This document shows, piece after piece, positions 1 to 64,000 of a DNA stretch of 64,000 nucleotides. The position numbers and the translations under genes are program-made. The notes below the pieces were generated by a model that was not told the origin of the DNA, did not search any database, and saw only the letters and a program-made list of their open reading frames with translations. Source of the stretch: Candidatus Rokubacteria bacterium RIFCSPLOWO2_02_FULL_73_56 (lineage in GTDB: Bacteria > Methylomirabilota > Methylomirabilia > Rokubacteriales > CSP1-6); NCBI GenBank assembly GCA_001788495.1, contig MGCF01000111.1:9101-73100 (forward strand), given 5' to 3'. Numbering within the stretch: the first letter of the stretch is position 1; each line of letters opens with the position of its first letter.

Positions 1-527
1 CGATGATGGTGCACGGCGTGTCCCCGGGCCCGCTGCTGATCAAGCAGCAGCCCGAGCTGTTCTGGGGGTTCATCGCGTCCATGTACGTGGGCAACGCGGT
101 GCTGCTGATCCTGAACCTGCCGCTCGTGGGCCTGTTCGTGAACCTCCTGCGCATCCCGTACCCCATCCTGTACCCCGCGATCCTGGTCTTCTGCATCCTC
201 GGCGTCTACGCCGTGAACGGCAGCGTCGTGGACGTCTGGATCATGCTGCTCATGGGCGCGCTCGGCTACGTGCTGCGCAAGCTCGACTTCGAGACGGCAC
301 CGATCGTGCTCGGCGTCGTGCTCGCGCCGATGATCGAGATGGCGCTGCGCCAGTCGCTCGCGATGTCGGACGGCCGGTACGCGATCTTCGCGACGCGCCC
401 GATCTCCGCCACGCTGCTCGCGGTGGCGGCCGTCCTCCTGCTGCTGAGCCTCAAGCCGCTCGTCACGCACACGCTGGACTGGCGCGCGCGACTCGCGCTC
501 GCCGAGAAGGGAGAGGGGCATCCATGA
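1..527 (+). CDS. tctA: TctA-family tripartite tricarboxylate transporter large permease, C-terminal part (5' end lies outside the window)
   Basis: The translation is multi-TM and hydrophobic (LLILNLPLVGLFVNLL, LGVVLAPMIEMALRQSL), typical of TctA C-termini. Its stop overlaps the ATG of the next gene (ATGA). Confidence 0.8.
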   Translation, partial: MMVHGVSPGPLLIKQQPELFWGFIASMYVGNAVLLILNLPLVGLFVNLLRIPYPILYPAILVFCILGVYAVNGSVVDVWIMLLMGALGYVLRKLDFETAPIVLGVVLAPMIEMALRQSLAMSDGRYAIFATRPISATLLAVAAVLLLLSLKPLVTHTLDWRARLALAEKGEGHP

Positions 528-1510
528 AGATCATCCGGGCCGCCACGCTGCTCACGCTGCTCCTGCTCGTTGCCGCGCCGCCGGCGGGGGCGCAGGACGC
601 CTACCCGTCGCGGCCGATCGCGCTCGTCGCGCCGTTCCCGCCGGGCGGCGTCGCCGACCTGACCGCCCGCCCCGTCGCGGCCGCCCTCGAGAAGGTGCTG
701 AAGAACCCCGTGGGTGTGGTCAACAAGACCGGCGCGGCGGGCGCCGTGGGCATGCAGTACGTGGCCACGAGCAAGCCGGACGGCTACACGCTGCTGCTCG
801 CGCTCTCCTCGATCTCGATCATCCCGGAGGCGGACAAGCTCTTCGGCCGCCAGCCGGCGTTCACCGTGGACCAGTTCGAGCCGCTCGCGCTGATCTCGGC
901 CGACCCGACGATCCTGGTCGTGCCCGCGGACAAGCCCTGGAAGACGGCGAAGGACTTCATCGAGGACGCCAGGAAGCGGCCCGGCCAGATCTCGTTCAGC
1001 TCGTCGGGCGTCTACGGCACGCTCCACATGGCGATGGAGCTGCTCTCGCACGCGGCCGGGATCAAGCTTCGCCACGTGCCCTACGCGGGCGCTGGGCCGG
1101 CGCTCACGGCGATCCTCGGCGGCCACGTGGACGCCCTCGCCTCGGGCCCGGCCGTCGTGCTGCCCCACATCAAGTCCGGCAAGCTCCGTCCGCTCGCCGG
1201 CTGGGGCGACACGCGCGTGGCCGCGCTGCCGGACGTGCCGACCTTCAAGGAGCTCGGCTACCCGGACGCGGAGTTCTACATCTGGGCCGGCGTCTTCGCC
1301 CCGCGGGGCACACCCGAGTCCGCGCTCGCCAGGCTCCGCGGGGCGCTCCGCGAGGCCGTCGAGGATCCAGCCTTCAAGGGCGCGATGGACAAGCTGCAGA
1401 CGCCCATCGCGTTCAAGCAGGGGGCGGAGTTCCAGCGCTTCTTCGAGACCGACGCCCGGCGTCTGGCCGAGGGCGTGCGGAAGGTGGGCAAGATCGAGAT
1501 CAAGAAGTAG
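524..1510 (+). CDS. tctC: Bug/TctC-family periplasmic tricarboxylate-binding receptor
   Basis: Signal peptide ending AGAQDAYPSRPI, followed by PFPPGGVADLTARP and the Bug-family pattern KPDGYTLL and SSSGVYGTLH. It is translationally coupled to the upstream TctA gene. Confidence 0.9.
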   Translation: MKIIRAATLLTLLLLVAAPPAGAQDAYPSRPIALVAPFPPGGVADLTARPVAAALEKVLKNPVGVVNKTGAAGAVGMQYVATSKPDGYTLLLALSSISIIPEADKLFGRQPAFTVDQFEPLALISADPTILVVPADKPWKTAKDFIEDARKRPGQISFSSSGVYGTLHMAMELLSHAAGIKLRHVPYAGAGPALTAILGGHVDALASGPAVVLPHIKSGKLRPLAGWGDTRVAALPDVPTFKELGYPDAEFYIWAGVFAPRGTPESALARLRGALREAVEDPAFKGAMDKLQTPIAFKQGAEFQRFFETDARRLAEGVRKVGKIEIKK

Positions 1511-1520
1511 AATTGACGGC

Positions 1521-2069
1521 ATGGCGATCCTGAAGGTCGCGCGCCTCGGGCACCCGGTGCTCCGGCAGCCGGCCCGGCCGGTCCCGCTCGACGCCATCCG
1601 GGCGCCCGAGACGCAGCGGCTCATCGACGACATGATCGAGACCATGCGCGAGTACGACGGCGCCGGGCTCGCCGCGAACCAGGTCCACGTGCTCCAGCAG
1701 GTCTGCGTCATCGAGGTGCTCGGCAACCCGCGCTACCCCGACGCGCCGCACATCCCGCTGACGGTCGTGATCGACCCGGTCGTGACGCCGCTCACGGACG
1801 AGATGGAGGAGGGCTGGGAGGGCTGCCTCTCGGTCCCGGACATGCGGGGCATGGTCCCGCGCCTGACGGCGGTGCGGCTCGAGTGCTGGGACCGGGAGGC
1901 GCGCCGGGTGGACGTGATCGCCAAGGACTTCTTCGCGCGCGTCATCCAGCACGAGATCGACCACCTGAACGGGATCGTGTACCTGGACCGGATGCGCAAC
2001 CTCGCGACGCTCGCGCACATCGCCGAGTGGAACAAGCACTGGCTCGGCAGCCGTGAACACGCCGACTGA
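1521..2069 (+). CDS. def: Peptide deformylase
   Basis: All three Def motifs are present: GAGLAANQV, EGCLSVP and HEIDHLNG. Confidence 0.95.
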   Translation: MAILKVARLGHPVLRQPARPVPLDAIRAPETQRLIDDMIETMREYDGAGLAANQVHVLQQVCVIEVLGNPRYPDAPHIPLTVVIDPVVTPLTDEMEEGWEGCLSVPDMRGMVPRLTAVRLECWDREARRVDVIAKDFFARVIQHEIDHLNGIVYLDRMRNLATLAHIAEWNKHWLGSREHAD

Positions 2070-2121
2070 GTCCATGGGGGGCTCCGGGCGCCCCCCAGGC
2101 CCCCCGGCGCTCGGGACGCCG

Positions 2122-2505
2122 ATGCTGCGCCGTGACGCCCCTCGACAGCGCGATTCGTTCACGGGCTCTGAGGGCGTCCTCGCCGCCGTCGCCGACCTCT
2201 TCTTCGTCGCGCGCATCCGTGAGACCGCGCGGCTCACGGGCGTGTCCGTCGAGTTCGCGCGGACGCCCGAGCAGGTCGAGGCCGCCGTCGCCCGCGGGCC
2301 GCGCTTCGCGCTCCTCGACCTGACCGCCGGCTGGGACTACGAGCGCGTGCTCCAGGCGCTCGCCGGCGTGCCCGTGCTGGGCTTCACGACCCACGCGCTC
2401 GCGCGCCAGACCCAGCCGTGGCACGAGCGCTGCGCGCGCGTCGTCACCAAGGAGACGCTCACGCAGGAGCTGCCCCGGCTGCTCCGGGAGGGAGTCGGCG
2501 CGTGA
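2122..2505 (+). CDS. Hypothetical protein with a possibly degenerate receiver-like fold
   Basis: The frame has high GC3. Alternating beta/alpha-like segments (VLAAVADLFF, VSVEFA, FALLDLT) resemble a CheY-like fold. The stop overlaps the GTG of the next gene (GTGA at 2502-2505). The start is uncertain, with alternatives at 2053 and 2074. Confidence 0.45.
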   Translation: MLRRDAPRQRDSFTGSEGVLAAVADLFFVARIRETARLTGVSVEFARTPEQVEAAVARGPRFALLDLTAGWDYERVLQALAGVPVLGFTTHALARQTQPWHERCARVVTKETLTQELPRLLREGVGA

Positions 2506-3161
2506 CCGCCGAGGAGTTCGTCCGCGCGCTCGACGCCGACACTGCGGGGCGGCTCGACCGCCTGGCGCCCGACGACACGCTCAAGCCCGAGGTCGCGGGC
2601 GAGCTGACCGTGGTGAACCTCCTGAAGGTCGCCCTCCGGAACGAGGTCGAGGCGACGGAGATCGCGGCGCGCTGGCTCGTGGCGACCGACGACCTCGAGG
2701 TGAAGCTCGCGCTCGCACGGCAGGTGGGCGACGAGGCGAAGCACTATCGCATGATCGCCGACCGGCTGCGCGCGCTCGGGTTCGCCGCGACGACGTTCGA
2801 CCCGCTCGCCAGGGGGTACGGACCGCTCTTCACGTACCTCGACACGCTCGAAACCACCGTCGAGCGGGTCGCCGCCGGGCAGTTCACGCGCGAGGCGATC
2901 GCGGTCGTGAAGAACCGGCAGTTCATCGCCTTCTGCGAGGCGGCCGGCGACCGGGAGACCGCGGCCCTCTACCGCGACGTGATCGAGCCCGACGAGCGCC
3001 ACCACCACGAGCTGGGTCGCCGGCTCCTGCTGCGCCTGGCGACGACTCCCGAGGCGCAGGACGCCGCCCGGCGCGCGGCGCGCCGCACGCTCGAGCTGGC
3101 CGAGGAGCTCCAGCGCACGGCGCTCAGCACGGCCGGCATCCACCACGCCCCGGGCTGCTGA
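2502..3161 (+). CDS. Ferritin-like (di-iron carboxylate type) domain protein
   Basis: Two E...ExxH-type helices are present (EVEATEIAARW and GDEAKHYRM; TREAIAVV and PDERHHHELG). GTG start at 2502, coupled to the upstream ORF. Confidence 0.65.
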   Translation: MTAEEFVRALDADTAGRLDRLAPDDTLKPEVAGELTVVNLLKVALRNEVEATEIAARWLVATDDLEVKLALARQVGDEAKHYRMIADRLRALGFAATTFDPLARGYGPLFTYLDTLETTVERVAAGQFTREAIAVVKNRQFIAFCEAAGDRETAALYRDVIEPDERHHHELGRRLLLRLATTPEAQDAARRAARRTLELAEELQRTALSTAGIHHAPGC

Positions 3162-3178
3162 CGGCCCGCCGGCGACGC

Positions 3179-3997
3179 ATGGACCCGGCCCTCCGCACCT
3201 TCCGCGACCGCGTCGCCGCCGCCGACGTGGATCTCGCGGGCGCGGCGCTCGCGGTCGCCGAGATCGAGCACCCCGACCTCCGCCCGGCGGCGCACCTGGC
3301 GCGGCTCGACGAGCTCGCCGTCCGCTCCGGCGCGGGCGCGGTGCGCGGCGCGCGGGCCCGGCTCGACCGGCTGCGCGCGTTCCTGTTCGAGGAGGAGGGC
3401 TTTCGCGGCAACGCCGAGGACTACTACGATCCGCGCAACAGCTGTCTCAACGACGTCCTCGACCGGCGGCTCGGCATCCCGATCACGCTCTGCCTCGTCG
3501 CGCTCGAGGTGGGCCGGCGCGTCGGGCTCGTGCTCGACGGCATCGGGCTGCCGGGGCACTTCGTCGCGGGCGCGCGGATCGGCGCCGAGGTCGTGCTGCT
3601 CGACGCGTTCGGCGGCGGCGCGGTCCTGGACCGCGGCGCCGCCGAGGCGCTGGTCGCGCGGGCGGTGGGGCGGGCCGTCCGGCTCCGCGACGAGCACTTC
3701 GCCCCGGTGTCCGGAAGGCAGATCGTCGCGCGGATGCTGCGGAACCTCCAGGGCGCGTACGCCAAGCGCCAGGCGTGGGACCGGGCCCTGGCCGTCGTGG
3801 ACCGGCTCCTCGTCGTGGACGGCGAGGCGAGCGTGCACGTGCGCGATCGCGGGACCGCGCTCGTCAAGCTGGGCCGGCTCCAGCACGGCGCCGCCGAATG
3901 GGAGCGCTACCTCCGCGGCGTGCCGGGCGCGTCGGACGCCGAGCAGGTGCGGGAGGAGCTGCGGCGCGTGCGCCAGCTGCTGGGCGAGCGCAACTAG
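3179..3997 (+). CDS. SirB1-like protein (transglutaminase-like N-domain plus TPR-like C-domain, UPF0162)
   Basis: Family signature FLFEEEGFRGNAEDYYDPRNSCLNDVLDRRLGIPITLCLVALEVGRRVGL...GLPGHFV. Confidence 0.8.
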   Translation: MDPALRTFRDRVAAADVDLAGAALAVAEIEHPDLRPAAHLARLDELAVRSGAGAVRGARARLDRLRAFLFEEEGFRGNAEDYYDPRNSCLNDVLDRRLGIPITLCLVALEVGRRVGLVLDGIGLPGHFVAGARIGAEVVLLDAFGGGAVLDRGAAEALVARAVGRAVRLRDEHFAPVSGRQIVARMLRNLQGAYAKRQAWDRALAVVDRLLVVDGEASVHVRDRGTALVKLGRLQHGAAEWERYLRGVPGASDAEQVREELRRVRQLLGERN

Positions 3998-3999
3998 AT

Positions 4000-4106
4000 T
4001 GATGTCGGGGGGAGCGCCCGCCGCTCCCCCCGACACCCCCCAACGGGATCGCGGGTACGGGATTCCTTCACGCCCTCGGCAGTGACGTCGGGGGGAGCGC
4101 CCGCCG
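4000..4106. repeat. 24-nt direct repeat, two copies with one mismatch, in the intergenic region
   Basis: tgatgtcggggggagcgcccgccg at 4000-4023 and tgacgtcggggggagcgcccgccg at 4083-4106. The first copy forms the left half of the hairpin at 4003-4035. Confidence 0.7.
4003..4035 (+). terminator. Perfect 14-bp GC-rich hairpin just downstream of the SirB1-like gene (terminator-like, no U tract)
   Basis: tgtcggggggagcg (4003-4016), loop cccgc, then cgctccccccgaca (4022-4035), 6 nt after the TAG at 3995-3997. It is followed by a C-run rather than a T-run. Confidence 0.4.
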
Positions 4107-4154
4107 AGCCGCCGGCGTTCTTGAACGGGGCCCCGGCCGGAGTAGACTAGGCGT

Positions 4155-5450
4155 ATGCTGCCGCGGCACCCGGTGTTCCGTGCCGTCGCCTGGATCCTCG
4201 TCGTCTCGCTCCTCGCCGGCGCCTGCGCCTCGCGCAGCGTGGCGCCGATCGGTGCGGGCGGCCACCCGTTCAAGCCGGAGGCCGACGAGCGGCAGCTCTG
4301 GGCGCAGGCCGAGAAGGAGGAGGAGAAACTCCTCAAGCGCGTCAAGGTCTACGACGATCCGCTGCTCGAGGAGTACCTGGCGCGCGTCGGCGACCGGCTG
4401 CTGCCGGCCGAGGTGAAGGCGGCGGGCGGGCCGGGCTTCAGGTTCGGCGTCATGAGCGACCCGACGCTCAACGCCTTCGCGATGCCGAACGGCCGCATCT
4501 ACGTGCACACCGGCCTGCTGGCGCGCCTGGACAACGAGGCGCAGCTCGCGATGATCCTGGCCCACGAGATGACGCACGTGACCCACCGGCACGCCCTCAG
4601 CTTCAACCGCGACGCGCGGAACAAGCAGATCCTCTACACGGTGCTGGCAGTGGCGGCATCGATCGGCGTCGCGGTCGCCGCCGGCTCGCGGGCGCAATCC
4701 GGGGACTATGTCGGCGCGCAGGTGCTGAGCCAGACGGCGAACGCGATCCTCGGCATCGGCTTGCAGCTCGCCGTGCTGGCGGCGATCAACGGCTACGGCC
4801 GCGACCTCGAACGCGAGGCGGACACCGAGGGCATGGCGCGGCTCGTCCGCGCCGGCTACGACCCGAAGGAGGCACCGAAGGTCTTCGAGCTGCTGCGCAG
4901 CGAGGGCAAGGACCGCGGCAGCCTCGAGGCGTTCTTCTTCGGCAGCCACCCGCGGCTCACGGAGCGGCTCGAGACGACCGGTGAGCTCCTGCGCACGCGG
5001 TACGCCGCCGCGGCCGCGGCGCCGGACGCGGTGCGGAGCACCGAGGACTTCGGCCTCCGGATGCGCACGGTGGTGCGCGACAACGCGGCGCTCGACCTCC
5101 GGGCGGGCCGGTTCACGCTCGCGCGGGAGCAGCTCGACCGCGTGCTCGCGCTCACGCCGCGCGATCCGACGGCGCACCTCTACTACGGCGACCTCTACCG
5201 GCTGCAGTCCCAGCGTACGCGGAACGCCGCCGAGCGCGAGGAGCTGGCGCGGAAGGCGCTCGTGAGCTACGAGCGCGCGGCGGAGCTCGATCCGAAGTTC
5301 CCGGACCCGTTCCGCCAGCTCGGCTTCCTCTACTACCAGCAGAAGCAGAACGCGCGCGCCCACGACGCCTTCACGAAGTACCTCGCCCTCAAGCCCGACG
5401 CGCCCGACGGGCGACGCATCAGGGAGTACCTGATCGAGCTCGAGCGCTGA
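4155..5450 (+). CDS. M48-family zinc metalloprotease lipoprotein with a C-terminal TPR region
   Basis: Lipobox LLAGAC, HExxH as AHEMTHVTHRH, a downstream E in READTEG, and a TPR-like C-terminus (DPTAHLYYGDLYRL..., AELDPKFPDPFRQLGFLYYQQ). Confidence 0.85.
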   Translation: MLPRHPVFRAVAWILVVSLLAGACASRSVAPIGAGGHPFKPEADERQLWAQAEKEEEKLLKRVKVYDDPLLEEYLARVGDRLLPAEVKAAGGPGFRFGVMSDPTLNAFAMPNGRIYVHTGLLARLDNEAQLAMILAHEMTHVTHRHALSFNRDARNKQILYTVLAVAASIGVAVAAGSRAQSGDYVGAQVLSQTANAILGIGLQLAVLAAINGYGRDLEREADTEGMARLVRAGYDPKEAPKVFELLRSEGKDRGSLEAFFFGSHPRLTERLETTGELLRTRYAAAAAAPDAVRSTEDFGLRMRTVVRDNAALDLRAGRFTLAREQLDRVLALTPRDPTAHLYYGDLYRLQSQRTRNAAEREELARKALVSYERAAELDPKFPDPFRQLGFLYYQQKQNARAHDAFTKYLALKPDAPDGRRIREYLIELER

Positions 5451-5629
5451 GCCGGGGCCGCGCGCACGGGTGACGATGCTCGTCGCCCCGTAGTCGTCCT
5501 GGCACTCGCCCGCGGGCCGGCGTCGGCCCGACCGTCCGGGAAGCACCCGGAATCTCAGCACATCACGACCGGTGGCACCTGCCTTGCAGCCATTCCCGGA
5601 ACGACCGGCTCCAATCGAGGAGGCCCGCG

Positions 5630-6808
5630 ATGGCGTGTCCGCGCTGCAAGGCAGCAGAGGTATCGGGCGAGCGGTGTCCACGGTGTGGCGTCGTGGTCGC
5701 GATCTATCTGGCCGCGCTCGAGAAGATGCGCCAGGCGCCGGGGCCTCGCGCCGCGGCGCCGCCCGCGCCGCAGACGTCCGCGCCCGCACCGGTCGCGCCG
5801 GTCGCCGCCCCGTCGCCGCCCGCGGCGGCGCGCCCGCGCGCGACGAACGGCGCGCCCGCGCCGGGGCGGGTCGTCCATTCGCTCGCGTTCCACGGCCGCG
5901 GCGGGACGCTCTTCGGCATCCAGATCGTGAACATGCTCCGCGCGCTCCTGACCCTGGGCGTCTACTACTTCTGGGGCAAGGTCCGGGTGCGTCGCTACGT
6001 GCTCGGCCAGAGCGGGCTCGAGGGCGACCGGTTCGCGTACCACGGCACGGGCGGCGAGCTCGCGCGCGGGTTCGCGACGGCGCTGATCGTCTTCATCCTG
6101 CCCGTGGTCGCGCTCGCCCTGCTGCCGGAGCTCCTCGGCGCGGGCCAGCCGGTCGAGGCCGCCGCGCAGTTCCTGGCCTACGTCGTCGTCTCGGTGTTCG
6201 TGCCGGTGGCGATGGTCGGCGCGCACCGCTACCGGCTGAGCCGCACGTCGTGGCGGGGGATCCGCTTCGCGTTCCGCGGGCGGACCCGGGACTTCGTCAA
6301 GCTGTTCCTGGCAGGCTCGCTCCTGACCTCGCTGACGCTCGGCCTGTACTACCCGGTGTTCGACACGCGCCGGCGCGCCTTCCTGGTGTCGCACGCGGCC
6401 TTCGGCAATCGCCGGTTCGGCTTCGACGGGCAGGGGCGGCAGCTCCTGCGCCCGTTCCTCACGGCGCTCCTGCTCACGCTGCCGACGCTCGGCCTCGCCT
6501 GGTTCTGGTACGTGGCGCGCAAGCGCCGCTACTTCTGGACGCACACGACGTTCGGGCGCGCCCGCTTCCGCTCCACGGTGACCGGACGGCTGCTCCTCAA
6601 GCTGACCGCCGGCAACGTGCTCCTGCTCGCGCTGACGCTCGGGCTCGGCTGGCCGTGGGTGCTGGTCCGCAACGCGCGGTTCGCCTGCGAGACCGTCAAG
6701 CTCGACGGGGTGCTCGACCTCTCCGGCGTCGCGCAGGCGTCCCAGGCGGAGGCCGCGACCGGCGACGCGCTCTCGACCTTCCTCGGGATGGACGTCGGCA
6801 TCGCCTAG
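5630..6808 (+). CDS. YjgN/DUF898-family multi-pass membrane protein with an N-terminal zinc ribbon
   Basis: N-terminal CPRC...CPRC zinc ribbon and a Pro/Ala-rich linker. DUF898-like repeats follow (LTLGVYYFWGKVRVRRY, SLTLGLYYPVFDTRRRAF, LTLGLGWPWVLVR). A strong RBS (GGAGG) precedes the ATG. Confidence 0.8.
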   Translation: MACPRCKAAEVSGERCPRCGVVVAIYLAALEKMRQAPGPRAAAPPAPQTSAPAPVAPVAAPSPPAAARPRATNGAPAPGRVVHSLAFHGRGGTLFGIQIVNMLRALLTLGVYYFWGKVRVRRYVLGQSGLEGDRFAYHGTGGELARGFATALIVFILPVVALALLPELLGAGQPVEAAAQFLAYVVVSVFVPVAMVGAHRYRLSRTSWRGIRFAFRGRTRDFVKLFLAGSLLTSLTLGLYYPVFDTRRRAFLVSHAAFGNRRFGFDGQGRQLLRPFLTALLLTLPTLGLAWFWYVARKRRYFWTHTTFGRARFRSTVTGRLLLKLTAGNVLLLALTLGLGWPWVLVRNARFACETVKLDGVLDLSGVAQASQAEAATGDALSTFLGMDVGIA

Positions 6809-6810
6809 CG

Positions 6811-7905
6811 ATGCCGACGGTCTTCAGCGCCCACTATCTCGACGGGCGGACCGCCGAGCGCCGGCCCGCCTCCGTCCGCGTCGGCGCCGCCGGGCTCGAG
6901 ATCACGCTCCCGGACGGTCGCACGCACCGCTGGCCGCTCGCTGACGTCCGGCAGACGCAGGGGTTCTACGCGGGCGAGCAGGTCCGCCTCGAGCGCGGCC
7001 GCGCCGTCCCCGAGGTCCTCCTGGTGGAGGACCCGGCGCTGCTGGCGGCGCTCAGGCGCGCCGGGGGCGCGGGCCGGAGCTTCCACGGCCCGCGGCGCCG
7101 GAGCCTGCGCGTGCTGCTCACCGGCCTGGCCGCGCTCGCCGTGGTCGCCCTCGCCGGCGCCCTCCACGTCTGGGGCGTCCCGGCCGCCTCGAGCGTCGTG
7201 GCGTCGCTGCTCCCGGTGGCGTGGGAGGACAGGATCGGCGGCGCGGCGGTCGCCCAGATCGTGCCGCCGGAGCGGCGGTGCCCCGACACGACGCTCAACG
7301 CCGTGCTGGACGCGCTCGTCGCCCGGCTGGTCGCGCAGGCGCCCCCCACGTACCGCATCCGGGTCACGGTCATGGACCACCCGGCCGTCAACGCGTTCGC
7401 CGCACCGGGCGGCCACGTCGTGGTCTTCCGCGGGCTGCTCCAGCGCACGCGCACGCCCGAGGAGCTGGCGGGCGTCCTCGCCCACGAGCTCCAGCACGTC
7501 TACCACCGCCACGGCACGCGGCTCCTCGTGCAGCACGCCTCCGCGGCGCTCCTGGTGGCCGCGGTCGCGGGCGACGTGAGCGCGCTGACGGCCTACAGCC
7601 TCGAGGCCGCGCGCGTGCTCGGCACGCTCCGCTACGCGCGCCAGCACGAGGCGGAGGCCGACGCGGACGGCCTGCGCATGCTCGTCGCCGCGCGGATCGA
7701 CCCGGACGGGATGGTGTCCTTCCTCGAGACGCTCGCGGCGCGCGAGCAGGATCGGCCGGCGGTGCTCGCGTACCTTTCCTCGCACCCGGCCACCGAGGAG
7801 CGGATCGCCGCGCTCCGGCGCCTCGCCGCGGAGGTCCGCACGCCGGTGGCGCCGATCGTCACGGGCAGCGACTGGAAGGACGTCACCCGCCTCTGCGGCG
7901 CCTGA
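6811..7905 (+). CDS. M48-family zinc metalloprotease with an N-terminal soluble domain and a TM segment
   Basis: ATG lies 2 nt after the DUF898 stop. HExxH as AHELQHVYHRH, and a downstream EAEADADG. The ORF-track entry 5572-7905 is the same frame extended upstream through non-coding shadow. Confidence 0.85.
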   Translation: MPTVFSAHYLDGRTAERRPASVRVGAAGLEITLPDGRTHRWPLADVRQTQGFYAGEQVRLERGRAVPEVLLVEDPALLAALRRAGGAGRSFHGPRRRSLRVLLTGLAALAVVALAGALHVWGVPAASSVVASLLPVAWEDRIGGAAVAQIVPPERRCPDTTLNAVLDALVARLVAQAPPTYRIRVTVMDHPAVNAFAAPGGHVVVFRGLLQRTRTPEELAGVLAHELQHVYHRHGTRLLVQHASAALLVAAVAGDVSALTAYSLEAARVLGTLRYARQHEAEADADGLRMLVAARIDPDGMVSFLETLAAREQDRPAVLAYLSSHPATEERIAALRRLAAEVRTPVAPIVTGSDWKDVTRLCGA

Positions 7906-8024
7906 CAGGGCCATCCGGGCCACCCGGTTCAGTTCCTTGGGCCAAACGATCTAGGGGGCGCAGGTCGTAAAGCGCCTGTCCTCCGCGGTGTACCATCGAG
8001 CAGGAGCGCCGCGACGAGGACGAG

Positions 8025-8966
8025 ATGACCTGGCGTGGTACGAGGTGCCTGGGCGCCCTGCTCGGGGCGGGGCTCGCGGTCGCGGCCTGCGACCGGACGC
8101 CGCAGCCGATCCCCGTGAGCTTCGCGCGACGTGTCGATGTCGCCGCCGTTCGCCCGGCCGAGGGCACGGACACTCGTCGAGCGCCCGTGCCGCTCCGGGT
8201 CGCGGTCGCCGCCATTCTCTCGCCGAGTCGGAATCTCGACGCCCACCACGACCTCCTCACCTATATCGGGAGACGTCTCGGTCGCGGCGTGCAGCTCTTC
8301 CAGCGCGGAACCTACGCCGAGGTCAACGATCTGCTGAAGCACCGCCAGGTCGATCTGGCGTTCGTCTGTGGTGGGGCTCTCGTCGTGGGCGAGCGGGAAT
8401 TCGGGATGCAGGTGCTGGCGGTTCCGCAGGTCCGTGGCAAGACGGAGTACTACTCCTACCTCATCGTGAGCCGGAAGAGCCGGTACTGGAGGCTCGAGGA
8501 TCTCCGCGGGGAGAGCTTCGCGTTTTCCGACCCCCTGTCGAACTCGGGGCGCCTGGCGATCATCCATACGCTCGTACAGCGTGGCGAGGCTCCGGAACGG
8601 TTCTTCCGTCGCACCGTGTTCACGTACAGCCACGACAACTCGATCCTCGCCGTCGCCGACGGCCTGGTGGATGGCGCCGCCGTCGACAGCCTCGTGTACG
8701 ACTATCTCAGGGCCCGGGATCCGGAAGCGGTGAGCGGGACGCGCGTGATCGCACGGTGGGGGCCCTACGGCATCCCCCCCGTCGTGGTGCACCCGGACCT
8801 CGACCCGGCGCTCCGCTCGGCGCTGCGGCTCTTGCTGCTCTCGATGCACGCCGAGCCCGATGCGAGGAAGATCCTCGATCGGCTGCGCATCGATCGCTTC
8901 GTCGAGGCGGATCCGAGTCTCTTCCAGTCGATCCGTGAGATGGAAGCCCGGGTGAGGGGGCGCTGA
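8025..8966 (+). CDS. PhnD-like (phosphonate/oxyanion-binding, PBP type 2) periplasmic lipoprotein, probable sensor accessory protein
   Basis: Lipobox LAVAAC. PhnD-family pattern: LRVAVAAILSP, YAEVNDLLKHRQVDLAF, YYSYLIVSRKS, FAFSDPLSNSG and AAVDSLVYDY. It lies 4 nt upstream of the kinase gene. Confidence 0.8.
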   Translation: MTWRGTRCLGALLGAGLAVAACDRTPQPIPVSFARRVDVAAVRPAEGTDTRRAPVPLRVAVAAILSPSRNLDAHHDLLTYIGRRLGRGVQLFQRGTYAEVNDLLKHRQVDLAFVCGGALVVGEREFGMQVLAVPQVRGKTEYYSYLIVSRKSRYWRLEDLRGESFAFSDPLSNSGRLAIIHTLVQRGEAPERFFRRTVFTYSHDNSILAVADGLVDGAAVDSLVYDYLRARDPEAVSGTRVIARWGPYGIPPVVVHPDLDPALRSALRLLLLSMHAEPDARKILDRLRIDRFVEADPSLFQSIREMEARVRGR

Positions 8967-8970
8967 GGCC

Positions 8971-10407
8971 ATGCGAGCACGGCGCTGGGCGGAGCATTTC
9001 TGGAGCGTGGCCGGGGCGGTCTCGATCCGCGTGAAGGTCATGGGGATCGTGATCGGCCTGATCCTGATGCTCGGCGTGCCCGTTACCCTGGTCGTCCATC
9101 GGGGGCTCTCCACGGCCCTCGAGCGTGAGCTCGAGGAGCGGGGCGTCGCGGTCGCGGTGAGCCTGGCGAGCCGGAGCCAGGAGCTCGTCCTGACCGATCG
9201 CCTCCTCGCGCTGTACACGCTCGCCAAGGAGACGGTGAAGAACAACAAGGGCGTGCTCTACGCGTACGTCACCGACTCGCGCGGTACGGTGCTCGTCCAC
9301 ACGTTCCCGGACGGGATGCCGGAGGGGCTGCTGAGCCTGCCCCCGCTCGTGGAGGGCGCACCGCCCAGGGTGACGCCGCTGCGCACCGAGACGGCGGTGG
9401 TCTGGAGCGTCACGGCTCCCGTCCTCGGTGGGCGGGCGGGCGCCGTGCACGTCGGCATCTCGACGAGCGAGATGCAGGCGACGGTCAGCGGGCACATTCG
9501 CGAGATCGTCGCCATCACCTCGGCGGTGCTCGTCGTCGGGACACTGCTCGGGATCGGCATGACGACGGTCCTGACGCGTCCGCTCGCGCAGCTCGCCCGC
9601 GCGGCCGAGGCCGTGGGACGCGGCGACTTCGCGTGGCGCCCGCCGGCGTGGGCGCGCGACGAGATCGGCCGGCTCGGTGCGAGCTTCGCGCAGATGGCGG
9701 AGCGGCTCGGGCACTTCCGGGACGAGCTGAGACGTCGCGACGAAGCCCGCCGGCGGCTGCTCGAGCAGATCATCACGGCGCAGGAGGAGGAGCGTCGCCG
9801 CATCGCGCGCGAGCTGCACGACGGGACGGGGCAATCGCTGACGTCGCTCACGCTGGGGCTCGCGGCGATCATCGAGTCCCGGGACCTCGACGCCGTCCAC
9901 GAGCGCGCCGCGGAGCTGCGGGTGCTGGCCGTGCGCACGCTGGACGAGGTGCACAGCCTCGCGCGCGGGCTGCGTCCGAGCATCCTCGACGACCTCGGCC
10001 TCGTCCCCGCCCTCGAGCGGCACCTGAAGGAGTACGAGGCGAGCCGCGGGCTCGCGGTGGATCTCCACGCGCGGGGCCTCGATCAGCGGCTGCCGGGTTC
10101 CGTGGAGATCGCCGTCTACCGGATCGTCCAGGAGGCGCTGACGAACATCGCCAAGCACGCGGACGCGAGCGCGGTGAGCGTGCTGCTCGAGCGCCGGGAC
10201 GACTCGGTGCGCATCATCGTCGAGGACGATGGCCGCGGGTTCGACGCGCACGCGGTGCTCGTGAGCCGGGATGCGGACCGGCGGCTGGGGCTCCACGGGA
10301 TGCACGAGCGCGCGCTCCTCCTGGGCGGGAGCCTCACCATCGAGTCGGCGCCGGGCCGAGGGACGAGTGTGTTCGCCGACATCCCGCTCGGGGAGGGCGA
10401 GACCTGA
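8971..10407 (+). CDS. Sensor histidine kinase (two TM segments with a periplasmic domain, HAMP, HisKA_3, HATPase_c)
   Basis: HAMP region (RPLAQLARAAEAVGRGDF...DEIGRLGASF), HisKA_3 H-box (RRRIARELHDGTGQSL), N box (EALTNIAKHA), and G boxes (DDGRGFD, GLHGMHERALLLGGSL). Confidence 0.9.
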   Translation: MRARRWAEHFWSVAGAVSIRVKVMGIVIGLILMLGVPVTLVVHRGLSTALERELEERGVAVAVSLASRSQELVLTDRLLALYTLAKETVKNNKGVLYAYVTDSRGTVLVHTFPDGMPEGLLSLPPLVEGAPPRVTPLRTETAVVWSVTAPVLGGRAGAVHVGISTSEMQATVSGHIREIVAITSAVLVVGTLLGIGMTTVLTRPLAQLARAAEAVGRGDFAWRPPAWARDEIGRLGASFAQMAERLGHFRDELRRRDEARRRLLEQIITAQEEERRRIARELHDGTGQSLTSLTLGLAAIIESRDLDAVHERAAELRVLAVRTLDEVHSLARGLRPSILDDLGLVPALERHLKEYEASRGLAVDLHARGLDQRLPGSVEIAVYRIVQEALTNIAKHADASAVSVLLERRDDSVRIIVEDDGRGFDAHAVLVSRDADRRLGLHGMHERALLLGGSLTIESAPGRGTSVFADIPLGEGET

Positions 10408-11060
10408 TGGCTCGCATCCGGGTGCTCCTGGCCGACGATCACGCCGTGCTCCGCGCGGGGCTGCGGGTGCTGATCAACGGCGAGCCGGACATGGAGGTCG
10501 TCGGCGAGGCGTCGACGGGGGAGGAGGCCGTGGGGCTGGCGCTGGCGGCGAAGCCGGACGTCGTCCTGCTCGATCTCACGATGCCCGGGGCGGGCGGGAT
10601 CGAGGCGACCAGGCGTATCGTGCACGACTGCCCGCCGGCCCGCGTCCTGATCCTCACGATGCACGACGACGTCGCCTATCTCCGGAGCGTGCTCGCGGCG
10701 GGGGCGTCCAGCTACGTCCTCAAGCGGTCGGCGGACACCGAGCTCCTCTCCGCGATCCGCATCACGCACCGCGGAGGGACGTACCTGGAGCCCTCCCTCG
10801 CGGGCGCCGTCGTGCAGGACGCCCTGGGACGGAGGGCGCGTCACGGCGACGCCTCGGCGAGGAACGCCCTCTCCGACCGCGAGCGGGAGGTGCTGTGTCT
10901 CGTGGCGCAGGGCCACACGAACCAGGAGATCGCCAAGCGCCTCTCGCTCTCGGTGAAGACCGTCGAGACCTACCGCGCGCGGCTCATGACCAAGCTCGGG
11001 CTGAGAACCCGCGCCGACCTGGTCCGGTACGCCCTGGCAGTCGGTCTGTTGGCTCGCTAG
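10407..11060 (+). CDS. NarL/LuxR-family response regulator (receiver plus HTH)
   Basis: ATG overlaps the kinase stop (TGATG). Receiver motifs are LLADDH, VVLLDLTMPG and ASSYVLK. The C-terminal LuxR HTH is LSDREREVLCLVAQGHTNQEIAKRLSLSVKTVETYR. Confidence 0.95.
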   Translation: MARIRVLLADDHAVLRAGLRVLINGEPDMEVVGEASTGEEAVGLALAAKPDVVLLDLTMPGAGGIEATRRIVHDCPPARVLILTMHDDVAYLRSVLAAGASSYVLKRSADTELLSAIRITHRGGTYLEPSLAGAVVQDALGRRARHGDASARNALSDREREVLCLVAQGHTNQEIAKRLSLSVKTVETYRARLMTKLGLRTRADLVRYALAVGLLAR

Positions 11061-11248
11061 GCCGTTAGGCCTTTCGGCTCAGGGGTTTCTCCCGCACTCG
11101 TCGACGAAGATATCAGGTCTTCCCCGGCAGACTGGGCGTGGCTCCCTTCCGTAGAGTGAGGCGAGGCTATGAGCACGCCACGACTCACGGGTTCGGCCGC
11201 CGCGACTCTGTTCACCCACGCCCTTCCTCACGGAACACGGAGGGTCCC

Positions 11249-13831
11249 ATGGAGCTGAGCCGTAGAAGTCTCCTGAAAGGCATCGGCGCCGTCGGAAGCC
11301 TCGCAGCGGTCAGCGTGGACTTCCCGCTGATCGCGCGCGCGGCGGAGACGGCCGCCGCGTCGGCACGGAACGTGGCCGGCGGCACACGGCGGGTGAAGAC
11401 CACCTGCTGCGTGTGCGTCAACTTCTGCGGCATCGAGGCCACCGTGCAGGACGGGGTCGTGCGCACGATCTATCCGGACGCGGCCCGGGCCGACTACTAC
11501 AATCACGGGATCTGTCCCAAGGGCGCGACGGGGATGTTCAACGTCTACGATCCCTATCGCCTCAAGAAGCCGCTCAAGCGCACCAACCCGGCGAAGGGCA
11601 TGGACCAGGATCCGCGGTGGGTGGAGATCACCTGGGAGGAAGCGTTCGCCACGGTCGCCGACCGACTCAAGAAGATCAAGGCCGACAACCCGAGCAAGCT
11701 GGTGCTGCAGTGGGGCCAGGGCAAGTACCTGATCGGCGACCAGTTCACGAAGGCTTTCGGGGACGCCTTCGGCACCCCCAACAAGGTGCACCGGACGACC
11801 ACCTGCGAGGCGGCGCGCCACATCGCGGACGAGCTGACCTGGGGCTATCACGGGTTCCTGCCGGACCTGGAGCACACCACGCTGCTGCTCAACTTCGGCG
11901 CGAACTACCACGAGGGCGAGCAGTGGGCGCGCTGGCTCGACTGGGCGACCGCCAACGGCCGGGAGCGTGGCATGAAGGTCGTGGTGATCGAGCCCCGGCT
12001 GTCCAACTGCGCGGCCAAGGCGGACCAGTGGGTGCCGGTGCGCCCCGGCAAGGACGTGGTGCTCGTCATGGCGCTCGCCCGGCTGTTGATCGACGGCGGG
12101 CACATCGACGAGGAGTTCCTGGTCACCTACACCAATGCGCCGCAGCTGGTGCGGGACGACGGCACGATCGTCACCGACACGGACGGCAAGACGCCGCTCG
12201 TGTACGACTCCGCGACCGGCAGCGCCCGCCCGTTCGGGGACGGCGTGAAGCCGGCGCTCAAGGGCGCCTGGACGCTGGACGGCACGCGCTACCGGACGGC
12301 GTTCCAGGTGTACTACGAGACCCTCGCCGCGGCGACGCCGGAATATGCCGAGGAGGTCGCGGGCGTCCCGGCCGCGACGGTGCGGGAGCTGGCCGCGGAG
12401 ATCGCGCGGCACGCGCGCATCGGCGCCACGATCACCGTCGAGGGCAAGCCCGTCCGCTACCGCCCGGTGGCGGTGCACACCTTCCGCGGCATGGCGGCCA
12501 AGGAGTACGGCGTGCAGACCTGGCGCTCCGGCATCATCCTGGAGCTGCTGATCGGCGGCGTGGACGCGGCGGGCGGCATGCTGCTCAACCACCCGTACAA
12601 CCACCCCGAGTACCTGGAAGCCTCCAAGTGCGAGTACCCGCCCAAGCGCGTAGACCTGGAAAGATCGGTCTTCTTCCCGCACGCGACCCACAACGTGGCG
12701 CAGCAGGTCAACCTCACCATCGCGGATCCGAAGGCGTTCGGGCTCCCCTACGAGCCCGCGATGCAGTTGATCTACGGCACGAACCGGCCCGTGTCCACCT
12801 CCGAGCCCCACCGCCAGTTCGCGGGCATGAAGAAGACGTTCAACGTGGTGATCGACGTGCTGCTGAGCGAGACCGCCTGGATGGCCGACATCGTGCTGCC
12901 GGACAAGGCCTACCTGGAATCGTGGCACCTGTCGCCCACCCGCTCCACGCCCGGCGCGAGCCACACCGCGATCCGCCAGGCGATCGTGAACCCGTTCAAC
13001 CTGCAGCACGACGCCTTTTCGATCTTCTGGGAGCTGGCCAAGCGCGTCGGCATGCGCGACAAGTACGTCGAGCAGATGAACAAGCAGTGGAAGCTCAAGG
13101 ACGTCAAGTTCGAGCCAGGGCGCGACTACACCGACCGGCAGTCGGTCGAGATCCTCTGGGCCGCGAAGACCAAGAAGGGCTTCCAGGTCGCGCTCGACCA
13201 CGCCTTCGTCGGCAAGAAGAAGGCGCCGGGCGAGCGCTATCTGCACGGCGTCGAGAAGGCGTTCAAGGGGCCGGGCAAGCCGAAGATCAAGCTCTACGCC
13301 GACCAACTGCTCCACACCTACGCCAGGGTGGTCGAGACCGCGAAGAAGCACAACCTCACGCTCGACCTGGCACGGTACAAGATAGCGCTCTCGCCGCTCC
13401 CGCGCACCGAGCACGCCTTCCCGACGCCCCACCGCGAGGCGCAGGGCTATCCCTTTTACCTGATCACGCACAAGCAGATGTACCGCAACCAGTCCGGCTG
13501 GTCGGCCGCCAACGCCCTGATCAACACCCTGGTCACGGACGAAAACGCCGTGTCCGTCAATGCCGCCACGGCCAGGCAGCTCGGCATCAAGGATGGCGAC
13601 CTGGTGGTGGTCGAGAGCCGGGTCGGCACGGCCAGGGGCCGCGCCCGGGTGGTACAGGGCATTCGCCCGGACACGGTGGCCGTCTCCTACCACTACGGCC
13701 AGTTCAGTCCCGGGTACGCGCCCCAGGCCCGCAAGGGGATCTACATCAACCAGGTGCTGGAGCTTCATCCCGACCTGATCGCCGGCATGAACTCCTTCAA
13801 CGACACGAAGGTCCGCCTCAGCAAGGCCTAG
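11249..13831 (+). CDS. Tat-exported molybdopterin (Mo/W-bisPGD) oxidoreductase catalytic subunit, Psr/Phs/Ttr/Arr-like clade
   Basis: GGAGG RBS, then MELSRRSLLKGIGAVG (twin-arginine signal). N-terminal [4Fe-4S] motif CxxCxxxC...C (TCCVCVNFCG...HGICPKG). Candidate Cys metal ligand in HRTTTCEAARH. C-terminal MopB/beta-barrel-like region (ATARQLGIKDGDLVVVESRVG...RVVQGIRPDTVAV). The ORF-track start at 11138 lies upstream of the Tat signal and I consider it unlikely. Confidence 0.9.
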   Translation: MELSRRSLLKGIGAVGSLAAVSVDFPLIARAAETAAASARNVAGGTRRVKTTCCVCVNFCGIEATVQDGVVRTIYPDAARADYYNHGICPKGATGMFNVYDPYRLKKPLKRTNPAKGMDQDPRWVEITWEEAFATVADRLKKIKADNPSKLVLQWGQGKYLIGDQFTKAFGDAFGTPNKVHRTTTCEAARHIADELTWGYHGFLPDLEHTTLLLNFGANYHEGEQWARWLDWATANGRERGMKVVVIEPRLSNCAAKADQWVPVRPGKDVVLVMALARLLIDGGHIDEEFLVTYTNAPQLVRDDGTIVTDTDGKTPLVYDSATGSARPFGDGVKPALKGAWTLDGTRYRTAFQVYYETLAAATPEYAEEVAGVPAATVRELAAEIARHARIGATITVEGKPVRYRPVAVHTFRGMAAKEYGVQTWRSGIILELLIGGVDAAGGMLLNHPYNHPEYLEASKCEYPPKRVDLERSVFFPHATHNVAQQVNLTIADPKAFGLPYEPAMQLIYGTNRPVSTSEPHRQFAGMKKTFNVVIDVLLSETAWMADIVLPDKAYLESWHLSPTRSTPGASHTAIRQAIVNPFNLQHDAFSIFWELAKRVGMRDKYVEQMNKQWKLKDVKFEPGRDYTDRQSVEILWAAKTKKGFQVALDHAFVGKKKAPGERYLHGVEKAFKGPGKPKIKLYADQLLHTYARVVETAKKHNLTLDLARYKIALSPLPRTEHAFPTPHREAQGYPFYLITHKQMYRNQSGWSAANALINTLVTDENAVSVNAATARQLGIKDGDLVVVESRVGTARGRARVVQGIRPDTVAVSYHYGQFSPGYAPQARKGIYINQVLELHPDLIAGMNSFNDTKVRLSKA

Positions 13832-13847
13832 AGGACAGGAGACGGGC

Positions 13848-14537
13848 ATGGCCAAGTTCGTCCGCGTGATCGACACCAAGCGGTGCATGGGCTGTCGCGC
13901 CTGCGTCGCGGCCTGCGCGGTGGAGAACTACTACGTCCCCGACGCGCCCTGGAACGTGATGATGGAGTACGAGGTCGGCACCTTCCCCAACGTCCGGAAG
14001 GTGTTCACCGCGATGAACTGCATGCACTGCGAGCACCCGTCGTGCAAGGCGGCCTGCGACGCCATCGGCGTCAAGGCGATCAGCAAGAACCGGTTCGGGG
14101 TGGTGCTGATCGACTACGACAAGTGCATCGGCTGCGGCTACTGCGCGGCTGTCTGTCCCTACGGCGTGCCGCAGATGAACACCCGTGTCGCGCCCCTGGT
14201 GCCCGGCAAGGGCGGGGTGGCCTACGAGGCGATCCCCGCCTCGGAGCGTCATCCGACCCACCGCAAGAAGGTCAAGGTCGCCGAGAAGTGCACGTTCTGC
14301 TGGCACAAGCTCGAGCGGGCCGTCGCCGACGGCAAGCAGGACCGCATCGGCAAGGACCAGGCCTACACGCCCACGTGCGACCTGGTGTGTCCGACCCAGG
14401 CGCGCGTCTTCGGCGACCTGGACGATCCGAACAGCACGGTATCTCGGGTGATCGGCGACAAGCGGGCCACGCAGCTCAAGAAGGAGTTCGGCACGCGACC
14501 CCAGGTCTACTACGTGCTCGAGGGAGGCGACTACTGA
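13848..14537 (+). CDS. Four-cluster [4Fe-4S] ferredoxin-type electron-transfer subunit (PsrB/DmsB-like)
   Basis: Four Cys groups: CMGCRACVAAC, CMHCEHPSCKAAC, CIGCGYCAAVCP and CTFC...CDLVCP. Confidence 0.9.
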   Translation: MAKFVRVIDTKRCMGCRACVAACAVENYYVPDAPWNVMMEYEVGTFPNVRKVFTAMNCMHCEHPSCKAACDAIGVKAISKNRFGVVLIDYDKCIGCGYCAAVCPYGVPQMNTRVAPLVPGKGGVAYEAIPASERHPTHRKKVKVAEKCTFCWHKLERAVADGKQDRIGKDQAYTPTCDLVCPTQARVFGDLDDPNSTVSRVIGDKRATQLKKEFGTRPQVYYVLEGGDY

Positions 14538-14881
14538 TGAAGACGCTGCTCATCGCGGTGGCGCTGGGCGCCCTCGCCGGTGGGGCCTTCGCCGCCGGAC
14601 TCGACGACACGGCTGACCGGATCAGGGCCGGGACGATCGACGTCGGCAAGAATCTCTCGATGGCGGCCGATGCCCGGTATCACACCATTCACGCGGAGAA
14701 GGTGGGGCTCGGCTGTACGACCTGCCACGTCTCCGGCTTCCCTGCCGATTATCTGCTGCTGCGCAAGGACGACCGGCTCCCCGAGAGTCAGCCCGGTCCC
14801 GTGGACCGGGCGGTCTGCCTGGGCTGCCATTCGCAAGACGGCCCGGCCACGACGTTCTACGGCCCGGCAGCCGGGAAGTGA
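14537..14881 (+). CDS. Small secreted dihaem c-type cytochrome
   Basis: ATG overlaps the stop of the FeS gene (TGATG). Signal peptide MKTLLIAVALGALAGGAFAA. Two CxxCH motifs (CTTCH, CLGCH) and extra His residues (YHTIH) that could act as distal ligands. Confidence 0.85.
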   Translation: MKTLLIAVALGALAGGAFAAGLDDTADRIRAGTIDVGKNLSMAADARYHTIHAEKVGLGCTTCHVSGFPADYLLLRKDDRLPESQPGPVDRAVCLGCHSQDGPATTFYGPAAGK

Positions 14882-15618
14882 ACAGGGTGACGCTGGAGCA
14901 GCGCGTGACCGCGGATACCCGGAGCCGGGTCTACTGGCTGCTGGCCCGGCTCTTCGGCACCAGACCGGAGCCGGAGTTGCTCGAGCGCTTGGCGGCCACG
15001 CCGCCGAGCCGCGCCGCCGACGCGGACGGCGTCGTGTCGGCGCTCGTCCATTTGCACGACACCCTGGCCCGGGAGGCGCCGCAGGCGTTGGCCGAGAGGC
15101 TGGCCCCCGAGCACACGCGGCTCTTTGGCGGGCTTCGGCGGGGCTACGGCCCCCCGCCGCCGTTCGAGTCGGTCTACCGCCGGTCGCCGAACCCGGCCGA
15201 GGTGGCGCTCGAAGTGATGGCGGCGTACGAGGCCGCGGGCTTCGGCGCCATGGACGAGGCCCTGGGACCACCGGATACCGTGAGCGCCGAGCTCGAGTTC
15301 ATGGCGCTCGCGTGCTTCCGAGAATCCGAGGCGTGGGCGCAGGGGGACGCACAGGAAGCCCTCGCCTGGCAGGAACGTCAGCGCACGTTTCTCGACGAGC
15401 ATCTGCTGGCATGGTTACCGGCGCTCTGTGACGCTCTCCGGGCCGCCACCCGCGAACCGTACTTCCGCCACGTGGCGGATCTGGCCGAGGCCACGTGCCG
15501 CGCCGACCGGGACGACCTCTCGCCGCCGGCATCCTCGCCGAGCTCGCCGACGGCGACTACGATGCCCTCGACCGGCAATACCAGGAGCTGTTCGTCGTGC
15601 CGCTCGGCCGCTACGTGA
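14878..15618 (+). CDS. TorD/DmsD-family redox-enzyme maturation chaperone (3' end uncertain)
   Basis: GTG start overlaps the cytochrome stop (GTGA). TorD-like features: RVYWLLARLF, EHTRLFGG...PPPFESVYR, SAELEFMA and FLDEHLLAWLP. The domain looks complete by about residue 214 (near 15520). The remaining tail (SPPASSPSSPTATT...) looks like out-of-frame read-through. Confidence 0.75.
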   Translation: MNRVTLEQRVTADTRSRVYWLLARLFGTRPEPELLERLAATPPSRAADADGVVSALVHLHDTLAREAPQALAERLAPEHTRLFGGLRRGYGPPPPFESVYRRSPNPAEVALEVMAAYEAAGFGAMDEALGPPDTVSAELEFMALACFRESEAWAQGDAQEALAWQERQRTFLDEHLLAWLPALCDALRAATREPYFRHVADLAEATCRADRDDLSPPASSPSSPTATTMPSTGNTRSCSSCRSAAT

Positions 15619-15689
15619 CGCCGTACGAGGCCGTGTACAGACGCGGGGAGCCCCTTGACAGAGCGCGGACAACGCCGGCGGCGCGCTAG
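15495..15689 (+). pseudogene. Truncated N-terminal remnant of a second TorD-like chaperone copy
   Basis: In a different frame from the upstream chaperone the translation gives LAAGILAELADGDYDALDRQYQELFVVPLGRYVTPYEAVYRRGEP. This repeats the TorD (Y/H)xxLF...P(Y/F)ESVY signature and then stops after about 64 codons. Confidence 0.55.
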
Positions 15690-15994
15690 CCGCCCGCCGG
15701 GACGCTCCGGGGCGTCGCAGGACGTCGCGGCCCGGGCGACAGGAGATTCGCGCACTCGATGAAGCAGTCGAGCGCGGTCACCAGCTCCCCCAGATTGCTT
15801 CGGGGGGGCACCTCGACGGTGAGCTCGCGGCGGTCGGCGGTCACCTTCGCCCCGGTGAGCGGCGCGGACAGCGCGTGCGTCTTGAAGTACTGGATCCAGG
15901 CGGCCTCGGGCTGGCGGTTGAGCTTGAGGTGGATGAGCAGCCGACCGTCGCCCTGCTCGAACCTGGGCGCACCGACACGGCGGATCCCCACCAT
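15686..15994 (-). CDS. Hypothetical small protein (102 aa)
   Basis: ATG at 15994, with GC3-rich codon usage throughout (MVGIRRVGAPRFEQGDGRLLIHLKLNRQPEAAWIQYFKTHA...LDCFIECANLL). I recognise no family. It is the last gene of the minus-strand cluster. Confidence 0.5.
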   Translation of the reverse strand: MVGIRRVGAPRFEQGDGRLLIHLKLNRQPEAAWIQYFKTHALSAPLTGAKVTADRRELTVEVPPRSNLGELVTALDCFIECANLLSPGPRRPATPRSVPAGG

Positions 15995-16164
15995 GGCCGT
16001 CTCCCCGTCGCCAAGCCCGGCCGCGCCGCCTCCCTCGTGGAGGACGCGGCGTGCCGCGGAGCAAGGGGCAGCATCGCGCATGCCACCGGCCGATCGCGCC
16101 CGAAATCGAGGACTTGCGCCCGGCGCGCCGGGGCACGCTGGCACCCCTGTCGGCGGCCTGACGC

Positions 16165-17442
16165 TCAGGCGCTTGCGGCGAGGGCCTCGTCGAACGCGTC
16201 GAGCGTCTGGGCAATGTCCGGGTCCGAGTGGGCGAGCGAGATGTACATCTTGGCCCCCGGGATCACGAAGACGCCCCGGCGGATCAGCTCGAGGCCGAGG
16301 CGCCCCGCGCGCTTGCCGTCGGCGCGGCGCAGGTCGCGCTCGGTCGCGATGGGCCCCGCCGGGTCGAGGAACACGGGCTGGGCGATCGGGCCCTCGCCGA
16401 GCGCCTGGAGCCCGACGCCGCGGCGCGCGGCCACCTGCGCCAGGCCCTCGCGCAGCATGCGGCCGAGCGCGGCCAGGCGCGCGTAGACGCCGGGCCCCGC
16501 GAGCTCGTCGAGCGCGGCGAGCCCCGCGGCGCAGGCGAGGGGGTTGCCCGAGAGCGTGCCCGAGAGGAGCGCGTAGTCGAGCGTGCCCTTGCGCGCCGGA
16601 TCGGCGGTGCCCATGACGTCGGCGCGGCCGCCGACGGCGGCGAGCGAGTAGCCGCAGGTGAGCGCCTTGCCGTAGGTCGCGAGGTCGGGCATCACGCCGT
16701 AGAACTCCTGCGCCCCGCCCCACGCGAGCCTGAAGCCCGTGACCACCTCGTCGAAGATCAGCAGGCACCCGTGGCGGTCGGCGAGCGCGCGCAGCCCCGC
16801 GAGGAACCCCGGCGCGGGACGCAGCGCCCGCTGGAGCGGCTCGACGATGATCGCGGCGACGTCGCGCCCGTGGACGGCGAGGACCTCCTCCGTCGTCCCG
16901 AGGTCGTTGAACGGCGCCACGAGCACGCTCTCGAGCGCGCCCTTGGGCACGCCGCCCACGTCGGGCCGCGCGGTCGGGAAGGGCGCCTCGCTCCACGCGA
17001 AGTTGCCCGTCATCGCGTAGTCGTGCAGGCCGTGCCAGCCGCCCTCGAACTTCACGATCTTCTCGCGCCCCGTGAAGGTGCGCGCCATGCGGATCGCGAA
17101 CATCGTGGCCTCGGTGCCGGTCGAGACGAAGCGGACCCTGTCGGCGCACGGCACGGCCGCGCACAGGCGCTCGGCCAGGCGGATCATGGGCTCGCTGAGC
17201 CACTGGTAGGTCGAGCCCTTCGCCGCCTGGGCCTGGACGGCGGCGACGACGGCCGGCGGCGCGTGGCCGAGGAGCAGCGGGCCCGAGCCGAGCACATAGT
17301 CGATGTAGGCGCGCCCGCGCGTATCCCACACGCGGCTGCCCTCGCCGCGCGCCACGACGAACGCGACGTCGGGCGGCAGCGTCCACATCCAGGAGGAGCC
17401 GCCGGGCAGGTACTTGAACGCGCGCGCGAGCAGGTCGTCCAT
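16165..17442 (-). CDS. Class-III PLP aminotransferase, glutamate-1-semialdehyde 2,1-aminomutase-like
   Basis: HemL-like pattern: YLPGG, GSGPLLLGHA, FVSTGTEATM, LLIFDEVVTGFR and PDLATYGKALTCGYSLAAVGG (PLP lysine). The start shares 1 nt with the upstream ligase stop (ATGA on the minus strand). Confidence 0.85.
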   Translation of the reverse strand: MDDLLARAFKYLPGGSSWMWTLPPDVAFVVARGEGSRVWDTRGRAYIDYVLGSGPLLLGHAPPAVVAAVQAQAAKGSTYQWLSEPMIRLAERLCAAVPCADRVRFVSTGTEATMFAIRMARTFTGREKIVKFEGGWHGLHDYAMTGNFAWSEAPFPTARPDVGGVPKGALESVLVAPFNDLGTTEEVLAVHGRDVAAIIVEPLQRALRPAPGFLAGLRALADRHGCLLIFDEVVTGFRLAWGGAQEFYGVMPDLATYGKALTCGYSLAAVGGRADVMGTADPARKGTLDYALLSGTLSGNPLACAAGLAALDELAGPGVYARLAALGRMLREGLAQVAARRGVGLQALGEGPIAQPVFLDPAGPIATERDLRRADGKRAGRLGLELIRRGVFVIPGAKMYISLAHSDPDIAQTLDAFDEALAASA

Positions 17443-18902
17443 CAGCTGGTGCCTCCTGCGAGGTGCGCCTTGAGGATCTTGCCCGTGGCGCTCCGGGGCA
17501 GGGCGGGCAGGATCGTGACCCGGCGCGGGTACTTGAACCCGGCGAGCCGCTCGCGGCAGTGAGCGATCAGCGTCTCGGCGTCGCACGCGGCGCCCGGGCG
17601 CAGCGCGACGAAGGCCGTGACCTCCTCGCCGAGCTCGGCGTGGGGCACGCCGAGCACGGCCGCCTCGGCGACGTCGGGGTGCGCCAGCAGCACGGCCTCG
17701 ACCTCCGCGGGGAACACGGAGTAGCCGCCGCGCAGGATGCGCTCGCGCTCGCGCCCGGTGATCGCGACGAAGCCGCCGGGCAGCAGGCGCGCGAGGTCGC
17801 CCGTGCGGAACCAGCCGTCGGCGAGCACGGCGCGCGTCTCCTCGGGCGCCGCCAGGTAGCCGTCCATCGCGGCCGGGGTCCGGATCCAGAGCTCGCCCAC
17901 CGCGCCGGCGTCGACGTCGCGCCCGTCCGCGTCCACCAGCCGCACCTCGACGCCGGGCACGGGCCGGCCCACGGACCCGGGCAGGTCGGTCGGGTCGTCG
18001 GCGAGGTAGGAGACCGGCCGGAACAGCTCGGTCATCCCGTAGCCGCGCAGGATCCGCACGCCCGTGCGCGCGCGCCACTCCTCGGCGAGGTCCCACGCGA
18101 GCGGCGCGGCGCCCGAGACGCAGAGCCGGAGCGAGGCGAGGTCGGCCGCGGCGAGCGCGCCGCTGTCGAGGATGCGGCGGAACATGGTCGCGACGCCGGG
18201 GAAGACGGTCACGCGATGACGGCGGATCGCGTCGAGCGCCGCCTCCGGCGTGAACCGCTCGACCAGGACGACGCGCGCGCCCGCCAGCAGCGGGGCGAGC
18301 AGCGCGCCGTTCAGGCCGAAGGCGTGGGCGAGCGGGAGCACCGCCAGGACGACGTCCGCTGGCCGGAGCGCCATGACGGGGCCGGCCCAGGACCGGTTGG
18401 CGAACGCGAGCGCGGCGTGGGAGAGCACGGCGCCCTTCGGCCGCCCCGTGCTCCCCGACGTGTAGAGCACGAGCGCGGGTGCATCGCCGCGGGCAGAGCC
18501 TGGAGCGGGCGGGCCGAGACCCGTCGTCGTTCTCGTGGTCGAGGGGGGCGCAGCCCCGGCCCGCCCCCCATCCGCGGCGACGTCGCGCTCGGCCAGGAGC
18601 AGGCGCGGCGCGAGGTCGGCGAGGATCGCCTCGCGGTCGTCGGGCTTGAGGAACACGTCGAGCGGCGCCACGGTGGCGCCGAGCCTCCAGCCGGCGAGCA
18701 GCGCCACGGCGAGCGCGGCGCGGTTGCCGAGCGCGAGCGCGAGGCGGTCGCCCGGGCCGACGCCGCGTGCGGCGAGCGTCTCGGCGCAGGCCGCGGCGCG
18801 CCGGTGGAGCTCGCCCGCCGCGAGCCCGCCCTCCTCCCAGACGAGGGCGGGCGCGGCGGGCGCCCGGCGCGCGCTCGCCTCGAGGAGGCCGCCGAAGCTC
18901 AG
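17442..18902 (-). CDS. AMP-dependent acyl-CoA synthetase/ligase (start codon uncertain)
   Basis: AMP-binding motifs LYTSGSTGRPKG, GYGMTE, WFRTGD and SATGKILK. The homologous N-terminus starts at LSFGGLLEASARRAP, where the only start-like codon is a CTG that overlaps the UbiD stop (CTGA). The next in-frame canonical start is a GTG at 19007, about 105 nt inside the UbiD gene. Confidence 0.8.
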   Translation of the reverse strand: MSFGGLLEASARRAPAAPALVWEEGGLAAGELHRRAAACAETLAARGVGPGDRLALALGNRAALAVALLAGWRLGATVAPLDVFLKPDDREAILADLAPRLLLAERDVAADGGRAGAAPPSTTRTTTGLGPPAPGSARGDAPALVLYTSGSTGRPKGAVLSHAALAFANRSWAGPVMALRPADVVLAVLPLAHAFGLNGALLAPLLAGARVVLVERFTPEAALDAIRRHRVTVFPGVATMFRRILDSGALAAADLASLRLCVSGAAPLAWDLAEEWRARTGVRILRGYGMTELFRPVSYLADDPTDLPGSVGRPVPGVEVRLVDADGRDVDAGAVGELWIRTPAAMDGYLAAPEETRAVLADGWFRTGDLARLLPGGFVAITGRERERILRGGYSVFPAEVEAVLLAHPDVAEAAVLGVPHAELGEEVTAFVALRPGAACDAETLIAHCRERLAGFKYPRRVTILPALPRSATGKILKAHLAGGTS

Positions 18903-20254
18903 GGCAGGAAGTCCTTCAGGTCGAGCCGCTGCCAGACGGCCGGCGGCACCCGGTGGCGCGGCGTGTACGCCGCGAGCGAGGGCTTGGCCGTCGCGTCCAC
19001 ACCCCACTTCGCCGTGGAGCCGTCCTCGCGTGCCGAGGGGTCGAGGTCCGAGCCCCGGGTGTTGGTGACGACCGTGAGGTCGCGGTCGGGCTGGCAGCGC
19101 GTCGCGATCGCCCAGTTGACCTGCCGGTCGTCGAACACGTCCACGTCGTGGTCCACGACGACCACGCGCTTCACGTAGAGGTCGGCGCCGAGCGCGGCGA
19201 GGATCGCGTTCTTCGCCTGGCCCGGGACGCGCTGTTCGATCGAGACGAAGCAGGTGAAGGGGCCCGGCACGCGCACGGCCCTGACCGAGGGAACCATGGC
19301 ACGGACCGCGCGGCGGAGGTTGGCCTCCATCGGGATCGTGGACAGCAACATGTGGTCGAGGTGGGCCACCGTGATGTCGTGGAACATCGCGTCCCGCCGG
19401 TGGGTGATCGCCTTGACGCGCACGATCTCGCGCTGGCGCTCGCCGAGGCTGTAGCCGGTGAACTCGCCGAACGGGCCCTCCGGCGTGCGCTCGCGCGGCA
19501 GGATCTCGCACTCGAGCACCAGCTCGGCGTGCGCGGGCACGAGGACGTCGGAGGTCTCGCAGCGCACCAGCTCGAGCGGCTCGCCGAGGAGCGCCCCCAT
19601 GATCCCGCGCTCGTCCTCGTCGATCGAGCCGATGGCGAGCGCGCCGAGGCCGATCGCCGGGTGGACGCCGATCACGAGCGCGACCGGCAGCGCCTCGCCG
19701 CGCGCCTCGGCGATCCGGTGGAACTCCCAGAGGTGCTTGCCCGTCGTGAGGTGGATCGACGTCCGGTCGCGTCCCTTGACCATGAGGCGGTTGTAGGCGC
19801 AGTTCCAGGTCTCCGTCGTCGGGTCCTTCGCGAACGAGATCGCGGCGGTGAAGTACGGGCCGGCGTCCCCCTCGTGGTGGACGATCTGCGGCAGGTCGTA
19901 GAGGTTGATCTTCTCGCCGGTGAGCACGACCTCCTTGACGGGGCCGGTCGCCACCACCTTCGGCGGCAGCGGCTTCTCCATCGCCTCGAGATATCTCGCC
20001 TGCGTCTCCGCCGGCGCCACGCCCATCGCCGCGGCCAGGCGCGGTCGGCTCGCATGCAGGTTGGTCAGCACGGGGAAGTTCGTGCCCTTCACGCGCTCGA
20101 ACAGGAGCACCGGGCGGCGCCGGGCCTCGCGCTCGAGCTTGACGACGAGCGCGGTCAGCTCGTACGCCGGGTCCACCTCCCGCGAGACGATGCGGAACTC
20201 CTCGGGCCTCTGCCGCTTGACCAGATCGAGGAAGCTTCTCAGATCCTGCGCCAT
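18899..20254 (-). CDS. UbiD-family (prFMN-dependent) decarboxylase, copy 1 (451 aa)
   Basis: UbiD pattern: PVLLFERVKG, GPYFTAAISFAKDP, NCAYNRLMV, EGPFGEFTGYS and VVVVDHDVDVFDDRQVNWAIATRCQPDRD. Confidence 0.9.
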   Translation of the reverse strand: MAQDLRSFLDLVKRQRPEEFRIVSREVDPAYELTALVVKLEREARRRPVLLFERVKGTNFPVLTNLHASRPRLAAAMGVAPAETQARYLEAMEKPLPPKVVATGPVKEVVLTGEKINLYDLPQIVHHEGDAGPYFTAAISFAKDPTTETWNCAYNRLMVKGRDRTSIHLTTGKHLWEFHRIAEARGEALPVALVIGVHPAIGLGALAIGSIDEDERGIMGALLGEPLELVRCETSDVLVPAHAELVLECEILPRERTPEGPFGEFTGYSLGERQREIVRVKAITHRRDAMFHDITVAHLDHMLLSTIPMEANLRRAVRAMVPSVRAVRVPGPFTCFVSIEQRVPGQAKNAILAALGADLYVKRVVVVDHDVDVFDDRQVNWAIATRCQPDRDLTVVTNTRGSDLDPSAREDGSTAKWGVDATAKPSLAAYTPRHRVPPAVWQRLDLKDFLP

Positions 20255-20276
20255 GTTCGATCTCCCGGTCGCGGCG

Positions 20277-20696
20277 TCAGCGGTCGCCGACGACTCTGAG
20301 GCCGCAGGCTCTCGCGGCAGTTCCCAGGGCGACGTCGTGGGTAGCCATGACGAGGCCGGTTCCGATGCGCTCGTTCCAGAGGAGCGCCGTGGCGAGATGG
20401 ATGGCGTCGAGGGTCCCGAGCTCCGTCGGCAATGGCTGGGCCGCCCGGGCCAGCACCGGCGCGGTGACTTCGACGAGCTCCATGCTCTCCAGAAGCCGGA
20501 ACACCGCCGCCCGCCGGCGAGCGAGGTCCCGGTCGGGGAGACCGGCGCGCAGGCGGAGGCGGTCCAGGGTCCGCAGGCACTCGGTTTCGACGAGCGCACT
20601 GGCGACACCCGTCCGGATGCCCCTCCACTCCTTAAGGGAGCCGGCCTGCCGGAGCACCTTGCGGAGGAGGACGGACGAGTCGACGTAGGCGATCAT
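20277..20696 (-). CDS. vapC: PIN-domain toxin (VapC-type ribonuclease)
   Basis: MIAYVDSSVLL (first acidic residue), ETECL, LGTLDAIHLATAL and THDVAL are typical PIN acidic and structural motifs. The start overlaps the antitoxin stop by 4 nt. Confidence 0.85.
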   Translation of the reverse strand: MIAYVDSSVLLRKVLRQAGSLKEWRGIRTGVASALVETECLRTLDRLRLRAGLPDRDLARRRAAVFRLLESMELVEVTAPVLARAAQPLPTELGTLDAIHLATALLWNERIGTGLVMATHDVALGTAARACGLRVVGDR

Positions 20697-20962
20697 CGCT
20701 CGTGCTGCCGCTCCTCGTGGAGAAGCGCGACCACGTCGACCTTCAAGCGCAGGCGCGGCGGGAGCGTCACCCGATGGAGCCTCGGCGCTCCGGGCCGGGG
20801 CCGGCGGACGCTGAGCGTCTCGGGCTCCCGTGCGTACGGCACGAGTCGGGCCACGGGGGTATCCCGGTCGAGCACGGTCAGCGTGCGGCCCCGGCGGACC
20901 GTGCGGAGGTGCTTGCTCAGTCGCGCCTTCAGGTCCGCGATGCGGATGGCATTCATGGTCAT
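20693..20962 (-). CDS. Type II antitoxin, Phd/YefM-like
   Basis: N-terminus MNAIRIADLKARLSKHLRTVRRGRTLTVLDRDTPVARLVP matches the Phd/YefM pattern. Alternative ATG starts at 20956 and 20983. Confidence 0.75.
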   Translation of the reverse strand: MTMNAIRIADLKARLSKHLRTVRRGRTLTVLDRDTPVARLVPYAREPETLSVRRPRPGAPRLHRVTLPPRLRLKVDVVALLHEERQHER

Positions 20963-21008
20963 AAGATAGTCATGACTGGTCATGTTGTCAACGCCACCGA
21001 GGGGCCGC

Positions 21009-22019
21009 TCAGAGCTTGTAGAGGCGGCGGCAGTTGTCGGCGAGCACCTTGCGCTTCTGCGCGTCGGTGAGGTCGCCACGGTTCCGGATCTCGTCGATCG
21101 AGCCCGGGAAGCTGTGGTCCCAGTGCGGGAAGTCGGAAGCGTAGACGATCTGGTTCTCGCCCACGAGCTTGAGCGCCTGGGGCAGGAGCCACTCGTCGGC
21201 CTCGCACGAGAAGTAGATCCTGCCCGCGCGCACGTAGGCGCTCGGCTTCTGCTTGAGCACCGGCGCCTCGACCTCGCCCCGCTTGTCGTACTCGTCGTCC
21301 ATCCGCTCCATCCAGTACGGCGCCCAGCCGGCGCCGGCCTCGAGGAACGCCAGGCGGAGGTCCGGGAAGCGCTCGGGGATCCCCTCGAGGACGATGGACG
21401 TGAGCTGGCGCATCTGGCCGAACGGGTGCGAGCACGTGTGCGCCTGGATGAAGCGCGGGAAGAGGTCCACGCCCGCGCCGCCCAGGTGCGAGCCCGAGGC
21501 GTGGACGGCCAGGGCCACGTCGAGGCGCTGCGCCTCCTCGTAGATGGGCGCGAACCGCTCGTCGCCGAGGACGTGCGGGCCGTCGGCGGCGAGCATGCCG
21601 CCCACGTGGCCGAGCTCCCGCACCGCGCGCCGGAGCTCGTTCGCCGCCGCCTCGGGGTGCTGGATCGGCAGGAGCGCGACGGCCTTGAGCCGCGGGCTCA
21701 CCCGGAGGAACTCCTCGTGGAGCAGCGTGTTGTAGGCGCGGCAGAGCCGCACGGCCCACTCGCGGTCCCGGAGGAAGCTCATGAAGAGGCCGAGCGTCGG
21801 GTACAGCACCGCCAGCTCCATGCCGCCCCGGTCGAGCGCCCGGAGCCAGCTCTCGGCGTCGCCCGCCCAGTCGTGGAACTTGTCCACGAGCCGGCGGTCC
21901 CAGCCGTCCGCGGTGTACCAGGGGAACGTGAGCGGGCGGTTCCTGTACGGCGCGTCCAGGTACCGCTGGAGCTGCTCGTAGGACTCGGTCACGTGCCCGT
22001 CGGCGTCCAGCACCGTCAT
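21009..22019 (-). CDS. Amidohydrolase_2 (ACMSD/LigW-type metal-dependent hydrolase/decarboxylase) family protein
   Basis: VLDADGHV N-terminal metal motif, HASGSH, AFLEAGAGW and YASDFPHWD, as in PF04909 proteins. Confidence 0.8.
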   Translation of the reverse strand: MTVLDADGHVTESYEQLQRYLDAPYRNRPLTFPWYTADGWDRRLVDKFHDWAGDAESWLRALDRGGMELAVLYPTLGLFMSFLRDREWAVRLCRAYNTLLHEEFLRVSPRLKAVALLPIQHPEAAANELRRAVRELGHVGGMLAADGPHVLGDERFAPIYEEAQRLDVALAVHASGSHLGGAGVDLFPRFIQAHTCSHPFGQMRQLTSIVLEGIPERFPDLRLAFLEAGAGWAPYWMERMDDEYDKRGEVEAPVLKQKPSAYVRAGRIYFSCEADEWLLPQALKLVGENQIVYASDFPHWDHSFPGSIDEIRNRGDLTDAQKRKVLADNCRRLYKL

Positions 22020-22028
22020 CGAGGCCTC

Positions 22029-23738
22029 CTAGGGCTTCTTGCAGATCACGTTCAGGAGCGCCTGGCGGTTCTCGTCGCGGACGACCCGGAGGGCGCGGGC
22101 GAGCGCCGCGGGCAGCTCCGCCGGGTCCTCGACCCGCTCGGCGTGGCCGCCCGAGGCGCGGCAGACCAGCTCGTAGTCGGGCGCCGGCTCGAGGTCGGAG
22201 AGCGGGATGTGACCGGCGCGCGCCGCGGAGCCCTCGGGCGCGTGCATCCGCACCGAGCGCTTCACCGCGTTCCAGGCGCGGTTGTTGAAGACCACGAAGA
22301 GCACGGGCAGGGCGTGGGCGCGGCTCGTGAAGTGCGCGGCGACGGGCGCGCCGAAGATGTAAGAGCCGTCCCCCACGCAGCAGATCACCGTGCGCTCGGG
22401 GGCGGCCAGCTTGGCGCCGAGCGCGGCGCCGAGGCCCCAGCCGAGGCTCGCCGACGGCGACGAGCCGAAGTAGGTGCCGGGGGCGCGGAAGCAGGCCTGG
22501 GTGCTGTCGAGGTCGTACTCGTCCACCACGATCGTGCCCTCGTCGACGAGGTCGCCGACCGCGCGCGAGAGCCAGGCGAAGTCGATCGGCCGGTCGCCGG
22601 CCACCCGGCGCGCGGCCTCGGCCCAGCCGCCCCGCAGGCGCGCGTGCTCGGCGCGCCAGCGCGCGGCCCGCTCGGCGGCGGCGCCCGCGTCCGCGAGCGG
22701 GACCAGCGCGTCGGCCAGCGCCCGGAGCGTGAGGCGCGGCGTCCCGGCCAGCGCGACCTCGGCCGGGAAGCCGCGGATCGGGTAGCGCGAGAAGAGCGGG
22801 TCCACGCCGACCTGGATCACGCGCGCGTCGGCGCGCGGCGCCTTGAGGGCCGGAAACCACGGCACGTCCGACTCGACGGCGACGATCACGTCGGCGTCCT
22901 GCAGGTACGGCGTGGCGTCGAAGCCGGCGTGGAGCGGATGGTCCTGGGGGAAGTTCACGTGGGTGTGAAACTGGTCCACGAACGGCGCGCCCAGCCGCTC
23001 GGCCAGCGCGACCAGCGGCGCCACCGCCCCCGGGTCGCGCCCGGCGGCCTTGGCCAGGAGCAGCGGGCTCCGCGCCGCGGCGAGCAGCCGCGCGGCCTCC
23101 GCGACCGCCTCCGGCGCGGCCACCTGCTCGGACGGGCGCGGCATGCGGCTCGGGTCGCTGTACTCGAGCGTCTCGCAGGGCTCGGCCAGCACCTCGCGGG
23201 GCAGGGTGAGGTACACGGGGCCCTGGGGCTCGGCCCGGGCGATGGCCAGGGCGCGGTCCACGACGGTCTCGAGCTGGGCGAGGTTGCGCAGCTCGTAGTC
23301 CCACTTGACGAACTCGCGGAGCATCGCGCCCTGGTCGAACGACTCCTGCGCCCAGTGGATCGGCCGGTTGCGGCTGCCGCGGAAGCCGGCCTCGGTGATC
23401 GGGGTGCGCCCGGCGGTGAACAGGATCGGCGCGTTGGCGCGGGCGGCGTTGATGATCGAGCCGAGCGCGTTGGCCGCGCCCACGATGACGTGGACCATCA
23501 CCGCCTGGGGGCGGCCGGTCAGCATCGCGTAGCCGTGGGCCATCGAGACCGCCACGACCTCGTGGGGGACGGTGAGCGCGCGGGGCTGGACGAGGCCCTG
23601 CGCCTGGCGGTGCGCGAGCGCCTCGATCAGCGGGGCGAAGTCCGTGCCCGCGTTGCCGAAGAGGTACTCCACGCCGCGGGCCGCCAGCAGCTCCAGGTAC
23701 GCTTCCGCCGTCGTCTCGACGCTGGCCTTCCTGATCAT
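22029..23738 (-). CDS. Thiamine-diphosphate-dependent enzyme (acetolactate synthase / benzoylformate decarboxylase-like)
   Basis: N-terminal Pyr domain (AEAYLELLAARGVEYLFGNAGTDFAPLIEAL...HEVVAVSMAHGYA). C-terminal ThDP-binding motif (CCVGDGSYIF...VVFNNRAWN). ATG at 23738. The track ORF extends 38 codons further upstream without support. Confidence 0.85.
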   Translation of the reverse strand: MIRKASVETTAEAYLELLAARGVEYLFGNAGTDFAPLIEALAHRQAQGLVQPRALTVPHEVVAVSMAHGYAMLTGRPQAVMVHVIVGAANALGSIINAARANAPILFTAGRTPITEAGFRGSRNRPIHWAQESFDQGAMLREFVKWDYELRNLAQLETVVDRALAIARAEPQGPVYLTLPREVLAEPCETLEYSDPSRMPRPSEQVAAPEAVAEAARLLAAARSPLLLAKAAGRDPGAVAPLVALAERLGAPFVDQFHTHVNFPQDHPLHAGFDATPYLQDADVIVAVESDVPWFPALKAPRADARVIQVGVDPLFSRYPIRGFPAEVALAGTPRLTLRALADALVPLADAGAAAERAARWRAEHARLRGGWAEAARRVAGDRPIDFAWLSRAVGDLVDEGTIVVDEYDLDSTQACFRAPGTYFGSSPSASLGWGLGAALGAKLAAPERTVICCVGDGSYIFGAPVAAHFTSRAHALPVLFVVFNNRAWNAVKRSVRMHAPEGSAARAGHIPLSDLEPAPDYELVCRASGGHAERVEDPAELPAALARALRVVRDENRQALLNVICKKP

Positions 23739-23841
23739 CGGCTCGCTCCCGGCGCTCGCTCGCGGCGGAGCCGGAGCATCCGCCGCGCGTTGCCCTCGTC
23801 GAAGAACCGGCGAGGAAAGATGTGCGGGAAGACGTCGATCT

Positions 23842-25761
23842 TCACGCGGCATGCTCCGTCGCGGCCACGCGCGCGCCCGTCCGCTGCAGGAGCACGACCA
23901 GGACCCCGAGGCCCAGGCCGACGACGTTGGCCAGCAGCCACCAGGCGCTCGAGGGCGGCGGCAGCAGCAGCAGCCCCGCGAGGCCGAAGCCGGCCCGGCG
24001 GCCCCAGCCCATCGGGCGGAAGAGGTAGCCGACGCACGCCATCGACAGCAGCACGACGCCGAGGACCGCGGTCACCACGGCGAAGCCGACGTCCACGACC
24101 GAGCCCTGCATGAGGAGCGCCGGGTGGTAGGCGAAGAGGAACGGGACCACGTAGGCGACGATCCCGAGGCGCATTCCCGCCCAGCCCGTGCGCATGAAGT
24201 CCGCGCCCCCGATCGAGGCGGCGGCGAACGTCGCGAGGCAGACGGGCGGCGTGATCATCGAGAGCATGCCGAAGTAGAACAGGAACAGGTGCGCGCCGAG
24301 CGGCGCCAGCCCGAGCTGCACGAGCGCCGGGCCCACCAGCACCGCGAGCATCACGTAGACGACGGCCGTCGGCATCCCCATGCCGAGCACGATGCAGACG
24401 ACCGCGCTCAGCAGGAGGAGGGCGAGGGAGCTGCCGCCGGCCACGTTCACGAGCAGCGCCGAGAACTTGAAGCCGAGGCCCGAGAGCTGGAGCGCGCCGA
24501 TCACGAAGCCCGCGACCGCGGTGATCGCGGCGATGTCGAGGAGGATGCGCCCGGTCTCGACCATCGCCTGGAACAGGCGCGCGAGCGTCAGGCGCTCGGT
24601 GCGCCGCAGGGCGCCCACGAGCACGGTGGCGACCACGGCCGACATGCCCGCCTTGCCGGGCTCCCAGTTGTCGATCATGAGCGTGTAGAAGAGCACGGCG
24701 ATCGGCACCAGGAAGCCCCAGCCGCGCCGGCACACGACGGCGGCCCGGGGCAGCTCGGCGCGCGCGAGCCCGCGGAGGCCGTGCTTGGCCGCCTCGAGGT
24801 CCACCTGGACGAACAGGGCCAGGTAGTAGAGCAGCGCCGGGATCAGCGCGGCGAGCGCGACGTCCCCGTACGGCACGGCGAGGAACTCGGCGATGAGGAA
24901 CGCGGCCACGCCCATGACGGGCGGCATGATCTGGCCGCCGGTCGAGGCCACGGCCTCGATGGCCGAGGCCAGGTGGGGCGCGTAGCCCGCGCGCTTCATC
25001 ATCGGGATCGTGATCGGCCCGTCCACGACGACGTTGGACACCGCGCTGCCCGAGACCGTGCCGAACAGGCTGGAGGCCGCCACCGAGACCTTGGCCGGCC
25101 CGCCGCGGAAGCGCCCCATCGCGACCATCGCGATGTCGGTGAGGAAACGGTCGCCACCGCAGGCGTAGAGCACCTGGCCGAAGGCGATGAACGTGACGAC
25201 CACCGTGGCCGTGACCGCGACGGGCAGCCCGAAGAGGCCGTTGGTGTCGAGGTAGAGGTAGACGACGATCCGCTCCCAGGTCGTCTCCTTGGCCTGCAGC
25301 AGCCCGGGCAGCAGGTACGCGAACTTCGCGTAGAGGATGAACCCGGCGCCGAGCCCGACCATCACCCAGCCGACGAGCCGCCGCGTGGCCTCGAGCACGA
25401 GCAGGACGGCGAGCGCGCCGAAGGCGACCTTGTCCCCGGTGAGCACGCCGAGCTGGTAGGCGATCGTCGGGTAGCGCGCGGTGACGTAGAGGCCGACGGC
25501 GAGGCCGCCCGCCGCGAGCAGCCAGTCGTACCAGGGGACCCGGTCGCGCGGCGCCCCGCGGCCCGCGCGCGTGGCGAGGAAGGTGGCGCCGAGGGCGAGC
25601 GCCAGGAACAGGCCGAGGTACTGCTCCTTGAAGATCGCGCGCGGCAGCCACGTCTGGGCCTCGAGCACCCACAGCGCGCCCACGGCCGTCAGCAGGGCCA
25701 GGAGGCCGTGCTCGACGGCCCGTGGAGCGCCCGCCAGCGTCCGGAACCTGCCCTCGGCCAC
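23842..25761 (-). CDS. TRAP transporter fused (DctQ-DctM-like) permease, TAXI type, copy 1
   Basis: 639-aa polytopic protein with the pattern shared by copy 2 (RAIFKEQYLGLFL, GRFRGGPAKVSVAASSLFGTVSGSAVSNV, MKRAGY, YFGMLSMITPPVCLATFAAASI). Confidence 0.9.
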   Translation of the reverse strand: MAEGRFRTLAGAPRAVEHGLLALLTAVGALWVLEAQTWLPRAIFKEQYLGLFLALALGATFLATRAGRGAPRDRVPWYDWLLAAGGLAVGLYVTARYPTIAYQLGVLTGDKVAFGALAVLLVLEATRRLVGWVMVGLGAGFILYAKFAYLLPGLLQAKETTWERIVVYLYLDTNGLFGLPVAVTATVVVTFIAFGQVLYACGGDRFLTDIAMVAMGRFRGGPAKVSVAASSLFGTVSGSAVSNVVVDGPITIPMMKRAGYAPHLASAIEAVASTGGQIMPPVMGVAAFLIAEFLAVPYGDVALAALIPALLYYLALFVQVDLEAAKHGLRGLARAELPRAAVVCRRGWGFLVPIAVLFYTLMIDNWEPGKAGMSAVVATVLVGALRRTERLTLARLFQAMVETGRILLDIAAITAVAGFVIGALQLSGLGFKFSALLVNVAGGSSLALLLLSAVVCIVLGMGMPTAVVYVMLAVLVGPALVQLGLAPLGAHLFLFYFGMLSMITPPVCLATFAAASIGGADFMRTGWAGMRLGIVAYVVPFLFAYHPALLMQGSVVDVGFAVVTAVLGVVLLSMACVGYLFRPMGWGRRAGFGLAGLLLLPPPSSAWWLLANVVGLGLGVLVVLLQRTGARVAATEHAA

Positions 25762-25767
25762 GCGACC

Positions 25768-26796
25768 CTAGGGCTTGATCGCGAGGAGTTTCTGCTGTGC
25801 CGCCTCCATCTCGTCCGTCCACACGCCCTGCGCCTTGTAGAAGCGCACCGCGGCCGGGTGATACGGAATGGTCACGTCGGCGTGCGCGGCGTGCTCGCGC
25901 TTCCAGCCGCGCAGGAGCGGGTGGACCTTCGGGAGCTCGTCGTGCCGCTCCCACAGCGCCTTCAGCACCGTCTCCACCATCCGGTCGGGGATGCCCTTGC
26001 CGACCGTGACGTAGAGGTCGTAGCCGATCACGCAGGTGTCCTCGAGCACGCCGGTGGTCGAGCCCGCCTTGACCCAGACCGGGTAGTAGCCGGGCACGGC
26101 CTCGCGCAGCCGCGTCTCGCCGGCGGGCGAGCAGTCGATGGAGACGTGGCGGACGCCGACGGCGGCGTCGGCCTCCTTGATCTTGGCCGAGCCGACGGCG
26201 TGCTCGGTGACGTCGGCGCGCCCGTTGACCAGCGCAGTGACGCCGTCGTTGACGGCGGGCACCGGGACGACCGTGACGTCCTTCCAGGTGAAGCCCGCGC
26301 TCGCCAGGTGGCCGAACATGTTGTACCAGACCGCCAGGTGCGCCGGGTACTCGCCGGTCATCCGCTTGCCCTTGATGTCGTACACGGTCTTGATCGGCGA
26401 GTCCTTCCTGACGAGCAGGCCGACCTTGAAGGGCGCGCCCCGCAGCAGCAGGCGCGCGTTCGGCGTGTGCGGGAACGGGTTGCGGCCGCCGATCTGGAAC
26501 TTGGGGCCGCGGTACGCGAGCGCCATGTCCACGGCGTTGTTGACGCCGAACTCGAGCTCGCCGCTGTCGAGCAGCGGCAGGAACGTGCTCGAGCCCGAGT
26601 AGGGCTGCACGGCCATCCTGACCGCGCCGGCGTCGCTCACCACCTTGGCGACGCCGCTGCCCACCGAGTAGAACGCCGTGCCGGGCGGGTTGGTACCGAT
26701 GTTGACCGGCTTCTGCGCGAGTGCCGGCGACGCCGCCAGCAGGCCGGCGGCGAGGGCCAGGGGGACGACGCGCGTGACGCGGGAGCGTGGCCTCAT
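25768..26796 (-). CDS. TAXI-family TRAP transporter solute-binding receptor, copy 1
   Basis: Signal peptide ending ALAQKP, then IGTNPPGTAFYSVGSGVAKVV and the C-terminal HPAAVRFYKAQG that is typical of TAXI receptors. Confidence 0.85.
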   Translation of the reverse strand: MRPRSRVTRVVPLALAAGLLAASPALAQKPVNIGTNPPGTAFYSVGSGVAKVVSDAGAVRMAVQPYSGSSTFLPLLDSGELEFGVNNAVDMALAYRGPKFQIGGRNPFPHTPNARLLLRGAPFKVGLLVRKDSPIKTVYDIKGKRMTGEYPAHLAVWYNMFGHLASAGFTWKDVTVVPVPAVNDGVTALVNGRADVTEHAVGSAKIKEADAAVGVRHVSIDCSPAGETRLREAVPGYYPVWVKAGSTTGVLEDTCVIGYDLYVTVGKGIPDRMVETVLKALWERHDELPKVHPLLRGWKREHAAHADVTIPYHPAAVRFYKAQGVWTDEMEAAQQKLLAIKP

Positions 26797-26853
26797 GGGT
26801 TCATCCTCCGCGAGTGTCCGGATCAGGTTGAGCGATGGTAGCCGACTTCCGCC

Positions 26854-28395
26854 TCAGTCGTCGAGCGCCCAGAGCGTCGGCGGCGTGCCGGGCAGGCCCA
26901 GCTCGCCCCACCGGGCGGCGACGGCCTCGTAGGTCGCGCGGCTCACTTTGGTGCGCCGCGAGAAGTCCTTCAGGTACCGGTGCTCCATGCACGCGTTGAT
27001 GAGCGCCTTCGAGCCGTACGGGCGCTCCTCGGGCGGGTTCTGGGTCGGGTCGAGCCACGTGGACCACGTCTGGCGCAGGACGTCGATGTCCTCGGCCGGG
27101 TTGCAGCGGGTCGCCATGGCCCAGATGACCTGGTTCGTGTTCGACGGGTCCACGTCGTGGTCCACCGCGACGATCCACTTGGCGTAGTAGGCGCCGCCCG
27201 GTACCTGCGCGGCGAGCGCGAGCGCCTGCGGGGCGTGGCCGGCGTAGCGCTGCTCGAGCGCGACGACGGTCATCCCGAAGCCGCCGGCGGCCGCCGGGTG
27301 GGCGTACACGCCCTTGATCCCGGGCACGCCGACGCGGTCGAGGTCGTTCCAGATCCGCGCCGAGCGCGCGATCGCGTAGAGGAGCGCGCACTCGTTGGCC
27401 GGATAGTCCGCCATCAGCGCGTTGGTGTGGATGGGGTTGTCGCGGTAGTGGACGGCCTTGACGTCGATGAGGAAGGCCAGGTCCTCGGGCCGGCCGTAGT
27501 AGCCCGTGAACTCGCCGAACGGGCCCTCCATCTTCTGCGAGCCGGGCGGGATCACGCCCTCGACGACGATCTCGGCGCGCGCGGGGTAGTAGAGGCTCGT
27601 GGCCTGCCCCTTCACCAGCTCGACCGGACGCCCCAGGAGGCCGCCGAGGTAGTCGAGCTCGGAGACGGTCTTGGGGAACGTCTGCGAGGCGACGATGAAG
27701 GTCGCCGGGTCGATCCCCCAGCAGCAGACGACCTCGGCGGGCTGGTTGCGGCTCCAGTAGCGCTCGATGTGCAGGCGCGCGTCCTTGCCGGGGGAGAGGT
27801 AGAGTCCCACCTGGTTCTTGCCCTGGACCATCTGCCGGTACGTGCCGACGTTCAGCCAGCCGCCGTCCGGGTCGCGCGTGATGATCGCATCGCACGTGCC
27901 GACGTACTCGCCGCCGTCGCGCGGCCAGTGGCGGGAGGCGGGGAACCCGCGGACGTCCACCTTGTCGTCGCGCAGGTGGTTCTCGTTGACCGGCTGCCCC
28001 TCGCCCTCGACGACCACCGGCGGGATCGGCGTCGTGAACTTCGTCTTGCAGCGCTGGATGATGTCCATGATGCCGAGGCCGGTCGGCTCGCCGATCGCGA
28101 GCGCGAACCGGTCCACGCTCGAGCCGATCGGGTTCCACAGCGCGCTGAAGCCGCGCGGCGAGCCCTTGACGTTCTCGAACAGGAGCGCCGGCGCGCCGAT
28201 CTCCTGGTGCGCCAGGTACGTGATCGCGCCCATCTCCTCGCGGCGGCCCACCTCCGCCTTGATCCGGCGGAGCTGCCCGATGCGCTCGACCCGGGCGAGC
28301 CAGTCGCGCAGGTCGCGCGGCCCCTGCGTCGCGCCCGCGGCGGCGGGCTCGGCCCCGCGCCCCGGCGTCACGCCTCCGACTGCCATCTCTTCCAT
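26854..28395 (-). CDS. UbiD-family (prFMN-dependent) decarboxylase, copy 2 (513 aa)
   Basis: GAGGAG RBS, then MEEMAVGG. UbiD pattern: PALLFENVKG, GTYRQMV, EGPFGEFTGYYG and WIVAVDHDVDPSNTNQVIWAMATRCNPAEDI. The upstream part of the track ORF (to 28950) is shadow over the IclR gene. Confidence 0.9.
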   Translation of the reverse strand: MEEMAVGGVTPGRGAEPAAAGATQGPRDLRDWLARVERIGQLRRIKAEVGRREEMGAITYLAHQEIGAPALLFENVKGSPRGFSALWNPIGSSVDRFALAIGEPTGLGIMDIIQRCKTKFTTPIPPVVVEGEGQPVNENHLRDDKVDVRGFPASRHWPRDGGEYVGTCDAIITRDPDGGWLNVGTYRQMVQGKNQVGLYLSPGKDARLHIERYWSRNQPAEVVCCWGIDPATFIVASQTFPKTVSELDYLGGLLGRPVELVKGQATSLYYPARAEIVVEGVIPPGSQKMEGPFGEFTGYYGRPEDLAFLIDVKAVHYRDNPIHTNALMADYPANECALLYAIARSARIWNDLDRVGVPGIKGVYAHPAAAGGFGMTVVALEQRYAGHAPQALALAAQVPGGAYYAKWIVAVDHDVDPSNTNQVIWAMATRCNPAEDIDVLRQTWSTWLDPTQNPPEERPYGSKALINACMEHRYLKDFSRRTKVSRATYEAVAARWGELGLPGTPPTLWALDD

Positions 28396-28427
28396 CGTCG
28401 TCTCCTCGCGGCCGCGGCGCGCGGCCG

Positions 28428-29174
28428 TCAGATCAGCTTCGTCAGCCTGGCGGACGCCGCCTGGAGCAGGCGCGCCCAGTCGCGGACCCGGTCCCGGCGG
28501 AGCCGGAAGAGCGGCCCGGCGACGCCGAGCGAGCCCACGCAGGCGCCCGGCGCGTCGCGGATCGGGACGGCGAGCGCCCAGGCGCCGGGCGACACCTCCT
28601 CCTCGCTCCACGCCCAGCCCGCGCGCCGGATGCGCCCGAGCTCCGCCTCGAGCGGCTCGGCGCGCGTGATCGTGCCGGGCGCGAAGCGGCGCAGCACGCG
28701 CGTGCGCACGAGCCGGGCGCGCTCGGCGTCGGGCAGGAACGCGAGGATCGCCTTGCCCGAGGCGCCCGCATGGAGGGGAAACACGCTGCCCGGCTGCATC
28801 GCGTGCTTGATCGGCCCGTTGCCCGACTCGGCGGCCTCCACGCAGACGCGGTTGGCGCCGTCCCGCGCGTAGAGGTACACCGACTCGCCGATCTGGCGGG
28901 CCAGCGCCGGCATCGCCGCGCGCGCCGCCTGCCGCAGCTCGTGCAGCCACGCGTTCGCGCCCCCGAGCCGGTAGAGGAGCACGCCCGGGGCGTACTCGCC
29001 GGTCGCCGGGTCGTGCCGGACGAAGCCGCGCTCCTCGAGCGCCGCGAGGAAGCGGTAGAGGGAGCTCCGCGGGAGCTTGGTGGCCGCGGCGAGCTCGGCG
29101 AAGTCCTGCCGGGGCCGCTCGGCGAACAGGCCGAGGATGTCGAGGCCGCGGCGCAGCGACTTCATGTCTCGCAT
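28428..29174 (-). CDS. IclR-family transcriptional regulator
   Basis: N-terminal wHTH (LRRGLDILGLFAE...FAELAAATKLPRSSLYRFLAALEERGFV) and a C-terminal IclR effector domain (PLHAGASGKAILAF, GWAWSEEEVSPGAWALAVPI). Confidence 0.9.
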   Translation of the reverse strand: MRDMKSLRRGLDILGLFAERPRQDFAELAAATKLPRSSLYRFLAALEERGFVRHDPATGEYAPGVLLYRLGGANAWLHELRQAARAAMPALARQIGESVYLYARDGANRVCVEAAESGNGPIKHAMQPGSVFPLHAGASGKAILAFLPDAERARLVRTRVLRRFAPGTITRAEPLEAELGRIRRAGWAWSEEEVSPGAWALAVPIRDAPGACVGSLGVAGPLFRLRRDRVRDWARLLQAASARLTKLI

Positions 29175-29240
29175 TGTGAGATCACTGTCCCGCCCCTGCA
29201 ACGCGCGCGGATTATGGCGACGCCCGGCGCCCCCTGTCAA

Positions 29241-29260
29241 CCCGAATCGCGCGCTTCGGG
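29241..29260. promoter_or_regulatory. Near-palindromic 20-mer in the iclR / racemase-like divergent intergenic region (candidate operator)
   Basis: cccgaatcgcgcgcttcggg is 18/20 self-complementary and lies 17 nt upstream of the ATG at 29277. Confidence 0.3.
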
Positions 29261-29276
29261 TACAGTAGGGGGCACG

Positions 29277-30014
29277 ATGGGCGACGGGCGCGTCCGGGGC
29301 GGGCAGAACCAGTACGGATTCAGCATCGGCATCCTCGTGCTCGACACCCGGTTCCCGCGGATCCCGGGGGACATGGGCAACGCCGCGACCTTCCCGTTCC
29401 CCGTGCGCTACCAGCGCGTGGCCGGCGCCGGCCCCGACCTCGTGGTGCGACGCGGCGCGGAGGGGCTCCTGCCCGCCTTCGTCGAGGGGGCGCGGGCGCT
29501 CGAGCGCGAGGGCGTCGGTGCGATCACGACCAACTGCGGCTTCCTCGTGAAGTTCCAGGCCGAGCTGGCGGCCGCCGTGAGCGTGCCGGTCTTCACCTCG
29601 AGCCTCCTGCTCGTGCCGCTCGTCCACCGGCTGCTGCCGCCGGGCCGGCGCGTCGGGATCCTGAGCGTGAGCGGCGCCACGCTCACGCCCGAGCACCTGC
29701 GCGGCGCCGGCATCGGCGTCGAGGTGCCGCTGGCGGTCGCGGGGCTGGAGACCGAGAAGGAGTTCACGCGGGTGCTGCTTGGTGACGAGCTCGAGCTCGA
29801 CGTCGACCTGGCGCGCGCGGAGCACGTGCGCGTCGCGCGCCGGCTCTGCGCGGCGCACCCCGACCTCGGCGCGATCGTGCTCGAGTGCACGAACATGCCG
29901 CCCTACGCCGCCGACGTCCGGCGGGCGACGGGGCTGCCCGTCTTCGACATCGTCTCGCTCGTGACGCTGCTCCACACGGCGCTCGCCGCGGGCTTGCCGC
30001 CGCGCCCCGCCTGA
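29277..30014 (+). CDS. Asp/Glu/hydantoin racemase superfamily protein
   Basis: Two conserved Cys-containing segments (AITTNCGF and IVLECTNMPPY), characteristic of two-base racemases and isomerases of this superfamily. Confidence 0.7.
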   Translation: MGDGRVRGGQNQYGFSIGILVLDTRFPRIPGDMGNAATFPFPVRYQRVAGAGPDLVVRRGAEGLLPAFVEGARALEREGVGAITTNCGFLVKFQAELAAAVSVPVFTSSLLLVPLVHRLLPPGRRVGILSVSGATLTPEHLRGAGIGVEVPLAVAGLETEKEFTRVLLGDELELDVDLARAEHVRVARRLCAAHPDLGAIVLECTNMPPYAADVRRATGLPVFDIVSLVTLLHTALAAGLPPRPA

Positions 30015-30038
30015 CGCCGGCCCCGCGCCGACCGCGCC

Positions 30039-31934
30039 TCAGCCGCCCGGCGCCGGGACGGCGCGCCGGGCTCGGCCGTCCCGCCGCTCGGCGCGCCAGT
30101 CCCACGCCCCCAGCAGGACGAGCGCGACGCTCGTCGCCACCGAGATCGCCAGGTGCGGGCCGACCGCGGCGAGCGCCACCGCGGTGAGCAGCAGCCGCCG
30201 CCCCCAGCCGAGTGGGCGGAACATGTGGCCGGCGACGACGGCCGAGAGCGCGGCGATGCCGATGGCCGCCGAGACGGCGGCGACCACGATCTCGCCCGGC
30301 GTGCCGCGCATGAGGAGCGGCGGCTGGTAGACGAACAGGAACGGCGCGAGGAAGCCGCCGATCGCGATCCGGAACGCCTGCCAGCCGGTCCGCATCGGGT
30401 TGGCGCCGGCGATCTGCGCGCCGGCGAAGGCCGTGACGGCCACCGGCGGCGTGACGTCGGCGAGCACGGCGTAGTAGAAGACGAAGAGGTGGGCGGCCAG
30501 GATGTCCACGCCGAGCTTCTGGAGCGCCGCGCCGCCGACGGTGACGGCCAGGATGTAGGCGGGCGTCGTCGGGATGCCCGTACCGAGCACGGAGACGACC
30601 GCGAAGATCAGCGCCAGCGCGACGAGCAGGTAGCCGGCCGAGAAATTGATGATCGCGCTCGAGAACGCGAGCGCGAAGCCAGTGCGGCTCATCGCCGCCA
30701 CGATCAGGCCCGACGCGGCCAGGACCGCGGCGACGATCACGCCGGACTTCATGGCCTCGCCCATCGTCTCGAAGATGCGGCGGGGCGTCATCGGCTGCTC
30801 GCCCGCGAACCACGAGACACCGACCGCCACGAGCAGGCTGTAGAGGGCCGACTTCGACGGCGAATAGCCGGCCTCGAGGAAGCCGATCACCACGACGAAC
30901 GGCAGGAACAGGATCGCGCGCCGGGTGAGCCGCGCGAGCGACGGCAGATCCGCGGTCATCGCGCCGATGCCGTGCTTGAGCGCTTCCCAGTGCACCGTGG
31001 CGAGGAGCCCGGTGTAGTAGAGGACGGCGGGCAGCGCCGCGGCGACGATGATCGTGGAGTACGGGATCGCGGTCAGCTCCGCCATGATGAAGGCGCCCGC
31101 CCCCATGATCGGCGGCATCAGCGGGCCTCCGCACGAGGCCGTCGCCTCGATCGCGCCCGCGATCTCGGCCCGGTAGCCGATCTTCTTCATCAGCGGGATC
31201 GTGAAGCTGCCGGTCGCGTAGCAGTCGGCGACCGAGGAGCCGCTGATCGTGCCGTAGAGCCCCGAGGAGACGACGGCGACCTTCGCCGGCCCGCCCCGGA
31301 AGCGGCCGGCGAGCGCGACCGAGATGTCCATGAAGAACTGGCCGACGCCCGAGTGGAGCATGAACGACGCGAACAGGATGAAGATCATCAGCAGGTTGGA
31401 CGAGATGCCCGTGAGCGTGCCGAGCACGCCCTCGTCCGCGTAGAGGTAGAACATCTCGATCAGGCGCGGGTAGCTGTACGCGCGCGGCGAGCGCAGGAAG
31501 CCGGGCAGCCAGGGGGCCAGGACCAGGAACGCGATGAACACGAGCGTGGTGACGAAGAACCAGAAGCCGACCGCACGCCGCGCGGCCTCGAGCACCGCGA
31601 GGACCAGGCAGGTGCCCACGACGACCTGGAGCGTGCTGACGGGGTGCACGCCCTCCCAGCGTTCGGTCAGGGCGTTCGCGTTGGCGATCACGTAGAGCGT
31701 GGGCCCGATCGCCGCCGCGCACCACGCCGCGTCCCACGCGGTCGGCCGCCGAGCGGGCGAGCGCGCGCTCGCCGGGAAGAGCAGGAACGCGAGCGGCAAC
31801 AGGAACATCAGGTGGATCGCGCGCATCGGGCGTGGCTCGAGCGCGCCCGCGTACGCGGTCCAGATGTGGAAGCAGGCGGCGGCGGCGGCCCAGCCGCCGA
31901 CCGCCCACCCCACGGGCCCCGTCAGTCGGCGCAC
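30039..31934 (-). CDS. TRAP transporter fused permease, TAXI type, copy 2
   Basis: 631-aa polytopic protein, paralogous to 23842-25761 (GRFRGGPAKVAVVSSGLYGTISGSSVA, MKKIGY, FYYAVLADVTPPVAVTAFAGAQI). Confidence 0.9.
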   Translation of the reverse strand: MRRLTGPVGWAVGGWAAAAACFHIWTAYAGALEPRPMRAIHLMFLLPLAFLLFPASARSPARRPTAWDAAWCAAAIGPTLYVIANANALTERWEGVHPVSTLQVVVGTCLVLAVLEAARRAVGFWFFVTTLVFIAFLVLAPWLPGFLRSPRAYSYPRLIEMFYLYADEGVLGTLTGISSNLLMIFILFASFMLHSGVGQFFMDISVALAGRFRGGPAKVAVVSSGLYGTISGSSVADCYATGSFTIPLMKKIGYRAEIAGAIEATASCGGPLMPPIMGAGAFIMAELTAIPYSTIIVAAALPAVLYYTGLLATVHWEALKHGIGAMTADLPSLARLTRRAILFLPFVVVIGFLEAGYSPSKSALYSLLVAVGVSWFAGEQPMTPRRIFETMGEAMKSGVIVAAVLAASGLIVAAMSRTGFALAFSSAIINFSAGYLLVALALIFAVVSVLGTGIPTTPAYILAVTVGGAALQKLGVDILAAHLFVFYYAVLADVTPPVAVTAFAGAQIAGANPMRTGWQAFRIAIGGFLAPFLFVYQPPLLMRGTPGEIVVAAVSAAIGIAALSAVVAGHMFRPLGWGRRLLLTAVALAAVGPHLAISVATSVALVLLGAWDWRAERRDGRARRAVPAPGG

Positions 31935-31947
31935 GGCGCTCCCGGCG

Positions 31948-32925
31948 CTACTTCAGGAGGCCGGCCTCCCTGTACGCGCGCTCGGCGCCCGGGTGGAGCG
32001 GCACGTTGGCGAGCCGCACCGCGTCCTTCGGGTCGAAGTGCTTGAACGCGGGGTGGACCTTGCGGACGGCCTCCACGTTCGACACCAGGATCTTGGTGAA
32101 CTCGTAGACTTCCTGCGCCGGGGTCTTGGCGTTGGCGACGATCGTGTTGGCCATCGCGATCGTGGGGATGTCCTGGTCGTTGTTGACGACGTCCTTGTAC
32201 GTCCCCTTCGGGATCACGCCGCGCGAGAGGCCGAGGGCCTCGAGGAACTTGAGGAGGTCGTCCTCCATCGGCAGGATCTTCATCTTCCGCGCGAGCGAGG
32301 CCTCCTGGATCGCGGCGCCGGGCACGGCGAGGTTGGCGAACAGGACGTCCATGTTGCGGTCGCGGTACTGGGTCACCAGGTCGCTGTACGAGACGAGGAC
32401 GACCTTGCCGCCGCGGCCACGCACATCGGCATAGGTCGTCTTGTAGAACTCGAACACCTTCCGCATCACCCACTCGTCGGAGCCGCCCGGCGGCGTGGTG
32501 CCGATCGTGAGCGGCCCCTTGCGGGCGAACACCTCGCGGATCGACTTGGCCGGGTAGTCCGCGGGTACGCAGAACTGGATGTGCACGTACCCGAGGCCGT
32601 TCATGACCAGGCGCATGTCGCCGTGCTTGTCCTTGTACGGGTCCGCGCCGTTGTAGGAGGCGGCGACGAACGGCGGCAGCCCCCAGGCGATCTCGGTCTC
32701 GCCCTGCTGGAGCTTGGTCATGTTCTGGATGCCGGCGCCGGGCACGACCTTGATGTTGAACTTCGGGGCCTTGCTCTTGATCAGCTCGGCGAAGCCGCCG
32801 GCCTGGGCGTACCAGCCGCCGCCGAGCTGGCCGGCCGTCCAGGTGAGGTTGTACTGCTGGGCCAGCGCCGGCACTGTGGCCAGCGCGAGCGCGAGCACGA
32901 GGGCGGTCAGAGAAGCGCGTCGCAT
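31948..32925 (-). CDS. TAXI-family TRAP transporter solute-binding receptor, copy 2
   Basis: GGAGGAGG RBS, signal peptide ending ALAQQ, GQLGGGWYAQAGGFAELI, and C-terminal PLHPGAERAYREAGLLK. Confidence 0.9.
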   Translation of the reverse strand: MRRASLTALVLALALATVPALAQQYNLTWTAGQLGGGWYAQAGGFAELIKSKAPKFNIKVVPGAGIQNMTKLQQGETEIAWGLPPFVAASYNGADPYKDKHGDMRLVMNGLGYVHIQFCVPADYPAKSIREVFARKGPLTIGTTPPGGSDEWVMRKVFEFYKTTYADVRGRGGKVVLVSYSDLVTQYRDRNMDVLFANLAVPGAAIQEASLARKMKILPMEDDLLKFLEALGLSRGVIPKGTYKDVVNNDQDIPTIAMANTIVANAKTPAQEVYEFTKILVSNVEAVRKVHPAFKHFDPKDAVRLANVPLHPGAERAYREAGLLK

Positions 32926-32957
32926 GAGCTGTCCTCCTCCTTGATGTGCGGTGCGCC

Positions 32958-34070
32958 TCACGCGCGCCGCGTCCACTCCTTCACGAACGTCTCGTCCACC
33001 TCGACGCCGAGGCCGGGCCCGTCGAGCGCGAGGATCGCGCCGTCGGCGTAGCGTACCGGCTGCCGCACGACGTCGCCACGGAGCAGGAGCGGGCCGAACA
33101 GCTCGCAGCCCCAGGTGACGGGCGCGGCCGCGAGCGCCACCTGCAGGTACGCCGCGGTGCCGAGCGAGGTCTCGATCATGCAGCCGACGTAGCAGCCGAG
33201 GCCCGCGGCCTCGGCGACGCGCGCGACCGCGAGCGCGCCGAGGATCCCGGCCGACTTCGTGAGCTTGAGCGCCAGGATGCTGACGCCGCCTGCGCGCGCG
33301 ATGGCGAGCGCGTCCTGGGGCGTGAAGCACGACTCGTCGGCCATGATCGGCACCGCGACGCTCCGGCCGATGTGCGCCAGGCCCTCGAGGTCCCAGCGCG
33401 CCACCGGCTGCTCCACGAAGTCGAGGCCGTAGGGCTCGAGCGCGCGGATGGCGCGGAGCGCGGTCGGGCGGTCCCATCCCTGGTTGGCGTCCACGCGGAG
33501 CGCGACGTCGGGGCCGACCGCCTCGCGGATGCGCCGCACGCGCTCGACGTCCCGGGCGACCGGGTGCGCGGCGGTCTTGAGCTTGAAGATCCGGTGGCCG
33601 AGGGCGACGCGCGCGCGCGCCTCGGCGACCTCGGCGTCCGGGCTCGCCACCGCGAGCGACCAGGAGAGCGGCACGCGATCGCGCACGCGCCCGCCCAGCA
33701 GGCGGTGCACGGGCACGCCGAGCGCGCGGCCGGCGAGGTCCCAGAGCGCCATCTCGACCGCGGCGCGCGCGAACGGGTTGCCCTGCACGCGACGGGCCAT
33801 CTCGATCCGCAGGGCCTCGATGCCGGTCGCGTCGCGCCCGCGGAGCCAGGGCGCCACGTAGCGCTCGAGCGTCGCCGCCACGGACTCGGCCGACTCCTCG
33901 CTCCATGTCGGGCCGCCGAGGCACGCGGCCTCGCCCCAGCCGACCAGCCCGTCGCGCGTCTCCAGGCGCACGAAGACGAAGTTGACGGCCTCGAGCGTGG
34001 TGAACGACATCGCGTGGGGGCGCGCGACGGGGATGTCCGCGCGGATGACCCGGACGTCGCCGATGATCAT
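32958..34070 (-). CDS. Enolase-superfamily enzyme (mandelate racemase / muconate lactonizing enzyme family)
   Basis: The MR/MLE catalytic pattern is present: FKLKT (KxK), RVDANQGW, FVEQP, IMADES and LKLTKSAG. ATG at 34070. Confidence 0.85.
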   Translation of the reverse strand: MIIGDVRVIRADIPVARPHAMSFTTLEAVNFVFVRLETRDGLVGWGEAACLGGPTWSEESAESVAATLERYVAPWLRGRDATGIEALRIEMARRVQGNPFARAAVEMALWDLAGRALGVPVHRLLGGRVRDRVPLSWSLAVASPDAEVAEARARVALGHRIFKLKTAAHPVARDVERVRRIREAVGPDVALRVDANQGWDRPTALRAIRALEPYGLDFVEQPVARWDLEGLAHIGRSVAVPIMADESCFTPQDALAIARAGGVSILALKLTKSAGILGALAVARVAEAAGLGCYVGCMIETSLGTAAYLQVALAAAPVTWGCELFGPLLLRGDVVRQPVRYADGAILALDGPGLGVEVDETFVKEWTRRA

Positions 34071-34084
34071 GACGGCCCCGCGGG

Positions 34085-35245
34085 CTACTCGGCGTCGGCG
34101 GCGTCGTGGTGCACGGCGGCGCCGGTCCGGAAGCGGCCCGGGTCGAAGAGCGACAGGTCGAGCGAGGGCCGGCCGGCGGTCAGCCACTCGGCGACGTGGT
34201 GTCCGGTCGCGGGCGAGTGCTGGAAGCCGTGGCCGCCGAAGCCGACGGCCAGGAAGAAGCCCTCGACGCCGGGCGCCCAGCCGATGATCGCGTGGTCGTC
34301 GGGCGTGAGCGGCCGCAGGCCCGCCCAGCCCCCCGCGATCCGCGCCTGCTCCAGGATCGGCAGCCGGTGGACCGCCTTCTGGACCGTCTCCTCGACCTTG
34401 CCCCAGTCCATCGGCACCCGCGTGTCCTCGCCGATGTCCTCGACGTCGCCCGGGCTCAGGAGGACCTGCTCCAGCTCCTTCCTGAAGTAGAAGCCGCTGC
34501 TCACGTCGCTCGTGAGCGGCACCGGCCCCGGGATCTCGGGGAAGGGCTCGGTGAAGAAGATGTGGCGCCGGCGCGGCAGCACCGGCAGCTCGAGCCCGGC
34601 GAGGCGGCCGACACGCGCGGCGGCGGGGCCGGCGGCGTTGACCGCGAGCGGCGTCAGGACATCACCCTGCGAGGTGCGGACGCCGGTGAGGCGCCCGCGC
34701 TCGAGCACGAGGGCGGTGACCTCCACGCCCTCGGCGATCCGCGCGCCGCACTCGCGCGCGCGCCGGGCGAAGGCGTTCGTGACCTCGGTGGGGCCCGCCA
34801 TCCCGTCACTGGGACCCCAGACCGCCGCGCAGAGGTCGTCCACGCGGAGCGCGGGCACGAGCTTGCGCGCGTCGTCCGGCCCGAGGACGCGGACGTCGCA
34901 GCCGAGCTTCGTCTGGAGCGCGACCCGCGGCTCGAAGGCGCGGAGCTGGCGCTCCTCGGCGAGGAGGTAGAGGTAGCCGATCCGCGTGTAGCCGGGGTCG
35001 ACGTCGAACTCCTCGCGGAAGCGCGCGAAGACGGCGATCGACTCGAGCGAGAAGCGGATCTCGGTCTCGGTGGCGAACTGGACGCGGATGCCGCCGGCGG
35101 CCTTGCTCGTCGTACCTGCGCCGACCGCGTCGCGCTCGACGACGAGCACGTCGCGCACGCCGCGGCGGGCCAGGTGGTAGGCGATGCTGCACCCGACCAC
35201 GCCGCCGCCGATCACGACCGCGCTCGCCGTCCTCGGCAGGTCCAT
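34085..35245 (-). CDS. FAD-dependent oxidoreductase (DAO family; sarcosine oxidase beta / D-amino-acid dehydrogenase-like)
   Basis: Dinucleotide fold VVIGGGVVGCSIAYHLARRG...VVERD. DAO-type C-terminus GFFLAVGFGGHGFQHSPATG. Confidence 0.85.
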   Translation of the reverse strand: MDLPRTASAVVIGGGVVGCSIAYHLARRGVRDVLVVERDAVGAGTTSKAAGGIRVQFATETEIRFSLESIAVFARFREEFDVDPGYTRIGYLYLLAEERQLRAFEPRVALQTKLGCDVRVLGPDDARKLVPALRVDDLCAAVWGPSDGMAGPTEVTNAFARRARECGARIAEGVEVTALVLERGRLTGVRTSQGDVLTPLAVNAAGPAAARVGRLAGLELPVLPRRRHIFFTEPFPEIPGPVPLTSDVSSGFYFRKELEQVLLSPGDVEDIGEDTRVPMDWGKVEETVQKAVHRLPILEQARIAGGWAGLRPLTPDDHAIIGWAPGVEGFFLAVGFGGHGFQHSPATGHHVAEWLTAGRPSLDLSLFDPGRFRTGAAVHHDAADAE

Positions 35246-35296
35246 GGGGGCTCCGATTGTACCGCGGCGCACGCGCGTCGGTGATAGGGTGCGCAC

Positions 35297-36016
35297 ATGA
35301 GGCTCGCGTGGACTCTCACCCTGGCCGTGCCCGTCCTCTTCGCCGTCCCCGCCGCCGCGGAGCTGCCGGAGGGCGCCGAGGCCCTCCACGCGCGGCTCGC
35401 GTCGCGGCTCGCGCCCTCCGTGCGGAGCTGGGTGGGCGGCGAAGCGCGCACGCTCGCCCGCGCGGGAGGCGACGCCGGCGCGCTCCGCGCCGCGGCCCAG
35501 GCGCGCTTCGCCGGGCAGCTCGGCGCCGCCGGCGGCGCCGACATCGAGGCCCTCGCGTTCCTTGTGCTGATGCAGGCGACGCGGGACGCGGAAGCGGACC
35601 TCAAGGCGATCATGGCCCAGGTGAAGGCCGCCAACGCCGCCAAGCAGAAGCTGCGCGACCTCGCCGACAAGGTGCGGCGCGACGTCGCGCAGAACGCCGG
35701 CAAGCGCGACAACGCCCCGTGCCGGCCGCCTCAGTGCGGGGTGGGCCGTGCGGCGCTGGCCGAGGTGGCGGCGCCGCTTGCCGCGGCGCGCGCGCCCGCC
35801 GGCTTCGCCCAGCGGGAGGTCGCCACCCTCCGGGACCTGCGGGCGCTCCACGACGAGCTCAAGGGCAAGCTCGACTCGCTCAACCAGACGAGCGAGATGA
35901 CCTCGCTCCGGCTCCAGATGCTGATGGACCGGCGCTCCAAGTTCATCAGCACGCTCAGCAACATCATGAAGAAGCTCGCCACCACGCAGGACGCGATCGT
36001 CCAGAACCTCAAGTAG
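35297..36016 (+). CDS. Secreted alpha-helical hypothetical protein whose C-terminal helix resembles T3SS needle subunits
   Basis: Sec signal peptide MRLAWTLTLAVPVLFAVPAAAE and Ala-rich helical segments. The C-terminus LRLQMLMDRRSKFISTLSNIMKKLATTQDAIVQNLK aligns without gaps to the PrgI/MxiH tail pattern Q...SN..K.......AI(I/V)QN(F/L)(R/K). Confidence 0.6.
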   Translation: MRLAWTLTLAVPVLFAVPAAAELPEGAEALHARLASRLAPSVRSWVGGEARTLARAGGDAGALRAAAQARFAGQLGAAGGADIEALAFLVLMQATRDAEADLKAIMAQVKAANAAKQKLRDLADKVRRDVAQNAGKRDNAPCRPPQCGVGRAALAEVAAPLAAARAPAGFAQREVATLRDLRALHDELKGKLDSLNQTSEMTSLRLQMLMDRRSKFISTLSNIMKKLATTQDAIVQNLK

Positions 36017-36025
36017 CCGCGCGCG

Positions 36026-37682
36026 TCAGCCCTCGAGGATCGCCGCGATCAGGCCCTCGTAGTCGGGGTCGCCGAGCGGGTCCCAGCCCGGCAGCGCGAA
36101 GCGCCGGAGCACCAGGTCCGCCGCGGCGCCGAGCCAGGGGCACGTGCCGTCGTCCGCCTGGGCGTCGTCCAGCAGCAGCGCCACCTGGGTGAGGCGCGCC
36201 ATGCGCGTGACCAGGCCGCGCATGTGGAGCGCCGCGGCGTCGGGCCCGCGCCGGAGCAGGCCGGCGAGGCTCCCGCGCGCCGAGCAGCAGGTCCTGCGCG
36301 CGCGCGAGCAGCGGGTCGTGGAGCTTGGCGCGGAGCCCGTCGCGCAGGACCTGGGCGACGAGCGTGTTGTGCGGCCCCTCCCAGCTCTCCTGCACGGGCA
36401 CCTCGCGCCAGAGGCGCGGCAGCGGGCTGAAGTCCTCGATCGTGCCGTTGCCGCCCAGGATCTCGATCGCGTGGTGCACGACGAGCCCGGCGTCGGTCGA
36501 GCAGGTGAACTTGGCGAGGTTCACCGCGGTGCGGAACAGCGGGTCGTCCTCGGGAGGCGCGCCCGCGAGCAGGAGCCGGTCCTCCGCGGCGGCGGCGAAG
36601 AGCGTGAGGGCGAGGCCCGCCGCGCCCAGCGCGCGCATCTCGGCGAGCTGCGCGCGCACGGCGGGGAACTCGACGAGCCGCCGGCCGAAGGCCTCGCGCA
36701 GCCGCGCGTAGTGCCACGCCTCGACCCACGCGCGCCGCATCATCGCGCTCGTGCCGATCGCGACGTGCAGGCGCGAGGTGTTGATGACGATGCCGATCAG
36801 GAGCCGGAAGCCCTCGTCGAGCTCGCCGAGCTGCCAGGCGAGCGCGTCGGCGAAGTCGAGCTCGGCCGTCGGCAGCGTGCGGGTGCCGAGCTTGTTCTTG
36901 AGCCGGCGGATCAGGACGCCGTTCGACCGGCCGTCCTCGAGCCGGCGCGGGACCACGAAGAGCGCGACGCCGGCGGTGCCGTCGCGCGCGCCCTCGGGGC
37001 GGGCGCTCACCGCGTAGAGGTCGGCGGCGACGTTCGAGCAGAACCACTTCTCGCCGCTGAGCCGCCACAGGCCGGGCCGGCCGGCCACGGGGCGCGCCAC
37101 GCACGCATTGGCGCCGACGTCCGAGCCCCCCTGGATCTCGGTGACGAACTGGGCGCCGTGCCAGCGGCGGTCGTAGTCGGCGTCGAGGAGGCGCGGCAGC
37201 CACTCGCGCCGCATGAAGTCCGAGCCGGCGCGCTGGATGGCCTTGACGAGGCCCGCGGTGCAGGCGACCGAGCAGAGGTGGGGCGCCTCGCCGTTGAGCC
37301 CGAACAGGTACGTGAGCGCGGCGTGCACGCTCACGCTCCCCGGCTCGCCGAGCGCCGCGAGGATGCCCGAGCGCCAGACCAGCCGGCCGACCTCGTGGTG
37401 GACGGGGTGGACGACGACCTCGTCGGTCCGCTCCCCGACGCGGCTCCAGGGCTCGACGCGGGGCAGGTGCTCGGGGCGGTCGAGCGTGAACGCCGCGCGG
37501 CTCACCGGCCCCGCCGAGTCGGCGCCCGCCTGGCGGAGCGAGGGCAGCGCGCGCGCCAGCCGGTCGCCCGCGACGTGGCGGGCGAGGAGGCGCTGCAGGT
37601 AGCGGTCGTCGTCGTAGAAGTTGGCGGGCTTCGCCGCCTCCCACGCACCGAGGAGCGAGCGTCCGTGCTCATGGCGTTCCAT
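36026..37682 (-). pseudogene. AidB-like acyl-CoA dehydrogenase interrupted by a frameshift (or an assembly indel)
   Basis: GGAGGG RBS, then MERHEHG at 37682. The ACAD/AidB pattern is clear (FVTEIQGGSDVG, WRLSGEKWFCSN, FGRRLVEFPAVR, ILGGNGTIEDFSPLPRLWREVPVQESWEGPHN). Homology continues to about ...LLARAQDLLLGA and then switches frame. The true-looking C-terminus (GLLRRGPDAAALHMRGLVTRMARLTQVALLLDDA...YEGLIAAILEG) is the separate track ORF 36026-36223. The shift lies somewhere around 36225-36300, most likely 36255-36290. Confidence 0.7.
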
Positions 37683-37752
37683 GGCGGTCCCTCCGCGGCG
37701 ATAATAGCGTGTCGCCCGACCGGCCGCCCGGGGCGAACGGAGGAAGGGACTG

Positions 37753-38457
37753 GTGCAAACGGCGCTCGCGATCCGCCACGTCGCATTCGAGGACCTCGGC
37801 ACGCTCGGCGAGGTGCTCGCGCGCCGGGGCGTGGCGGTCGCGTACGCCGAGGCGCCGCTCGACGACCTCGCGGCGCTCGATCCGCTCGCCCCCGACCTGC
37901 TCGTGGTCCTCGGGGGGCCGATCGGCGCCTACGAGGAGGAGGCGTATCCCGTCGTCCGCGACGAGCTGCGCCTGCTCGACAAGCGCCTGGCCGCGGGTCG
38001 ACCGACGCTCGGGATCTGCCTGGGGAGCCAGCTGATGGCCCGGGCCCTCGGCGCGCGCGTCCACCCCGGCGCGCGCAAGGAGATCGGCTGGGCGCCCCTC
38101 GAGCTGACCGCGGCCGGGGCGCGCTCCTGCCTCGCCGAGCTCGGCGGGGCGCCGGTCCTCCACTGGCACGGCGACACGTTCGAGCTGCCGGACGGCGCCG
38201 TGCGCCTGGCCTCGACCGCGCCGTGCGCCAACCAGGCGTTCGCCTGGGGCCGGTGCGCGCTCGGGCTGCAGTTCCACGTGGAGGTGACGGCGCGGGGGCT
38301 CGAGCGCTGGCTGGTCGGCCACGCGTGCGAGATCGCGGCGACGCCCGGCGTGACGGTCGCCGGGCTGCGGGCCGACACGGCGCGCTGGGGCCCCGCGCTC
38401 GAGCAGGCCGGGCACCGGGTCCTCGCGCGCTGGCTCGACGAGGCGGAGGCCGCGTGA
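37753..38457 (+). CDS. Class-I glutamine amidotransferase domain protein
   Basis: GTG start. Nucleophile elbow GICLGSQLM, and a His/Glu pair in LQFHVE. Confidence 0.8.
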   Translation: MQTALAIRHVAFEDLGTLGEVLARRGVAVAYAEAPLDDLAALDPLAPDLLVVLGGPIGAYEEEAYPVVRDELRLLDKRLAAGRPTLGICLGSQLMARALGARVHPGARKEIGWAPLELTAAGARSCLAELGGAPVLHWHGDTFELPDGAVRLASTAPCANQAFAWGRCALGLQFHVEVTARGLERWLVGHACEIAATPGVTVAGLRADTARWGPALEQAGHRVLARWLDEAEAA

Positions 38458-38458
38458 C

Positions 38459-39979
38459 GTGGGCGCCTTCAACCTCGCCGCCGTGCTCGCGCACCACGCC
38501 GATCGCTTCCCCGACCGCGCGTGCCTGGTCTGGGGCGACGCGACGCTCACGTACGCGGACCTCGCGGCGCGCGCGGGGCGGACCGCCACCGGGCTCGCGC
38601 GCCTGGGCCTCGGGCGCGGCGACGTCGTCGCGGTCCTCCTCTACAACTGCCCGGAGTTCCTCGAGGCGATGTTCGCGGTCGCCCGGCTGGGCGCCGTGTT
38701 CATGCCGATCAACTGGCGCCTGGCCGGCGAGGAGATCGCCTACGTCGTCGGCCACGCGGGCGCCCGCCTGGTGATCACCGAGCCGGAGCTGGCGGCCCGC
38801 GCCGCGCCCGCGCGCCCGCTGGTGCCCGCCGCGGGCTGGGTCACGGTCGGCGGCGCGCCGGCGGGCTTCGCGCCCTTCGAGGCGCTGCGCGACGCCGGCC
38901 CGGCGCCGCCGCTCGCGGACGTCGCGCCGGACGACGTCCACCGGCTCATGTACACGTCGGGGACCACCGGGCGGCCGAAGGGCGTGATGATCACGTACGC
39001 GAACCTCTACTGGAAGAACCTCGCGCACGTGATCGAGTTCTCGGTGACCGGGGCGGACCGCGGGCTCGCGTGCGGGCCGCTCTATCACGTCGGGGCGCTC
39101 GATCTCACGACGACCACCGTGCTCCACGCGGGCGGCACGGTCGAGGTCCACCGGACGTTCGAGGCCGCCGCGGTGCTCGACGCCTTCGAGCGCCACGGCG
39201 TGACCAGCGCGTGGCTCGCGCCGTCGATGGTGAACCAGCTCCTCGCGCACCCGACGCTCGAGCGGCGGGACCTGTCGCGCGTGCGCCTCTTGATCGACGG
39301 CGGGGAGAAGATGCCGGTGCCGCTCATCGAGCGGCTGCTGGGCGCGTTCCCGAACGCGTGGTTCGCCGACGCCTACGGCCTCACCGAGACGGTCTCGGGT
39401 GACACCTTCCTCGACAAGCGCGCGACGCTCGCCAAGCTCGGCTCGGTGGGCAAGCCCTGCCTCCACCTCGACGTCGCGATCTGGGACGACGCCGACCGGC
39501 CCGTCGCGCCGGGGGCGCTCGGCGAGATCGTGCTGCGCGGCCCGAAGGTCTTCAAGGGCTACTGGCGGGACCCCGAGGCGACGGCGGCGGCGTTCCGGGG
39601 CGGATGGTTCCACACCGGGGACATCGGCGTCCTCGACGCCGACGGCTTCCTCTACATCGTGGACCGCAAGAAGGACATGATCGTCTCGGGCGGCGAGAAC
39701 ATCGCCTCGCCGGAGGTCGAGCGCGTCCTCTACGAGCACCCCGCGGTCCTCGAGGCCGCGGTCGTGGGTTGCCCCGATGCGCGCTGGGGCGAGGTGCCGG
39801 TGGCCTTCGTCGTCCTCCGCGAGGGGGCGCGCGCCGCGGCCACGGAGCTGGAGGCGCACTGCCGGGCGCGGCTCGCGAGGTTCAAGGTGCCGCGCGCCGT
39901 CCACTTCGTCGAGGCGCTCCCGCGCAACCCGTCGGGCAAGGTGCTCAAGCGCGTGCTGCGCGGCCGCCTGGAGGCCTGA
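38459..39979 (+). CDS. AMP-dependent acyl-CoA synthetase (fatty-acid-CoA ligase-like)
   Basis: MYTSGTTGRPKGV, AYGLTE, WFHTGDIG, DRKKDMI and PSGKVLK. GTG start 1 nt after the GATase stop. Confidence 0.9.
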   Translation: MGAFNLAAVLAHHADRFPDRACLVWGDATLTYADLAARAGRTATGLARLGLGRGDVVAVLLYNCPEFLEAMFAVARLGAVFMPINWRLAGEEIAYVVGHAGARLVITEPELAARAAPARPLVPAAGWVTVGGAPAGFAPFEALRDAGPAPPLADVAPDDVHRLMYTSGTTGRPKGVMITYANLYWKNLAHVIEFSVTGADRGLACGPLYHVGALDLTTTTVLHAGGTVEVHRTFEAAAVLDAFERHGVTSAWLAPSMVNQLLAHPTLERRDLSRVRLLIDGGEKMPVPLIERLLGAFPNAWFADAYGLTETVSGDTFLDKRATLAKLGSVGKPCLHLDVAIWDDADRPVAPGALGEIVLRGPKVFKGYWRDPEATAAAFRGGWFHTGDIGVLDADGFLYIVDRKKDMIVSGGENIASPEVERVLYEHPAVLEAAVVGCPDARWGEVPVAFVVLREGARAAATELEAHCRARLARFKVPRAVHFVEALPRNPSGKVLKRVLRGRLEA

Positions 39980-39981
39980 GG

Positions 39982-41133
39982 GTGCGGCGGGCGCGGCTCA
40001 CGGGTGTGGCCGCCACGGCGTTCGGCGCGCTGCCGGGCTCGAGCGCGCTCGGGCTCCACGCCGAGGCGGCCCACGCGGCGCTCGCCGACGCCGGACTCGG
40101 GCCGCGCGACGTGGACGGGCTCCTCTGCGCCTACTCGCTGGTGGAGCCCCACATGATGCTCAGCTCGGTCGTCGCCGAGTACCTCGGCGTGCGCCCCGCC
40201 TACACGACCGCGCTGCAGCTCGGCGGCGCCACCGGCTGCGCCGCGGTCATGCACGCGGCGATGCTCATCGAGGCGGGGCGCTGCCGCCACGTGCTCGTGG
40301 TCATGGGCGACAACCGGCTGACCGGCATGTCGCGCGACGACACGGTCGCGCTGCTCTCGGCGGTCGGTCACGCGCAGTTCGAGGTGCCGTACGGGCCGAC
40401 GATCCCCGCGCTCTACGCGCTCGTCGCCAACCGCTACATGCACGAGCACGGCGCCACGCCCGAGCACCTGGCCCACATCGCGGTCACGATGCGACGGCAC
40501 GCCGGGCTCCACCCGGGCGCCCACATGCGCGCGCCGGTCAGCGTGGCCGACGTGCTCGCCTCGCGGCTCATCGCGGCGCCGCTGCACCTGCTCGACTGCT
40601 GTCTCGTCTCCGACGGCGCGTGCGCGGTCGTGGTGAGCGCCGCCGACGCCGCGCGCGACACGCGGCCGCCCGGCGTGGCGCTGATCGGCAGCGGCCAGGG
40701 CCACACCCACGAGCACCTGAGCCAGGCGCCGAGCCTCACGGACTTCGGCTGCCACGACGCGGCCGGCCGGGCGCTCGGCGAGGCGGGGGTGCGCCCGGCC
40801 GACGTGGACGTGGCCGAGATCTACGACTCGTTCACGATCACGCTCCTGGTCGAGCTCGAGTCCATGGGCTTCTTCGAGCGCGGCGCGGCGGGTCCCGCCG
40901 CGGCCGCGGGCGCCCTCGCGCTGGGCGGCAGCCTGCCGACGAACACCCACGGCGGCCTCCTGTCCTTCGGCCACTCGGGCGCCGCCGGCGGGCTCGCCCA
41001 CGTCGTCGAGGGCGTGCGCCAGCTGCGGGGCGAGGGCGGGCCCCGCCAGGTCCCGGAGGCGCGGCTGGCCTTCGTCCACGGCGACGGCGGGATCCTCTCC
41101 GCCCACTGCTCGCTGGTCCTGGCCCGCACGTGA
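39982..41133 (+). CDS. Thiolase-like (SCP-x / lipid-transfer-type) protein
   Basis: GTG start at 39982. Thiolase-fold pattern: LQLGGATGCAAVMHA, EIYDSFTI, NTHGGLLSFGH. It is paired with a DUF35 gene, as is typical for this subfamily. Confidence 0.8.
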   Translation: MRRARLTGVAATAFGALPGSSALGLHAEAAHAALADAGLGPRDVDGLLCAYSLVEPHMMLSSVVAEYLGVRPAYTTALQLGGATGCAAVMHAAMLIEAGRCRHVLVVMGDNRLTGMSRDDTVALLSAVGHAQFEVPYGPTIPALYALVANRYMHEHGATPEHLAHIAVTMRRHAGLHPGAHMRAPVSVADVLASRLIAAPLHLLDCCLVSDGACAVVVSAADAARDTRPPGVALIGSGQGHTHEHLSQAPSLTDFGCHDAAGRALGEAGVRPADVDVAEIYDSFTITLLVELESMGFFERGAAGPAAAAGALALGGSLPTNTHGGLLSFGHSGAAGGLAHVVEGVRQLRGEGGPRQVPEARLAFVHGDGGILSAHCSLVLART

Positions 41134-41143
41134 GGAAATACCG

Positions 41144-41551
41144 ATGAGCGCCAAGCCCTTGCCACGGATCACCGCCGAGACGCGGCCGTACTGGGAGGCG
41201 TGCGCGGCGGGCGAGCTCCGCTACCAGTGGTGCCCCGCGTGCCGCCAGCCGCAGTTCTACCCGCGGGTGGCCTGCGCGCGCTGCGGCGGGCGGGCGCTCG
41301 ACTGGCGTCGCTCGGCCGGGCGTGGCGTCGTGCACGCCGTCACCGTCGTCCACCGCGCCCCGTCGGCCGCCTTCAAGGCCGACGTGCCCTACGCGATCGC
41401 GCTGGTGGACCTCGACGAGGGCTTCCGGATGCTGGCCAACGTGGTGGGCACGGCCCCGGAGACGGTCCGGATCGGCGACCGGGTGCGCCTGGTCTTCGAG
41501 CCTCGCGGCGAGGTCGCGCTACCCCAGTTCACGCCCGCGGCGCGGGCGTGA
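41144..41551 (+). CDS. DUF35 OB-fold / zinc-ribbon protein (thiolase partner subunit)
   Basis: TRPYWEA, then the rubredoxin-like CPACRQPQFYPRVACARC, followed by an OB-fold segment (VVHAVTVVHR...YAIALVDLDEG). Confidence 0.9.
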   Translation: MSAKPLPRITAETRPYWEACAAGELRYQWCPACRQPQFYPRVACARCGGRALDWRRSAGRGVVHAVTVVHRAPSAAFKADVPYAIALVDLDEGFRMLANVVGTAPETVRIGDRVRLVFEPRGEVALPQFTPAARA

Positions 41552-41576
41552 GCGCGCCGGCGCGCCTCGCTTCCTC

Positions 41577-41818
41577 GTGTTCCGTCCACGAACTCATGTT
41601 GCGCGCCGTGGCACGTGGAGTCCGGGCCGCCAGGCGCGGGCGGTAGGGGTCGACGGGACCACGCGGCACGCGTCCGCTTGACCCGTTGCGGCTGGGCTCC
41701 ATCCGGGCGCTTGAGGCCCGCCGTCCACGTGGCGGGAACGGGTCCCGTCGACCCCTACCGCCCGCGCCTGGCGGCTCGTCGCGCGGCGACCGTGAACACG
41801 AGTTCGTGGACGGAACAC
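41577..41818. repeat. 242-bp composite long inverted repeat (MITE/REP-like or giant hairpin) that fills the convergent intergenic gap
   Basis: The outer arms 41577-41595 (gtgttccgtccacgaactc) and 41800-41818 are perfect reverse complements. The adjoining tgtt also matches after one A/G mismatch. The inner arms 41626-41660 (gccgccaggcgcgggcggtaggggtcgacgggacc) and 41741-41775 are perfect 35-nt reverse complements. The segments between the blocks and the 80-nt centre are diverged. Confidence 0.85.
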
Positions 41819-42219
41819 TAGCGCCCGGGGGCGGCGCGCAGGCGGCGGATCAGCTCGCGGTCGGCGGGCGGGAACTCGAACTCCTGGAGCCGCTCGGGCG
41901 CGACCCACGCCATGGACTGGCCCTCGCGCGGCGCGATCTCCCCCGAGACGTGGCGGCAGCGGTAGAAGTGGAGGACCACGACGCGGTCGGGGTACTCCCA
42001 GCGCACGGTCTCCGCCCGCTCGCCGACGCTGAACGTCGCCGACAGCTCCTCGGTCAGCTCGCGCGCGAGCGCGGCCTCGTGCGACTCGCCGGCCTCGCGC
42101 TTGCCGCCGGGGAACTCCCAGAGCCCTTCCAGGTGCGAGCCGCGGCGCCGCTGCGTGATCAGGTAGCGGCCCGCGTCGTCCTGGATGAGCGCCGCGGTGA
42201 CCTCGATGACGAGCGGCAT
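41818..42219 (-). CDS. NUDIX hydrolase (MutT-like)
   Basis: A complete Nudix box is present: GGKREAGESHEAALARELTEELS. ATG at 42219, 2 nt after the upstream glycosylase stop. Confidence 0.85.
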   Translation of the reverse strand: MPLVIEVTAALIQDDAGRYLITQRRRGSHLEGLWEFPGGKREAGESHEAALARELTEELSATFSVGERAETVRWEYPDRVVVLHFYRCRHVSGEIAPREGQSMAWVAPERLQEFEFPPADRELIRRLRAAPGR

Positions 42220-42221
42220 CG

Positions 42222-42914
42222 CTAGGGCGCCCGCCGCGCGCCGTTCGCCGCGGGCGCGGGGAACGGATAGCTCCGGCAGTCGGGCTTCATCACGCAGTCG
42301 CCGCAGCGCGGCCGGCGCGGCGTGCACCAGGTGGCGCCGAAGTCCATCAGCGCCTGGTTGAAGTCGTAGGCGCGCCCGCGGGGCACGAGCGCCCCGGCGA
42401 GGTCCCACCACGCCTTCTCGCCGCGCACGCGCGCGAGGCGGCGGGGCCCGAGGAAGACGCGGCCGAGCACGCGGCGCACGTTCGTGTCGAGCACCGCGGC
42501 GTCGTGGCCGTACGCGAACGCGCGGATCGCCCCGGCGGTGTAGCGGCCGACCCCGGGCAGGCGCCGGAGCGCCCGCTCGTCCTCGGGCAGGCGGCCGCGG
42601 TAGCGCGCGAGCGTCTCACGCGCGATCGCGTGCAGGCGCAGCGGGCGGACGTTGTAGCCGAGCGGATACCAGAGGCGGCGCACCTCGCCCACGTCCGCGG
42701 CGGCGAGGCGGCGCACCGTCGGGTAGCGGCGGAGGAACTCGCGGTACTTCGGCACCACCCGGTCCACCTGCGTCTGCTGGAGCATGACCTCGGAGACGAG
42801 GATCCGGTAGGCGTCGCGCGTGCGCCGCCAGGGCAGGTCGCGGCCGTGCCGCCTGTACCAGGCCAGGAGCCGCTGCTGGAACCGGCGGACGGCGCGCGCG
42901 GCGGGCCAGCGCAT
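42222..42914 (-). CDS. HhH-GPD DNA glycosylase with a [4Fe-4S] loop (MutY/EndoIII family), catalytic domain only
   Basis: MutY-like N-terminus (LLAWYRRHGRDLPWRRTRDAYRILVSEVMLQQTQV), HhH-GPD (LPGVGRYTAGAI...DTNVRRV), and a Cys cluster (CTPRRPRCGDCVMKPDC). At 230 aa it lacks the MutY C-terminal domain. Confidence 0.8.
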   Translation of the reverse strand: MRWPAARAVRRFQQRLLAWYRRHGRDLPWRRTRDAYRILVSEVMLQQTQVDRVVPKYREFLRRYPTVRRLAAADVGEVRRLWYPLGYNVRPLRLHAIARETLARYRGRLPEDERALRRLPGVGRYTAGAIRAFAYGHDAAVLDTNVRRVLGRVFLGPRRLARVRGEKAWWDLAGALVPRGRAYDFNQALMDFGATWCTPRRPRCGDCVMKPDCRSYPFPAPAANGARRAP

Positions 42915-42976
42915 GTTGGCGCGCAGTCTAGCACGGGGCGGCGGCGCCCCGGCGCGCCCCAGCCGCCGGGCATCCT

Positions 42977-43005
42977 GCGACAGATCCTCGGGGCGGGTTT
43001 AGAAT
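42977..43005 (+). promoter_or_regulatory. Candidate sigma70-type promoter that would give a leaderless or near-leaderless ygfZ-like transcript
   Basis: GCGACA (42977-42982), a 17-nt spacer, then TAGAAT (43000-43005). The ATG at 43012 is only 6 nt past the -10 element and no RBS is visible. Confidence 0.3.
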
Positions 43006-43011
43006 GACCGC

Positions 43012-44019
43012 ATGCCGGCGGACTTCCCGAACGACTACGGCGACGCCGCGGCGGAGTACGCGGCCGTCCGCACGCACGCGGGGCTCGTGGACCGCGGCGA
43101 CTGGGGCGTCGTCGAGCTGACGGGCCGCGACCGCGTCGGCTTCCTGCACGCGCTCCTGTCCAACGACGTGAAGTCGCTCGCGCCGGGGCAGGGGTGCGCG
43201 GCGACCCTGCTCGACGTGCACGGCAAGGTCCAGGTGCTGCTCGACATCCTCGTGCTCGAGGACCGCCTGCTGCTCCTGCTCCCGCCGGGGACGGCGCACA
43301 AGACGCTCGAGGCCCTCGACCACTACCTCTTCTCCGAGAAGGTCGCGCTCACCGACGTCTCCGCCGGGACGCGGCTCTGGCTCGTCGCGGGGCCCGAGGC
43401 GCCCGCCCTCGTCGAGCGCGTCGCCGGTGCGCGGCCGTCCGACGCCGCGTGGGCGCACGTGGCCGGTGCCCTCGACGGCGTCGCGCTCAGGCTCGTGCGC
43501 GGGGCGCGTGAGACGGGCGAGGCCGAGGTGTGGGTGCTGGCGCCGGCCGCGGAGGCCGGGCGCGCGCGCGAGGCGCTCGTCGCCGCGGGCGCGCGTCCGG
43601 TGGGCGCGACCGCGCTCGAGTCGCTCCGCATCGAGGCCGGCACGCCCGTGCTCGGCCGCGACGTGGACGACACCGTCCTGCTCCCCGAGATCCCCTCGGC
43701 CGGCCTCGTCTCGCACACGAAGGGCTGCTACCCGGGCCAGGAGGTGGTCGTCCGCATCCGCGACCGCGGTCACGTGAACCGCCTGCTGACGGGCCTCGTG
43801 CTCGACGGCGACGCGGTGCCGGAGCCCGGCGCCGAGCTGCTCGCCGAGGGCGCCGCCGCCGGGCGCGTCACGAGCGCGACGCGCTCGCTCGGCCTCGGGC
43901 GGCCGATCGCGCTCGCCTTCGTGCGCCGCGAGCACGCCGAGCCGGGGACCGCGGTCGGCGTGCGCGTCGGCGCGGCCACCGTTCCCGCGCGGGTCGCCGC
44001 GCTGCCCTTCACCCGGTAG
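43012..44019 (+). CDS. YgfZ/GcvT-family folate-binding protein
   Basis: [29 protein letters not shown], plus the family signature [10 protein letters not shown]. Confidence 0.85.
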
Positions 44020-44032
44020 GCGCGGAGGTCGC

Positions 44033-46045
44033 GTGGCGAACCGCCTGGCGCGCGAGACGAGCCCCTATCTGCTCCAGCACAAGGACAACCCGGTCGACTG
44101 GTACCCGTGGGGCGAGGAGGCGCTCGCCCGCGCGCGCGCCGAGGACAAGCCCGTGCTCCTGTCCGTGGGCTACTCGGCGTGCCACTGGTGCCACGTGATG
44201 GAGCACGAGTCGTTCGAGGACCCGGACATCGCCGCGCTGATGAACCGGCACTTCGTCTGCATCAAGGTGGACCGCGAGGAGCGGCCCGACGTGGATCAGA
44301 TCTACATGCAGGCCGTGCAGTCCATGACGGGCCACGGCGGCTGGCCACTGACGTGCTTCCTCACGCCCGAGGGCGCACCGTTCTACGGCGGCACCTACTT
44401 CCCGCCGACTGAACGCCACGGGCTGCCCGCGTTCCCACGGCTGCTCCAGGCGCTCGCCGACGCGTGGGCGAACCGCCGTGGCGAAGTCACGGAATCGTCC
44501 CGCCAGATCCGGGAGACGCTCGCGCAGGGCGAGCGCCTGCGCGCCTCGACCACGCTCCTGACCGACGAGATCCTGTTCGGCGCCTTCCAGGCCGTCTCGG
44601 CGCAGTTCGACGAGCGCGACGGCGGCCTCGGCGGCGCGCCGAAGTTCCCGCAGCCGATGCTCTGGGAGTTCGTCCTGCGCTTCGCCCGGCGGAGCGACAA
44701 CGCGCGCGCCCGCCAGATGGCCCACACGACGCTCAGCACGATGGCGCGCGGCGGGATGTACGACCAGGTCGGCGGCGGCTTCCACCGCTACGCGGTGGAC
44801 GCGCAGTGGCTCGTGCCGCACTTCGAGAAGATGCTGTACGACAACGCCCAGCTCGCCTCGCTGTACCTGCACGGCTGGCTCGCCTTCGGCGACCCCGAGT
44901 GCCGGCGCGTCTGCGAGGAGACGCTCGACTACCTCCTGCGCGAGATGGCCGACCCGGCGGGCGGCTTCTACTCGGCGACCGACGCCGACAGCGAGGGCCA
45001 CGAGGGCAAGTTCTTCGTCTGGACGCCCGAGGAGCTGCGCGCGGTGCTGGGCCCGGCCGACGCCGAGTGGGCCGGGCGCTACTGGGGCGTGGACCGCGGG
45101 GCGAACTTCGAGGGCCAGAGCATCCTCTGGGTGCCCGGCGAGCCCGACGCCGCGCGCGTCGCGCCGCTCCGCGCGAAGCTCTACGAGGCGCGGCGACGCC
45201 GGGTGCCGCCGGGGCTCGACGACAAGGTGCTCGCCGCCTGGAACGGCCTGGCGTGCCGCGCCCTGGCCGAGGCCGGGCGCGCGCTCGGCCGGGCCGACTA
45301 CGTGGCCGCCGCCGTCAGGAACGCGGACTTCCTGCTGCGCGAGCTGCGGGGCAACGGGCGGCTGCTGCGCACCTGGAAGGCGGGGCAGGCGAAGCTCAAG
45401 GGCTACCTCGAGGACCACGCGATGGTCGCCGCGGCGCTCCTCGAGGTGTACGAGGCGACGTTCGAGCGCCGCTGGCTCGACGCGGCGCGCGGCCTCGCGG
45501 ACGAGCTGCTGCGCCTGTTCTGGGACGAGAAGCTCGAAGGCTTCTGGGACACCGGGAGCGACCACGAGCCGCTCATCGTCCGCCCGCGCAACCTGTTCGA
45601 CAACGCGGTGCCGTGCGGCAGCTCGGTCGCGATCGAAACGCTGCTGCGCCTGGCGGTGCTCACGGGCGAGCGGCGGTACGAGACGCTGGCGATGGGCGCC
45701 CTGCGGCCGATGGCCGATCTGATGACGCGCCACGCGACGGGCTTCGGTCGCTTCCTCTGCGCGCTCGACTTCCACCTGGGGCCCGTGGTCGAGGTCGCGC
45801 TGGTGGCGCCGCGCGCGGGCGACGGCCTCGAGCCGCTCGTCGCCGAGGTCTTCGGGCGCTTCCTGCCGAACCGCGTCGTCGCGGGGATGGTCGCGGGCGA
45901 CGCCGCGGCGGCCGCGGGCGTGCCGCTCCTGCAGGGGCGGAGCGCGGTGGACGGCAGGGCGACGGCCTACGTCTGCCGCGACTACGCGTGCGAGCTGCCC
46001 GTCACCGACCGCGCCGCGCTCGCCCGCCAGCTCGACGCCGTCTAG
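44033..46045 (+). CDS. DUF255 thioredoxin-domain protein (YyaL-like) with a six-hairpin glycosidase-like C-domain
   Basis: [22 protein letters not shown]...[19 protein letters not shown]...[15 protein letters not shown] start. Confidence 0.9.
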
Positions 46046-46049
46046 TCAA

Positions 46050-46571
46050 TCAGCGCTCGAGATCGACGGCGAGCGCGCCGTTGATCCGGTTGGTGAAGTT
46101 AGCCGTCGCGACGGTCGCGGCCAGCTCGACGATCCCGCGATCCGACAGATGCCGCCGGAGCTCGGCGTGGAGCGCCTCGTCCACCGCGGCGAGCGTCGTG
46201 AGCTGCTCGGCGTAGCGCAGCACGAGCCGCTCGACCGGCGCGAAGGCGGCGCTCGTCCCCCACGTGGCGAGCCCGGCGACCTGCGCGTCCGTGAGCCCCG
46301 CCCTCAGCCCGAGGGCCGTGTGGTGCGCGAGTCAGTAGGCGCAGCCGTTGACCTGCGAGGTCTTGAGGTACGCCAGCTCGCGGAGCTTCGCGTCGAGCGT
46401 CGCCGTCCTGAGCGCGCCCAGGAGTGTCTCGGCGGCGGCGGCCGCGGCGGGGAAATGGGCGAGCGCTTTGAAGAAGTTGAGCACGCGGCCGGCGCGCTGG
46501 CGCACGCCCGCGAACACGCGCGCGACGTCCTCGGGCGCGCCCTCGGGCTCGACGTACGGGACGCGGGCCAT
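46050..46571 (-). CDS. Carboxymuconolactone decarboxylase / AhpD-like family protein with an in-frame TGA at the second redox-motif Cys (selenocysteine candidate, or a recent nonsense mutation)
   Basis: ATG at 46571 (MARVPYVEPEG...). The translation reads ...SQVNGCAY-TGA(46332-46334)-LAHHTALGLRAGLTDAQV...NRINGALAVDLER, in frame, to the TGA at 46050-46052. The family motif NxCxYCxxxH fits exactly with the TGA in the second Cys position. Confidence 0.65.
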
Positions 46572-46689
46572 GGCGCCCCATCCTAGGCGACGCCCGGCCG
46601 GACCGCAAGGCGGCGGCGCGAGCCTCCTCGATACTCCCGTTGACCGGCTCCACGCGTGACGATAGTCTCGCGGGACGGAGGGCGTTGCC

Positions 46690-48276
46690 ATGATCATCAG
46701 GAGCACCAGTCCTGACGTCACCGTTCCCGAGGTCTCCATCACCGAGTACGTGCTCCGTCACGCGGAGCGGCTCGGCGACAAGCCCGCGATGGTGGACGGG
46801 CCGAGCGGCCGCACGCTGACGTACCGGCAGCTCGCCGACGGCGTCCGCCGCGCGGCCACGGGCCTGGCCCGCCGCGGGTTCAAGAAGGGCGACGTCTTCG
46901 CGATCTACAGCCCGAACCTCCCGGAGTACGCGGTGGCCTTCAACGCGGTCGCGTCCCTCGGCGGCGTCAACACGACCGTCAACCCGCTCTACACCGCCGA
47001 CGAGCTGGTCAAGCAGCTCGAGGACTCGGGGGCGCGCTTCCTGGTGACGGTCGGGCCCTTCCTGGACAAGGCGCGGGAGGCGGCCGCCAGGGCGCGTGTC
47101 GAGGAGGTGTTCGTGTTCGGGACGGCGGAGGGCGCGCGCCCGTTCGCCGAGCTGCTCGCGGCGCCGCCGAGTCCGCCGTCGGTGGCCATCGACGCCCGGC
47201 GCGACGTGGTCGTGCTGCCGTACTCGAGCGGCACGACCGGCCTGCCCAAGGGCGTCATGCTCACGCACGAGAACCTCGTCGCCAACCTCTGCCAGTGCCT
47301 CGGCATGCAGAACTTCGACGGCTTCACCGAGCAGGACACCATCCTGGCCGTGCTGCCGTACTTCCACATCTACGGCATGGTGGTCATCATGATGTTCGGC
47401 CTCTGCCAGGGGGCCACCGTCGTCAGCATGCCGCGCTTCGACATGCAGGAGTTCCTCGGGATCGTCCAGAAGTACCGGGTGACGGTCGCGCCCATCGTGC
47501 CGCCGATCGTGCTCGGCATGGTCAAGCACCCGGCCGTGAGCCAGTTCGACCTCTCCAGCCTGCGGCTGATCTTCTCCGGCGCGGCGCCGCTCGGCGAGGA
47601 GATCGCGCGGGCGCTGAGCAAGCGGCTCGGCTGTCCCGTCGTGCAGGGCTACGGCATGACCGAGGCGAGCCCCGTCACGCATTTGAGCCCCACGCGGAAC
47701 GCGCCGGTCAAGCCGGGCTCGATCGGCATGGTCGTGCCGAGCACCGAGGTGAAGCTCGTGGACGTCGTCACCGGCGCCGAGCTGGGCAAGAAGCAGGAGG
47801 GCGAGCTGCTGATCCGCGGGCCCCAGATCATGAAGGGCTACCTCGGCCGGCCCGAGGACACCGCGCAGGCGATCGACACGGAGGGCTGGTACCACTCGGG
47901 CGACGTCGGCTACGTGGACGACGAGGGCTGGTTCTACATCGTCGACCGCACCAAGGAGCTGATCAAGTACAAGGGGATGCAGGTCGCGCCGGCGGAGCTC
48001 GAGGCCCTGCTGGCGACCCACCCGGCCGTGCTCGACGCCGCGGTCATCCGCAAGGCGGACGAGGAGGCGGGCGAGGTGCCCAAGGCCTTCGTGGTCCTCA
48101 AGCCTGACGCGGCCGCGCGCGCGACGACGGCCGAGGCGCTCATGGCCTGGGTCGCCGAGCGCGTCGCGCCGCACAAGCGCGTGCGCCACGTCGAGTTCAT
48201 CGACCAGATCCCCAAATCGGCCTCGGGCAAGATCCTGCGCCGCATGCTGGTCGAGCGCGAGAAAGCGGCGGGCTAG
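46690..48276 (+). CDS. 4-coumarate-CoA ligase-like AMP-dependent synthetase
   Basis: LPYSSGTTGLPKGVMLTH, GYGMTE, GELLIRGPQIMKGYL, WYHSGDVG, DRTKELIKYKG and SGKILRR. Confidence 0.9.
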   Translation: MIIRSTSPDVTVPEVSITEYVLRHAERLGDKPAMVDGPSGRTLTYRQLADGVRRAATGLARRGFKKGDVFAIYSPNLPEYAVAFNAVASLGGVNTTVNPLYTADELVKQLEDSGARFLVTVGPFLDKAREAAARARVEEVFVFGTAEGARPFAELLAAPPSPPSVAIDARRDVVVLPYSSGTTGLPKGVMLTHENLVANLCQCLGMQNFDGFTEQDTILAVLPYFHIYGMVVIMMFGLCQGATVVSMPRFDMQEFLGIVQKYRVTVAPIVPPIVLGMVKHPAVSQFDLSSLRLIFSGAAPLGEEIARALSKRLGCPVVQGYGMTEASPVTHLSPTRNAPVKPGSIGMVVPSTEVKLVDVVTGAELGKKQEGELLIRGPQIMKGYLGRPEDTAQAIDTEGWYHSGDVGYVDDEGWFYIVDRTKELIKYKGMQVAPAELEALLATHPAVLDAAVIRKADEEAGEVPKAFVVLKPDAAARATTAEALMAWVAERVAPHKRVRHVEFIDQIPKSASGKILRRMLVEREKAAG

Positions 48277-48821
48277 CGCTCCCGCCCGGCGGCCCGGCTG
48301 CCGGGGAACGGCAAGAACATCCACGTGTCCTTCATGTACGCGGCGTACGCGTCCCCGAACTTGGCGAGGTTCTCCGCCTCCTCCGCCCGCGCCGTGGCGA
48401 TCAGGGCGCCCACCATGACCAGCGCCACCCCGCCCGAGACGAGGGACGGGCCCTTCAGGAGCGCGCCCAGGCCGAGGAGGAGCAGCGCGCAGTACAGGGG
48501 ATGGCGGATGTGCCTGTACGCTCCGACACGGACCAGTCGCGTGGTGTTCTCGACGCGCCCCTCGGGTTTGCCGACCACGCGGAGCAGGTGGAAGCCGTGC
48601 GCCGCGAGCGCCGCCGACGCAGCGAGCAGCATCCACGACAGGATCTGCCGGACCGCGAAGGGATGGCTGAACCACTGCCGCGCGTTGAGCACGACCAGGG
48701 CCAGGATCGATTCGAACGCGAAGAACCGGTAGAAGCCGTGCGCGCGCGGGTTCGCCAGGGACGTCCAGGAGATGGCGACGATCCCCGCGGACGCGACGGC
48801 GAAGACGCTCAGCTCGAGCAT
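48273..48821 (-). CDS. Isoprenylcysteine carboxyl methyltransferase (ICMT/PEMT) family membrane protein
   Basis: Multi-TM protein with LVRVGAYRHIRHPLYCALLL and AEEAENLAKFGDAYAAYM. It shares a CTAG stop overlap with the convergent ligase gene. Confidence 0.8.
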   Translation of the reverse strand: MLELSVFAVASAGIVAISWTSLANPRAHGFYRFFAFESILALVVLNARQWFSHPFAVRQILSWMLLAASAALAAHGFHLLRVVGKPEGRVENTTRLVRVGAYRHIRHPLYCALLLLGLGALLKGPSLVSGGVALVMVGALIATARAEEAENLAKFGDAYAAYMKDTWMFLPFPGSRAAGRER

Positions 48822-48878
48822 GGCACGATCGGCGGCAGGTCGCTGGTCGGCCCGTGCGCCAGTCGGGCAGGGGGCGAG

Positions 48879-49250
48879 TCAGGGCGCAACGGCGTAGGCC
48901 AGCCAGAGGCCCAGCACGAGCGCAAAGCCCGCCCAGACCCGCATGAAGATCGGCCCGCGCGCCGACCACCACTCGCGAAGCCGGCGAAAGCGCGCGACCC
49001 CGACGAGAGGCGTGACGAGCCCCGCCACGACGATGACGGCGCCGAGGAGGCGGACGACCTCGGGTGCGCGCGAGGTGGGTGCGGTGAGGACGAGCGCCAC
49101 GCCCAGGACGACGCGGAGAGCCGCCGCGGCGTAGAGCCCGCCCGGGCTCTCGAGACGCCGCACGACGCCCACGAGTCTCGCCGGCGCGACGACGCCAAGC
49201 GCGCCCAGGGCGGCGACGAGGAGGCTCAGGACGAGGGCGACGAGCCACAT
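48879..49250 (-). CDS. Small hypothetical membrane protein (about 4 TM segments)
   Basis: Hydrophobic translation starting MWLVALVLSLLVAALGALGVV. The start was chosen at ATG 49250. The track start at 49295 would add a non-hydrophobic leader. Confidence 0.5.
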   Translation of the reverse strand: MWLVALVLSLLVAALGALGVVAPARLVGVVRRLESPGGLYAAAALRVVLGVALVLTAPTSRAPEVVRLLGAVIVVAGLVTPLVGVARFRRLREWWSARGPIFMRVWAGFALVLGLWLAYAVAP

Positions 49251-50062
49251 GCGACCACTCGATGCGCTCCCTGGCCCTCGTGCCACAGGCCCCAACGCGC
49301 TCTTATGGCCTTCGCGATGATGCTCTTGGTTCTTTCCACGGCATCAGGGTTGGGCTCAACGCGGGCTATCCGGGCCCTTCCGTATGTGAAAGTGTAGGAG
49401 AAGACGTCGTCGTAACCGTGAGTTGCGCCCTTCAACTCATGGAACTCCACGGGGTCCCGGCCTCGTGCCAGGCCCGAACAGGCGTGGCTGTAACCCTCGT
49501 CCCTGCCGACGTCGTCGAGGTCGCCAAAGAAGATATGCACCTGGGTTGGCCTCCCGTATGTGCTCCGGCACCTATCAGGGCCCCAGCCGCCAGGGTAGAG
49601 GGCGAAAACAAAGGTTGGCGCCGCACGCTCGCCCGTGAAATGGGGTCCAGCCTCAAGCGCCTGTTGGCCTCCGCGCGAGAATCCCATGAGCGCGAAGCGG
49701 CTCGTATCGATCCTGGGATGAGTTTTGAGGAGATCCCAGGCTATGGCCGCGTCTTCGGTGTACATGGATCGCGCGGGGTTGGTCGTGCGATTCCGAATCC
49801 CCGCGTTGTCAACGATCGCTGACGCGACTCCCAGGGTCTTGAACCAAGAGGCCCATTTCTCGGCGCGTCTGTTGCCGCCCCCGGTTCCTTGATAGAAGAT
49901 GACGACGGGAAACTTCCCATCTCTCTCCGGGATCGCAACAGTAAGATTCTTCTGCACCATGTGCACCATGTCCGGCGTGATGGTCGTGGTTGCACATGAG
50001 AGCACACCGAAACAAAGAGCAACAACCAGAAGGGCAATGCCTTTGTGCGTCAGCGGGTTCAC
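49226..50062 (-). CDS. Dienelactone-hydrolase-like alpha/beta hydrolase, probable lipoprotein, in a lower-GC region
   Basis: N-terminal signal with Cys (LCFGVLSCATT), nucleophile elbow GFSRGG, and a late HGYDD. Its codon usage is visibly less GC3-biased than that of neighbouring genes. Confidence 0.7.
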   Translation of the reverse strand: MNPLTHKGIALLVVALCFGVLSCATTTITPDMVHMVQKNLTVAIPERDGKFPVVIFYQGTGGGNRRAEKWASWFKTLGVASAIVDNAGIRNRTTNPARSMYTEDAAIAWDLLKTHPRIDTSRFALMGFSRGGQQALEAGPHFTGERAAPTFVFALYPGGWGPDRCRSTYGRPTQVHIFFGDLDDVGRDEGYSHACSGLARGRDPVEFHELKGATHGYDDVFSYTFTYGRARIARVEPNPDAVERTKSIIAKAIRARWGLWHEGQGAHRVVACGSSPSS

Positions 50063-50745
50063 TGGTGGGGGCGGAATCGTCGATCCGGGTCTATAGGCCT
50101 ATCCGGATACGACTGCGGATTCCGGACCCAGCCACCAGGTCCTTCACGGTGCCCGACACGAGCACCTCGCCTGCGCCGGCCAGTGATGCGACGCGCGCCC
50201 CCGTGTGGACCGCAATGCCGCTGAGCTTGTCCCCCAGGATCTCGCACTCTCCCGTGTGGAGCCCGGCACGGATCTCCAGACCCAGGCGGCGCATCTCCCG
50301 CACGATCGCGCCAGCTGCATGGAAATTCTTGCCGCTCGACCCCTGGCATCCACTGCCAGACCCTTCGCGCTGGATTCCACGTCCCGCCGGCCTGCTTCAC
50401 CCGGTCGCGCACTGCCACGTCGGCAAAGGCGACGCGTAACCCGACGATCTGGTCGTGGGCGAAGCGAGGCGGTGGCGGTCGCCAATCGCGTTCGGCGACG
50501 AGGAGTTCGAGGGTTTTGAACCGCTTCTTCCGCTGCGCGAGGAGCTGCTCCGTACCCGCGCGGGGGGACTCGCGCGCGCGGCGGGGTGGCGCGACCCGGG
50601 CGGAGGGTTCGGCCGGTGCGATCGATGAGGCGCGGGAAGGGGGGCCGGCGGGGCTCGGCTCGTGGACGGCGGCCGGCGATCCGCACCGGCGGCCCTCCGG
50701 CAGCACCGCGTACGAGAGCGGAAGCTCCCTGAGAACGCTGGTCAT
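50059..50745 (-). CDS. Hypothetical ORF with a DUF5710-like motif; its 3' half reads through the cyclase remnant in another frame
   Basis: LRVAFADVAVRDRVKQAGGTWNPARRVWQW resembles the VPFxxKDxAKxxGAxWDxxxKxW motif of DUF5710 domains found in mobile-element proteins. The N-terminus is Pro/Ala/Ser-rich. Past about 50340 the frame has no independent support. Confidence 0.3.
   Translation of the reverse strand: MTSVLRELPLSYAVLPEGRRCGSPAAVHEPSPAGPPSRASSIAPAEPSARVAPPRRARESPRAGTEQLLAQRKKRFKTLELLVAERDWRPPPPRFAHDQIVGLRVAFADVAVRDRVKQAGGTWNPARRVWQWMPGVERQEFPCSWRDRAGDAPPGSGDPCRAPHGRVRDPGGQAQRHCGPHGGARRITGRRRRGARVGHREGPGGWVRNPQSYPDRPIDPDRRFRPHQ
50091..50330 (-). pseudogene. Internal fragment of a class III adenylate/guanylate cyclase catalytic domain (remnant)
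   Basis: The translation HAAGAIVREMRRLGLEIRAGLHTGECEILGDKLSGIAVHTGARVASLAGAGEVLVSGTVKDLVAGSGI matches the C-terminal half of CYCc domains. The N-terminal half and the last strands are absent. Confidence 0.65.
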
Positions 50746-50936
50746 GCCACGGTTCGCCCTCTGTCAGCAAACAGGATAGACGACGCGCCCGGGTCGCGCA
50801 ATGTCCGTGTTCCACCACGTCGGACGTGCCGGGCGAGCACCAGGAGTCGGGCGCGCCCGATCGACCCGCTTAACGAAGTCGTCGGGAAGCGATATCATCA
50901 CCTGCGCCACGGAACTCTCGTGAGGAGGCGCCAAGG

Positions 50937-52886
50937 ATGAGCCAGCCCGGCAAGAGCGAGATCGTCTGGCGGCCCAGCAAGGAGTACCTCGAGCGCTCGC
51001 GCATCGCGCGGTTCATGAAGGCGCAGGGTGTGCCCGATCTGGCGACGCTCCAGCGGCGCTCGATCACGGAGCCGGAGTGGTACTGGGACGCCGTGGTGAA
51101 GGACCTCGGCATTCGCTGGTCCCGGCCGTACGCGCGCGTGCTCGACGTCTCGCGCGGGATCGAGTGGCCGCAGTGGTTTCCGGGCGGACTCCTGAACTTC
51201 GCCGACAACTGCGTGGACCGCCACGTGGACGCCGGCCGCGGCGCCAAGCCCGCCATCATCTGGGAGGGCGACGACGGCCAGTCGCGCACGCTCAGCTACG
51301 CGGAGCTCCTGGGCGAGGTCGGCAAGCTCGCCAACGCCCTCACGCGCCTGGGCGTGGGCGAGGGCGACCGCGTGGGCGTGTTCCTGCCGATGTCGCCCGA
51401 GGCCGCGATCGCGACGCTCGCCGTCGTGCGCATCGGCGCGATCTACACGCCGTGCTTCTCGGGCTACGGCGCCGGCGCCGTGGCGTCACGCCTGCAAGAT
51501 TGCGAGGCGAAGGCGCTGATCACCGCCGACGGCTTCTACCGCCGCGGCCAGGTCGTGACGATGAAGGAGACGGCCGACGAGGCCGTGGCCGCGTGCCCGT
51601 CGGTGGAGCACGTGCTCGTCTACCGCCGCCTCGGCCGCGAGATCCCCTGGGCGCAGGGCCGCGACCTCTGGTGGCAGGACCTGACGGACAAGGAGAGCGA
51701 CCGGTGCCCGGCGCTCCCGGTGCCGGCCGACCACCCGTGCCTCATCATCTATACGTCGGGCACGACGGGGCGGCCGAAGGGCGCGGTGCTCACGCAGGGC
51801 GGGTTCCTGCTCAAGTGCGCCCACGACTTCGCCTATCTGATGGACGTGGGCGAGGGCGACCGCCTGTTCTGGCTCACCGACCTCGGCTGGCTCATGGGCC
51901 CGATGCTGCTGACGGCGGCGCTCTCGGCCGGGGGCACGGCCATCGTCTTCGAGGGCGTGCCCGATTATCCGAAGCCCGACCGGCTCTGGGGGATCGTCGA
52001 GCGCCACAGGGTGACGGTGGCGGGGCTCTCGCCGACGGCGGTGCGCGCGCTCATGCCCCACGGCCCCGAGCACGTTCACGCCCACGATCTGTCCACGCTG
52101 CGGATCATCGGCTCCACCGGCGAGCCGTGGAACCCCGAGCCCTACCGGTGGCTCTTCGAGAACGCGGGCAAGGCGCGCCTGCCCATCATCAACTACACGG
52201 GTGGCACCGAGATCTCGGGCGGGATCCTCGGCTGCTTTCCGATCGCGCCGATCAAGCCGTGCTCGTTCGCGGGGCCGATCCCGGGGATGGCGGCCGACTG
52301 CTACGGGGAGGACGGCCGGCCGGTGCGCGGGCAGGTGGGCGAGCTGGTCGTCACGCGCCCCTGGCCGGGGATGACGCAGGGCTTCTGGAAGGACCCCAAG
52401 CGCTACGAGGAGACGTACTGGGCGCGCTGGCCCGGCGTCTGGGTGCATGGCGACTGGACCTTCATCGACGAGGACGGCTTCTGGTATATCCAGGGGCGCT
52501 CGGACGACACGCTCAAGATCGCGGGCAAGCGCCTCGGGCCCGCCGAGGTCGAGTCGGTGCTGGTCTCGCACGAGGCCGTCGCCGAGTCCGCGGCGATCGG
52601 CGTACCGCACGCCGTCAAGGGCGAGGCGATCGTCTGCTTCGCGGTGCTGCGCCCGGGCACGGCGGCGTCGGAGCCGCTGCGCGCCGAGCTGACCGCGCTC
52701 GTCGCCCGGAAGATGGGCAAGGCGCTCAAGCCCGAGCGCGTGCTCTTCGTGCGCGACCTGCCGAAGACCCGGAGCGCCAAGATCATGCGGCGGGTGATCC
52801 GCGCCACCTACCTCGGCCGTGAGCCCGGCGACCTCTCCTCGCTCGAGAACCCCGCGGCCGTCGAGGCCGTGCGCCACGCGACCTAG
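50937..52886 (+). CDS. Acetyl-CoA synthetase-family AMP-forming acyl-CoA synthetase
   Basis: Acs-like N-terminal extension (EPEWYWDAVVKDL, NFADNCVDRH). AMP-binding motifs IIYTSGTTGRPKGAV, WVHGDW and QGRSDDTLKIAGKRLG, with the C-terminal lysine motif RSAKIMRR. Confidence 0.9.
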   Translation: MSQPGKSEIVWRPSKEYLERSRIARFMKAQGVPDLATLQRRSITEPEWYWDAVVKDLGIRWSRPYARVLDVSRGIEWPQWFPGGLLNFADNCVDRHVDAGRGAKPAIIWEGDDGQSRTLSYAELLGEVGKLANALTRLGVGEGDRVGVFLPMSPEAAIATLAVVRIGAIYTPCFSGYGAGAVASRLQDCEAKALITADGFYRRGQVVTMKETADEAVAACPSVEHVLVYRRLGREIPWAQGRDLWWQDLTDKESDRCPALPVPADHPCLIIYTSGTTGRPKGAVLTQGGFLLKCAHDFAYLMDVGEGDRLFWLTDLGWLMGPMLLTAALSAGGTAIVFEGVPDYPKPDRLWGIVERHRVTVAGLSPTAVRALMPHGPEHVHAHDLSTLRIIGSTGEPWNPEPYRWLFENAGKARLPIINYTGGTEISGGILGCFPIAPIKPCSFAGPIPGMAADCYGEDGRPVRGQVGELVVTRPWPGMTQGFWKDPKRYEETYWARWPGVWVHGDWTFIDEDGFWYIQGRSDDTLKIAGKRLGPAEVESVLVSHEAVAESAAIGVPHAVKGEAIVCFAVLRPGTAASEPLRAELTALVARKMGKALKPERVLFVRDLPKTRSAKIMRRVIRATYLGREPGDLSSLENPAAVEAVRHAT

Positions 52887-52960
52887 GTCGCGTGGGGGGC
52901 CCCGACATGGCCCCGGGCTCGCCGCGGGCGGAGTCGACGAGGTGGTATACTCCCAGTGGC

Positions 52961-53059
52961 GTCGTGGGGGGAGGGATTCCTGAGAACCGGGTGCGGCCCG
53001 GGACCCCTCGAACCTGACCTGGATAATCCCAGCGAAGGGAACACGGCGGGCCCGACGAC
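52961..53059 (+). promoter_or_regulatory. TPP (THI-box) riboswitch
   Basis: The conserved core is present: ggggagggattcCTGAGAaccgggtgcggcccggGACCCctcGAACCTGAcCTGGATAATcCCAGCGaAGGGAAca. A P1-like pairing (gtcgt...acgac) closes it. It sits directly upstream of thiS. Confidence 0.9.
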
Positions 53060-53064
53060 ACCTA

Positions 53065-53098
53065 CGGCCGCACCCGAGAGGGCGCGGCCGTTTCGTTT
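53065..53098 (+). terminator. Intrinsic terminator/attenuator forming the riboswitch expression platform
   Basis: The stem pairs 53065-53075 with 53080-53090 (10 bp and one mismatch) around a GAGA loop. The T-rich run TTTCGTTT follows, which is rare in this GC-rich DNA and ends at the thiS ATG. The only purine-rich RBS-like stretch (gagaggg) lies inside the hairpin. Confidence 0.7.
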
Positions 53099-53299
53099 AT
53101 GCGGATCTCGGTCAACGGCAAGGAGCTGGAGGTCACCGACGGGCTCAGCGTGGAGGGCCTGCTCGCGCACCTCGGCGTCAGGCGCGAGTACACGGCCGTC
53201 GCCGTGAACCGCGAGGTGACGCCGAAGAGCGCGTACACGGCGACCACGCTCCACGACGGCGACCGGGTGGAGATCGTCAGACCCATGGGGGGCGGCTAG
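53099..53299 (+). CDS. thiS: Sulfur-carrier protein ThiS
   Basis: 66 aa, [12 protein letters not shown]..., ending in the obligatory GG (PMGGG). Confidence 0.9.
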
Positions 53300-53300
53300 C

Positions 53301-54080
53301 ATGGCGGACACGGATCTGGTCCTGGGCGGCAAGGAGTTCTCGTCGCGGCTCATCGTCGGCACGGGCAAGTACGCGACGATGGAGATCATGAAGCAGGCGC
53401 ACGAGGCGTCGGGCGCGGAGATCGTCACGGTCGCGCTCCGGCGCGTGAGCCTGCCGTCGGGCGAGTCCCTCCTGGACCACCTCGACACCACGCGCTACAC
53501 GCTGCTGCCGAACACGGCGGGCTGCTACACGGCCGACGAGGCGGTGCGCACGGCGTACCTGGCGCGCGAGGCGGGGCTGGGCGAGATGGTCAAGCTCGAG
53601 GTCATCGGCGACTCGCGCACGCTCTTCCCGGACGTGGAGGGCCTGCTCGAGGCGACGCGCACGCTCGCGCGCGACGGCTTCGTCGTCATGCCGTACACGA
53701 ACGACGACCCGGTGACGGCCAAGAAGCTCGAGGACGCGGGCGCGGCGTGCGTGATGCCGCTCGGCGCGCCGATCGGCTCGGGCCTCGGCATCCGCAACCC
53801 GTACAACATCAAGATCATCCTCGAGACGGTGTCGGTGCCGGTCATCGTGGACGCGGGCGTGGGCACCGCCTCGGACGCGGCGATCGCGATGGAGCTCGGC
53901 TGCGACGGCGTGCTGATGAACACGGCCATCGCGGGCGCCCAGGACGCGGTCGCGATGGCGCGCGCGATGCGCCTGGCCGTCGAGGCCGGGCGGCTCGCGT
54001 ACCGCGCGGGCCGGATCGGCAAGAAGCTCTACGCGACCGCCTCCTCGCCGCTCGAGGGCGTCCCGGATTGGACGAGCTGA
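53301..54080 (+). CDS. thiG: Thiazole synthase ThiG
   Basis: [40 protein letters not shown] and [18 protein letters not shown]. Confidence 0.95.
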
Positions 54081-54691
54081 GGCTCACCCTCGTCAGCGAT
54101 CGCACGCAGACGCGGGGCCGTGAGCTGGTCACGGTCGTCGGCGACTGCCTCGGGGCGGGGCTCCGGGCCGTGCAGGTGCGCGAGAAGGACCTCGGCGCCG
54201 CGGACCTGGCGTTCCTCTGCCGGCGCATCCGCGTGCTCACGCTCGACGCGCAGGCGCTCCTGATCGTCAACGACCGCCTGGACGTGGCGCTCGCCGTCGG
54301 TGCCGACGGCGTGCAGCGCACGTCCACCTCGCTCGACGTGGAGGACATCCGACGGGTCGCCGGCCCGGCCCTCCGCGTCGGCGCCTCGGTCCATTCGCTG
54401 CCCGAGGCGCTCGACGCCGAGGCGAAGGGCGCCGACTTCCTCGTGTTCGGGCCGATCTACGAGACGCCGTCCAAGCGCCCTTACGGCCCGCCCCAGGGGC
54501 TCGACCGCCTCGCGAAGCTCGCCGCCGGCGTGCGCCGGCCCGTCGTCGCGATCGGCGGGATCACGCCCGCGCGCGTGCGCGACGTGCGCCTGGCCGGCGC
54601 CTTCGGCGTCGCCGCGATCTCCGCGATCCTCGACACCGACGCGCCGGCCGACGCCACGCGGCGGTTCCTCGACGCGCTCGCCGCCGCGTGA
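54068..54691 (+). CDS. thiE: Thiamine-phosphate synthase ThiE
   Basis: [44 protein letters not shown] and VAIGGI. The proposed TTG start at 54068 overlaps the thiG end, so the start is uncertain. Confidence 0.85.
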
Positions 54692-54716
54692 AGCTCCGCG
54701 TGGTCGCGTGAGCGGC

Positions 54717-55619
54717 TCAGCGCGCGGTGTCCGACGCGTGCCCGCCGCTCGACTTCCGGCTCGACTTCCGGAGGTCGAGCATCGGCGGCAGGGAGCCCTG
54801 CGGGGGCACCTCCTCGACGCGCGTGATCTCGTTCATGCGCCCGACGATGTCCCGGATGCGGCCGGCGCCCTCGCGCGCGCGCTCGGCCCACTGGGCCTCC
54901 TCGCTGCCGGCCGGGAGGCGCTTGACGAGGATCGAGAGCCCGCCCGTGACGATCATGAGCGGGTTGTTGATCTCGTGCGCCGCGGCGCGCGCGAGCAGCG
55001 TGATGGCGCGCAGCTCGGCCGTCTCGCGAAGCGCCGCGTCGGCGGCCCGGCTGTCGACGACGTCCCGGAACAGGTGGGCGCCGAGCCCGATGCCGACCAG
55101 GTTCATGACGAGGAACGGCACCGCGAGGGGCTGGAACATGGCGAAGCCGCGCGCGCCCAGGACGGCGAACGAGACGGCGGCGACGACCCAGGCGGCGGCG
55201 GCGAGCGCCAGGGCGTGGCGGGCCGTCACCCGGCCGTCCCGCTGCGCCCAGACGTGGGCGAGGGCGCCCACGAGCGCCGTGCCCAGCAGACCGACCACGC
55301 CCGCGAGGGCGCCGGGGCCCCCGAGCCAGAGCCGGTAGGCGATCGCGACGAGCCCGGCGACGAGCCCCGCCGGCCAGCCCTCGACCAGCGCGACGAGCGC
55401 CACCGGAACCGCGCGCGCGTCGATGAAGACGCCCTTGGCCACCTCGATGCGCGAGATCATCAGGACGACCGCGAGCGCGCCGAAGGCGAGGCCGTTCGTC
55501 GCGTGGCGCCAGCGCGGGCCGGGCCAGGCGCCGGGCGCGAACCACCTCGAGCTGTACGAGTAGAAGACGAGGCCGAGCACGACGACGCCCGCGGCCTCCA
55601 TGACGTGGTGAAATTCCAT
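54717..55619 (-). CDS. 5TM (LytS/YhcK 5TMR-LYT-like) membrane sensor fused to a HisKA/DHp domain, with no ATPase domain
   Basis: The N-terminal hydrophobic domain has about 5-6 TM segments. It is followed by an H-box (LLARAAAHEINNPLMIV) and a second DHp helix (AGRIRDIVGRMNEI). The protein ends about 40 aa later without N, G1, F or G2 boxes. Confidence 0.7.
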   Translation of the reverse strand: MEFHHVMEAAGVVVLGLVFYSYSSRWFAPGAWPGPRWRHATNGLAFGALAVVLMISRIEVAKGVFIDARAVPVALVALVEGWPAGLVAGLVAIAYRLWLGGPGALAGVVGLLGTALVGALAHVWAQRDGRVTARHALALAAAAWVVAAVSFAVLGARGFAMFQPLAVPFLVMNLVGIGLGAHLFRDVVDSRAADAALRETAELRAITLLARAAAHEINNPLMIVTGGLSILVKRLPAGSEEAQWAERAREGAGRIRDIVGRMNEITRVEEVPPQGSLPPMLDLRKSSRKSSGGHASDTAR

Positions 55620-55685
55620 CTATCCCTCCCGGGCTCCACGCACTATGGTATGCCCGGAAGGTACTTTTCCGACGCGAGGCGCGAG

Positions 55686-57017
55686 ATGACCAGGGACGAG
55701 CTGAAGCAGCGGGTGTGGCAGGCGATCGAGCGGCGCGGCGAGGAGATCATCGGGCTCGGCGAGCAGATCCGGCGCCACCCGGAGCTCGGCTTCAAGGAGG
55801 TCAAGACGGCGCGGCTGGTGGAGGACACCCTCGCCAGGCTCGGGCTCGCGCCGCGGGCGGGCCTCGCGCTCACCGGCGTGCGCGCGGACGTGGCCGGGCG
55901 GGCGGGGGACGGGCCGACGTTCGCCGTCCTCGGCGAGCTGGACGCGCTCGTCGTCGCCGGCCACCCGGAGGGCGACCCGCAGACGGGCGCCGCGCACGCC
56001 TGCGGCCACAACGCGCAGATCGCCGGGCTGCTCGGGGCCGCGATGGGGCTGCTCGACGCCAAGGCATTCGAGCAGCTCGCCGGCCGGGCCGTGTTCTTCG
56101 CGGTGCCCGCCGAGGAGTACGGCGATATCGAATGGCGCGTCGCGCAGGCGCGGGCGGGCAAGCTCGAGTTCCTCGGCGGCAAGCCCGAGCTGCTGCGGCT
56201 CGGCCACTTCGACGACGTGGACCTCGCGATGATGATCCACGCGACCCCGCGCCCGGAGGACGGCAAGACCGGCATCCCCGCCTCGAACAACGGCTGCATC
56301 GTCAAGACGATCCGGTACGTCGGGCGGGCCGCGCACGCGGGCGGCGCGCCGCACATGGGGATCAACGCGCTCTACGCCGCGCAGATCGGGCTCGCGGCGA
56401 TCAACGCGATCCGCGAGACCTTCCGCGACGAGGACACGATCCGCGTCCACCCGATCATCACCCACGGCGGCTCGCAGGTGAACGTGATCCCGGGCGAGGT
56501 GCGGCTCGAGACCTACGTGCGCGGCCGGACGGTGGAGGCGATCCTGGACGCGAACAAGAAGGTGGACCGGGCGCTGCGCGCCGGCGCGCTCGCGCTCGGC
56601 GCCACGGTCGAGATCGAGACCCTGCCGGGCTACATGCCGATGACGTGCGACCCGCTCATGGCGAAGCAGTACAGGGACAACGCCGTCCGGCTCGTCGGCG
56701 AGGAGCACTACCGGCAGATCGGCCACCGCACGGGCTCGACCGACATGGGCGACCTCTCGATGGTGATGCCGGTGCTCCACCCCTACGTGGGCGGCGCCGC
56801 GGGCACCGGCCACGGCGCCGACTACCGGATCGTGGACAAGCCGCTCGCGTACCTCGTCACGGCCAAGGCCCTCGCCGCGATGGTCGTGGACCTGCTCGCC
56901 GACGGCGCGGCGGGCGCGAAGGCGGTGCTCGCCGCGGCCCGGCCGCCGATGACGCGCGAGGAGTACCTGGCCTTCCAGCGCGGCATCGCCCGGCGCGAGG
57001 TCTACGCGGGCGCGTAG
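55686..57017 (+). CDS. M20-family amidohydrolase (M20D-like)
   Basis: IRRHPELGFKEVKTA, AHACGHNAQ and GSTDMGD. An alternative ATG lies at 55650. Confidence 0.85.
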   Translation: MTRDELKQRVWQAIERRGEEIIGLGEQIRRHPELGFKEVKTARLVEDTLARLGLAPRAGLALTGVRADVAGRAGDGPTFAVLGELDALVVAGHPEGDPQTGAAHACGHNAQIAGLLGAAMGLLDAKAFEQLAGRAVFFAVPAEEYGDIEWRVAQARAGKLEFLGGKPELLRLGHFDDVDLAMMIHATPRPEDGKTGIPASNNGCIVKTIRYVGRAAHAGGAPHMGINALYAAQIGLAAINAIRETFRDEDTIRVHPIITHGGSQVNVIPGEVRLETYVRGRTVEAILDANKKVDRALRAGALALGATVEIETLPGYMPMTCDPLMAKQYRDNAVRLVGEEHYRQIGHRTGSTDMGDLSMVMPVLHPYVGGAAGTGHGADYRIVDKPLAYLVTAKALAAMVVDLLADGAAGAKAVLAAARPPMTREEYLAFQRGIARREVYAGA

Positions 57018-57018
57018 C

Positions 57019-57822
57019 GTGTACGGCAAGGCGAGCGCCGAGTTCCCGGCGCGGATCGTCTGCCTGACGGCCGAGACCGCCGAGATCGCCTACGCGGTCG
57101 GCGCGGGCGCGCGCGTGGTCGGCGTGCCCGGCACGGCGCGCCGGCCCGAGGCGGCGCGCGAGAAGGCGCGCGTCGGCGGCTTCACGACGTTCCGGGTGGA
57201 GCGGATCGTCGCGCTCGCGCCCGACCTGGTGCTGGCGTTCTCCGACCTCCAGAAGGACGTCGTGCGCGAGCTGATCGGCGCGGGCGTCGCCGTGCTCTGC
57301 ACGAACCAGCGCTCGCTCGACGAGGTGCTCCGGGCCGTCCTGGTGATCGGCGGCGCGCTCGGCTGCGAGCCCGCCGCGCGCGCGCTCGTGCAGGACATGC
57401 GCGACGAGATCAAGCAGGTGCGCGAGTACTCGTCGGTCTGGCCCGACCGGCCGCGCGTCTGGTTCGAGGAGTGGCCCGAGCCGCTGATCGCGGGCATCCG
57501 CTGGGTGTCCGAGCTGATCGAGGTCGCCGGTGGGCGCGACGTCTTCGCCGAGCTGCGCGCGCAGAAGGGCGCCGCGGGGAGGATCGTCGCGCCCGAGGCG
57601 GTGATCGCGCGCGACCCCGAGATCATCCTGGCCTCGTGGTGCGGCAAGCCGGTGGACACGGCGCGGATCGCGGCGCGCCCGGGCTGGGAGGGGGTCAGCG
57701 CGGTGAAGGCGGGGCAGATCCACGCGCTCGACGGCGCCGACGTCCTCGTGCCGGGCCCCTCGCTCATGGTCGGGCTGCGGCGCATCCACGAGATCGTCCA
57801 GGCTCACCAGGCACGGGCCTGA
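57019..57822 (+). CDS. Periplasmic-binding-protein type 2 (BtuF / Fe-siderophore / cobalamin-binding-like) protein with no recognisable signal peptide
   Basis: RIVCLTAETAEIAYAVGAGARVVGV, PDLVLAF and PEIILASWCG, as in PF01497. The N-terminus MYGKASAEFPA is not hydrophobic. GTG start 1 nt after the M20 stop. Confidence 0.75.
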   Translation: MYGKASAEFPARIVCLTAETAEIAYAVGAGARVVGVPGTARRPEAAREKARVGGFTTFRVERIVALAPDLVLAFSDLQKDVVRELIGAGVAVLCTNQRSLDEVLRAVLVIGGALGCEPAARALVQDMRDEIKQVREYSSVWPDRPRVWFEEWPEPLIAGIRWVSELIEVAGGRDVFAELRAQKGAAGRIVAPEAVIARDPEIILASWCGKPVDTARIAARPGWEGVSAVKAGQIHALDGADVLVPGPSLMVGLRRIHEIVQAHQARA

Positions 57823-57961
57823 GCCGAGGCGTCACGAGCCGATCCACGGAACTCCTTGAAAGGCATGCCGTATCTTACCGTCCGCCGGCCGGTACAATGA
57901 GAGCGTCAAAAAGTTTGGGGCCCGGCAATCGCCGGGATAGGATTGGAGCCCTCCGACAGCC

Positions 57962-59410
57962 ATGGATGATCTCGCTCGCACGCGTCCCGAGAGCTTCTTC
58001 TCCGATCGCTTCAACGTCACGGCGTCGCTGCTGGATCGGGTCCTCGGCTCGAGTCTGCTCGGCAAGGTCGACGATGCCGACATCTACCTCGAGTACCGTA
58101 TCAACGAAGAGCTGCAACTCGAGGAAGAATCGGTCAAAAAGGCCTCGCGCCATGTGAGCCAGGGGGCCGGGGTCCGCGCCCAGGCCGGCACGCGGACCGG
58201 CTACGCCCACACCGACGACATCTCGATCACGAACCTCGAGGAGGCCGCGCGCCAGGCCCGCGCCATCGCCGACCGCGCCGCGACCTCCGCCACGGTCGCG
58301 GTGGTCTCGCGCGGCCGCCCGCACGACCTCTATGCGCTGGCCGAGCCGCCCGTGGCGGCCGACCTGGGGCGCAAGCTCGACCTGCTGCGCCGGCTGGACG
58401 CGGCGGCGCGCGCCGCCGACCCGCGCGTGCGCCAGGTGATCGTCTCGCTCACGAGCGAGGAGATCGTGATGCTCATCGCGACCGCCTCGGGCCTGACGGT
58501 CGGCGACGTGCGCCCGCTCACGCGGCTCAGCGTCACGGTGATCGCCGAGGACAGGGGGCGCCGCGAGATCGGCTCGCACGGCGGCGGCGGCCGCGTGCCG
58601 CTCGACTGGTTCCTCGAGGGCGAGCGCTGGCGGCGCTACGCCGCCGAGGCCGCGCGCCAGGCGACGCTCAAGCTCTCCGCGGTGGACGCGCCCGCGGGCG
58701 CGATGACGGTCGTGCTCGCGCCGGGCTGGCCGGGCATCCTGCTCCACGAGGCCGTGGGCCACGGGCTCGAGGGCGACTTCAACCGCAAGGGGACCTCCGC
58801 GTTCGCCGGACGCCTGGGCCAGAAGGTCGCCTCCGAGCTGGTCACGGTGGTGGACGACGGCACGATCCCGAACCGGCGCGGCTCGCTCAACGTGGACGAC
58901 GAGGGCACGCCGACCGGCCGCACCGTGCTGATCGAGCGGGGCGTGCTCGTCGGCTACATGCAGGACCGGCTCAACGCGCGGCTCATGGGCATGCAGCCGA
59001 CGGGCAACGGCCGGCGCGAGTCGTACGCGCACCCGGCGCTGCCGCGCATGACCAACACGTTCATGCTGGCCGGCGAGGACGACCCGGCGGACATCCTGAG
59101 CTCGGTCAAGCGCGGGCTCTACGCGGTCACGTTCGGCGGCGGCCAGGTGGACATCACGAACGGCAAGTTCGTCTTCTCGGCGAACGAGGCCTGGCTGATC
59201 GAGGACGGGCGGCTGACCGCGCCGGTCAAGGGCGCCTCGCTCATCGGCGCGGGGCCCGAGGCCCTCACGCGCGTGACCCGCGTCGGGCGCGACCTCGCCT
59301 TCGACGAGGGCGTGGGGACGTGCGGCAAGGACGGCCAGTCCGTGCCGGTGGGCGTCGGGCTGCCCACCATCCGCCTCGACGACATGACCGTCGGCGGCAC
59401 CGCGGTATGA
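57962..59410 (+). CDS. tldD: TldD metalloprotease
   Basis: DIYLEYR, and HEAVGHGLEGDFNRKG (the HExxxH motif of TldD), at the typical 482-aa length. Confidence 0.95.
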   Translation: MDDLARTRPESFFSDRFNVTASLLDRVLGSSLLGKVDDADIYLEYRINEELQLEEESVKKASRHVSQGAGVRAQAGTRTGYAHTDDISITNLEEAARQARAIADRAATSATVAVVSRGRPHDLYALAEPPVAADLGRKLDLLRRLDAAARAADPRVRQVIVSLTSEEIVMLIATASGLTVGDVRPLTRLSVTVIAEDRGRREIGSHGGGGRVPLDWFLEGERWRRYAAEAARQATLKLSAVDAPAGAMTVVLAPGWPGILLHEAVGHGLEGDFNRKGTSAFAGRLGQKVASELVTVVDDGTIPNRRGSLNVDDEGTPTGRTVLIERGVLVGYMQDRLNARLMGMQPTGNGRRESYAHPALPRMTNTFMLAGEDDPADILSSVKRGLYAVTFGGGQVDITNGKFVFSANEAWLIEDGRLTAPVKGASLIGAGPEALTRVTRVGRDLAFDEGVGTCGKDGQSVPVGVGLPTIRLDDMTVGGTAV

Positions 59411-60741
59411 AGCCGGACGTCCTGGTCGCGGTGCTCGCGCGCGCGACCGCGCGCGGCGCCACCGCGGCCGACGGCTACCTGGTCGAGGACCGCCACGGCG
59501 GCGCCTCGGTGCGCCTCGGCGAGGTCGAGACCGTGACCCACGCGCGGCAGCAGCGCCTGTCGCTCCGCGTCTTCGTGGGCCGCGCCTCCGCCGCGGCGTC
59601 CACCTCGGACTTCTCGCGCGGGTCGCTCGAGCGCGTGGTGGACGAGGCGACGCGCCTGGCGCGCGCGACGGCCGAGGACCCGCACGCGGGCCTGGCGGAC
59701 GCCGCCGAGCTGATCGGGGAGCCGCCCGACCTCGACCTGGAGGACCGGGGCGCGGAGGCCACGCCCGAGGCGCGGATCCAGGTCGCGCGCGCCTGCGAGG
59801 CCGCCGCGCTCGCCGCCGACCCGCGCATCCGCAACTCCGAGGGCGCCGAGTGCTCGGACCGGCGCGCGCGCTACGCCTACGCGACCTCGCACGGCTTCGT
59901 GCGGAGCTACGCGAGCACGGGGTTCAGCGTGAGCGTGTCGCCGATCGCCGCGCAGAACGGCGAGATGCAGCGCGACTACTGGTACTCGTCGGCGCGCAAG
60001 CGCACCGGGCTCGAGGACCCGGCGGCGGTCGGCCGCACCGCGGCGGCCCGCGCGCTCCGGCGCCTCGGCGCGCGGAAGGTGAAGACCGCCGAGGTGCCCG
60101 TGATCTTCGACCCCGAGACCGCGGCGAGCCTGGTGCGCTCGCTCGCGGGCGCCGCCAGCGGGCCGAGCCTCTACCGCCGCGCCTCGTTCCTGCTCGACCG
60201 GCTCGGCACGACGGTCGCCGCCCCGGGGGTGACGATCGTGGACGACGGCACGATCCCCGGCGCGCTCGGCTCGCGCCCGTTCGACGGCGAGGGGCTCGCG
60301 ACGCGGCGGACCGCGCTCGTGCAGGACGGCGTGCTCGTCTCCTACCTCCTGGACACGTACAGCGCGCGGAAGCTCGGGCTCGCCTCGACGCACCACGCCG
60401 CGCGCGACGGCGCCGGCGTGACGGTCGGGACGACCAACCTCATGCTGCTGCCGGGATCCGCGGCGCCGGAGGAGCTGATCGGCGCGGTGCGGCGCGGCTT
60501 CTACGTCACCGAGCTGATCGGCTTCGGCGTCAACGGCGTGACCGGCGACTACTCGCGCGGCGCCTCCGGCCTCTGGATCGAGGACGGCGAGCTCGCGTAC
60601 CCGGTCGAGGAGGTCACGGTGGCGGGCAACCTGCTGGAGATGTTCGCGGCCATCGACGGCGTCGGCAAGGACCTGACGCTGCGCGATCGCACCGCGTCGC
60701 CCACGCTCAGGGTCGGCCGCATGGTGGTGGCAGGGCACTAG
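59407..60741 (+). CDS. pmbA: PmbA/TldE protease partner
   Basis: ATGA overlap with tldD. PmbA-like pattern: PFDGEGL, GTTNLML, GDYSRGASGLWIEDGEL. Confidence 0.9.
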   Translation: MKPDVLVAVLARATARGATAADGYLVEDRHGGASVRLGEVETVTHARQQRLSLRVFVGRASAAASTSDFSRGSLERVVDEATRLARATAEDPHAGLADAAELIGEPPDLDLEDRGAEATPEARIQVARACEAAALAADPRIRNSEGAECSDRRARYAYATSHGFVRSYASTGFSVSVSPIAAQNGEMQRDYWYSSARKRTGLEDPAAVGRTAAARALRRLGARKVKTAEVPVIFDPETAASLVRSLAGAASGPSLYRRASFLLDRLGTTVAAPGVTIVDDGTIPGALGSRPFDGEGLATRRTALVQDGVLVSYLLDTYSARKLGLASTHHAARDGAGVTVGTTNLMLLPGSAAPEELIGAVRRGFYVTELIGFGVNGVTGDYSRGASGLWIEDGELAYPVEEVTVAGNLLEMFAAIDGVGKDLTLRDRTASPTLRVGRMVVAGH

Positions 60742-60763
60742 CACGGACGGGAGACGGCCCGCG

Positions 60764-61549
60764 ATGATCATCGACAGCCACTGTCACCTGCACGACCCGG
60801 CCTTCGCCGACCTGCGCGAGACGCTCCGGCTCGCGCTCGCCCACGACGTCTGGGGTGTCGTCGGCGTCGGCTGCGACGCGGACACCAACGCGGCGACGCT
60901 CGCCGCGGCGGCGGCCGCGCCGAAGTCGGTCTGGGCGTGCCTCGGCTTCCACCCGGACCGCGAAGGGCTCGCCGACGCCGACCTCGAGCGCGTCGAGGCG
61001 CAGCTCGCGCAGCACCACGCGCGCATCGTCGGCCTCGGCGAGGTCGGCCTGCCGTGGTACTCGCTCGAGGGTGCGCCGGACGCCGCCGCGCGCATGGCCG
61101 CCGGCCGCGCGCGGCTCGACCGGCTGCTCGGCCTGGCGGCGCGCTGGGACCTGCCCGTGGTGCTCCACGCGCCTCACGGCGCCGCCGTCGGCGCCCTCGC
61201 GCTGCTGCAGAAGCACGGGCTCGAGCGCGCCGTGTTCCACTGGCACAAGGCGCCCGCCGAGGTGACGCGCGCGATCGTGGACGCGGGCTATCTGGTCTCG
61301 GTCACCCCGGAGGTCGTCTATCGCGAGCGCGACCGCGAGCTGGTGGCGGCGGTGCCGCTCGAGTCGCTGCTGGTCGAGAGCGACGGGCCGTGGGGCTACC
61401 GCGGCGAGTTCGAGGGGCTCGCCTCCGGGCCGTGGTTCGCGAGCCGTGTCGCCGAGGAGGTCGCGAAGCTCAAGCAGCTCCCCGCCGAGGACGTCCGCCA
61501 CCAGCTCTCGACCAACGCCTGCCGGCTCTTCGAGCTGATGTGGGTGTGA
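60764..61549 (+). CDS. tatD: TatD-family metal-dependent hydrolase
   Basis: IDSHCHL at the N-terminus, GEVGL, VLHAP and ESDGPW. Confidence 0.85.
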   Translation: MIIDSHCHLHDPAFADLRETLRLALAHDVWGVVGVGCDADTNAATLAAAAAAPKSVWACLGFHPDREGLADADLERVEAQLAQHHARIVGLGEVGLPWYSLEGAPDAAARMAAGRARLDRLLGLAARWDLPVVLHAPHGAAVGALALLQKHGLERAVFHWHKAPAEVTRAIVDAGYLVSVTPEVVYRERDRELVAAVPLESLLVESDGPWGYRGEFEGLASGPWFASRVAEEVAKLKQLPAEDVRHQLSTNACRLFELMWV

Positions 61550-62256
61550 GCGAGCGCCACACGGTCCCGGTCGGCGGCGGGACGCTCGCGCTGGTGCTCG
61601 ACCTGCCCGCCGCGCCGGCCCGTGTGCCGTGCGTCGTCGCCTGCCACGGGCTCGGCGCCTCGAAGGACAGCGACAAGTACCTCCTGCTCGGCGAGGAGCT
61701 GCCGCGCGCCGGCCTGGCGCTCGCCCGCTTCGACTTCCGCGGCTGCGGCGAGTCGAGCGGACGCGAGGACGAGACGACGATCGCCACCCGGCTCGCGGAC
61801 GCGCACGCGGTCCTCGCGCACCTCGCCGGCCACCCGCGACTCGACGGGCGCTTCGGCCTGCTCGGCTCGAGCCTCGGCGGCTTCGTCGCGCTGCACCTGG
61901 CCGCCGCGCGCGGCGACGGGCTGCCGGTGGTGACGTGGAACGCGCCGGCGACCCTCGAGGACCTCGCCGAGCGCGAGGACGCGCAGGGAATCGGCCAGCC
62001 GTTCCTCCTCGAGTTCGCCCAGCACCGCTACGCGCACGCGCCCGAGGGCGTCGGGCGCCACCTCGCCGTCCAGGGCGAGGCCGACGACGTGGTCCCGCTC
62101 GAGCACGCCACCGTCCTCCACGCGCAGGCGGCCGCGCCGTGCGACCTCGTCGTCATCGAGGGCGGCGACCACCGGCTCAGCGACCCGGCGCACCGCCGGC
62201 GGGCCGTCGCGCTCAGCCTCGAGTGGTTCCGGCGGTTCTTCGCGGAGCGCGCGTGA
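61546..62256 (+). CDS. Alpha/beta-fold hydrolase
   Basis: GTG start overlapping the tatD stop. HGLGASKD, nucleophile elbow GSSLGG, and late GGDHRL. Confidence 0.75.
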   Translation: MSERHTVPVGGGTLALVLDLPAAPARVPCVVACHGLGASKDSDKYLLLGEELPRAGLALARFDFRGCGESSGREDETTIATRLADAHAVLAHLAGHPRLDGRFGLLGSSLGGFVALHLAAARGDGLPVVTWNAPATLEDLAEREDAQGIGQPFLLEFAQHRYAHAPEGVGRHLAVQGEADDVVPLEHATVLHAQAAAPCDLVVIEGGDHRLSDPAHRRRAVALSLEWFRRFFAERA

Positions 62257-63398
62257 TCGACCGGCAGCGGCTCGAGGCCGAGTTCCTCGACCTCGTCCGG
62301 ATCTCGAGCCCGTCCCGGCGTGAGGGGCGGATGGCCGAGCGGCTGCGGGCGACGCTCGCGGGCTTCGGCGTCCCGGTCGAGGAGGACGACGCGGGGCGGC
62401 GGGTCGGCGGCGAGGTCGGCAACCTGCTGGCGCAGCTCCCGGGCACCGCGGACGGCGCCCCGCCGCTCCTGCTGTGCGCGCACATGGACACGGTCGTGCC
62501 GTGCGAGGACGTCAGGCCCGTGGTGCGCGGCGACGTGGTCCGGACCGACGGCACCACGGTCCTGGGCGGCGACGACAAGGCGGGGATCGTCGCGATCCTG
62601 GAGGCGCTGCGCGTGGTCCGCGAGCGGGGGATCCCGCACGGCCCGGTGGACGTGCTGTTCACGATCTGCGAGGAGTTCGGGCTCCTCGGCGCCAAGCACT
62701 TCGACGTCGCGCGCCTGCGCGCCCGGAGCGGCCTCGTGCTCGACGTGGACGGCGTCGCCGAGCTCGTGACGCGGGCGCCCGCCGCGAACCGGATGGAATT
62801 CACCGTGCACGGCCTCGAGGCGCACGCGGGCGTCTGCCCGGAGCAGGGGATCAGCGCGATCCGGGTCGCGGCGGAGGCGATCGCCGCGATGCGGCTCGGG
62901 CGGATCGACGGGGAGACCACCGCGAACATCGGCCTGATCGAGGGCGGGCTCGCGGCCAACATCGTCCCGAACCGCGTGCGGCTCCGCGCCGAGGCGCGCA
63001 GCCTGAGCCTCGCGAAGCTCGACGCCCAGAGCCGCCACATGCGCGAGTGCCTCGAGCAGGCGGCCGGCCGGCACCGCGTCGCGCTGGACGGGCGCGAGCG
63101 CACCGCGCGGGTCGAGGCGCGGGTCGACCGGGACTACGACCGGCTCGCGCTCGGGGACGACGCGCGGATCGTCCGGCTCCTGCACCGCGCGGCGGCCGGG
63201 CTCGCCACGCCCTTCCGGACGCGCGCGACGGGCGGGGGCTCGGACGCCAACGTGCTCACCGGGCGCGGGCTCGAGGTCGCGAACCTCGCGTGCGGCATGC
63301 GCGCGATCCACACCGTCAACGAGTGGGTGGACGTCCGGGACATCGTCGCCACGGCGGCGCTGCTCGTCGAGACGCTCCGCCTCAACGCGACGACGTGA
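62253..63398 (+). CDS. M20/M25/M40 metallopeptidase (tripeptidase/PepT-like)
   Basis: GTGA overlap with the upstream gene. LLCAHMDTV, GGDDKAG, CEEFGLLG and GGGSDAN. Confidence 0.85.
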   Translation: MIDRQRLEAEFLDLVRISSPSRREGRMAERLRATLAGFGVPVEEDDAGRRVGGEVGNLLAQLPGTADGAPPLLLCAHMDTVVPCEDVRPVVRGDVVRTDGTTVLGGDDKAGIVAILEALRVVRERGIPHGPVDVLFTICEEFGLLGAKHFDVARLRARSGLVLDVDGVAELVTRAPAANRMEFTVHGLEAHAGVCPEQGISAIRVAAEAIAAMRLGRIDGETTANIGLIEGGLAANIVPNRVRLRAEARSLSLAKLDAQSRHMRECLEQAAGRHRVALDGRERTARVEARVDRDYDRLALGDDARIVRLLHRAAAGLATPFRTRATGGGSDANVLTGRGLEVANLACGMRAIHTVNEWVDVRDIVATAALLVETLRLNATT

Positions 63399-63405
63399 GG
63401 GGGCC

Positions 63406-64000
63406 ATGGGACTGCTGCTGAAGGGCGGCGAGGTGCTGGATCCGGGGGCGGGGCTTGGCGGAAGGCTCGACGTGCGGGTGCGCGACGGGCTGGTCACGGA
63501 GGTCGCCGCCGGGCTCGCGCCCGACGGCGACACGGTGCTCGACGTCACCGGGAGCCTCGTGCTCCCGGGGCTCATGGACCTGCACGCCCACTGCTTCATC
63601 GGCGGCTCGGACTTCGGCCCCCGCACGGACGACGTCGCACGCGCGACCGGCGTCACGACGTGGGTGGACGGCGGCTCGACGGGCGCCGGCACCTTCGAGG
63701 GCATGCGCGAGTGGGTGCTCTCGCGCTCGCGCGTGCGCATGCTCGCCTTCCTGAACATCTCGGCGATCGGCCTCATGTACCTCAAGATCGGCGAGCTGAA
63801 CCACCTCGCGTACGCCGACGTCGACGCCGCGATCGGCGCGGGGCGCGACCACCGCGATCTGATCGTCGGCGTCAAGGTGCGCAACCAGCTCGAGGTCGTG
63901 GGCGACGCCGGCGTGGAGCCGCTCCGCCGTGCCGTGCGCGCCGCGGACGCGCTGGGCGGCCGCGTCATGATCCACTGCACGAATCCGCCCGTGCCGATGG
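63406..64000 (+). CDS. Amidohydrolase-superfamily (dihydroorotase/deacetylase-like) protein, 3' end outside the window
   Basis: GAGGGGG RBS, then MGLLLKGGEVLDP...VLPGLMDLHAHCF (HxH metal motif). The frame stays open to the window edge, which is why the ORF track does not list it. Confidence 0.75.
   Translation, partial: MGLLLKGGEVLDPGAGLGGRLDVRVRDGLVTEVAAGLAPDGDTVLDVTGSLVLPGLMDLHAHCFIGGSDFGPRTDDVARATGVTTWVDGGSTGAGTFEGMREWVLSRSRVRMLAFLNISAIGLMYLKIGELNHLAYADVDAAIGAGRDHRDLIVGVKVRNQLEVVGDAGVEPLRRAVRAADALGGRVMIHCTNPPVPM

Follow-up and report, generated by a model that had tools for sequence, protein, structure and literature searches.

The region analyzed here, hereafter called the window, is a stretch of 64,000 nucleotides from the groundwater bacterium Candidatus Rokubacteria bacterium RIFCSPLOWO2_02_FULL_73_56 (contig MGCF01000111.1, positions 9,101 to 73,100). 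Between positions 11249 and 15618 of the window, four genes, which we call A, B, C and D, follow one another on the + strand. Gene A (11249-13831, 860 aa) encodes a Tat-exported Mo-bisPGD catalytic subunit with the twin-arginine leader MELSRRSLLKG, an FS0 [4Fe-4S] motif (C53-x2-C56-x3-C60-x28-C89) and the sequence HRTTTCEAARH at residues 181-191, in which Cys186 is the likely Mo ligand. Pfam detects the Molybdop_Fe4S4, Molybdopterin and Molydop_binding domains in this protein. Gene B (13848-14537, 229 aa) encodes an electron-transfer subunit whose 16 Cys are arranged as four [4Fe-4S] motifs and which has no signal peptide of its own. Its best NCBIfam model is ArrB, although with a score of 133 bits against a cut-off of 450. 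Gene C (14537-14881, 114 aa) encodes a Sec-exported c-type cytochrome with two haem-binding motifs, CTTCH and CLGCH, for which bis-His ligation is predicted owing to an additional HxxH (H49 and H52). Only weak matches to the c7 and HmcA families were obtained for C. Finally, gene D (14878-15618, 246 aa) encodes a TorD/NarJ-family maturation chaperone (Pfam Nitrate_red_del, 4e-22; TIGR03482, 68.8 bits, below its cut-off of 152). A and B are separated by 16 nt containing a GGAG, whereas B/C and C/D overlap as TGATG and GTGA, respectively.

A sequence-only reading of this locus had proposed such a four-gene operon, with a dihaem cytochrome in place of a membrane anchor, and had extended it to position 15689. 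This description is confirmed, except that D is shorter than stated: it ends at 15618, as also given by independent gene calls on other assemblies of the same population. Position 15689 is the stop of an ORF in a different frame (15495-15689, + strand), a relic that holds an N-terminal fragment of a second TorD-like domain (Pfam Nitrate_red_del, 1.8e-5, profile positions 16-61 only). It ends at a stop codon, the gene that follows is convergent, and the fragment is found only in the window's own population.

Three further genes lie upstream of A. The first, X (8025-8966, +), encodes a periplasmic substrate-binding sensor (Pfam Phosphonate-bd, 9.6e-61) of the AioX/ArxX/ArrX subfamily. In the PDB it matches ArrX (6x6b, 2.3e-57) and AioX (8ed5, 1.8e-44), against about 1e-12 for PhnD/PtxB, and all seven AioX pocket residues are conserved (Y88, C106, Y131, S161, S163, H192 and D210). 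Five nucleotides after the end of X starts S (8971-10407, +), a sensor histidine kinase with sCache_3_2, HAMP, HisKA_3 and HATPase_c domains, whose stop codon overlaps by one base the start of R (10407-11060, +), a NarL/LuxR-type response regulator (Response_reg plus GerE). Proteobacterial relatives carry a sigma54-type ArxR-like regulator instead.

We then checked whether or not this organization is conserved. In 90 non-redundant related loci, wherever the flanking sequence allowed the comparison, B was present in 76/76, C in 71/71 and D in 57/58, which is far more than chance. The cytochrome contains two CxxCH in 69/70 sequences as well as a conserved HxxH. No NrfD/PsrC-type gene was found in the 64-kb window or beside the cluster in any of the 90 loci, with the only exception of those belonging to the two neighbouring Mo-enzyme clusters in the locus of Noviherbaspirillum denitrificans HC18. 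Interestingly, the sister lineage P0122 displays the same active-site signature but keeps an ArxC/NrfD-like gene, which fits the idea of a cytochrome taking the place of a membrane anchor.

The A subunits form a tight and unnamed clade (at least 53% identity) in the Cys-liganded Psr/Phs/Arr part of the superfamily, as the sequence-only reading had suggested. The best solved relative is ArrA (6cz7, 2.7e-51), followed by PsrA (7e-33). However, A falls below every NCBIfam cut-off, its best models being PhsA (295 bits, cut-off 694) and ArrA (207 bits, cut-off 1600). Bootstrapped NJ trees separate this family from Arr/Arx, with a support of 100 for the family, 100 for Arr/Arx and 0 for the two joined. 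The family also possesses its own active-site signature, (W/H/Y)G(Q/H)GKY and HRxxxCE(A/S)ARH, the first being WGQGKY (155-160) in the window. The tetrapeptide QGKY (residues 157-160, that is 26-29 residues before Cys186) had been tentatively compared with the (R/K)GRY motif of Arr/Arx enzymes, but this register is not supported, since phmmer, MAFFT and hhalign all align WGQG, and not QGKY, with RGRY of Arr and GRGW of Arx. A Gln (or His) therefore replaces the second Arg of the motif.

Several features of the genomic context point to arsenic, one of the substrates that had been listed as candidates from the sequence alone. In addition to the sensor X, ArxX/S/R-like genes lie upstream in 17/36 loci with at least 4 kb of upstream flank, an ArxB2-like Fe-S gene lies downstream in 26/37 loci and core ars genes are present in 14/53 loci. 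Sigma54 boxes were found upstream of A in 9/23 loci carrying an ArxR-like regulator, against 0.5% of shuffled controls. Furthermore, in N. denitrificans HC18, an anaerobic arsenite oxidiser, the cluster (RZI40411) lies 2 kb from canonical arxABCD, and its accession number is close to those of aioA (RZI40426, only 15 numbers away) and arsR (RZI40430). On the other hand, no experiment links any member of the family to arsenic, ars genes are adjacent in only about 30% of loci, and the window itself has no ars genes, no ArxB2-like gene and no sigma54 regulator.

On this basis, we propose that the operon encodes a periplasmic three-subunit oxidoreductase acting on an arsenic oxyanion, most likely an arsenite:cytochrome c oxidoreductase that may be reversible, although we hold this reading with only moderate confidence and the direction of the reaction is unproven. 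We found no description of such an enzyme in the literature that could be searched. In this hypothesis, D would insert Mo-bisPGD into A in the cytoplasm, the A-B pair would leave the cell through Tat on the twin-arginine leader of A, and C would leave through Sec and receive two haems. Arsenite would be oxidised at the Cys-liganded Mo centre and electrons would then pass through FS0, the four clusters of B and the two bis-His haems of C to periplasmic cytochromes or, in some relatives, to a NapC/NirT-type or a multihaem-c plus cytochrome-b module that connects to the quinone pool. C would thus take the place that the NrfD-type anchor ArxC/ArrC holds in Arx and Arr, and expression would respond to arsenic through X and the S/R two-component system. 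The substrate, the physical A-B-C complex and the haem ligation are, like the oxidising direction, inferred.

Concerning this direction, the X proteins of most relatives are closer to ArxX (40-56% identity) than to ArrX (28-34%), and it has been shown that ArxX and AioX bind arsenite and that each sensor binds the substrate of its own enzyme (PMC5908839). Most loci also have no quinone-linked partner gene, and the hosts, where a source names them, are mostly Beta-, Alpha- and Gammaproteobacteria. However, the X protein of the window is equidistant from ArxX, ArrX and AioX (38/41/38% identity) and its best PDB match is the arsenate-binding ArrX. One could assume that the enzyme is a respiratory arsenate reductase, in which electrons from quinol would pass through a NapC/CymA-type or cytochrome-b-linked cytochrome to the dihaem C, then to B and A, in analogy with Shewanella CymA-ArrAB and with NapC-NapB-NapA. 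Such a role would be consistent with the predicted bis-His haems, which are often low-potential, with the NapC/NirT-type genes of 9 family loci, since these partners usually feed reductases, and with the multihaem-c plus cytochrome-b genes of 4 loci. ArrA is also the nearest solved structure, and HC18 already has both Aio and Arx, so that a third arsenite oxidase would look redundant there. Nevertheless, we consider this possibility unlikely, because the (R/K)GRY motif used to recognise ArrA is absent, the ArxB2-like partner gene is reported as specific to arx clusters (PMC6549141), and most loci have no quinol dehydrogenase gene nearby. Moreover, Arr and Arx enzymes may be reversible in vitro, in which case cofactor content does not fix the direction.

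Another hypothesis is that the enzyme acts on a different metalloid or chalcogen oxyanion, such as antimonite or antimonate, selenite, or thiosulfate, tetrathionate or thioarsenate, the arsenic-type neighbours then reflecting shared regulation or shared resistance islands. Supporting this idea, the active-site signature differs from both Arr and Arx, the best NCBIfam model is PhsA, about 70% of loci show no ars gene in the available flank, and a sox cluster lies directly upstream in Herbaspirillum sp. ST 5-3. An enzyme for a third substrate would also explain the coexistence with Aio and Arx in HC18. However, sox adjacency is seen in 1 of 90 loci, and the ArxX/S/R-like, ArxB2-like and ars neighbours are arsenic-specific as far as is known. 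In addition, AioX and ArxX bound none of the other oxyanions tested (antimonite, selenate, tetrathionate and thiosulfate among them), ArrX bound only arsenate and, weakly, phosphate (PMC5908839), and the pocket is fully conserved here. This explanation thus also appears doubtful.

A parallel can be drawn with several known systems. Like Arx, the alternative (anaerobic) arsenite oxidase (arxB2ABCD plus arxXSR), the system combines a Tat-exported Cys-liganded Mo-bisPGD subunit with FS0, a subunit with four Fe-S clusters (37% identity between B and ArxB of HC18), a TorD-like chaperone and an ArxX-like sensor, together with, in relatives, ArxS/R-like sigma54 regulators and an ArxB2-like Fe-S protein (30% identity). 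However, A is only about 26-29% identical to ArxA and has WGQGKY where Arx has XGRGWG, the NrfD-type ArxC is replaced by a dihaem cytochrome c, and in the window the regulator is NarL-type and ArxB2 is absent. ArrAB of Shewanella sp. ANA-3 (6cz7), with CymA as electron donor, is the nearest solved structure both by sequence and by fold. The Cys ligand aligns, the sensor is ArrX-like, and the A-B heterodimer has no dedicated NrfD subunit and depends on c-type cytochromes, but the cytochrome considered here is a small dihaem protein encoded inside the operon and not the tetrahaem CymA. The polysulfide and thiosulfate reductases Psr/Phs (PsrABC, 2vpw) belong to the same branch of the superfamily and share the A plus B architecture, but neither a PsrC (NrfD) nor a PhsC (cytochrome b) subunit is present in the window, and the genomic context is arsenic rather than sulfur.

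The periplasmic nitrate reductase Nap (NapAB with NapC) follows the same logic, with a periplasmic Mo enzyme paired with a small dihaem bis-His cytochrome, and in some relatives a NapC/NirT-type tetrahaem cytochrome sits next to the operon. However, we did not detect any sequence similarity between C and NapB, Nap has no subunit with four Fe-S clusters, and NapA belongs to a different clade. Finally, the gene order, with a catalytic subunit, an Fe-S subunit, a c-type cytochrome and a chaperone, is that of perchlorate reductase (pcrABCD), but type II enzymes use an Asp ligand, and the scores of A on the type II alpha model (131.7 bits, cut-off 984.75) and of D on the type II chaperone model (68.8, cut-off 152.3) are below the cut-offs.

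One would also wonder whether, in this Rokubacteria genome, the operon could be a decaying horizontally acquired copy without any working physiological role. The truncated TorD-like fragment at its 3' end, the lack of an ArxB2-like gene, of ars genes and of a cytochrome partner in 64 kb, and the mainly proteobacterial distribution of the family could support this view. It is nevertheless very unlikely, since A, B, C and D are all intact, with every cofactor motif and coupled junctions. At least 24 contigs (65 index blocks) from separate samples encode a protein identical to A, and the four that were read have the same gene order. Three further close relatives at 79-86% identity include one that keeps the ABCD order, and GC3 is 0.91-0.93, like that of the host's other genes.

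On the + strand, the window carries seven co-directional genes. The first three encode X (8025-8966), a PhnD-fold periplasmic binding protein, S (8971-10407), a histidine kinase with sCache_3_2, HAMP and HisKA_3 domains, and R (10407-11060), a NarL/LuxR-type response regulator. They are followed by A (11249-13831), B (13848-14537), C (14537-14881) and D (14878-15618). A (860 aa) displays a twin-arginine leader (SRRSLLK), the FS0 motif C53-x2-C56-x3-C60-x28-C89, the three Mo-bisPGD Pfam domains and the sequence HRTTTCEAARH at residues 181-191. B contains 16 Cys arranged in four [4Fe-4S] motifs and has no leader of its own, whereas C has a Sec-type signal peptide, two CxxCH motifs and two further His residues (H49 and H52), and D is a TorD/NarJ-family chaperone. 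A and B are 16 nt apart with a GGAG between them, B and C overlap as TGATG, and C and D as GTGA. A promoter and terminator scan of 10900-16300 gave nothing useful. The window comes from a Candidatus Rokubacteria population of the Rifle aquifer, and at least 24 contigs from separate samples encode a protein identical to A. The four of these contigs that were read have the same gene order.

We then checked whether or not this layout is conserved. A protein search listed 120 clusters at 59-100% identity, all with generic names, and look-ups in genomes, contigs and metagenomes gave 90 non-redundant loci with A at 53% identity or more. No close relative of A was found in the plasmid collection, where all hits were below 32% identity. 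Where the flank is long enough, B follows A in 76/76 loci and D is present in 57/58. A word-indexed homologue search with C found only 4 close relatives, and we thus recovered the C homologues from the loci by tblastn, which detected C in 69/71. The two apparent exceptions contain a divergent ORF with two CxxCH motifs, which makes it 71/71. Of 70 C sequences, 69 have exactly two CxxCH motifs, and an HxxH motif is at least 90% conserved. This pattern is what bis-His, class III-like haems would show, although Pfam Cytochrome_C7 (18.8 bits, below its cut-off of 24.8) and NCBIfam HmcA give only weak matches, and the AlphaFold2 model of C (pLDDT 41) was unusable. Two loci deserve a mention here. 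In L003 (757-4888), a contig binned as a 'Candidatus Bathyarchaeia' MAG, a bacterial-type ABCD cluster (53% identity) has a degenerate first haem motif (SEEACH), and mis-binning or transfer is possible. In the locus L079 (about 7650-10650), there is no D after C; instead the locus encodes a monohaem c-type cytochrome (CTKCH) and a multihaem cytochrome with at least four CxxCH motifs.

No NrfD-type gene lies beside the cluster in the family loci, except for those of the neighbouring clusters in Noviherbaspirillum denitrificans HC18, although the same NrfD queries do find such genes in non-family loci. The window itself has no NrfD, cytochrome b, multihaem cytochrome or NapC-type gene in its 64 kb. 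It thus lacks the membrane subunit ArxC that the Arx system encodes in its operon, as well as the PsrC or PhsC subunit expected of PsrA and PhsA.

A does not reach any NCBIfam equivalog. It scores 295 bits against a cut-off of 694 for PhsA and 206.8 bits against 1600 for ArrA (NF041714). The type II DMSO reductases (Pcr, Ser, Ebd, Nar) are no better match, since A scores 131.7 bits against 984.75 on the type II alpha model (TIGR03479), D scores 68.8 against 152.3 on the chaperone model (TIGR03482), and a Cys occupies the position of the Asp ligand. On the other hand, the Tat leader, the FS0 motif and the alignment of Cys186 with the ligand Cys of ArrA and PsrA place A among the Cys-liganded Psr/Phs/Arr-type Mo-bisPGD subunits, and C53, C56, C60, C89 and C186 are invariant in our alignment. 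The nearest solved structures are ArrA 6cz7 (2.7e-51) and PsrA 2vpw (7e-33). In a library clustered at 50% identity, the family collapses to one full-length representative. The next relative, the protein P0122, is at 39% identity, and then comes a broad field at 30-35% identity whose ten members scanned all fall below every NCBIfam cut-off. True Arr/Arx members in that list (P0264, P0222 and P0260, 36-47% identical to a bona fide ArxA, with P0264 carrying RGRY) are no closer to A than dozens of uncharacterised proteins. In 100 bootstrap replicates, the family was recovered 100 times, the family plus P0122 95 times, Arr/Arx 100 times, and the family joined with Arr/Arx 0 times, although these were only NJ trees with taxa sampled from the best hits to A.

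The literature distinguishes ArrA by the motif (R/K)GRY near the active site (Glasser 2018, as cited in PMC6549141 and PMC11283718) and ArxA by XGRGWG. The family displays instead (W/H/Y)G(Q/H)GKY in 120/120 members and HRxxxCE(A/S)ARH in 119/120, and 0 of 120 members carry the Arr motif. Three independent alignments, made with phmmer, MAFFT and hhalign, place WGQG opposite the RGRY of Arr and the GRGW of Arx, the latter represented by the YGRGWG of ArxA from L018, a locus holding a canonical arx cluster. A Gln or His therefore replaces the second Arg of the motif, and K-Y follow it. The sequence-only reading had suggested that QGKY lies roughly where Arr/Arx enzymes carry (R/K)GRY, but this correspondence is out of register by two residues. 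Unfortunately, the AlphaFold2 model of A, built from 20 family sequences, was too weak (mean pLDDT 61, and below 50 across the active-site segments) to settle the register of the motif. Foldseek ranked ArrA first with this model, but only at a TM of about 0.5.

The case for arsenic begins with the sensor X, which matches ArrX (2.3e-57) and AioX (1.8e-44) far better than it matches PhnD or PtxB (about 1e-12). It keeps all seven pocket residues that define the arsenic-sensing subfamily (Y88, C106, Y131, S161, S163, H192 and D210; PMC5908839), including the arsenite-binding Cys. Among the 25 sequences aligned, which were 22 X proteins from family loci plus the ArxX, ArrX and AioX references, S163 is Thr in 17. 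The window itself shows only this X link, as it has no ars genes, no ArxB2-like gene and no sigma54 elements. The other indications come from the relatives. Genes like ArxX, ArxS and ArxR, the last a sigma54-type regulator, lie upstream in 17/36 loci with at least 4 kb of upstream flank, and TGGCAY-N5-TTGC boxes precede A in 9/23 loci that carry such a regulator, against 0.5% of shuffled controls. Proteobacterial relatives, such as the loci L025, L027 and L030, use this ArxS/ArxR-like sigma54 system, with -24/-12 boxes upstream of A, whereas the window pairs the AioX-like sensor with the HisKA_3 kinase and the NarL-type regulator (8971-11060). The regulation appears to have been rewired in the Rokubacteria copy. 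In addition, an Fe-S protein of about 530 aa follows D in 26/37 loci and is 30% identical to the gene upstream of ArxA in the arx cluster of L018, whose ArxX and ArxR are 44-45% identical to the X and R of the family.

Core ars genes (arsC, acr3, arsA/D, arsM, arsP) are adjacent in 14/53 loci. In Herbaspirillum sp. ST 5-3 (locus L026, CP176528.1, 345-9785), arsR-arsC-arsD-arsA-acr3 lies directly downstream of the family cluster, while a complete sox gene set (sorA-like/soxCD-like, soxYZ, soxAX, soxB, rhodanese, thioredoxins) lies directly upstream, this being the only locus with sox genes next to the cluster. In N. denitrificans HC18, a nitrate-dependent arsenite oxidiser (RPNZ01000014.1, 1-22598), three Mo-enzyme clusters lie side by side, with Rrf2, Crp, MoaA and TatA genes between them. 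The family ABCD cluster (RZI40411) sits between a ttrBCA-ordered cluster (Fe-S, NrfD, an 882-aa Mo subunit, TorD) and a canonical arxABCD, and its accession number lies close to those of aioA (RZI40426) and arsR (RZI40430). The canonical arxABCD is 2 kb away, and its ArxA is 54-66% identical to the ArxA of L018 and carries the K/A/E-rich group-3 insertion. The ttrBCA-ordered cluster type also adjoins the family in the loci L030 and L098.

We propose that D matures A in the cytoplasm, that A-B is exported through Tat and C through Sec, and that the substrate reacts at the Mo centre, from which electrons would run through FS0, the four clusters of B and the two haems of C. In this inferred scheme, C occupies the role of ArxC/ArrC. 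Interestingly, the sister lineage P0122 (locus L035, 1-3982) has the same active-site signature (QGHGKY and HRxxxCESARH) but keeps an ArxC/NrfD-like membrane gene directly upstream, and is followed by a B-like gene. This fits replacement of the anchor by a cytochrome, and P0122 is a probable ancestral, anchor-containing form of the enzyme. A few relatives add a NapC/NirT-type cytochrome (9 loci) or a membrane-tethered multihaem cytochrome plus cytochrome b (4 loci), whereas most add nothing, a pattern that fits exchange with the general periplasmic cytochrome pool. In the loci L001 (4871-6528) and L002 (8886-10498), a cytochrome of roughly 340 aa with 7-8 CxxCH motifs and a C-terminal membrane helix lies downstream of D and is followed by a FdnI/PhsC-like cytochrome b of roughly 205 aa. 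This looks like a quinone-linked module attached to the family operon in a few Alpha- and Gammaproteobacteria.

Concerning the direction of the reaction, arsenite oxidation is favoured on three grounds. The X proteins of the relatives are closer to ArxX (40-56% identity) than to ArrX (28-34%), and each sensor binds the substrate of its cognate enzyme (PMC5908839); the partner gene is ArxB2-like; and the hosts, where named, are mostly proteobacterial. On the other hand, arsenate reduction remains a serious rival, since the X of the window is nearest to ArrX, the haems are predicted to be bis-His, some relatives carry NapC-type partners, and HC18 already has both Aio and Arx. Nor can we exclude a different metalloid or sulfur oxyanion, because the pocket differs from both Arr and Arx.

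A 2023 survey of the superfamily lists only four arsenic enzymes, namely AioA, ArxA, ArrA and a Ttr-like archaeal reductase. We found no paper describing the present clade in full-text searches of the literature, although a prior mention in work on strain HC18 cannot be ruled out, and databases call it only 'molybdopterin-dependent oxidoreductase'. The 'alternative arsenite oxidase' candidate of Thioalkalivibrio is a cytoplasmic Soe-like enzyme and not this one, and the Burkholderiaceae arrA genes of PMC11283718 were required to carry R/KGRY, so they are not this family. In our view the operon probably encodes an Arr/Arx-like arsenic oxidoreductase that differs from Arr and Arx by its catalytic clade, its active-site motif and its cytochrome c subunit. 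It would also show a second solution to wiring such an enzyme, with a soluble dihaem cytochrome in place of an NrfD anchor. A bolder hypothesis, which we consider possible but tentative, would be that the family is a fourth lineage of arsenic-bioenergetic molybdoenzymes, after Aio, Arr/Arx and the Ttr-like archaeal arsenate reductase, oxidising arsenite and passing the electrons straight to periplasmic c-type cytochromes through a built-in dihaem subunit, thus bypassing the quinone pool. It is widespread in sediment and groundwater Proteobacteria and in Rokubacteria, and current aioA, arxA and arrA marker surveys would miss it, so that arsenite-oxidising capacity in such habitats would be underestimated. 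Surveys of arsenic mobility in aquifers, paddy soils and mine wastes rely on these three markers, and the clade, which matched 189 metagenome stretches besides the 120 protein clusters, is abundant and found in exactly those habitats, including the Rifle aquifer. Two cultured strains, N. denitrificans HC18 and Herbaspirillum sp. ST 5-3, carry it.

Finally, we examined the 3' end of the operon. The sequence-only reading had placed this end at 15689, but D ends at 15618 and the former coordinate belongs to an ORF in a different frame (15495-15689, + strand), which overlaps the 3' end of D. This ORF encodes only the N-terminal third of a second TorD-like domain and then stops in front of convergent genes. 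It occurs only in the window's own population, which suggests a past rearrangement or deletion at the 3' end of the operon. The 539-aa Fe-S gene of L025 does not explain this fragment, since its protein shows no TorD-like segment and the fragment found no match in L025. A 102-aa ORF with no family match (15686-15994, - strand) is convergent with the operon, and further on lies a pair formed by a PIN-domain toxin and a PhdYeFM-type antitoxin (20277-21079, - strand).

Follow-up and report, generated by a model that had tools for sequence, protein, structure and literature searches.

An AhpD-like gene of Candidatus Rokubacteria with an in-frame UGA at its redox motif: a probable selenoprotein of the C-x-x-U type

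The earliest reports of AhpD-like proteins with a C-x-x-U motif came from the Sargasso Sea and GOS metagenomes (Zhang, Fomenko and Gladyshev 2005, PMC1088965; Zhang and Gladyshev 2008, PMC2398784), and these proteins are also catalogued as selenoproteins in PMC13188914; TIGR01926 is the model given for them in a 2026 review. Members of this family (COG2128/TIGR01926/PF02627) have selenocysteine (Sec) at the second Cys position of C-x-x-C, their SECIS lies inside the coding sequence just downstream with a G opening its small apical loop, and Cys homologues are widespread. Two Cys proteins are useful for comparison. One is the AhpD-like PA0269 from Pseudomonas aeruginosa (PDB 2o4d/2ijc), which is weakly active as a hydroperoxidase (PMC3141380), and the other is Mycobacterium tuberculosis AhpD (Cys130-x-x-Cys133, His137, Glu118), which serves as the reductant of the AhpC peroxiredoxin.

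Herein we compare with these systems an AhpD-like gene, coding for a small enzyme of the antioxidant type, found in a 64-kb stretch of DNA (hereafter the window) from an uncultured groundwater member of Candidatus Rokubacteria. The NCBI phylum of this group is Rokuibacteriota, which we take to lie within Methylomirabilota in GTDB. The gene shares with the known family the fold, the position of the Sec codon, the hairpin and the Cys homologues; it is different in that the known members come mainly from marine metagenomes, whereas its own clade has its centre in Rokubacteria and in soil or groundwater metagenomes. As argued below, it is very probably a genuine selenoprotein gene of Candidatus Rokubacteria, and we are equally confident in regarding it as an unannotated member of the already known AhpD-like C-x-x-U family. 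An earlier note on this DNA, made from the letters and a list of open reading frames, had stated that AhpD-like proteins with C-x-x-Sec are listed in bacterial surveys, and the three surveys cited above bear this out.

Reading frame, family and active site

Translation of the minus strand gives 79 codons, a TGA, 93 further codons and a terminal TGA (Table 1), and the product of the joined frame reads MARVPYVEPEG...NGCAY*LAHH...AVDLER*, where the asterisks mark the two TGA codons. Its N-terminal start (MARVPY/MAHVPY) and its C-terminal end (D-L-E/P) are common to the homologues. With a Cys put at the TGA, it matches Pfam CMD PF02627 (E = 5e-18; 65.3 bits, cutoff 23), and it also matches the NCBIfam AhpD core domain TIGR00778 (49.7 bits, cutoff 27.8). 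Accordingly, the view of the earlier note that the joined frame is a CMD/AhpD protein of normal length is confirmed by both the translation and the Pfam match. With Cys substituted for Sec, the cutoff of TIGR01926 'peroxidase-related enzyme' is narrowly missed (78.0 vs 81.8 bits); among the Sec relatives, L014 scores above it at 95.2 and the others score 55-74. The closest of the AhpD-related (seleno)protein models is NF053654 'GroundWater_YciW: YciW-related (seleno)protein', with which the product shares the length class and the AhpD type in a match over model positions 1-171 of 179 (E = 2.5e-20). However, the clade of the window gene is a relative and not a member of what these models describe, since the equivalog cutoffs of NF053654, NF041238 and NF041047 are not reached (73 vs 310, 26.8 vs 175 and 25.1 vs 110 bits), and five other members of the Sec clade also score only 78-89 bits with NF053654.

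In an alignment with 19 homologues, the codon-80 TGA falls on the second, nearly invariant Cys of N-G-C-x-Y-C-x-x-x-H, exactly where the earlier note had placed it; it also aligns with a Cys in 35 metagenomic Cys forms. In M. tuberculosis AhpD, the second Cys is the attacking nucleophile. The nearest solved structure is PA0269 (PDB 2o4d, E = 6e-21), where the motif N-G-C-A-Y-C is identical and Glu36, Cys48, Tyr50, Cys51 and His55 correspond to Glu65, Cys77, Tyr79, Sec80 and His84, so that the whole proton-relay set is matched, with Sec at the second-Cys position. On the other hand, PA0269 has Cys and not Sec, a shorter N-terminus (145-165 aa), and modest similarity outside the active-site helices. 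M. tuberculosis AhpD shares the helix pair C-x-x-C...H, the logic of the proton relay and the +4 spacing, Cys133-His137 corresponding to Sec80-His84 (PMC3141380), but its overall identity is very low and its chain topology is another one, and the window gene has no adjacent ahpC. From these correspondences the product would be a 173-residue all-helical AhpD-like thiol/selenol oxidoreductase with the active site C77-A-Y-U80, where Glu65, Tyr79 and His84 would form the proton relay and Sec would stand in the second-Cys position. The enzyme would cycle between the selenol/thiol and a C77-U80 selenenylsulfide, and it may re-reduce a peroxiredoxin-type partner or be a weak hydroperoxidase itself. 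As for a functional partner nearby, a convergent Thioredox_DsbH gene was considered and set aside, for it is syntenic in the five closest relatives only.

Table 1. Positions in the window of the gene, its active-site codons and the hairpin
Feature	Position	Strand	Details and basis
Predicted AhpD-like selenoprotein CDS	46050..46571	minus	173 sense codons, Sec = codon 80; translation, homologue ends, structure match
Start codon	ATG 46571-46569	minus	
Terminal stop	TGA 46050-46052	minus	
In-frame UGA, codon 80, probable Sec of the C77-A-Y-U80 redox motif	46332..46334	minus	alignment, relatives, six assemblies
Cys77 codon, first (resolving) Cys of C-x-x-U	46341..46343	minus	invariant column; = Cys48 of PA0269 (PMC3141380)
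His84 codon, predicted proton-relay His, +4 from Sec80	46320..46322	minus	invariant column; = PA0269 His55, M. tuberculosis AhpD His137 (PMC3141380)
Glu65 codon, predicted proton-relay Glu	46377..46379	minus	invariant column; 12 residues before Cys77, as PA0269 Glu36 to Cys48
SECIS-like hairpin	46298..46318	minus	bSECIS criteria, comparative pairing, rare codons
Hairpin 5' arm GCCCUC	46316-46311	minus	
Hairpin apical loop GGGCU	46310-46306	minus	
Hairpin 3' arm GAGGGC	46305-46300	minus	

In public records the gene is misannotated as a fragment, without a selenoprotein label. In fact, public gene callers give a 79-aa fragment, sometimes together with a 57-aa fragment starting at GTG 46223, and the closest full-length proteins in the databases, with identity of at most 51%, all have Cys. 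Taken literally, the two predicted ORFs would mean that translation really terminates at UGA-80 and that the 79-residue peptide is functional, either alone or alongside a C-terminal piece with a start of its own. Such a reading seems to us highly improbable, because the solved homologue has one AhpD-like domain, which aligns across the TGA (query residues 40-166), and a product terminated there would lack the second catalytic residue together with His84 and the remainder of the active-site helix. Moreover, no in-frame ATG, GTG or TTG occurs between codons 81 and 117, and codons 81-116 are nonetheless conserved and under purifying selection.

The TGA codon among relatives and assemblies

The same codon is TGA in three of the eight closest genome relatives, namely L007 (65% identity), L008 (a Rokuibacteriota MAG, 46%) and L014 (Terriglobales, 36%), and in 43 of the 78 metagenomic relatives (36-82% identical), including all of the five closest ones (77-82% identity). 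This answers the question raised by the earlier note whether orthologues carry TGA or TGC. In the TGA-bearing relatives, the frames stay open to the common C-terminus without frameshift or second stop, and they comprise 34 distinct sequences, among which dS rises to values above 1, which means that they are not one clone. In a neighbour-joining tree, where Sec and Cys forms are intermingled, the window gene falls inside a large clade whose members all encode Sec but for a single Cys form, and the hairpin of this nested Cys form is partly mismatched. In comparisons with the three closest relatives, dN/dS takes similar values on the two sides of the TGA, 0.20-0.37 before it and 0.38-0.46 after it. 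Judged by these ratios, the sequence 3' of the TGA is under purifying selection, in line with the earlier observation that this segment has not decayed.

These comparisons bear directly on the possibility that the locus is a pseudogene, in which a recent nonsense mutation turned TGC into TGA in a Cys-type AhpD-like gene whose downstream part has not yet decayed. The two codons are indeed one base apart, the callers give only the short fragments, and the nearest full-length proteins in the databases are Cys forms. However, the TGA is common to 46 other loci down to 36% identity without frameshift or second stop, the downstream dN/dS stays at the values given above, and the hairpin described below is confined to TGA genes and upheld by compensatory changes and rare codons. 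The nonsense mutation, which the earlier note had offered as an alternative, is effectively refuted by these comparative data, and we consider a pseudogene very improbable.

The other alternative of that note was that one base of a TGC codon had been misread or misassembled, and the source is a metagenome-assembled genome, where single-base errors do occur. Here the same TGA is found in six independently made assemblies of this Candidatus Rokubacteria population, two of them NCBI MAGs (GCA_001790275.1, RIFCSPHIGHO2_02_FULL_73_26, and GCA_001790345.1, RIFCSPLOWO2_12_FULL_73_47) and four from ENA. At other sites they diverge from the window by 0.1-0.25%, the sole difference within the gene being one synonymous change downstream of the TGA; moreover, the exact 79-aa N-terminal product is recorded on 37 contigs. 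As the six assemblies agree on the TGA, they argue strongly against such an error, whose probability we take to be practically negligible.

A SECIS-like hairpin downstream of the UGA

In Escherichia coli fdhF, the SECIS is a hairpin located directly 3' of the UGA inside the ORF. The criteria for bacterial SECIS elements (bSECIS, PMC13188914) ask for a loop of 3-9 nt, a stem of 4-16 bp, a distance of 16-37 nt from the UGA to the loop, a G in the first two loop positions, and a minimum free energy of -7.5 kcal/mol or lower. The window hairpin, whose first base is the 16th nucleotide after the UGA, lies within these ranges with a 5-nt loop starting with GG, a 6-bp stem, a UGA-to-loop distance of 21 nt, and a dG of -10.3 to -11.9 kcal/mol; the stem is lengthened by an outer C-G pair (46318/46298) beyond a G.G mismatch. 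It resembles the fdhF-type SECIS and the bSECIS consensus in being an in-ORF hairpin after the UGA with a small loop that opens with G followed by G/U, and it is different in that the putative stem in the clade has just 6-8 bp and no obvious bulged U, and in that the window loop has GGG rather than GGU. Compared with the clade consensus, the window hairpin is somewhat weaker, having 6 bp and the G.G mismatch against 8 bp, and its loop is GGGCU where the clade majority has GGUCA. With Rfam, the only hit at gathering thresholds in the whole window is a TPP riboswitch, no family being found for the hairpin, and a permissive scan of 46200-46400 yields just two chance-level matches (E = 5-7), neither of them to the hairpin.

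Folding of the 65 nt after the UGA gives z = +0.45 against shuffled sequences, which is no better than chance in a genome of 73% GC. Since the fold of the single sequence is indistinguishable from shuffles, the significance of the hairpin comes from the comparative data alone. Across the 34 distinct TGA genes, 94.1% of the cells in the hairpin columns (17-24/30-37 after the UGA) are paired, while slid controls have 32-58%; double changes are seen at three pairs (G-C to A-U, C-G to U-A), and the observed covariation score is reached by none of 500 shuffles. By contrast, the same columns in 37 TGC/TGT homologues are paired at 37.5%, equal to the shuffled and slid controls. Accordingly, the GC stem-loop that the earlier note had pointed out as SECIS-like does lie within the bSECIS ranges, and it is conserved and covarying; of the folding check suggested there, the single-sequence part gave no signal, while the presence of the hairpin in TGA genes and its absence from Cys homologues did.

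Codon usage tells a similar story. For the Arg of the 3' arm, 25 of the 34 Sec genes use AGG, although AGG accounts for 2.9% of the Arg codons in the window, and the Cys homologues use CGN for Arg at this position. Likewise, the Gly codon in the loop is GGT (28) or GGG (6) in the Sec genes and never GGC, which makes up 74% of the Gly codons in the window. The synonymous sites in the hairpin show selection on the RNA. Conservation of the peptide T-A-L-G-x-R-x-G could be part of the source of the hairpin conservation, but the codon choice argues against the peptide explaining all of it.

Decoding of the UGA and what the gene means

Modelled on the bacterial Sec system, the decoding route would be as follows. 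When the ribosome reaches UGA-80, the hairpin would present its small G-G-N loop downstream within the coding sequence and act as a bacterial SECIS, recruiting the SelB.GTP.Sec-tRNA(Sec) complex so that Sec is inserted and termination does not take place; both the SelB dependence and the incorporation of Se are predicted by analogy. Translation would then run through the remaining 93 codons and end at the real stop, a UGA that lacks a hairpin of this kind.

The same UGA and hairpin might instead be recoded without Sec, by read-through or by reading UGA as Trp, Cys or Gly with the hairpin as stimulator, or UGA might be read as sense in general. Besides the reassignment of UGA that occurs in some uncultured bacteria, two observations lend this some weight. 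In the window, the UGA is followed by a C, and UGA-C is a leaky termination context; moreover, selA, selB, selD and tRNA-Sec are found neither in the 64-kb window nor in about 6 kb beyond each end. More specifically, no Sec machinery appears in a Pfam scan of the ten window ORFs with SelA/SelB/SelD-like size or in the precomputed Pfam tables for the window centre and ends with about 6 kb beyond each end, and no tRNA is predicted by ARAGORN, either within the window or at 46 related loci. However, the base after the UGA varies among orthologues (C, U, G, A), the codon replaces the redox Cys of C-x-x-C, which is the signature of Sec, the AhpD-like proteins are an established Sec family, and the spacing, size and loop G-G/U of the hairpin fit the SelB-type SECIS consensus. 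As for general sense reading, the terminal codons of the 25 confidently coding ORFs in the window are TGA (15), TAG (10) and TAA (0), and a scan of the window for a TGA with strong coding signal on both sides returns this site and one ordinary gene end only. Since TGA ends 15 of these 25 genes, including the AhpD-like gene itself, no general reassignment of UGA has taken place, just as the earlier note had supposed in calling TGA an ordinary stop elsewhere in the window. Recoding without Sec is on the whole improbable, and we give an equally slight chance to the more specific case of a lineage without Sec machinery, in which the conserved UGA and hairpin would be decoded without canonical SelA/SelB/SelC/SelD, through stimulated read-through or with some residue other than Sec at the redox site.

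For the insertion of Sec, which we prefer, the wider setting is of interest. Sec use has been reported in Methylomirabilota, including recent reports of groundwater members rich in selenoproteins; a literature search for Rokubacteria with selenocysteine or selenium returned no title or abstract bearing on the question. On the Rokuibacteriota contig L008, a second and unrelated gene, TlpA-like, has a TGA at its redox Cys followed by a hairpin. With a clade centred on Rokubacteria and a TlpA-like U-x-x-C neighbour in some relatives, one could go further and imagine, though with little probability, that the two selenoproteins form a redox relay characteristic of bacteria from soil and groundwater.

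To sum up, the current understanding of selenoproteins is unchanged by this gene, the C-x-x-U AhpD-like family being known since 2005. What it probably adds is direct evidence of selenocysteine use in Candidatus Rokubacteria, which fits the groundwater reports mentioned above. As no NCBIfam (seleno)protein equivalog covers the clade, annotation pipelines keep truncating the gene in Rokubacteria and related soil and groundwater genomes, and the approximately 45 sequences with a clean SECIS alignment are now available as material for such a model. Moreover, the interleaved Sec and Cys forms, together with the Cys form nested in the Sec clade, make up a small natural experiment on the exchange of Sec and Cys and on the gain and loss of SECIS elements.

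Reading frame and reality of the in-frame TGA

As the earlier note had proposed, the frame of the AhpD-like gene stays open past the TGA at codon 80: 79 codons precede it and 93 codons lie between it and the terminal TGA, and the translation reads MARVPYVEPEG...SQVNGCAY*LAHHTALGLRAG...NGALAVDLER*, which the ORF list of the window splits into two separate ORFs. With Cys substituted at the TGA, the product scores above the cutoffs of the Pfam CMD model PF02627 (65.3 bits where 23 suffices, E = 5e-18) and of TIGR00778, the AhpD core domain model of NCBIfam (49.7 bits where 27.8 suffices), in line with the proposed CMD/AhpD-like assignment. When 19 homologues from the databases are aligned with it, the TGA takes, again as proposed, the place of the second Cys of N-G-C-x-Y-C-x-x-x-H, which hardly varies among them, and E65, C77 and H84 are among the invariant columns.

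An assembly or sequencing error at a TGC codon, the latter one of the two alternatives named in the earlier note, is excluded, since codon 80 is TGA in all six retrieved loci and the assemblies they come from, which across the retrieved regions depart from the window at some 0.1-0.25% of sites, are independent reconstructions of one population. The sole within-gene difference among the six is a synonymous T/C (GCT/GCC) at gene position 471, downstream of the TGA. An acetyl-CoA synthetase of the window shows 100% identity with proteins of Candidatus Rokubacteria bacterium RIFCSPLOWO2_12_FULL_73_47 and RIFCSPHIGHO2_02_FULL_73_26, and the neighbouring 670-aa thioredoxin-domain protein has identical copies in several ENA assemblies and on contigs of both GCA_001790275.1 and GCA_001790345.1.

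Genome-wide reassignment of UGA is not the explanation either, since TGA, taken from the start as an ordinary stop here, ends 15 of the 25 confidently coding ORFs of the window (GC3 above 0.9; TAG 10, TAA 0) as well as the AhpD-like gene itself, and a scan of the window for TGA with a strong third-position GC signal on both sides brought up nothing but this site and a single ordinary gene end.

Coordinates of the AhpD-like gene, its hairpin, neighbouring features and features of related contigs
Feature	Sequence	Position	Strand	Remark
AhpD-like gene	window	46050-46571	-	
In-frame TGA	window	46332-46334	-	codon 80
Terminal TGA	window	46050-46052	-	
79-aa gene call	window	46335-46571	-	
57-aa gene call	window	46050-46223	-	
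Hairpin 5' arm	window	46316-46311	-	GCCCUC; starts at 16th nt after UGA
Hairpin loop	window	46310-46306	-	GGGCU
Hairpin 3' arm	window	46305-46300	-	GAGGGC
Thioredox_DsbH-domain gene	window	44033-46045	+	convergent; stop codons of the two genes 4 nt apart
Acyl-CoA synthetase-type gene	window	46690-48276		divergent from AhpD-like gene
TPP riboswitch RF00059	window	52957-53058	+	58.2 bits against gathering score 54.3
thiS-thiG-thiE	window	53099-54700		
ORF with length offset	window	36009-37802	-	offset at ~36224-36277
24-nt repeat	window	36271-36317		weak
Lower-GC segment	window	~49200-50800		GC 65-68% against about 73%
TlpA-like gene	L008 (Rokuibacteriota MAG)	~955-1497		TGA at 1195
TlpA-like gene	L121, L122			TGA at 1000
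TlpA-like gene	L140, L142			TGA at 476
Putative CMD/AhpD-like paralogue	L166	2-679		

Conservation of the codon and of the hairpin behind it

Related orthologues, whose codon at this position the earlier note had suggested checking, share the TGA. In a genome scan with one genome per species it stands at exactly the same codon in L007 (an uncultured bacterium, 65% identity, ...NRCHY*FTHH...), L008 (a Candidatus Rokuibacteriota MAG, 46%, ...NGCHY*ATHN...) and L014 (a Terriglobales MAG, 36%, ...NGCEY*TKAH...), and in the further-off matches the codon is TGC or TGT throughout. Metagenomes yielded 80 loci, in 78 of which the motif could be located, with TGA in 43, TGC in 31 and TGT in 4; the five nearest (L087-L091, 77-82% identity) all carry TGA, and wherever a TGA locus has enough sequence, its frame is open to the common family C-terminus. 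By neighbour joining, the window gene falls inside a large clade that encodes Sec throughout save for one nested Cys form, L164, and the Sec forms L014, L115, L152 and L162 are scattered among Cys clades, which is the usual pattern of Sec/Cys exchange.

The locus L164 has TGT at 356, within the motif C-R-Y-C-A-T-H-H, and keeps a partly mismatched hairpin, CGGCCTTC GGACA GACGGTCG; it looks like a recent Sec-to-Cys conversion in which the SECIS is beginning to decay.

Against the three closest relatives, dN/dS (Nei-Gojobori) is 0.20-0.37 before the TGA and 0.38-0.46 after it. The downstream segment, described earlier as not decayed, is thus under purifying selection, so that the reading of the gene as a pseudogene fails, and with it the second alternative of the note, a TGC-to-TGA nonsense mutation.

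The GC stem-loop reported just after the UGA is present, arms and loop alike. In the suggested folding of this region, the sequence taken alone folds no better than shuffles (z = +0.45), as expected at 73% GC. The hairpin agrees with the published model of the bacterial SECIS (bSECIS) on all four criteria. [quoted passage not shown] Rfam gave no match at the hairpin.

The evidence from comparison across genes is clear. The first 54 nt from the UGA align gap-free in 34 distinct TGA genes, where an 8-bp helix (columns 17-24 with 30-37) has standard pairs in 94.1% of cells, and shifting the 3' arm by 1-3 nt drops the pairing to 32-58%. Two-sided changes occur in three pairs, C-G to U-A at two and G-C to C-G or U-A at the third, and none of 500 column shuffles matched the observed percentage paired or covariation score. 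Between the window and L007 the change is G-C to A-U at the stem base, and between the window and L008 it is C-G to U-A. In most of the clade the stem has 8 bp and the loop is GGUCA; the window form is slightly weaker. The same columns serve as a control in 37 distinct TGC/TGT homologues, where 37.5% of cells are paired, indistinguishable from shuffled and slid controls.

Codon choice tells RNA-level from protein-level constraint on the hairpin. The 3'-arm Arg codon is AGG in 25 of the 34 Sec genes, a codon making up only 2.9% of Arg codons in the genes of the window, and Cys homologues use CGN; the loop-opening Gly codon in Sec genes is GGT (28) or GGG (6) and never GGC, the commonest choice in Cys homologues and, at 74%, the main Gly codon of the window.

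Likely mechanism and genomic surroundings

Among solved structures, the nearest are two AhpD-like proteins, PA0269 from P. aeruginosa (2o4d/2ijc, E = 6e-21) and 7xw1, and the alignment spans query residues 40-166, straight through the TGA. A genuine stop at codon 80, yielding a truncated product, would therefore sever the one domain midway along the active-site helix. PA0269 has weak H2O2-reducing activity and a proton relay of Glu36, Cys48, Tyr50, Cys51 and His55, equivalent to Glu118, Cys130, His132, Cys133 and His137 of M. tuberculosis AhpD (PMC3141380). The corresponding positions in the window protein are Glu65, Cys77, Tyr79, Sec80 and His84, with Sec in place of Cys51. In M. tuberculosis AhpD the second Cys is the nucleophile attacking the peroxiredoxin partner, and Sec generally takes the place of the attacking Cys, a rule that the position of Sec80 fits. 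We infer from this position a thiol/selenol oxidoreductase, which would cycle through a C77-U80 selenenylsulfide and might serve as reductant of a peroxiredoxin-type protein or itself reduce hydroperoxides. The window protein has no evident signal peptide.

The neighbouring DsbH gene is kept only in the five closest relatives, and therefore no functional link is claimed. No selA, selB, selD or tRNA gene was found in the window and about 6 kb beyond each end. That the lineage has the Sec trait is supported indirectly by the literature, which describes 63 predicted selenoprotein genes in one Methylomirabilota MAG from groundwater as well as [NiFeSe] hydrogenases of Sec type in Methylomirabilota, and independently by a further TGA gene in relatives. 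Five related contigs carry, 0.7-0.9 kb upstream of the AhpD-like Sec gene, a thioredoxin-fold gene of TlpA/ResA type in which a TGA stands in frame where W-C-x-x-C has its first Cys (FLASW*PHCRREAP, FWATW*PHCSRELP); a hairpin comes after the TGA, and the N-terminus resembles a twin-arginine or Sec signal peptide. It is a second candidate selenoprotein (U-x-x-C) beside the C-x-x-U gene, and the pair recalls the Prx-like/AhpD-like gene pairs of the GOS study.

In seven Sec loci (L007, L137, L149, L151, L157, L158, L166) a gene that by eye resembles a second CMD/AhpD-like paralogue, without C-x-x-C, stands immediately upstream, a possible tandem arrangement of Sec form and non-redox paralogue. 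Elsewhere in the window, the TPP riboswitch lies directly upstream of thiS-thiG-thiE, an ordinary arrangement. BLAST with the NCBI and ENA loci gives an offset of ~60 nt, by which L001-L004 exceed the window; this is a polymorphism of the population, a 20-codon indel or duplication that keeps the frame, and Tandem Repeats Finder detects only the weak repeat nearby. The lower-GC segment, called as 247 aa and 67-70 aa in NCBI MAGs and as 244 aa and 228 aa in ENA assemblies, may vary within the population.

Family placement and annotation

C-x-x-Sec AhpD-like proteins do appear in bacterial surveys, as the earlier note had stated. The Sargasso Sea study described C-x-x-U AhpD-like proteins as a new selenoprotein family with 27 sequences (PMC1088965); in the GOS data they are among the most abundant families, AhpD-like 1 with 299 sequences and AhpD-like 2 (pfam02627) with 70, both C-x-x-U (PMC2398784); and a 2026 catalogue lists them under TIGR01926, PF02627, NF041238 and NF041047 (PMC13188914). 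The window protein reaches 78.0 bits with TIGR01926, just short of the cutoff of 81.8, scores 73 against the equivalog cutoff of 310 for the curated (seleno)protein model NF053654, where five more Sec-clade members score similarly low, and lies far below the equivalog cutoffs of NF041238 and NF041047, both scored for the window protein only. It is a member of the broad AhpD-like C-x-x-U family and works like it; it belongs to none of the curated equivalogs.

With the conserved TGA, the purifying selection and the comparative hairpin evidence, both the observation of the earlier note and its interpretation prove right: the gene very probably encodes a selenoprotein in which UGA-80 is read as Sec, and non-Sec recoding, a pseudogene, a truncated product and an error share the small probability that is left.

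In public gene calls the first part of the gene is a 79-aa product, its exact sequence on 37 contigs (NCBI, JGI, ENA, Logan), and the end is sometimes a separate 57-aa product. The selenoprotein gene is systematically mis-annotated across assemblies, cut to 79 aa. The last 45 residues of P0096, a 158-aa protein on a 1682 bp ENA contig, are identical to the end of the gene, and its N-terminus appears unrelated, resembling an aminotransferase by eye; the contig is most likely a metagenome chimera.

Altogether, the window gene is an unannotated newcomer within the known AhpD-like C-x-x-U kind; its interest is modest, and its value lies chiefly in annotation and in the record of Sec use in Rokubacteria.
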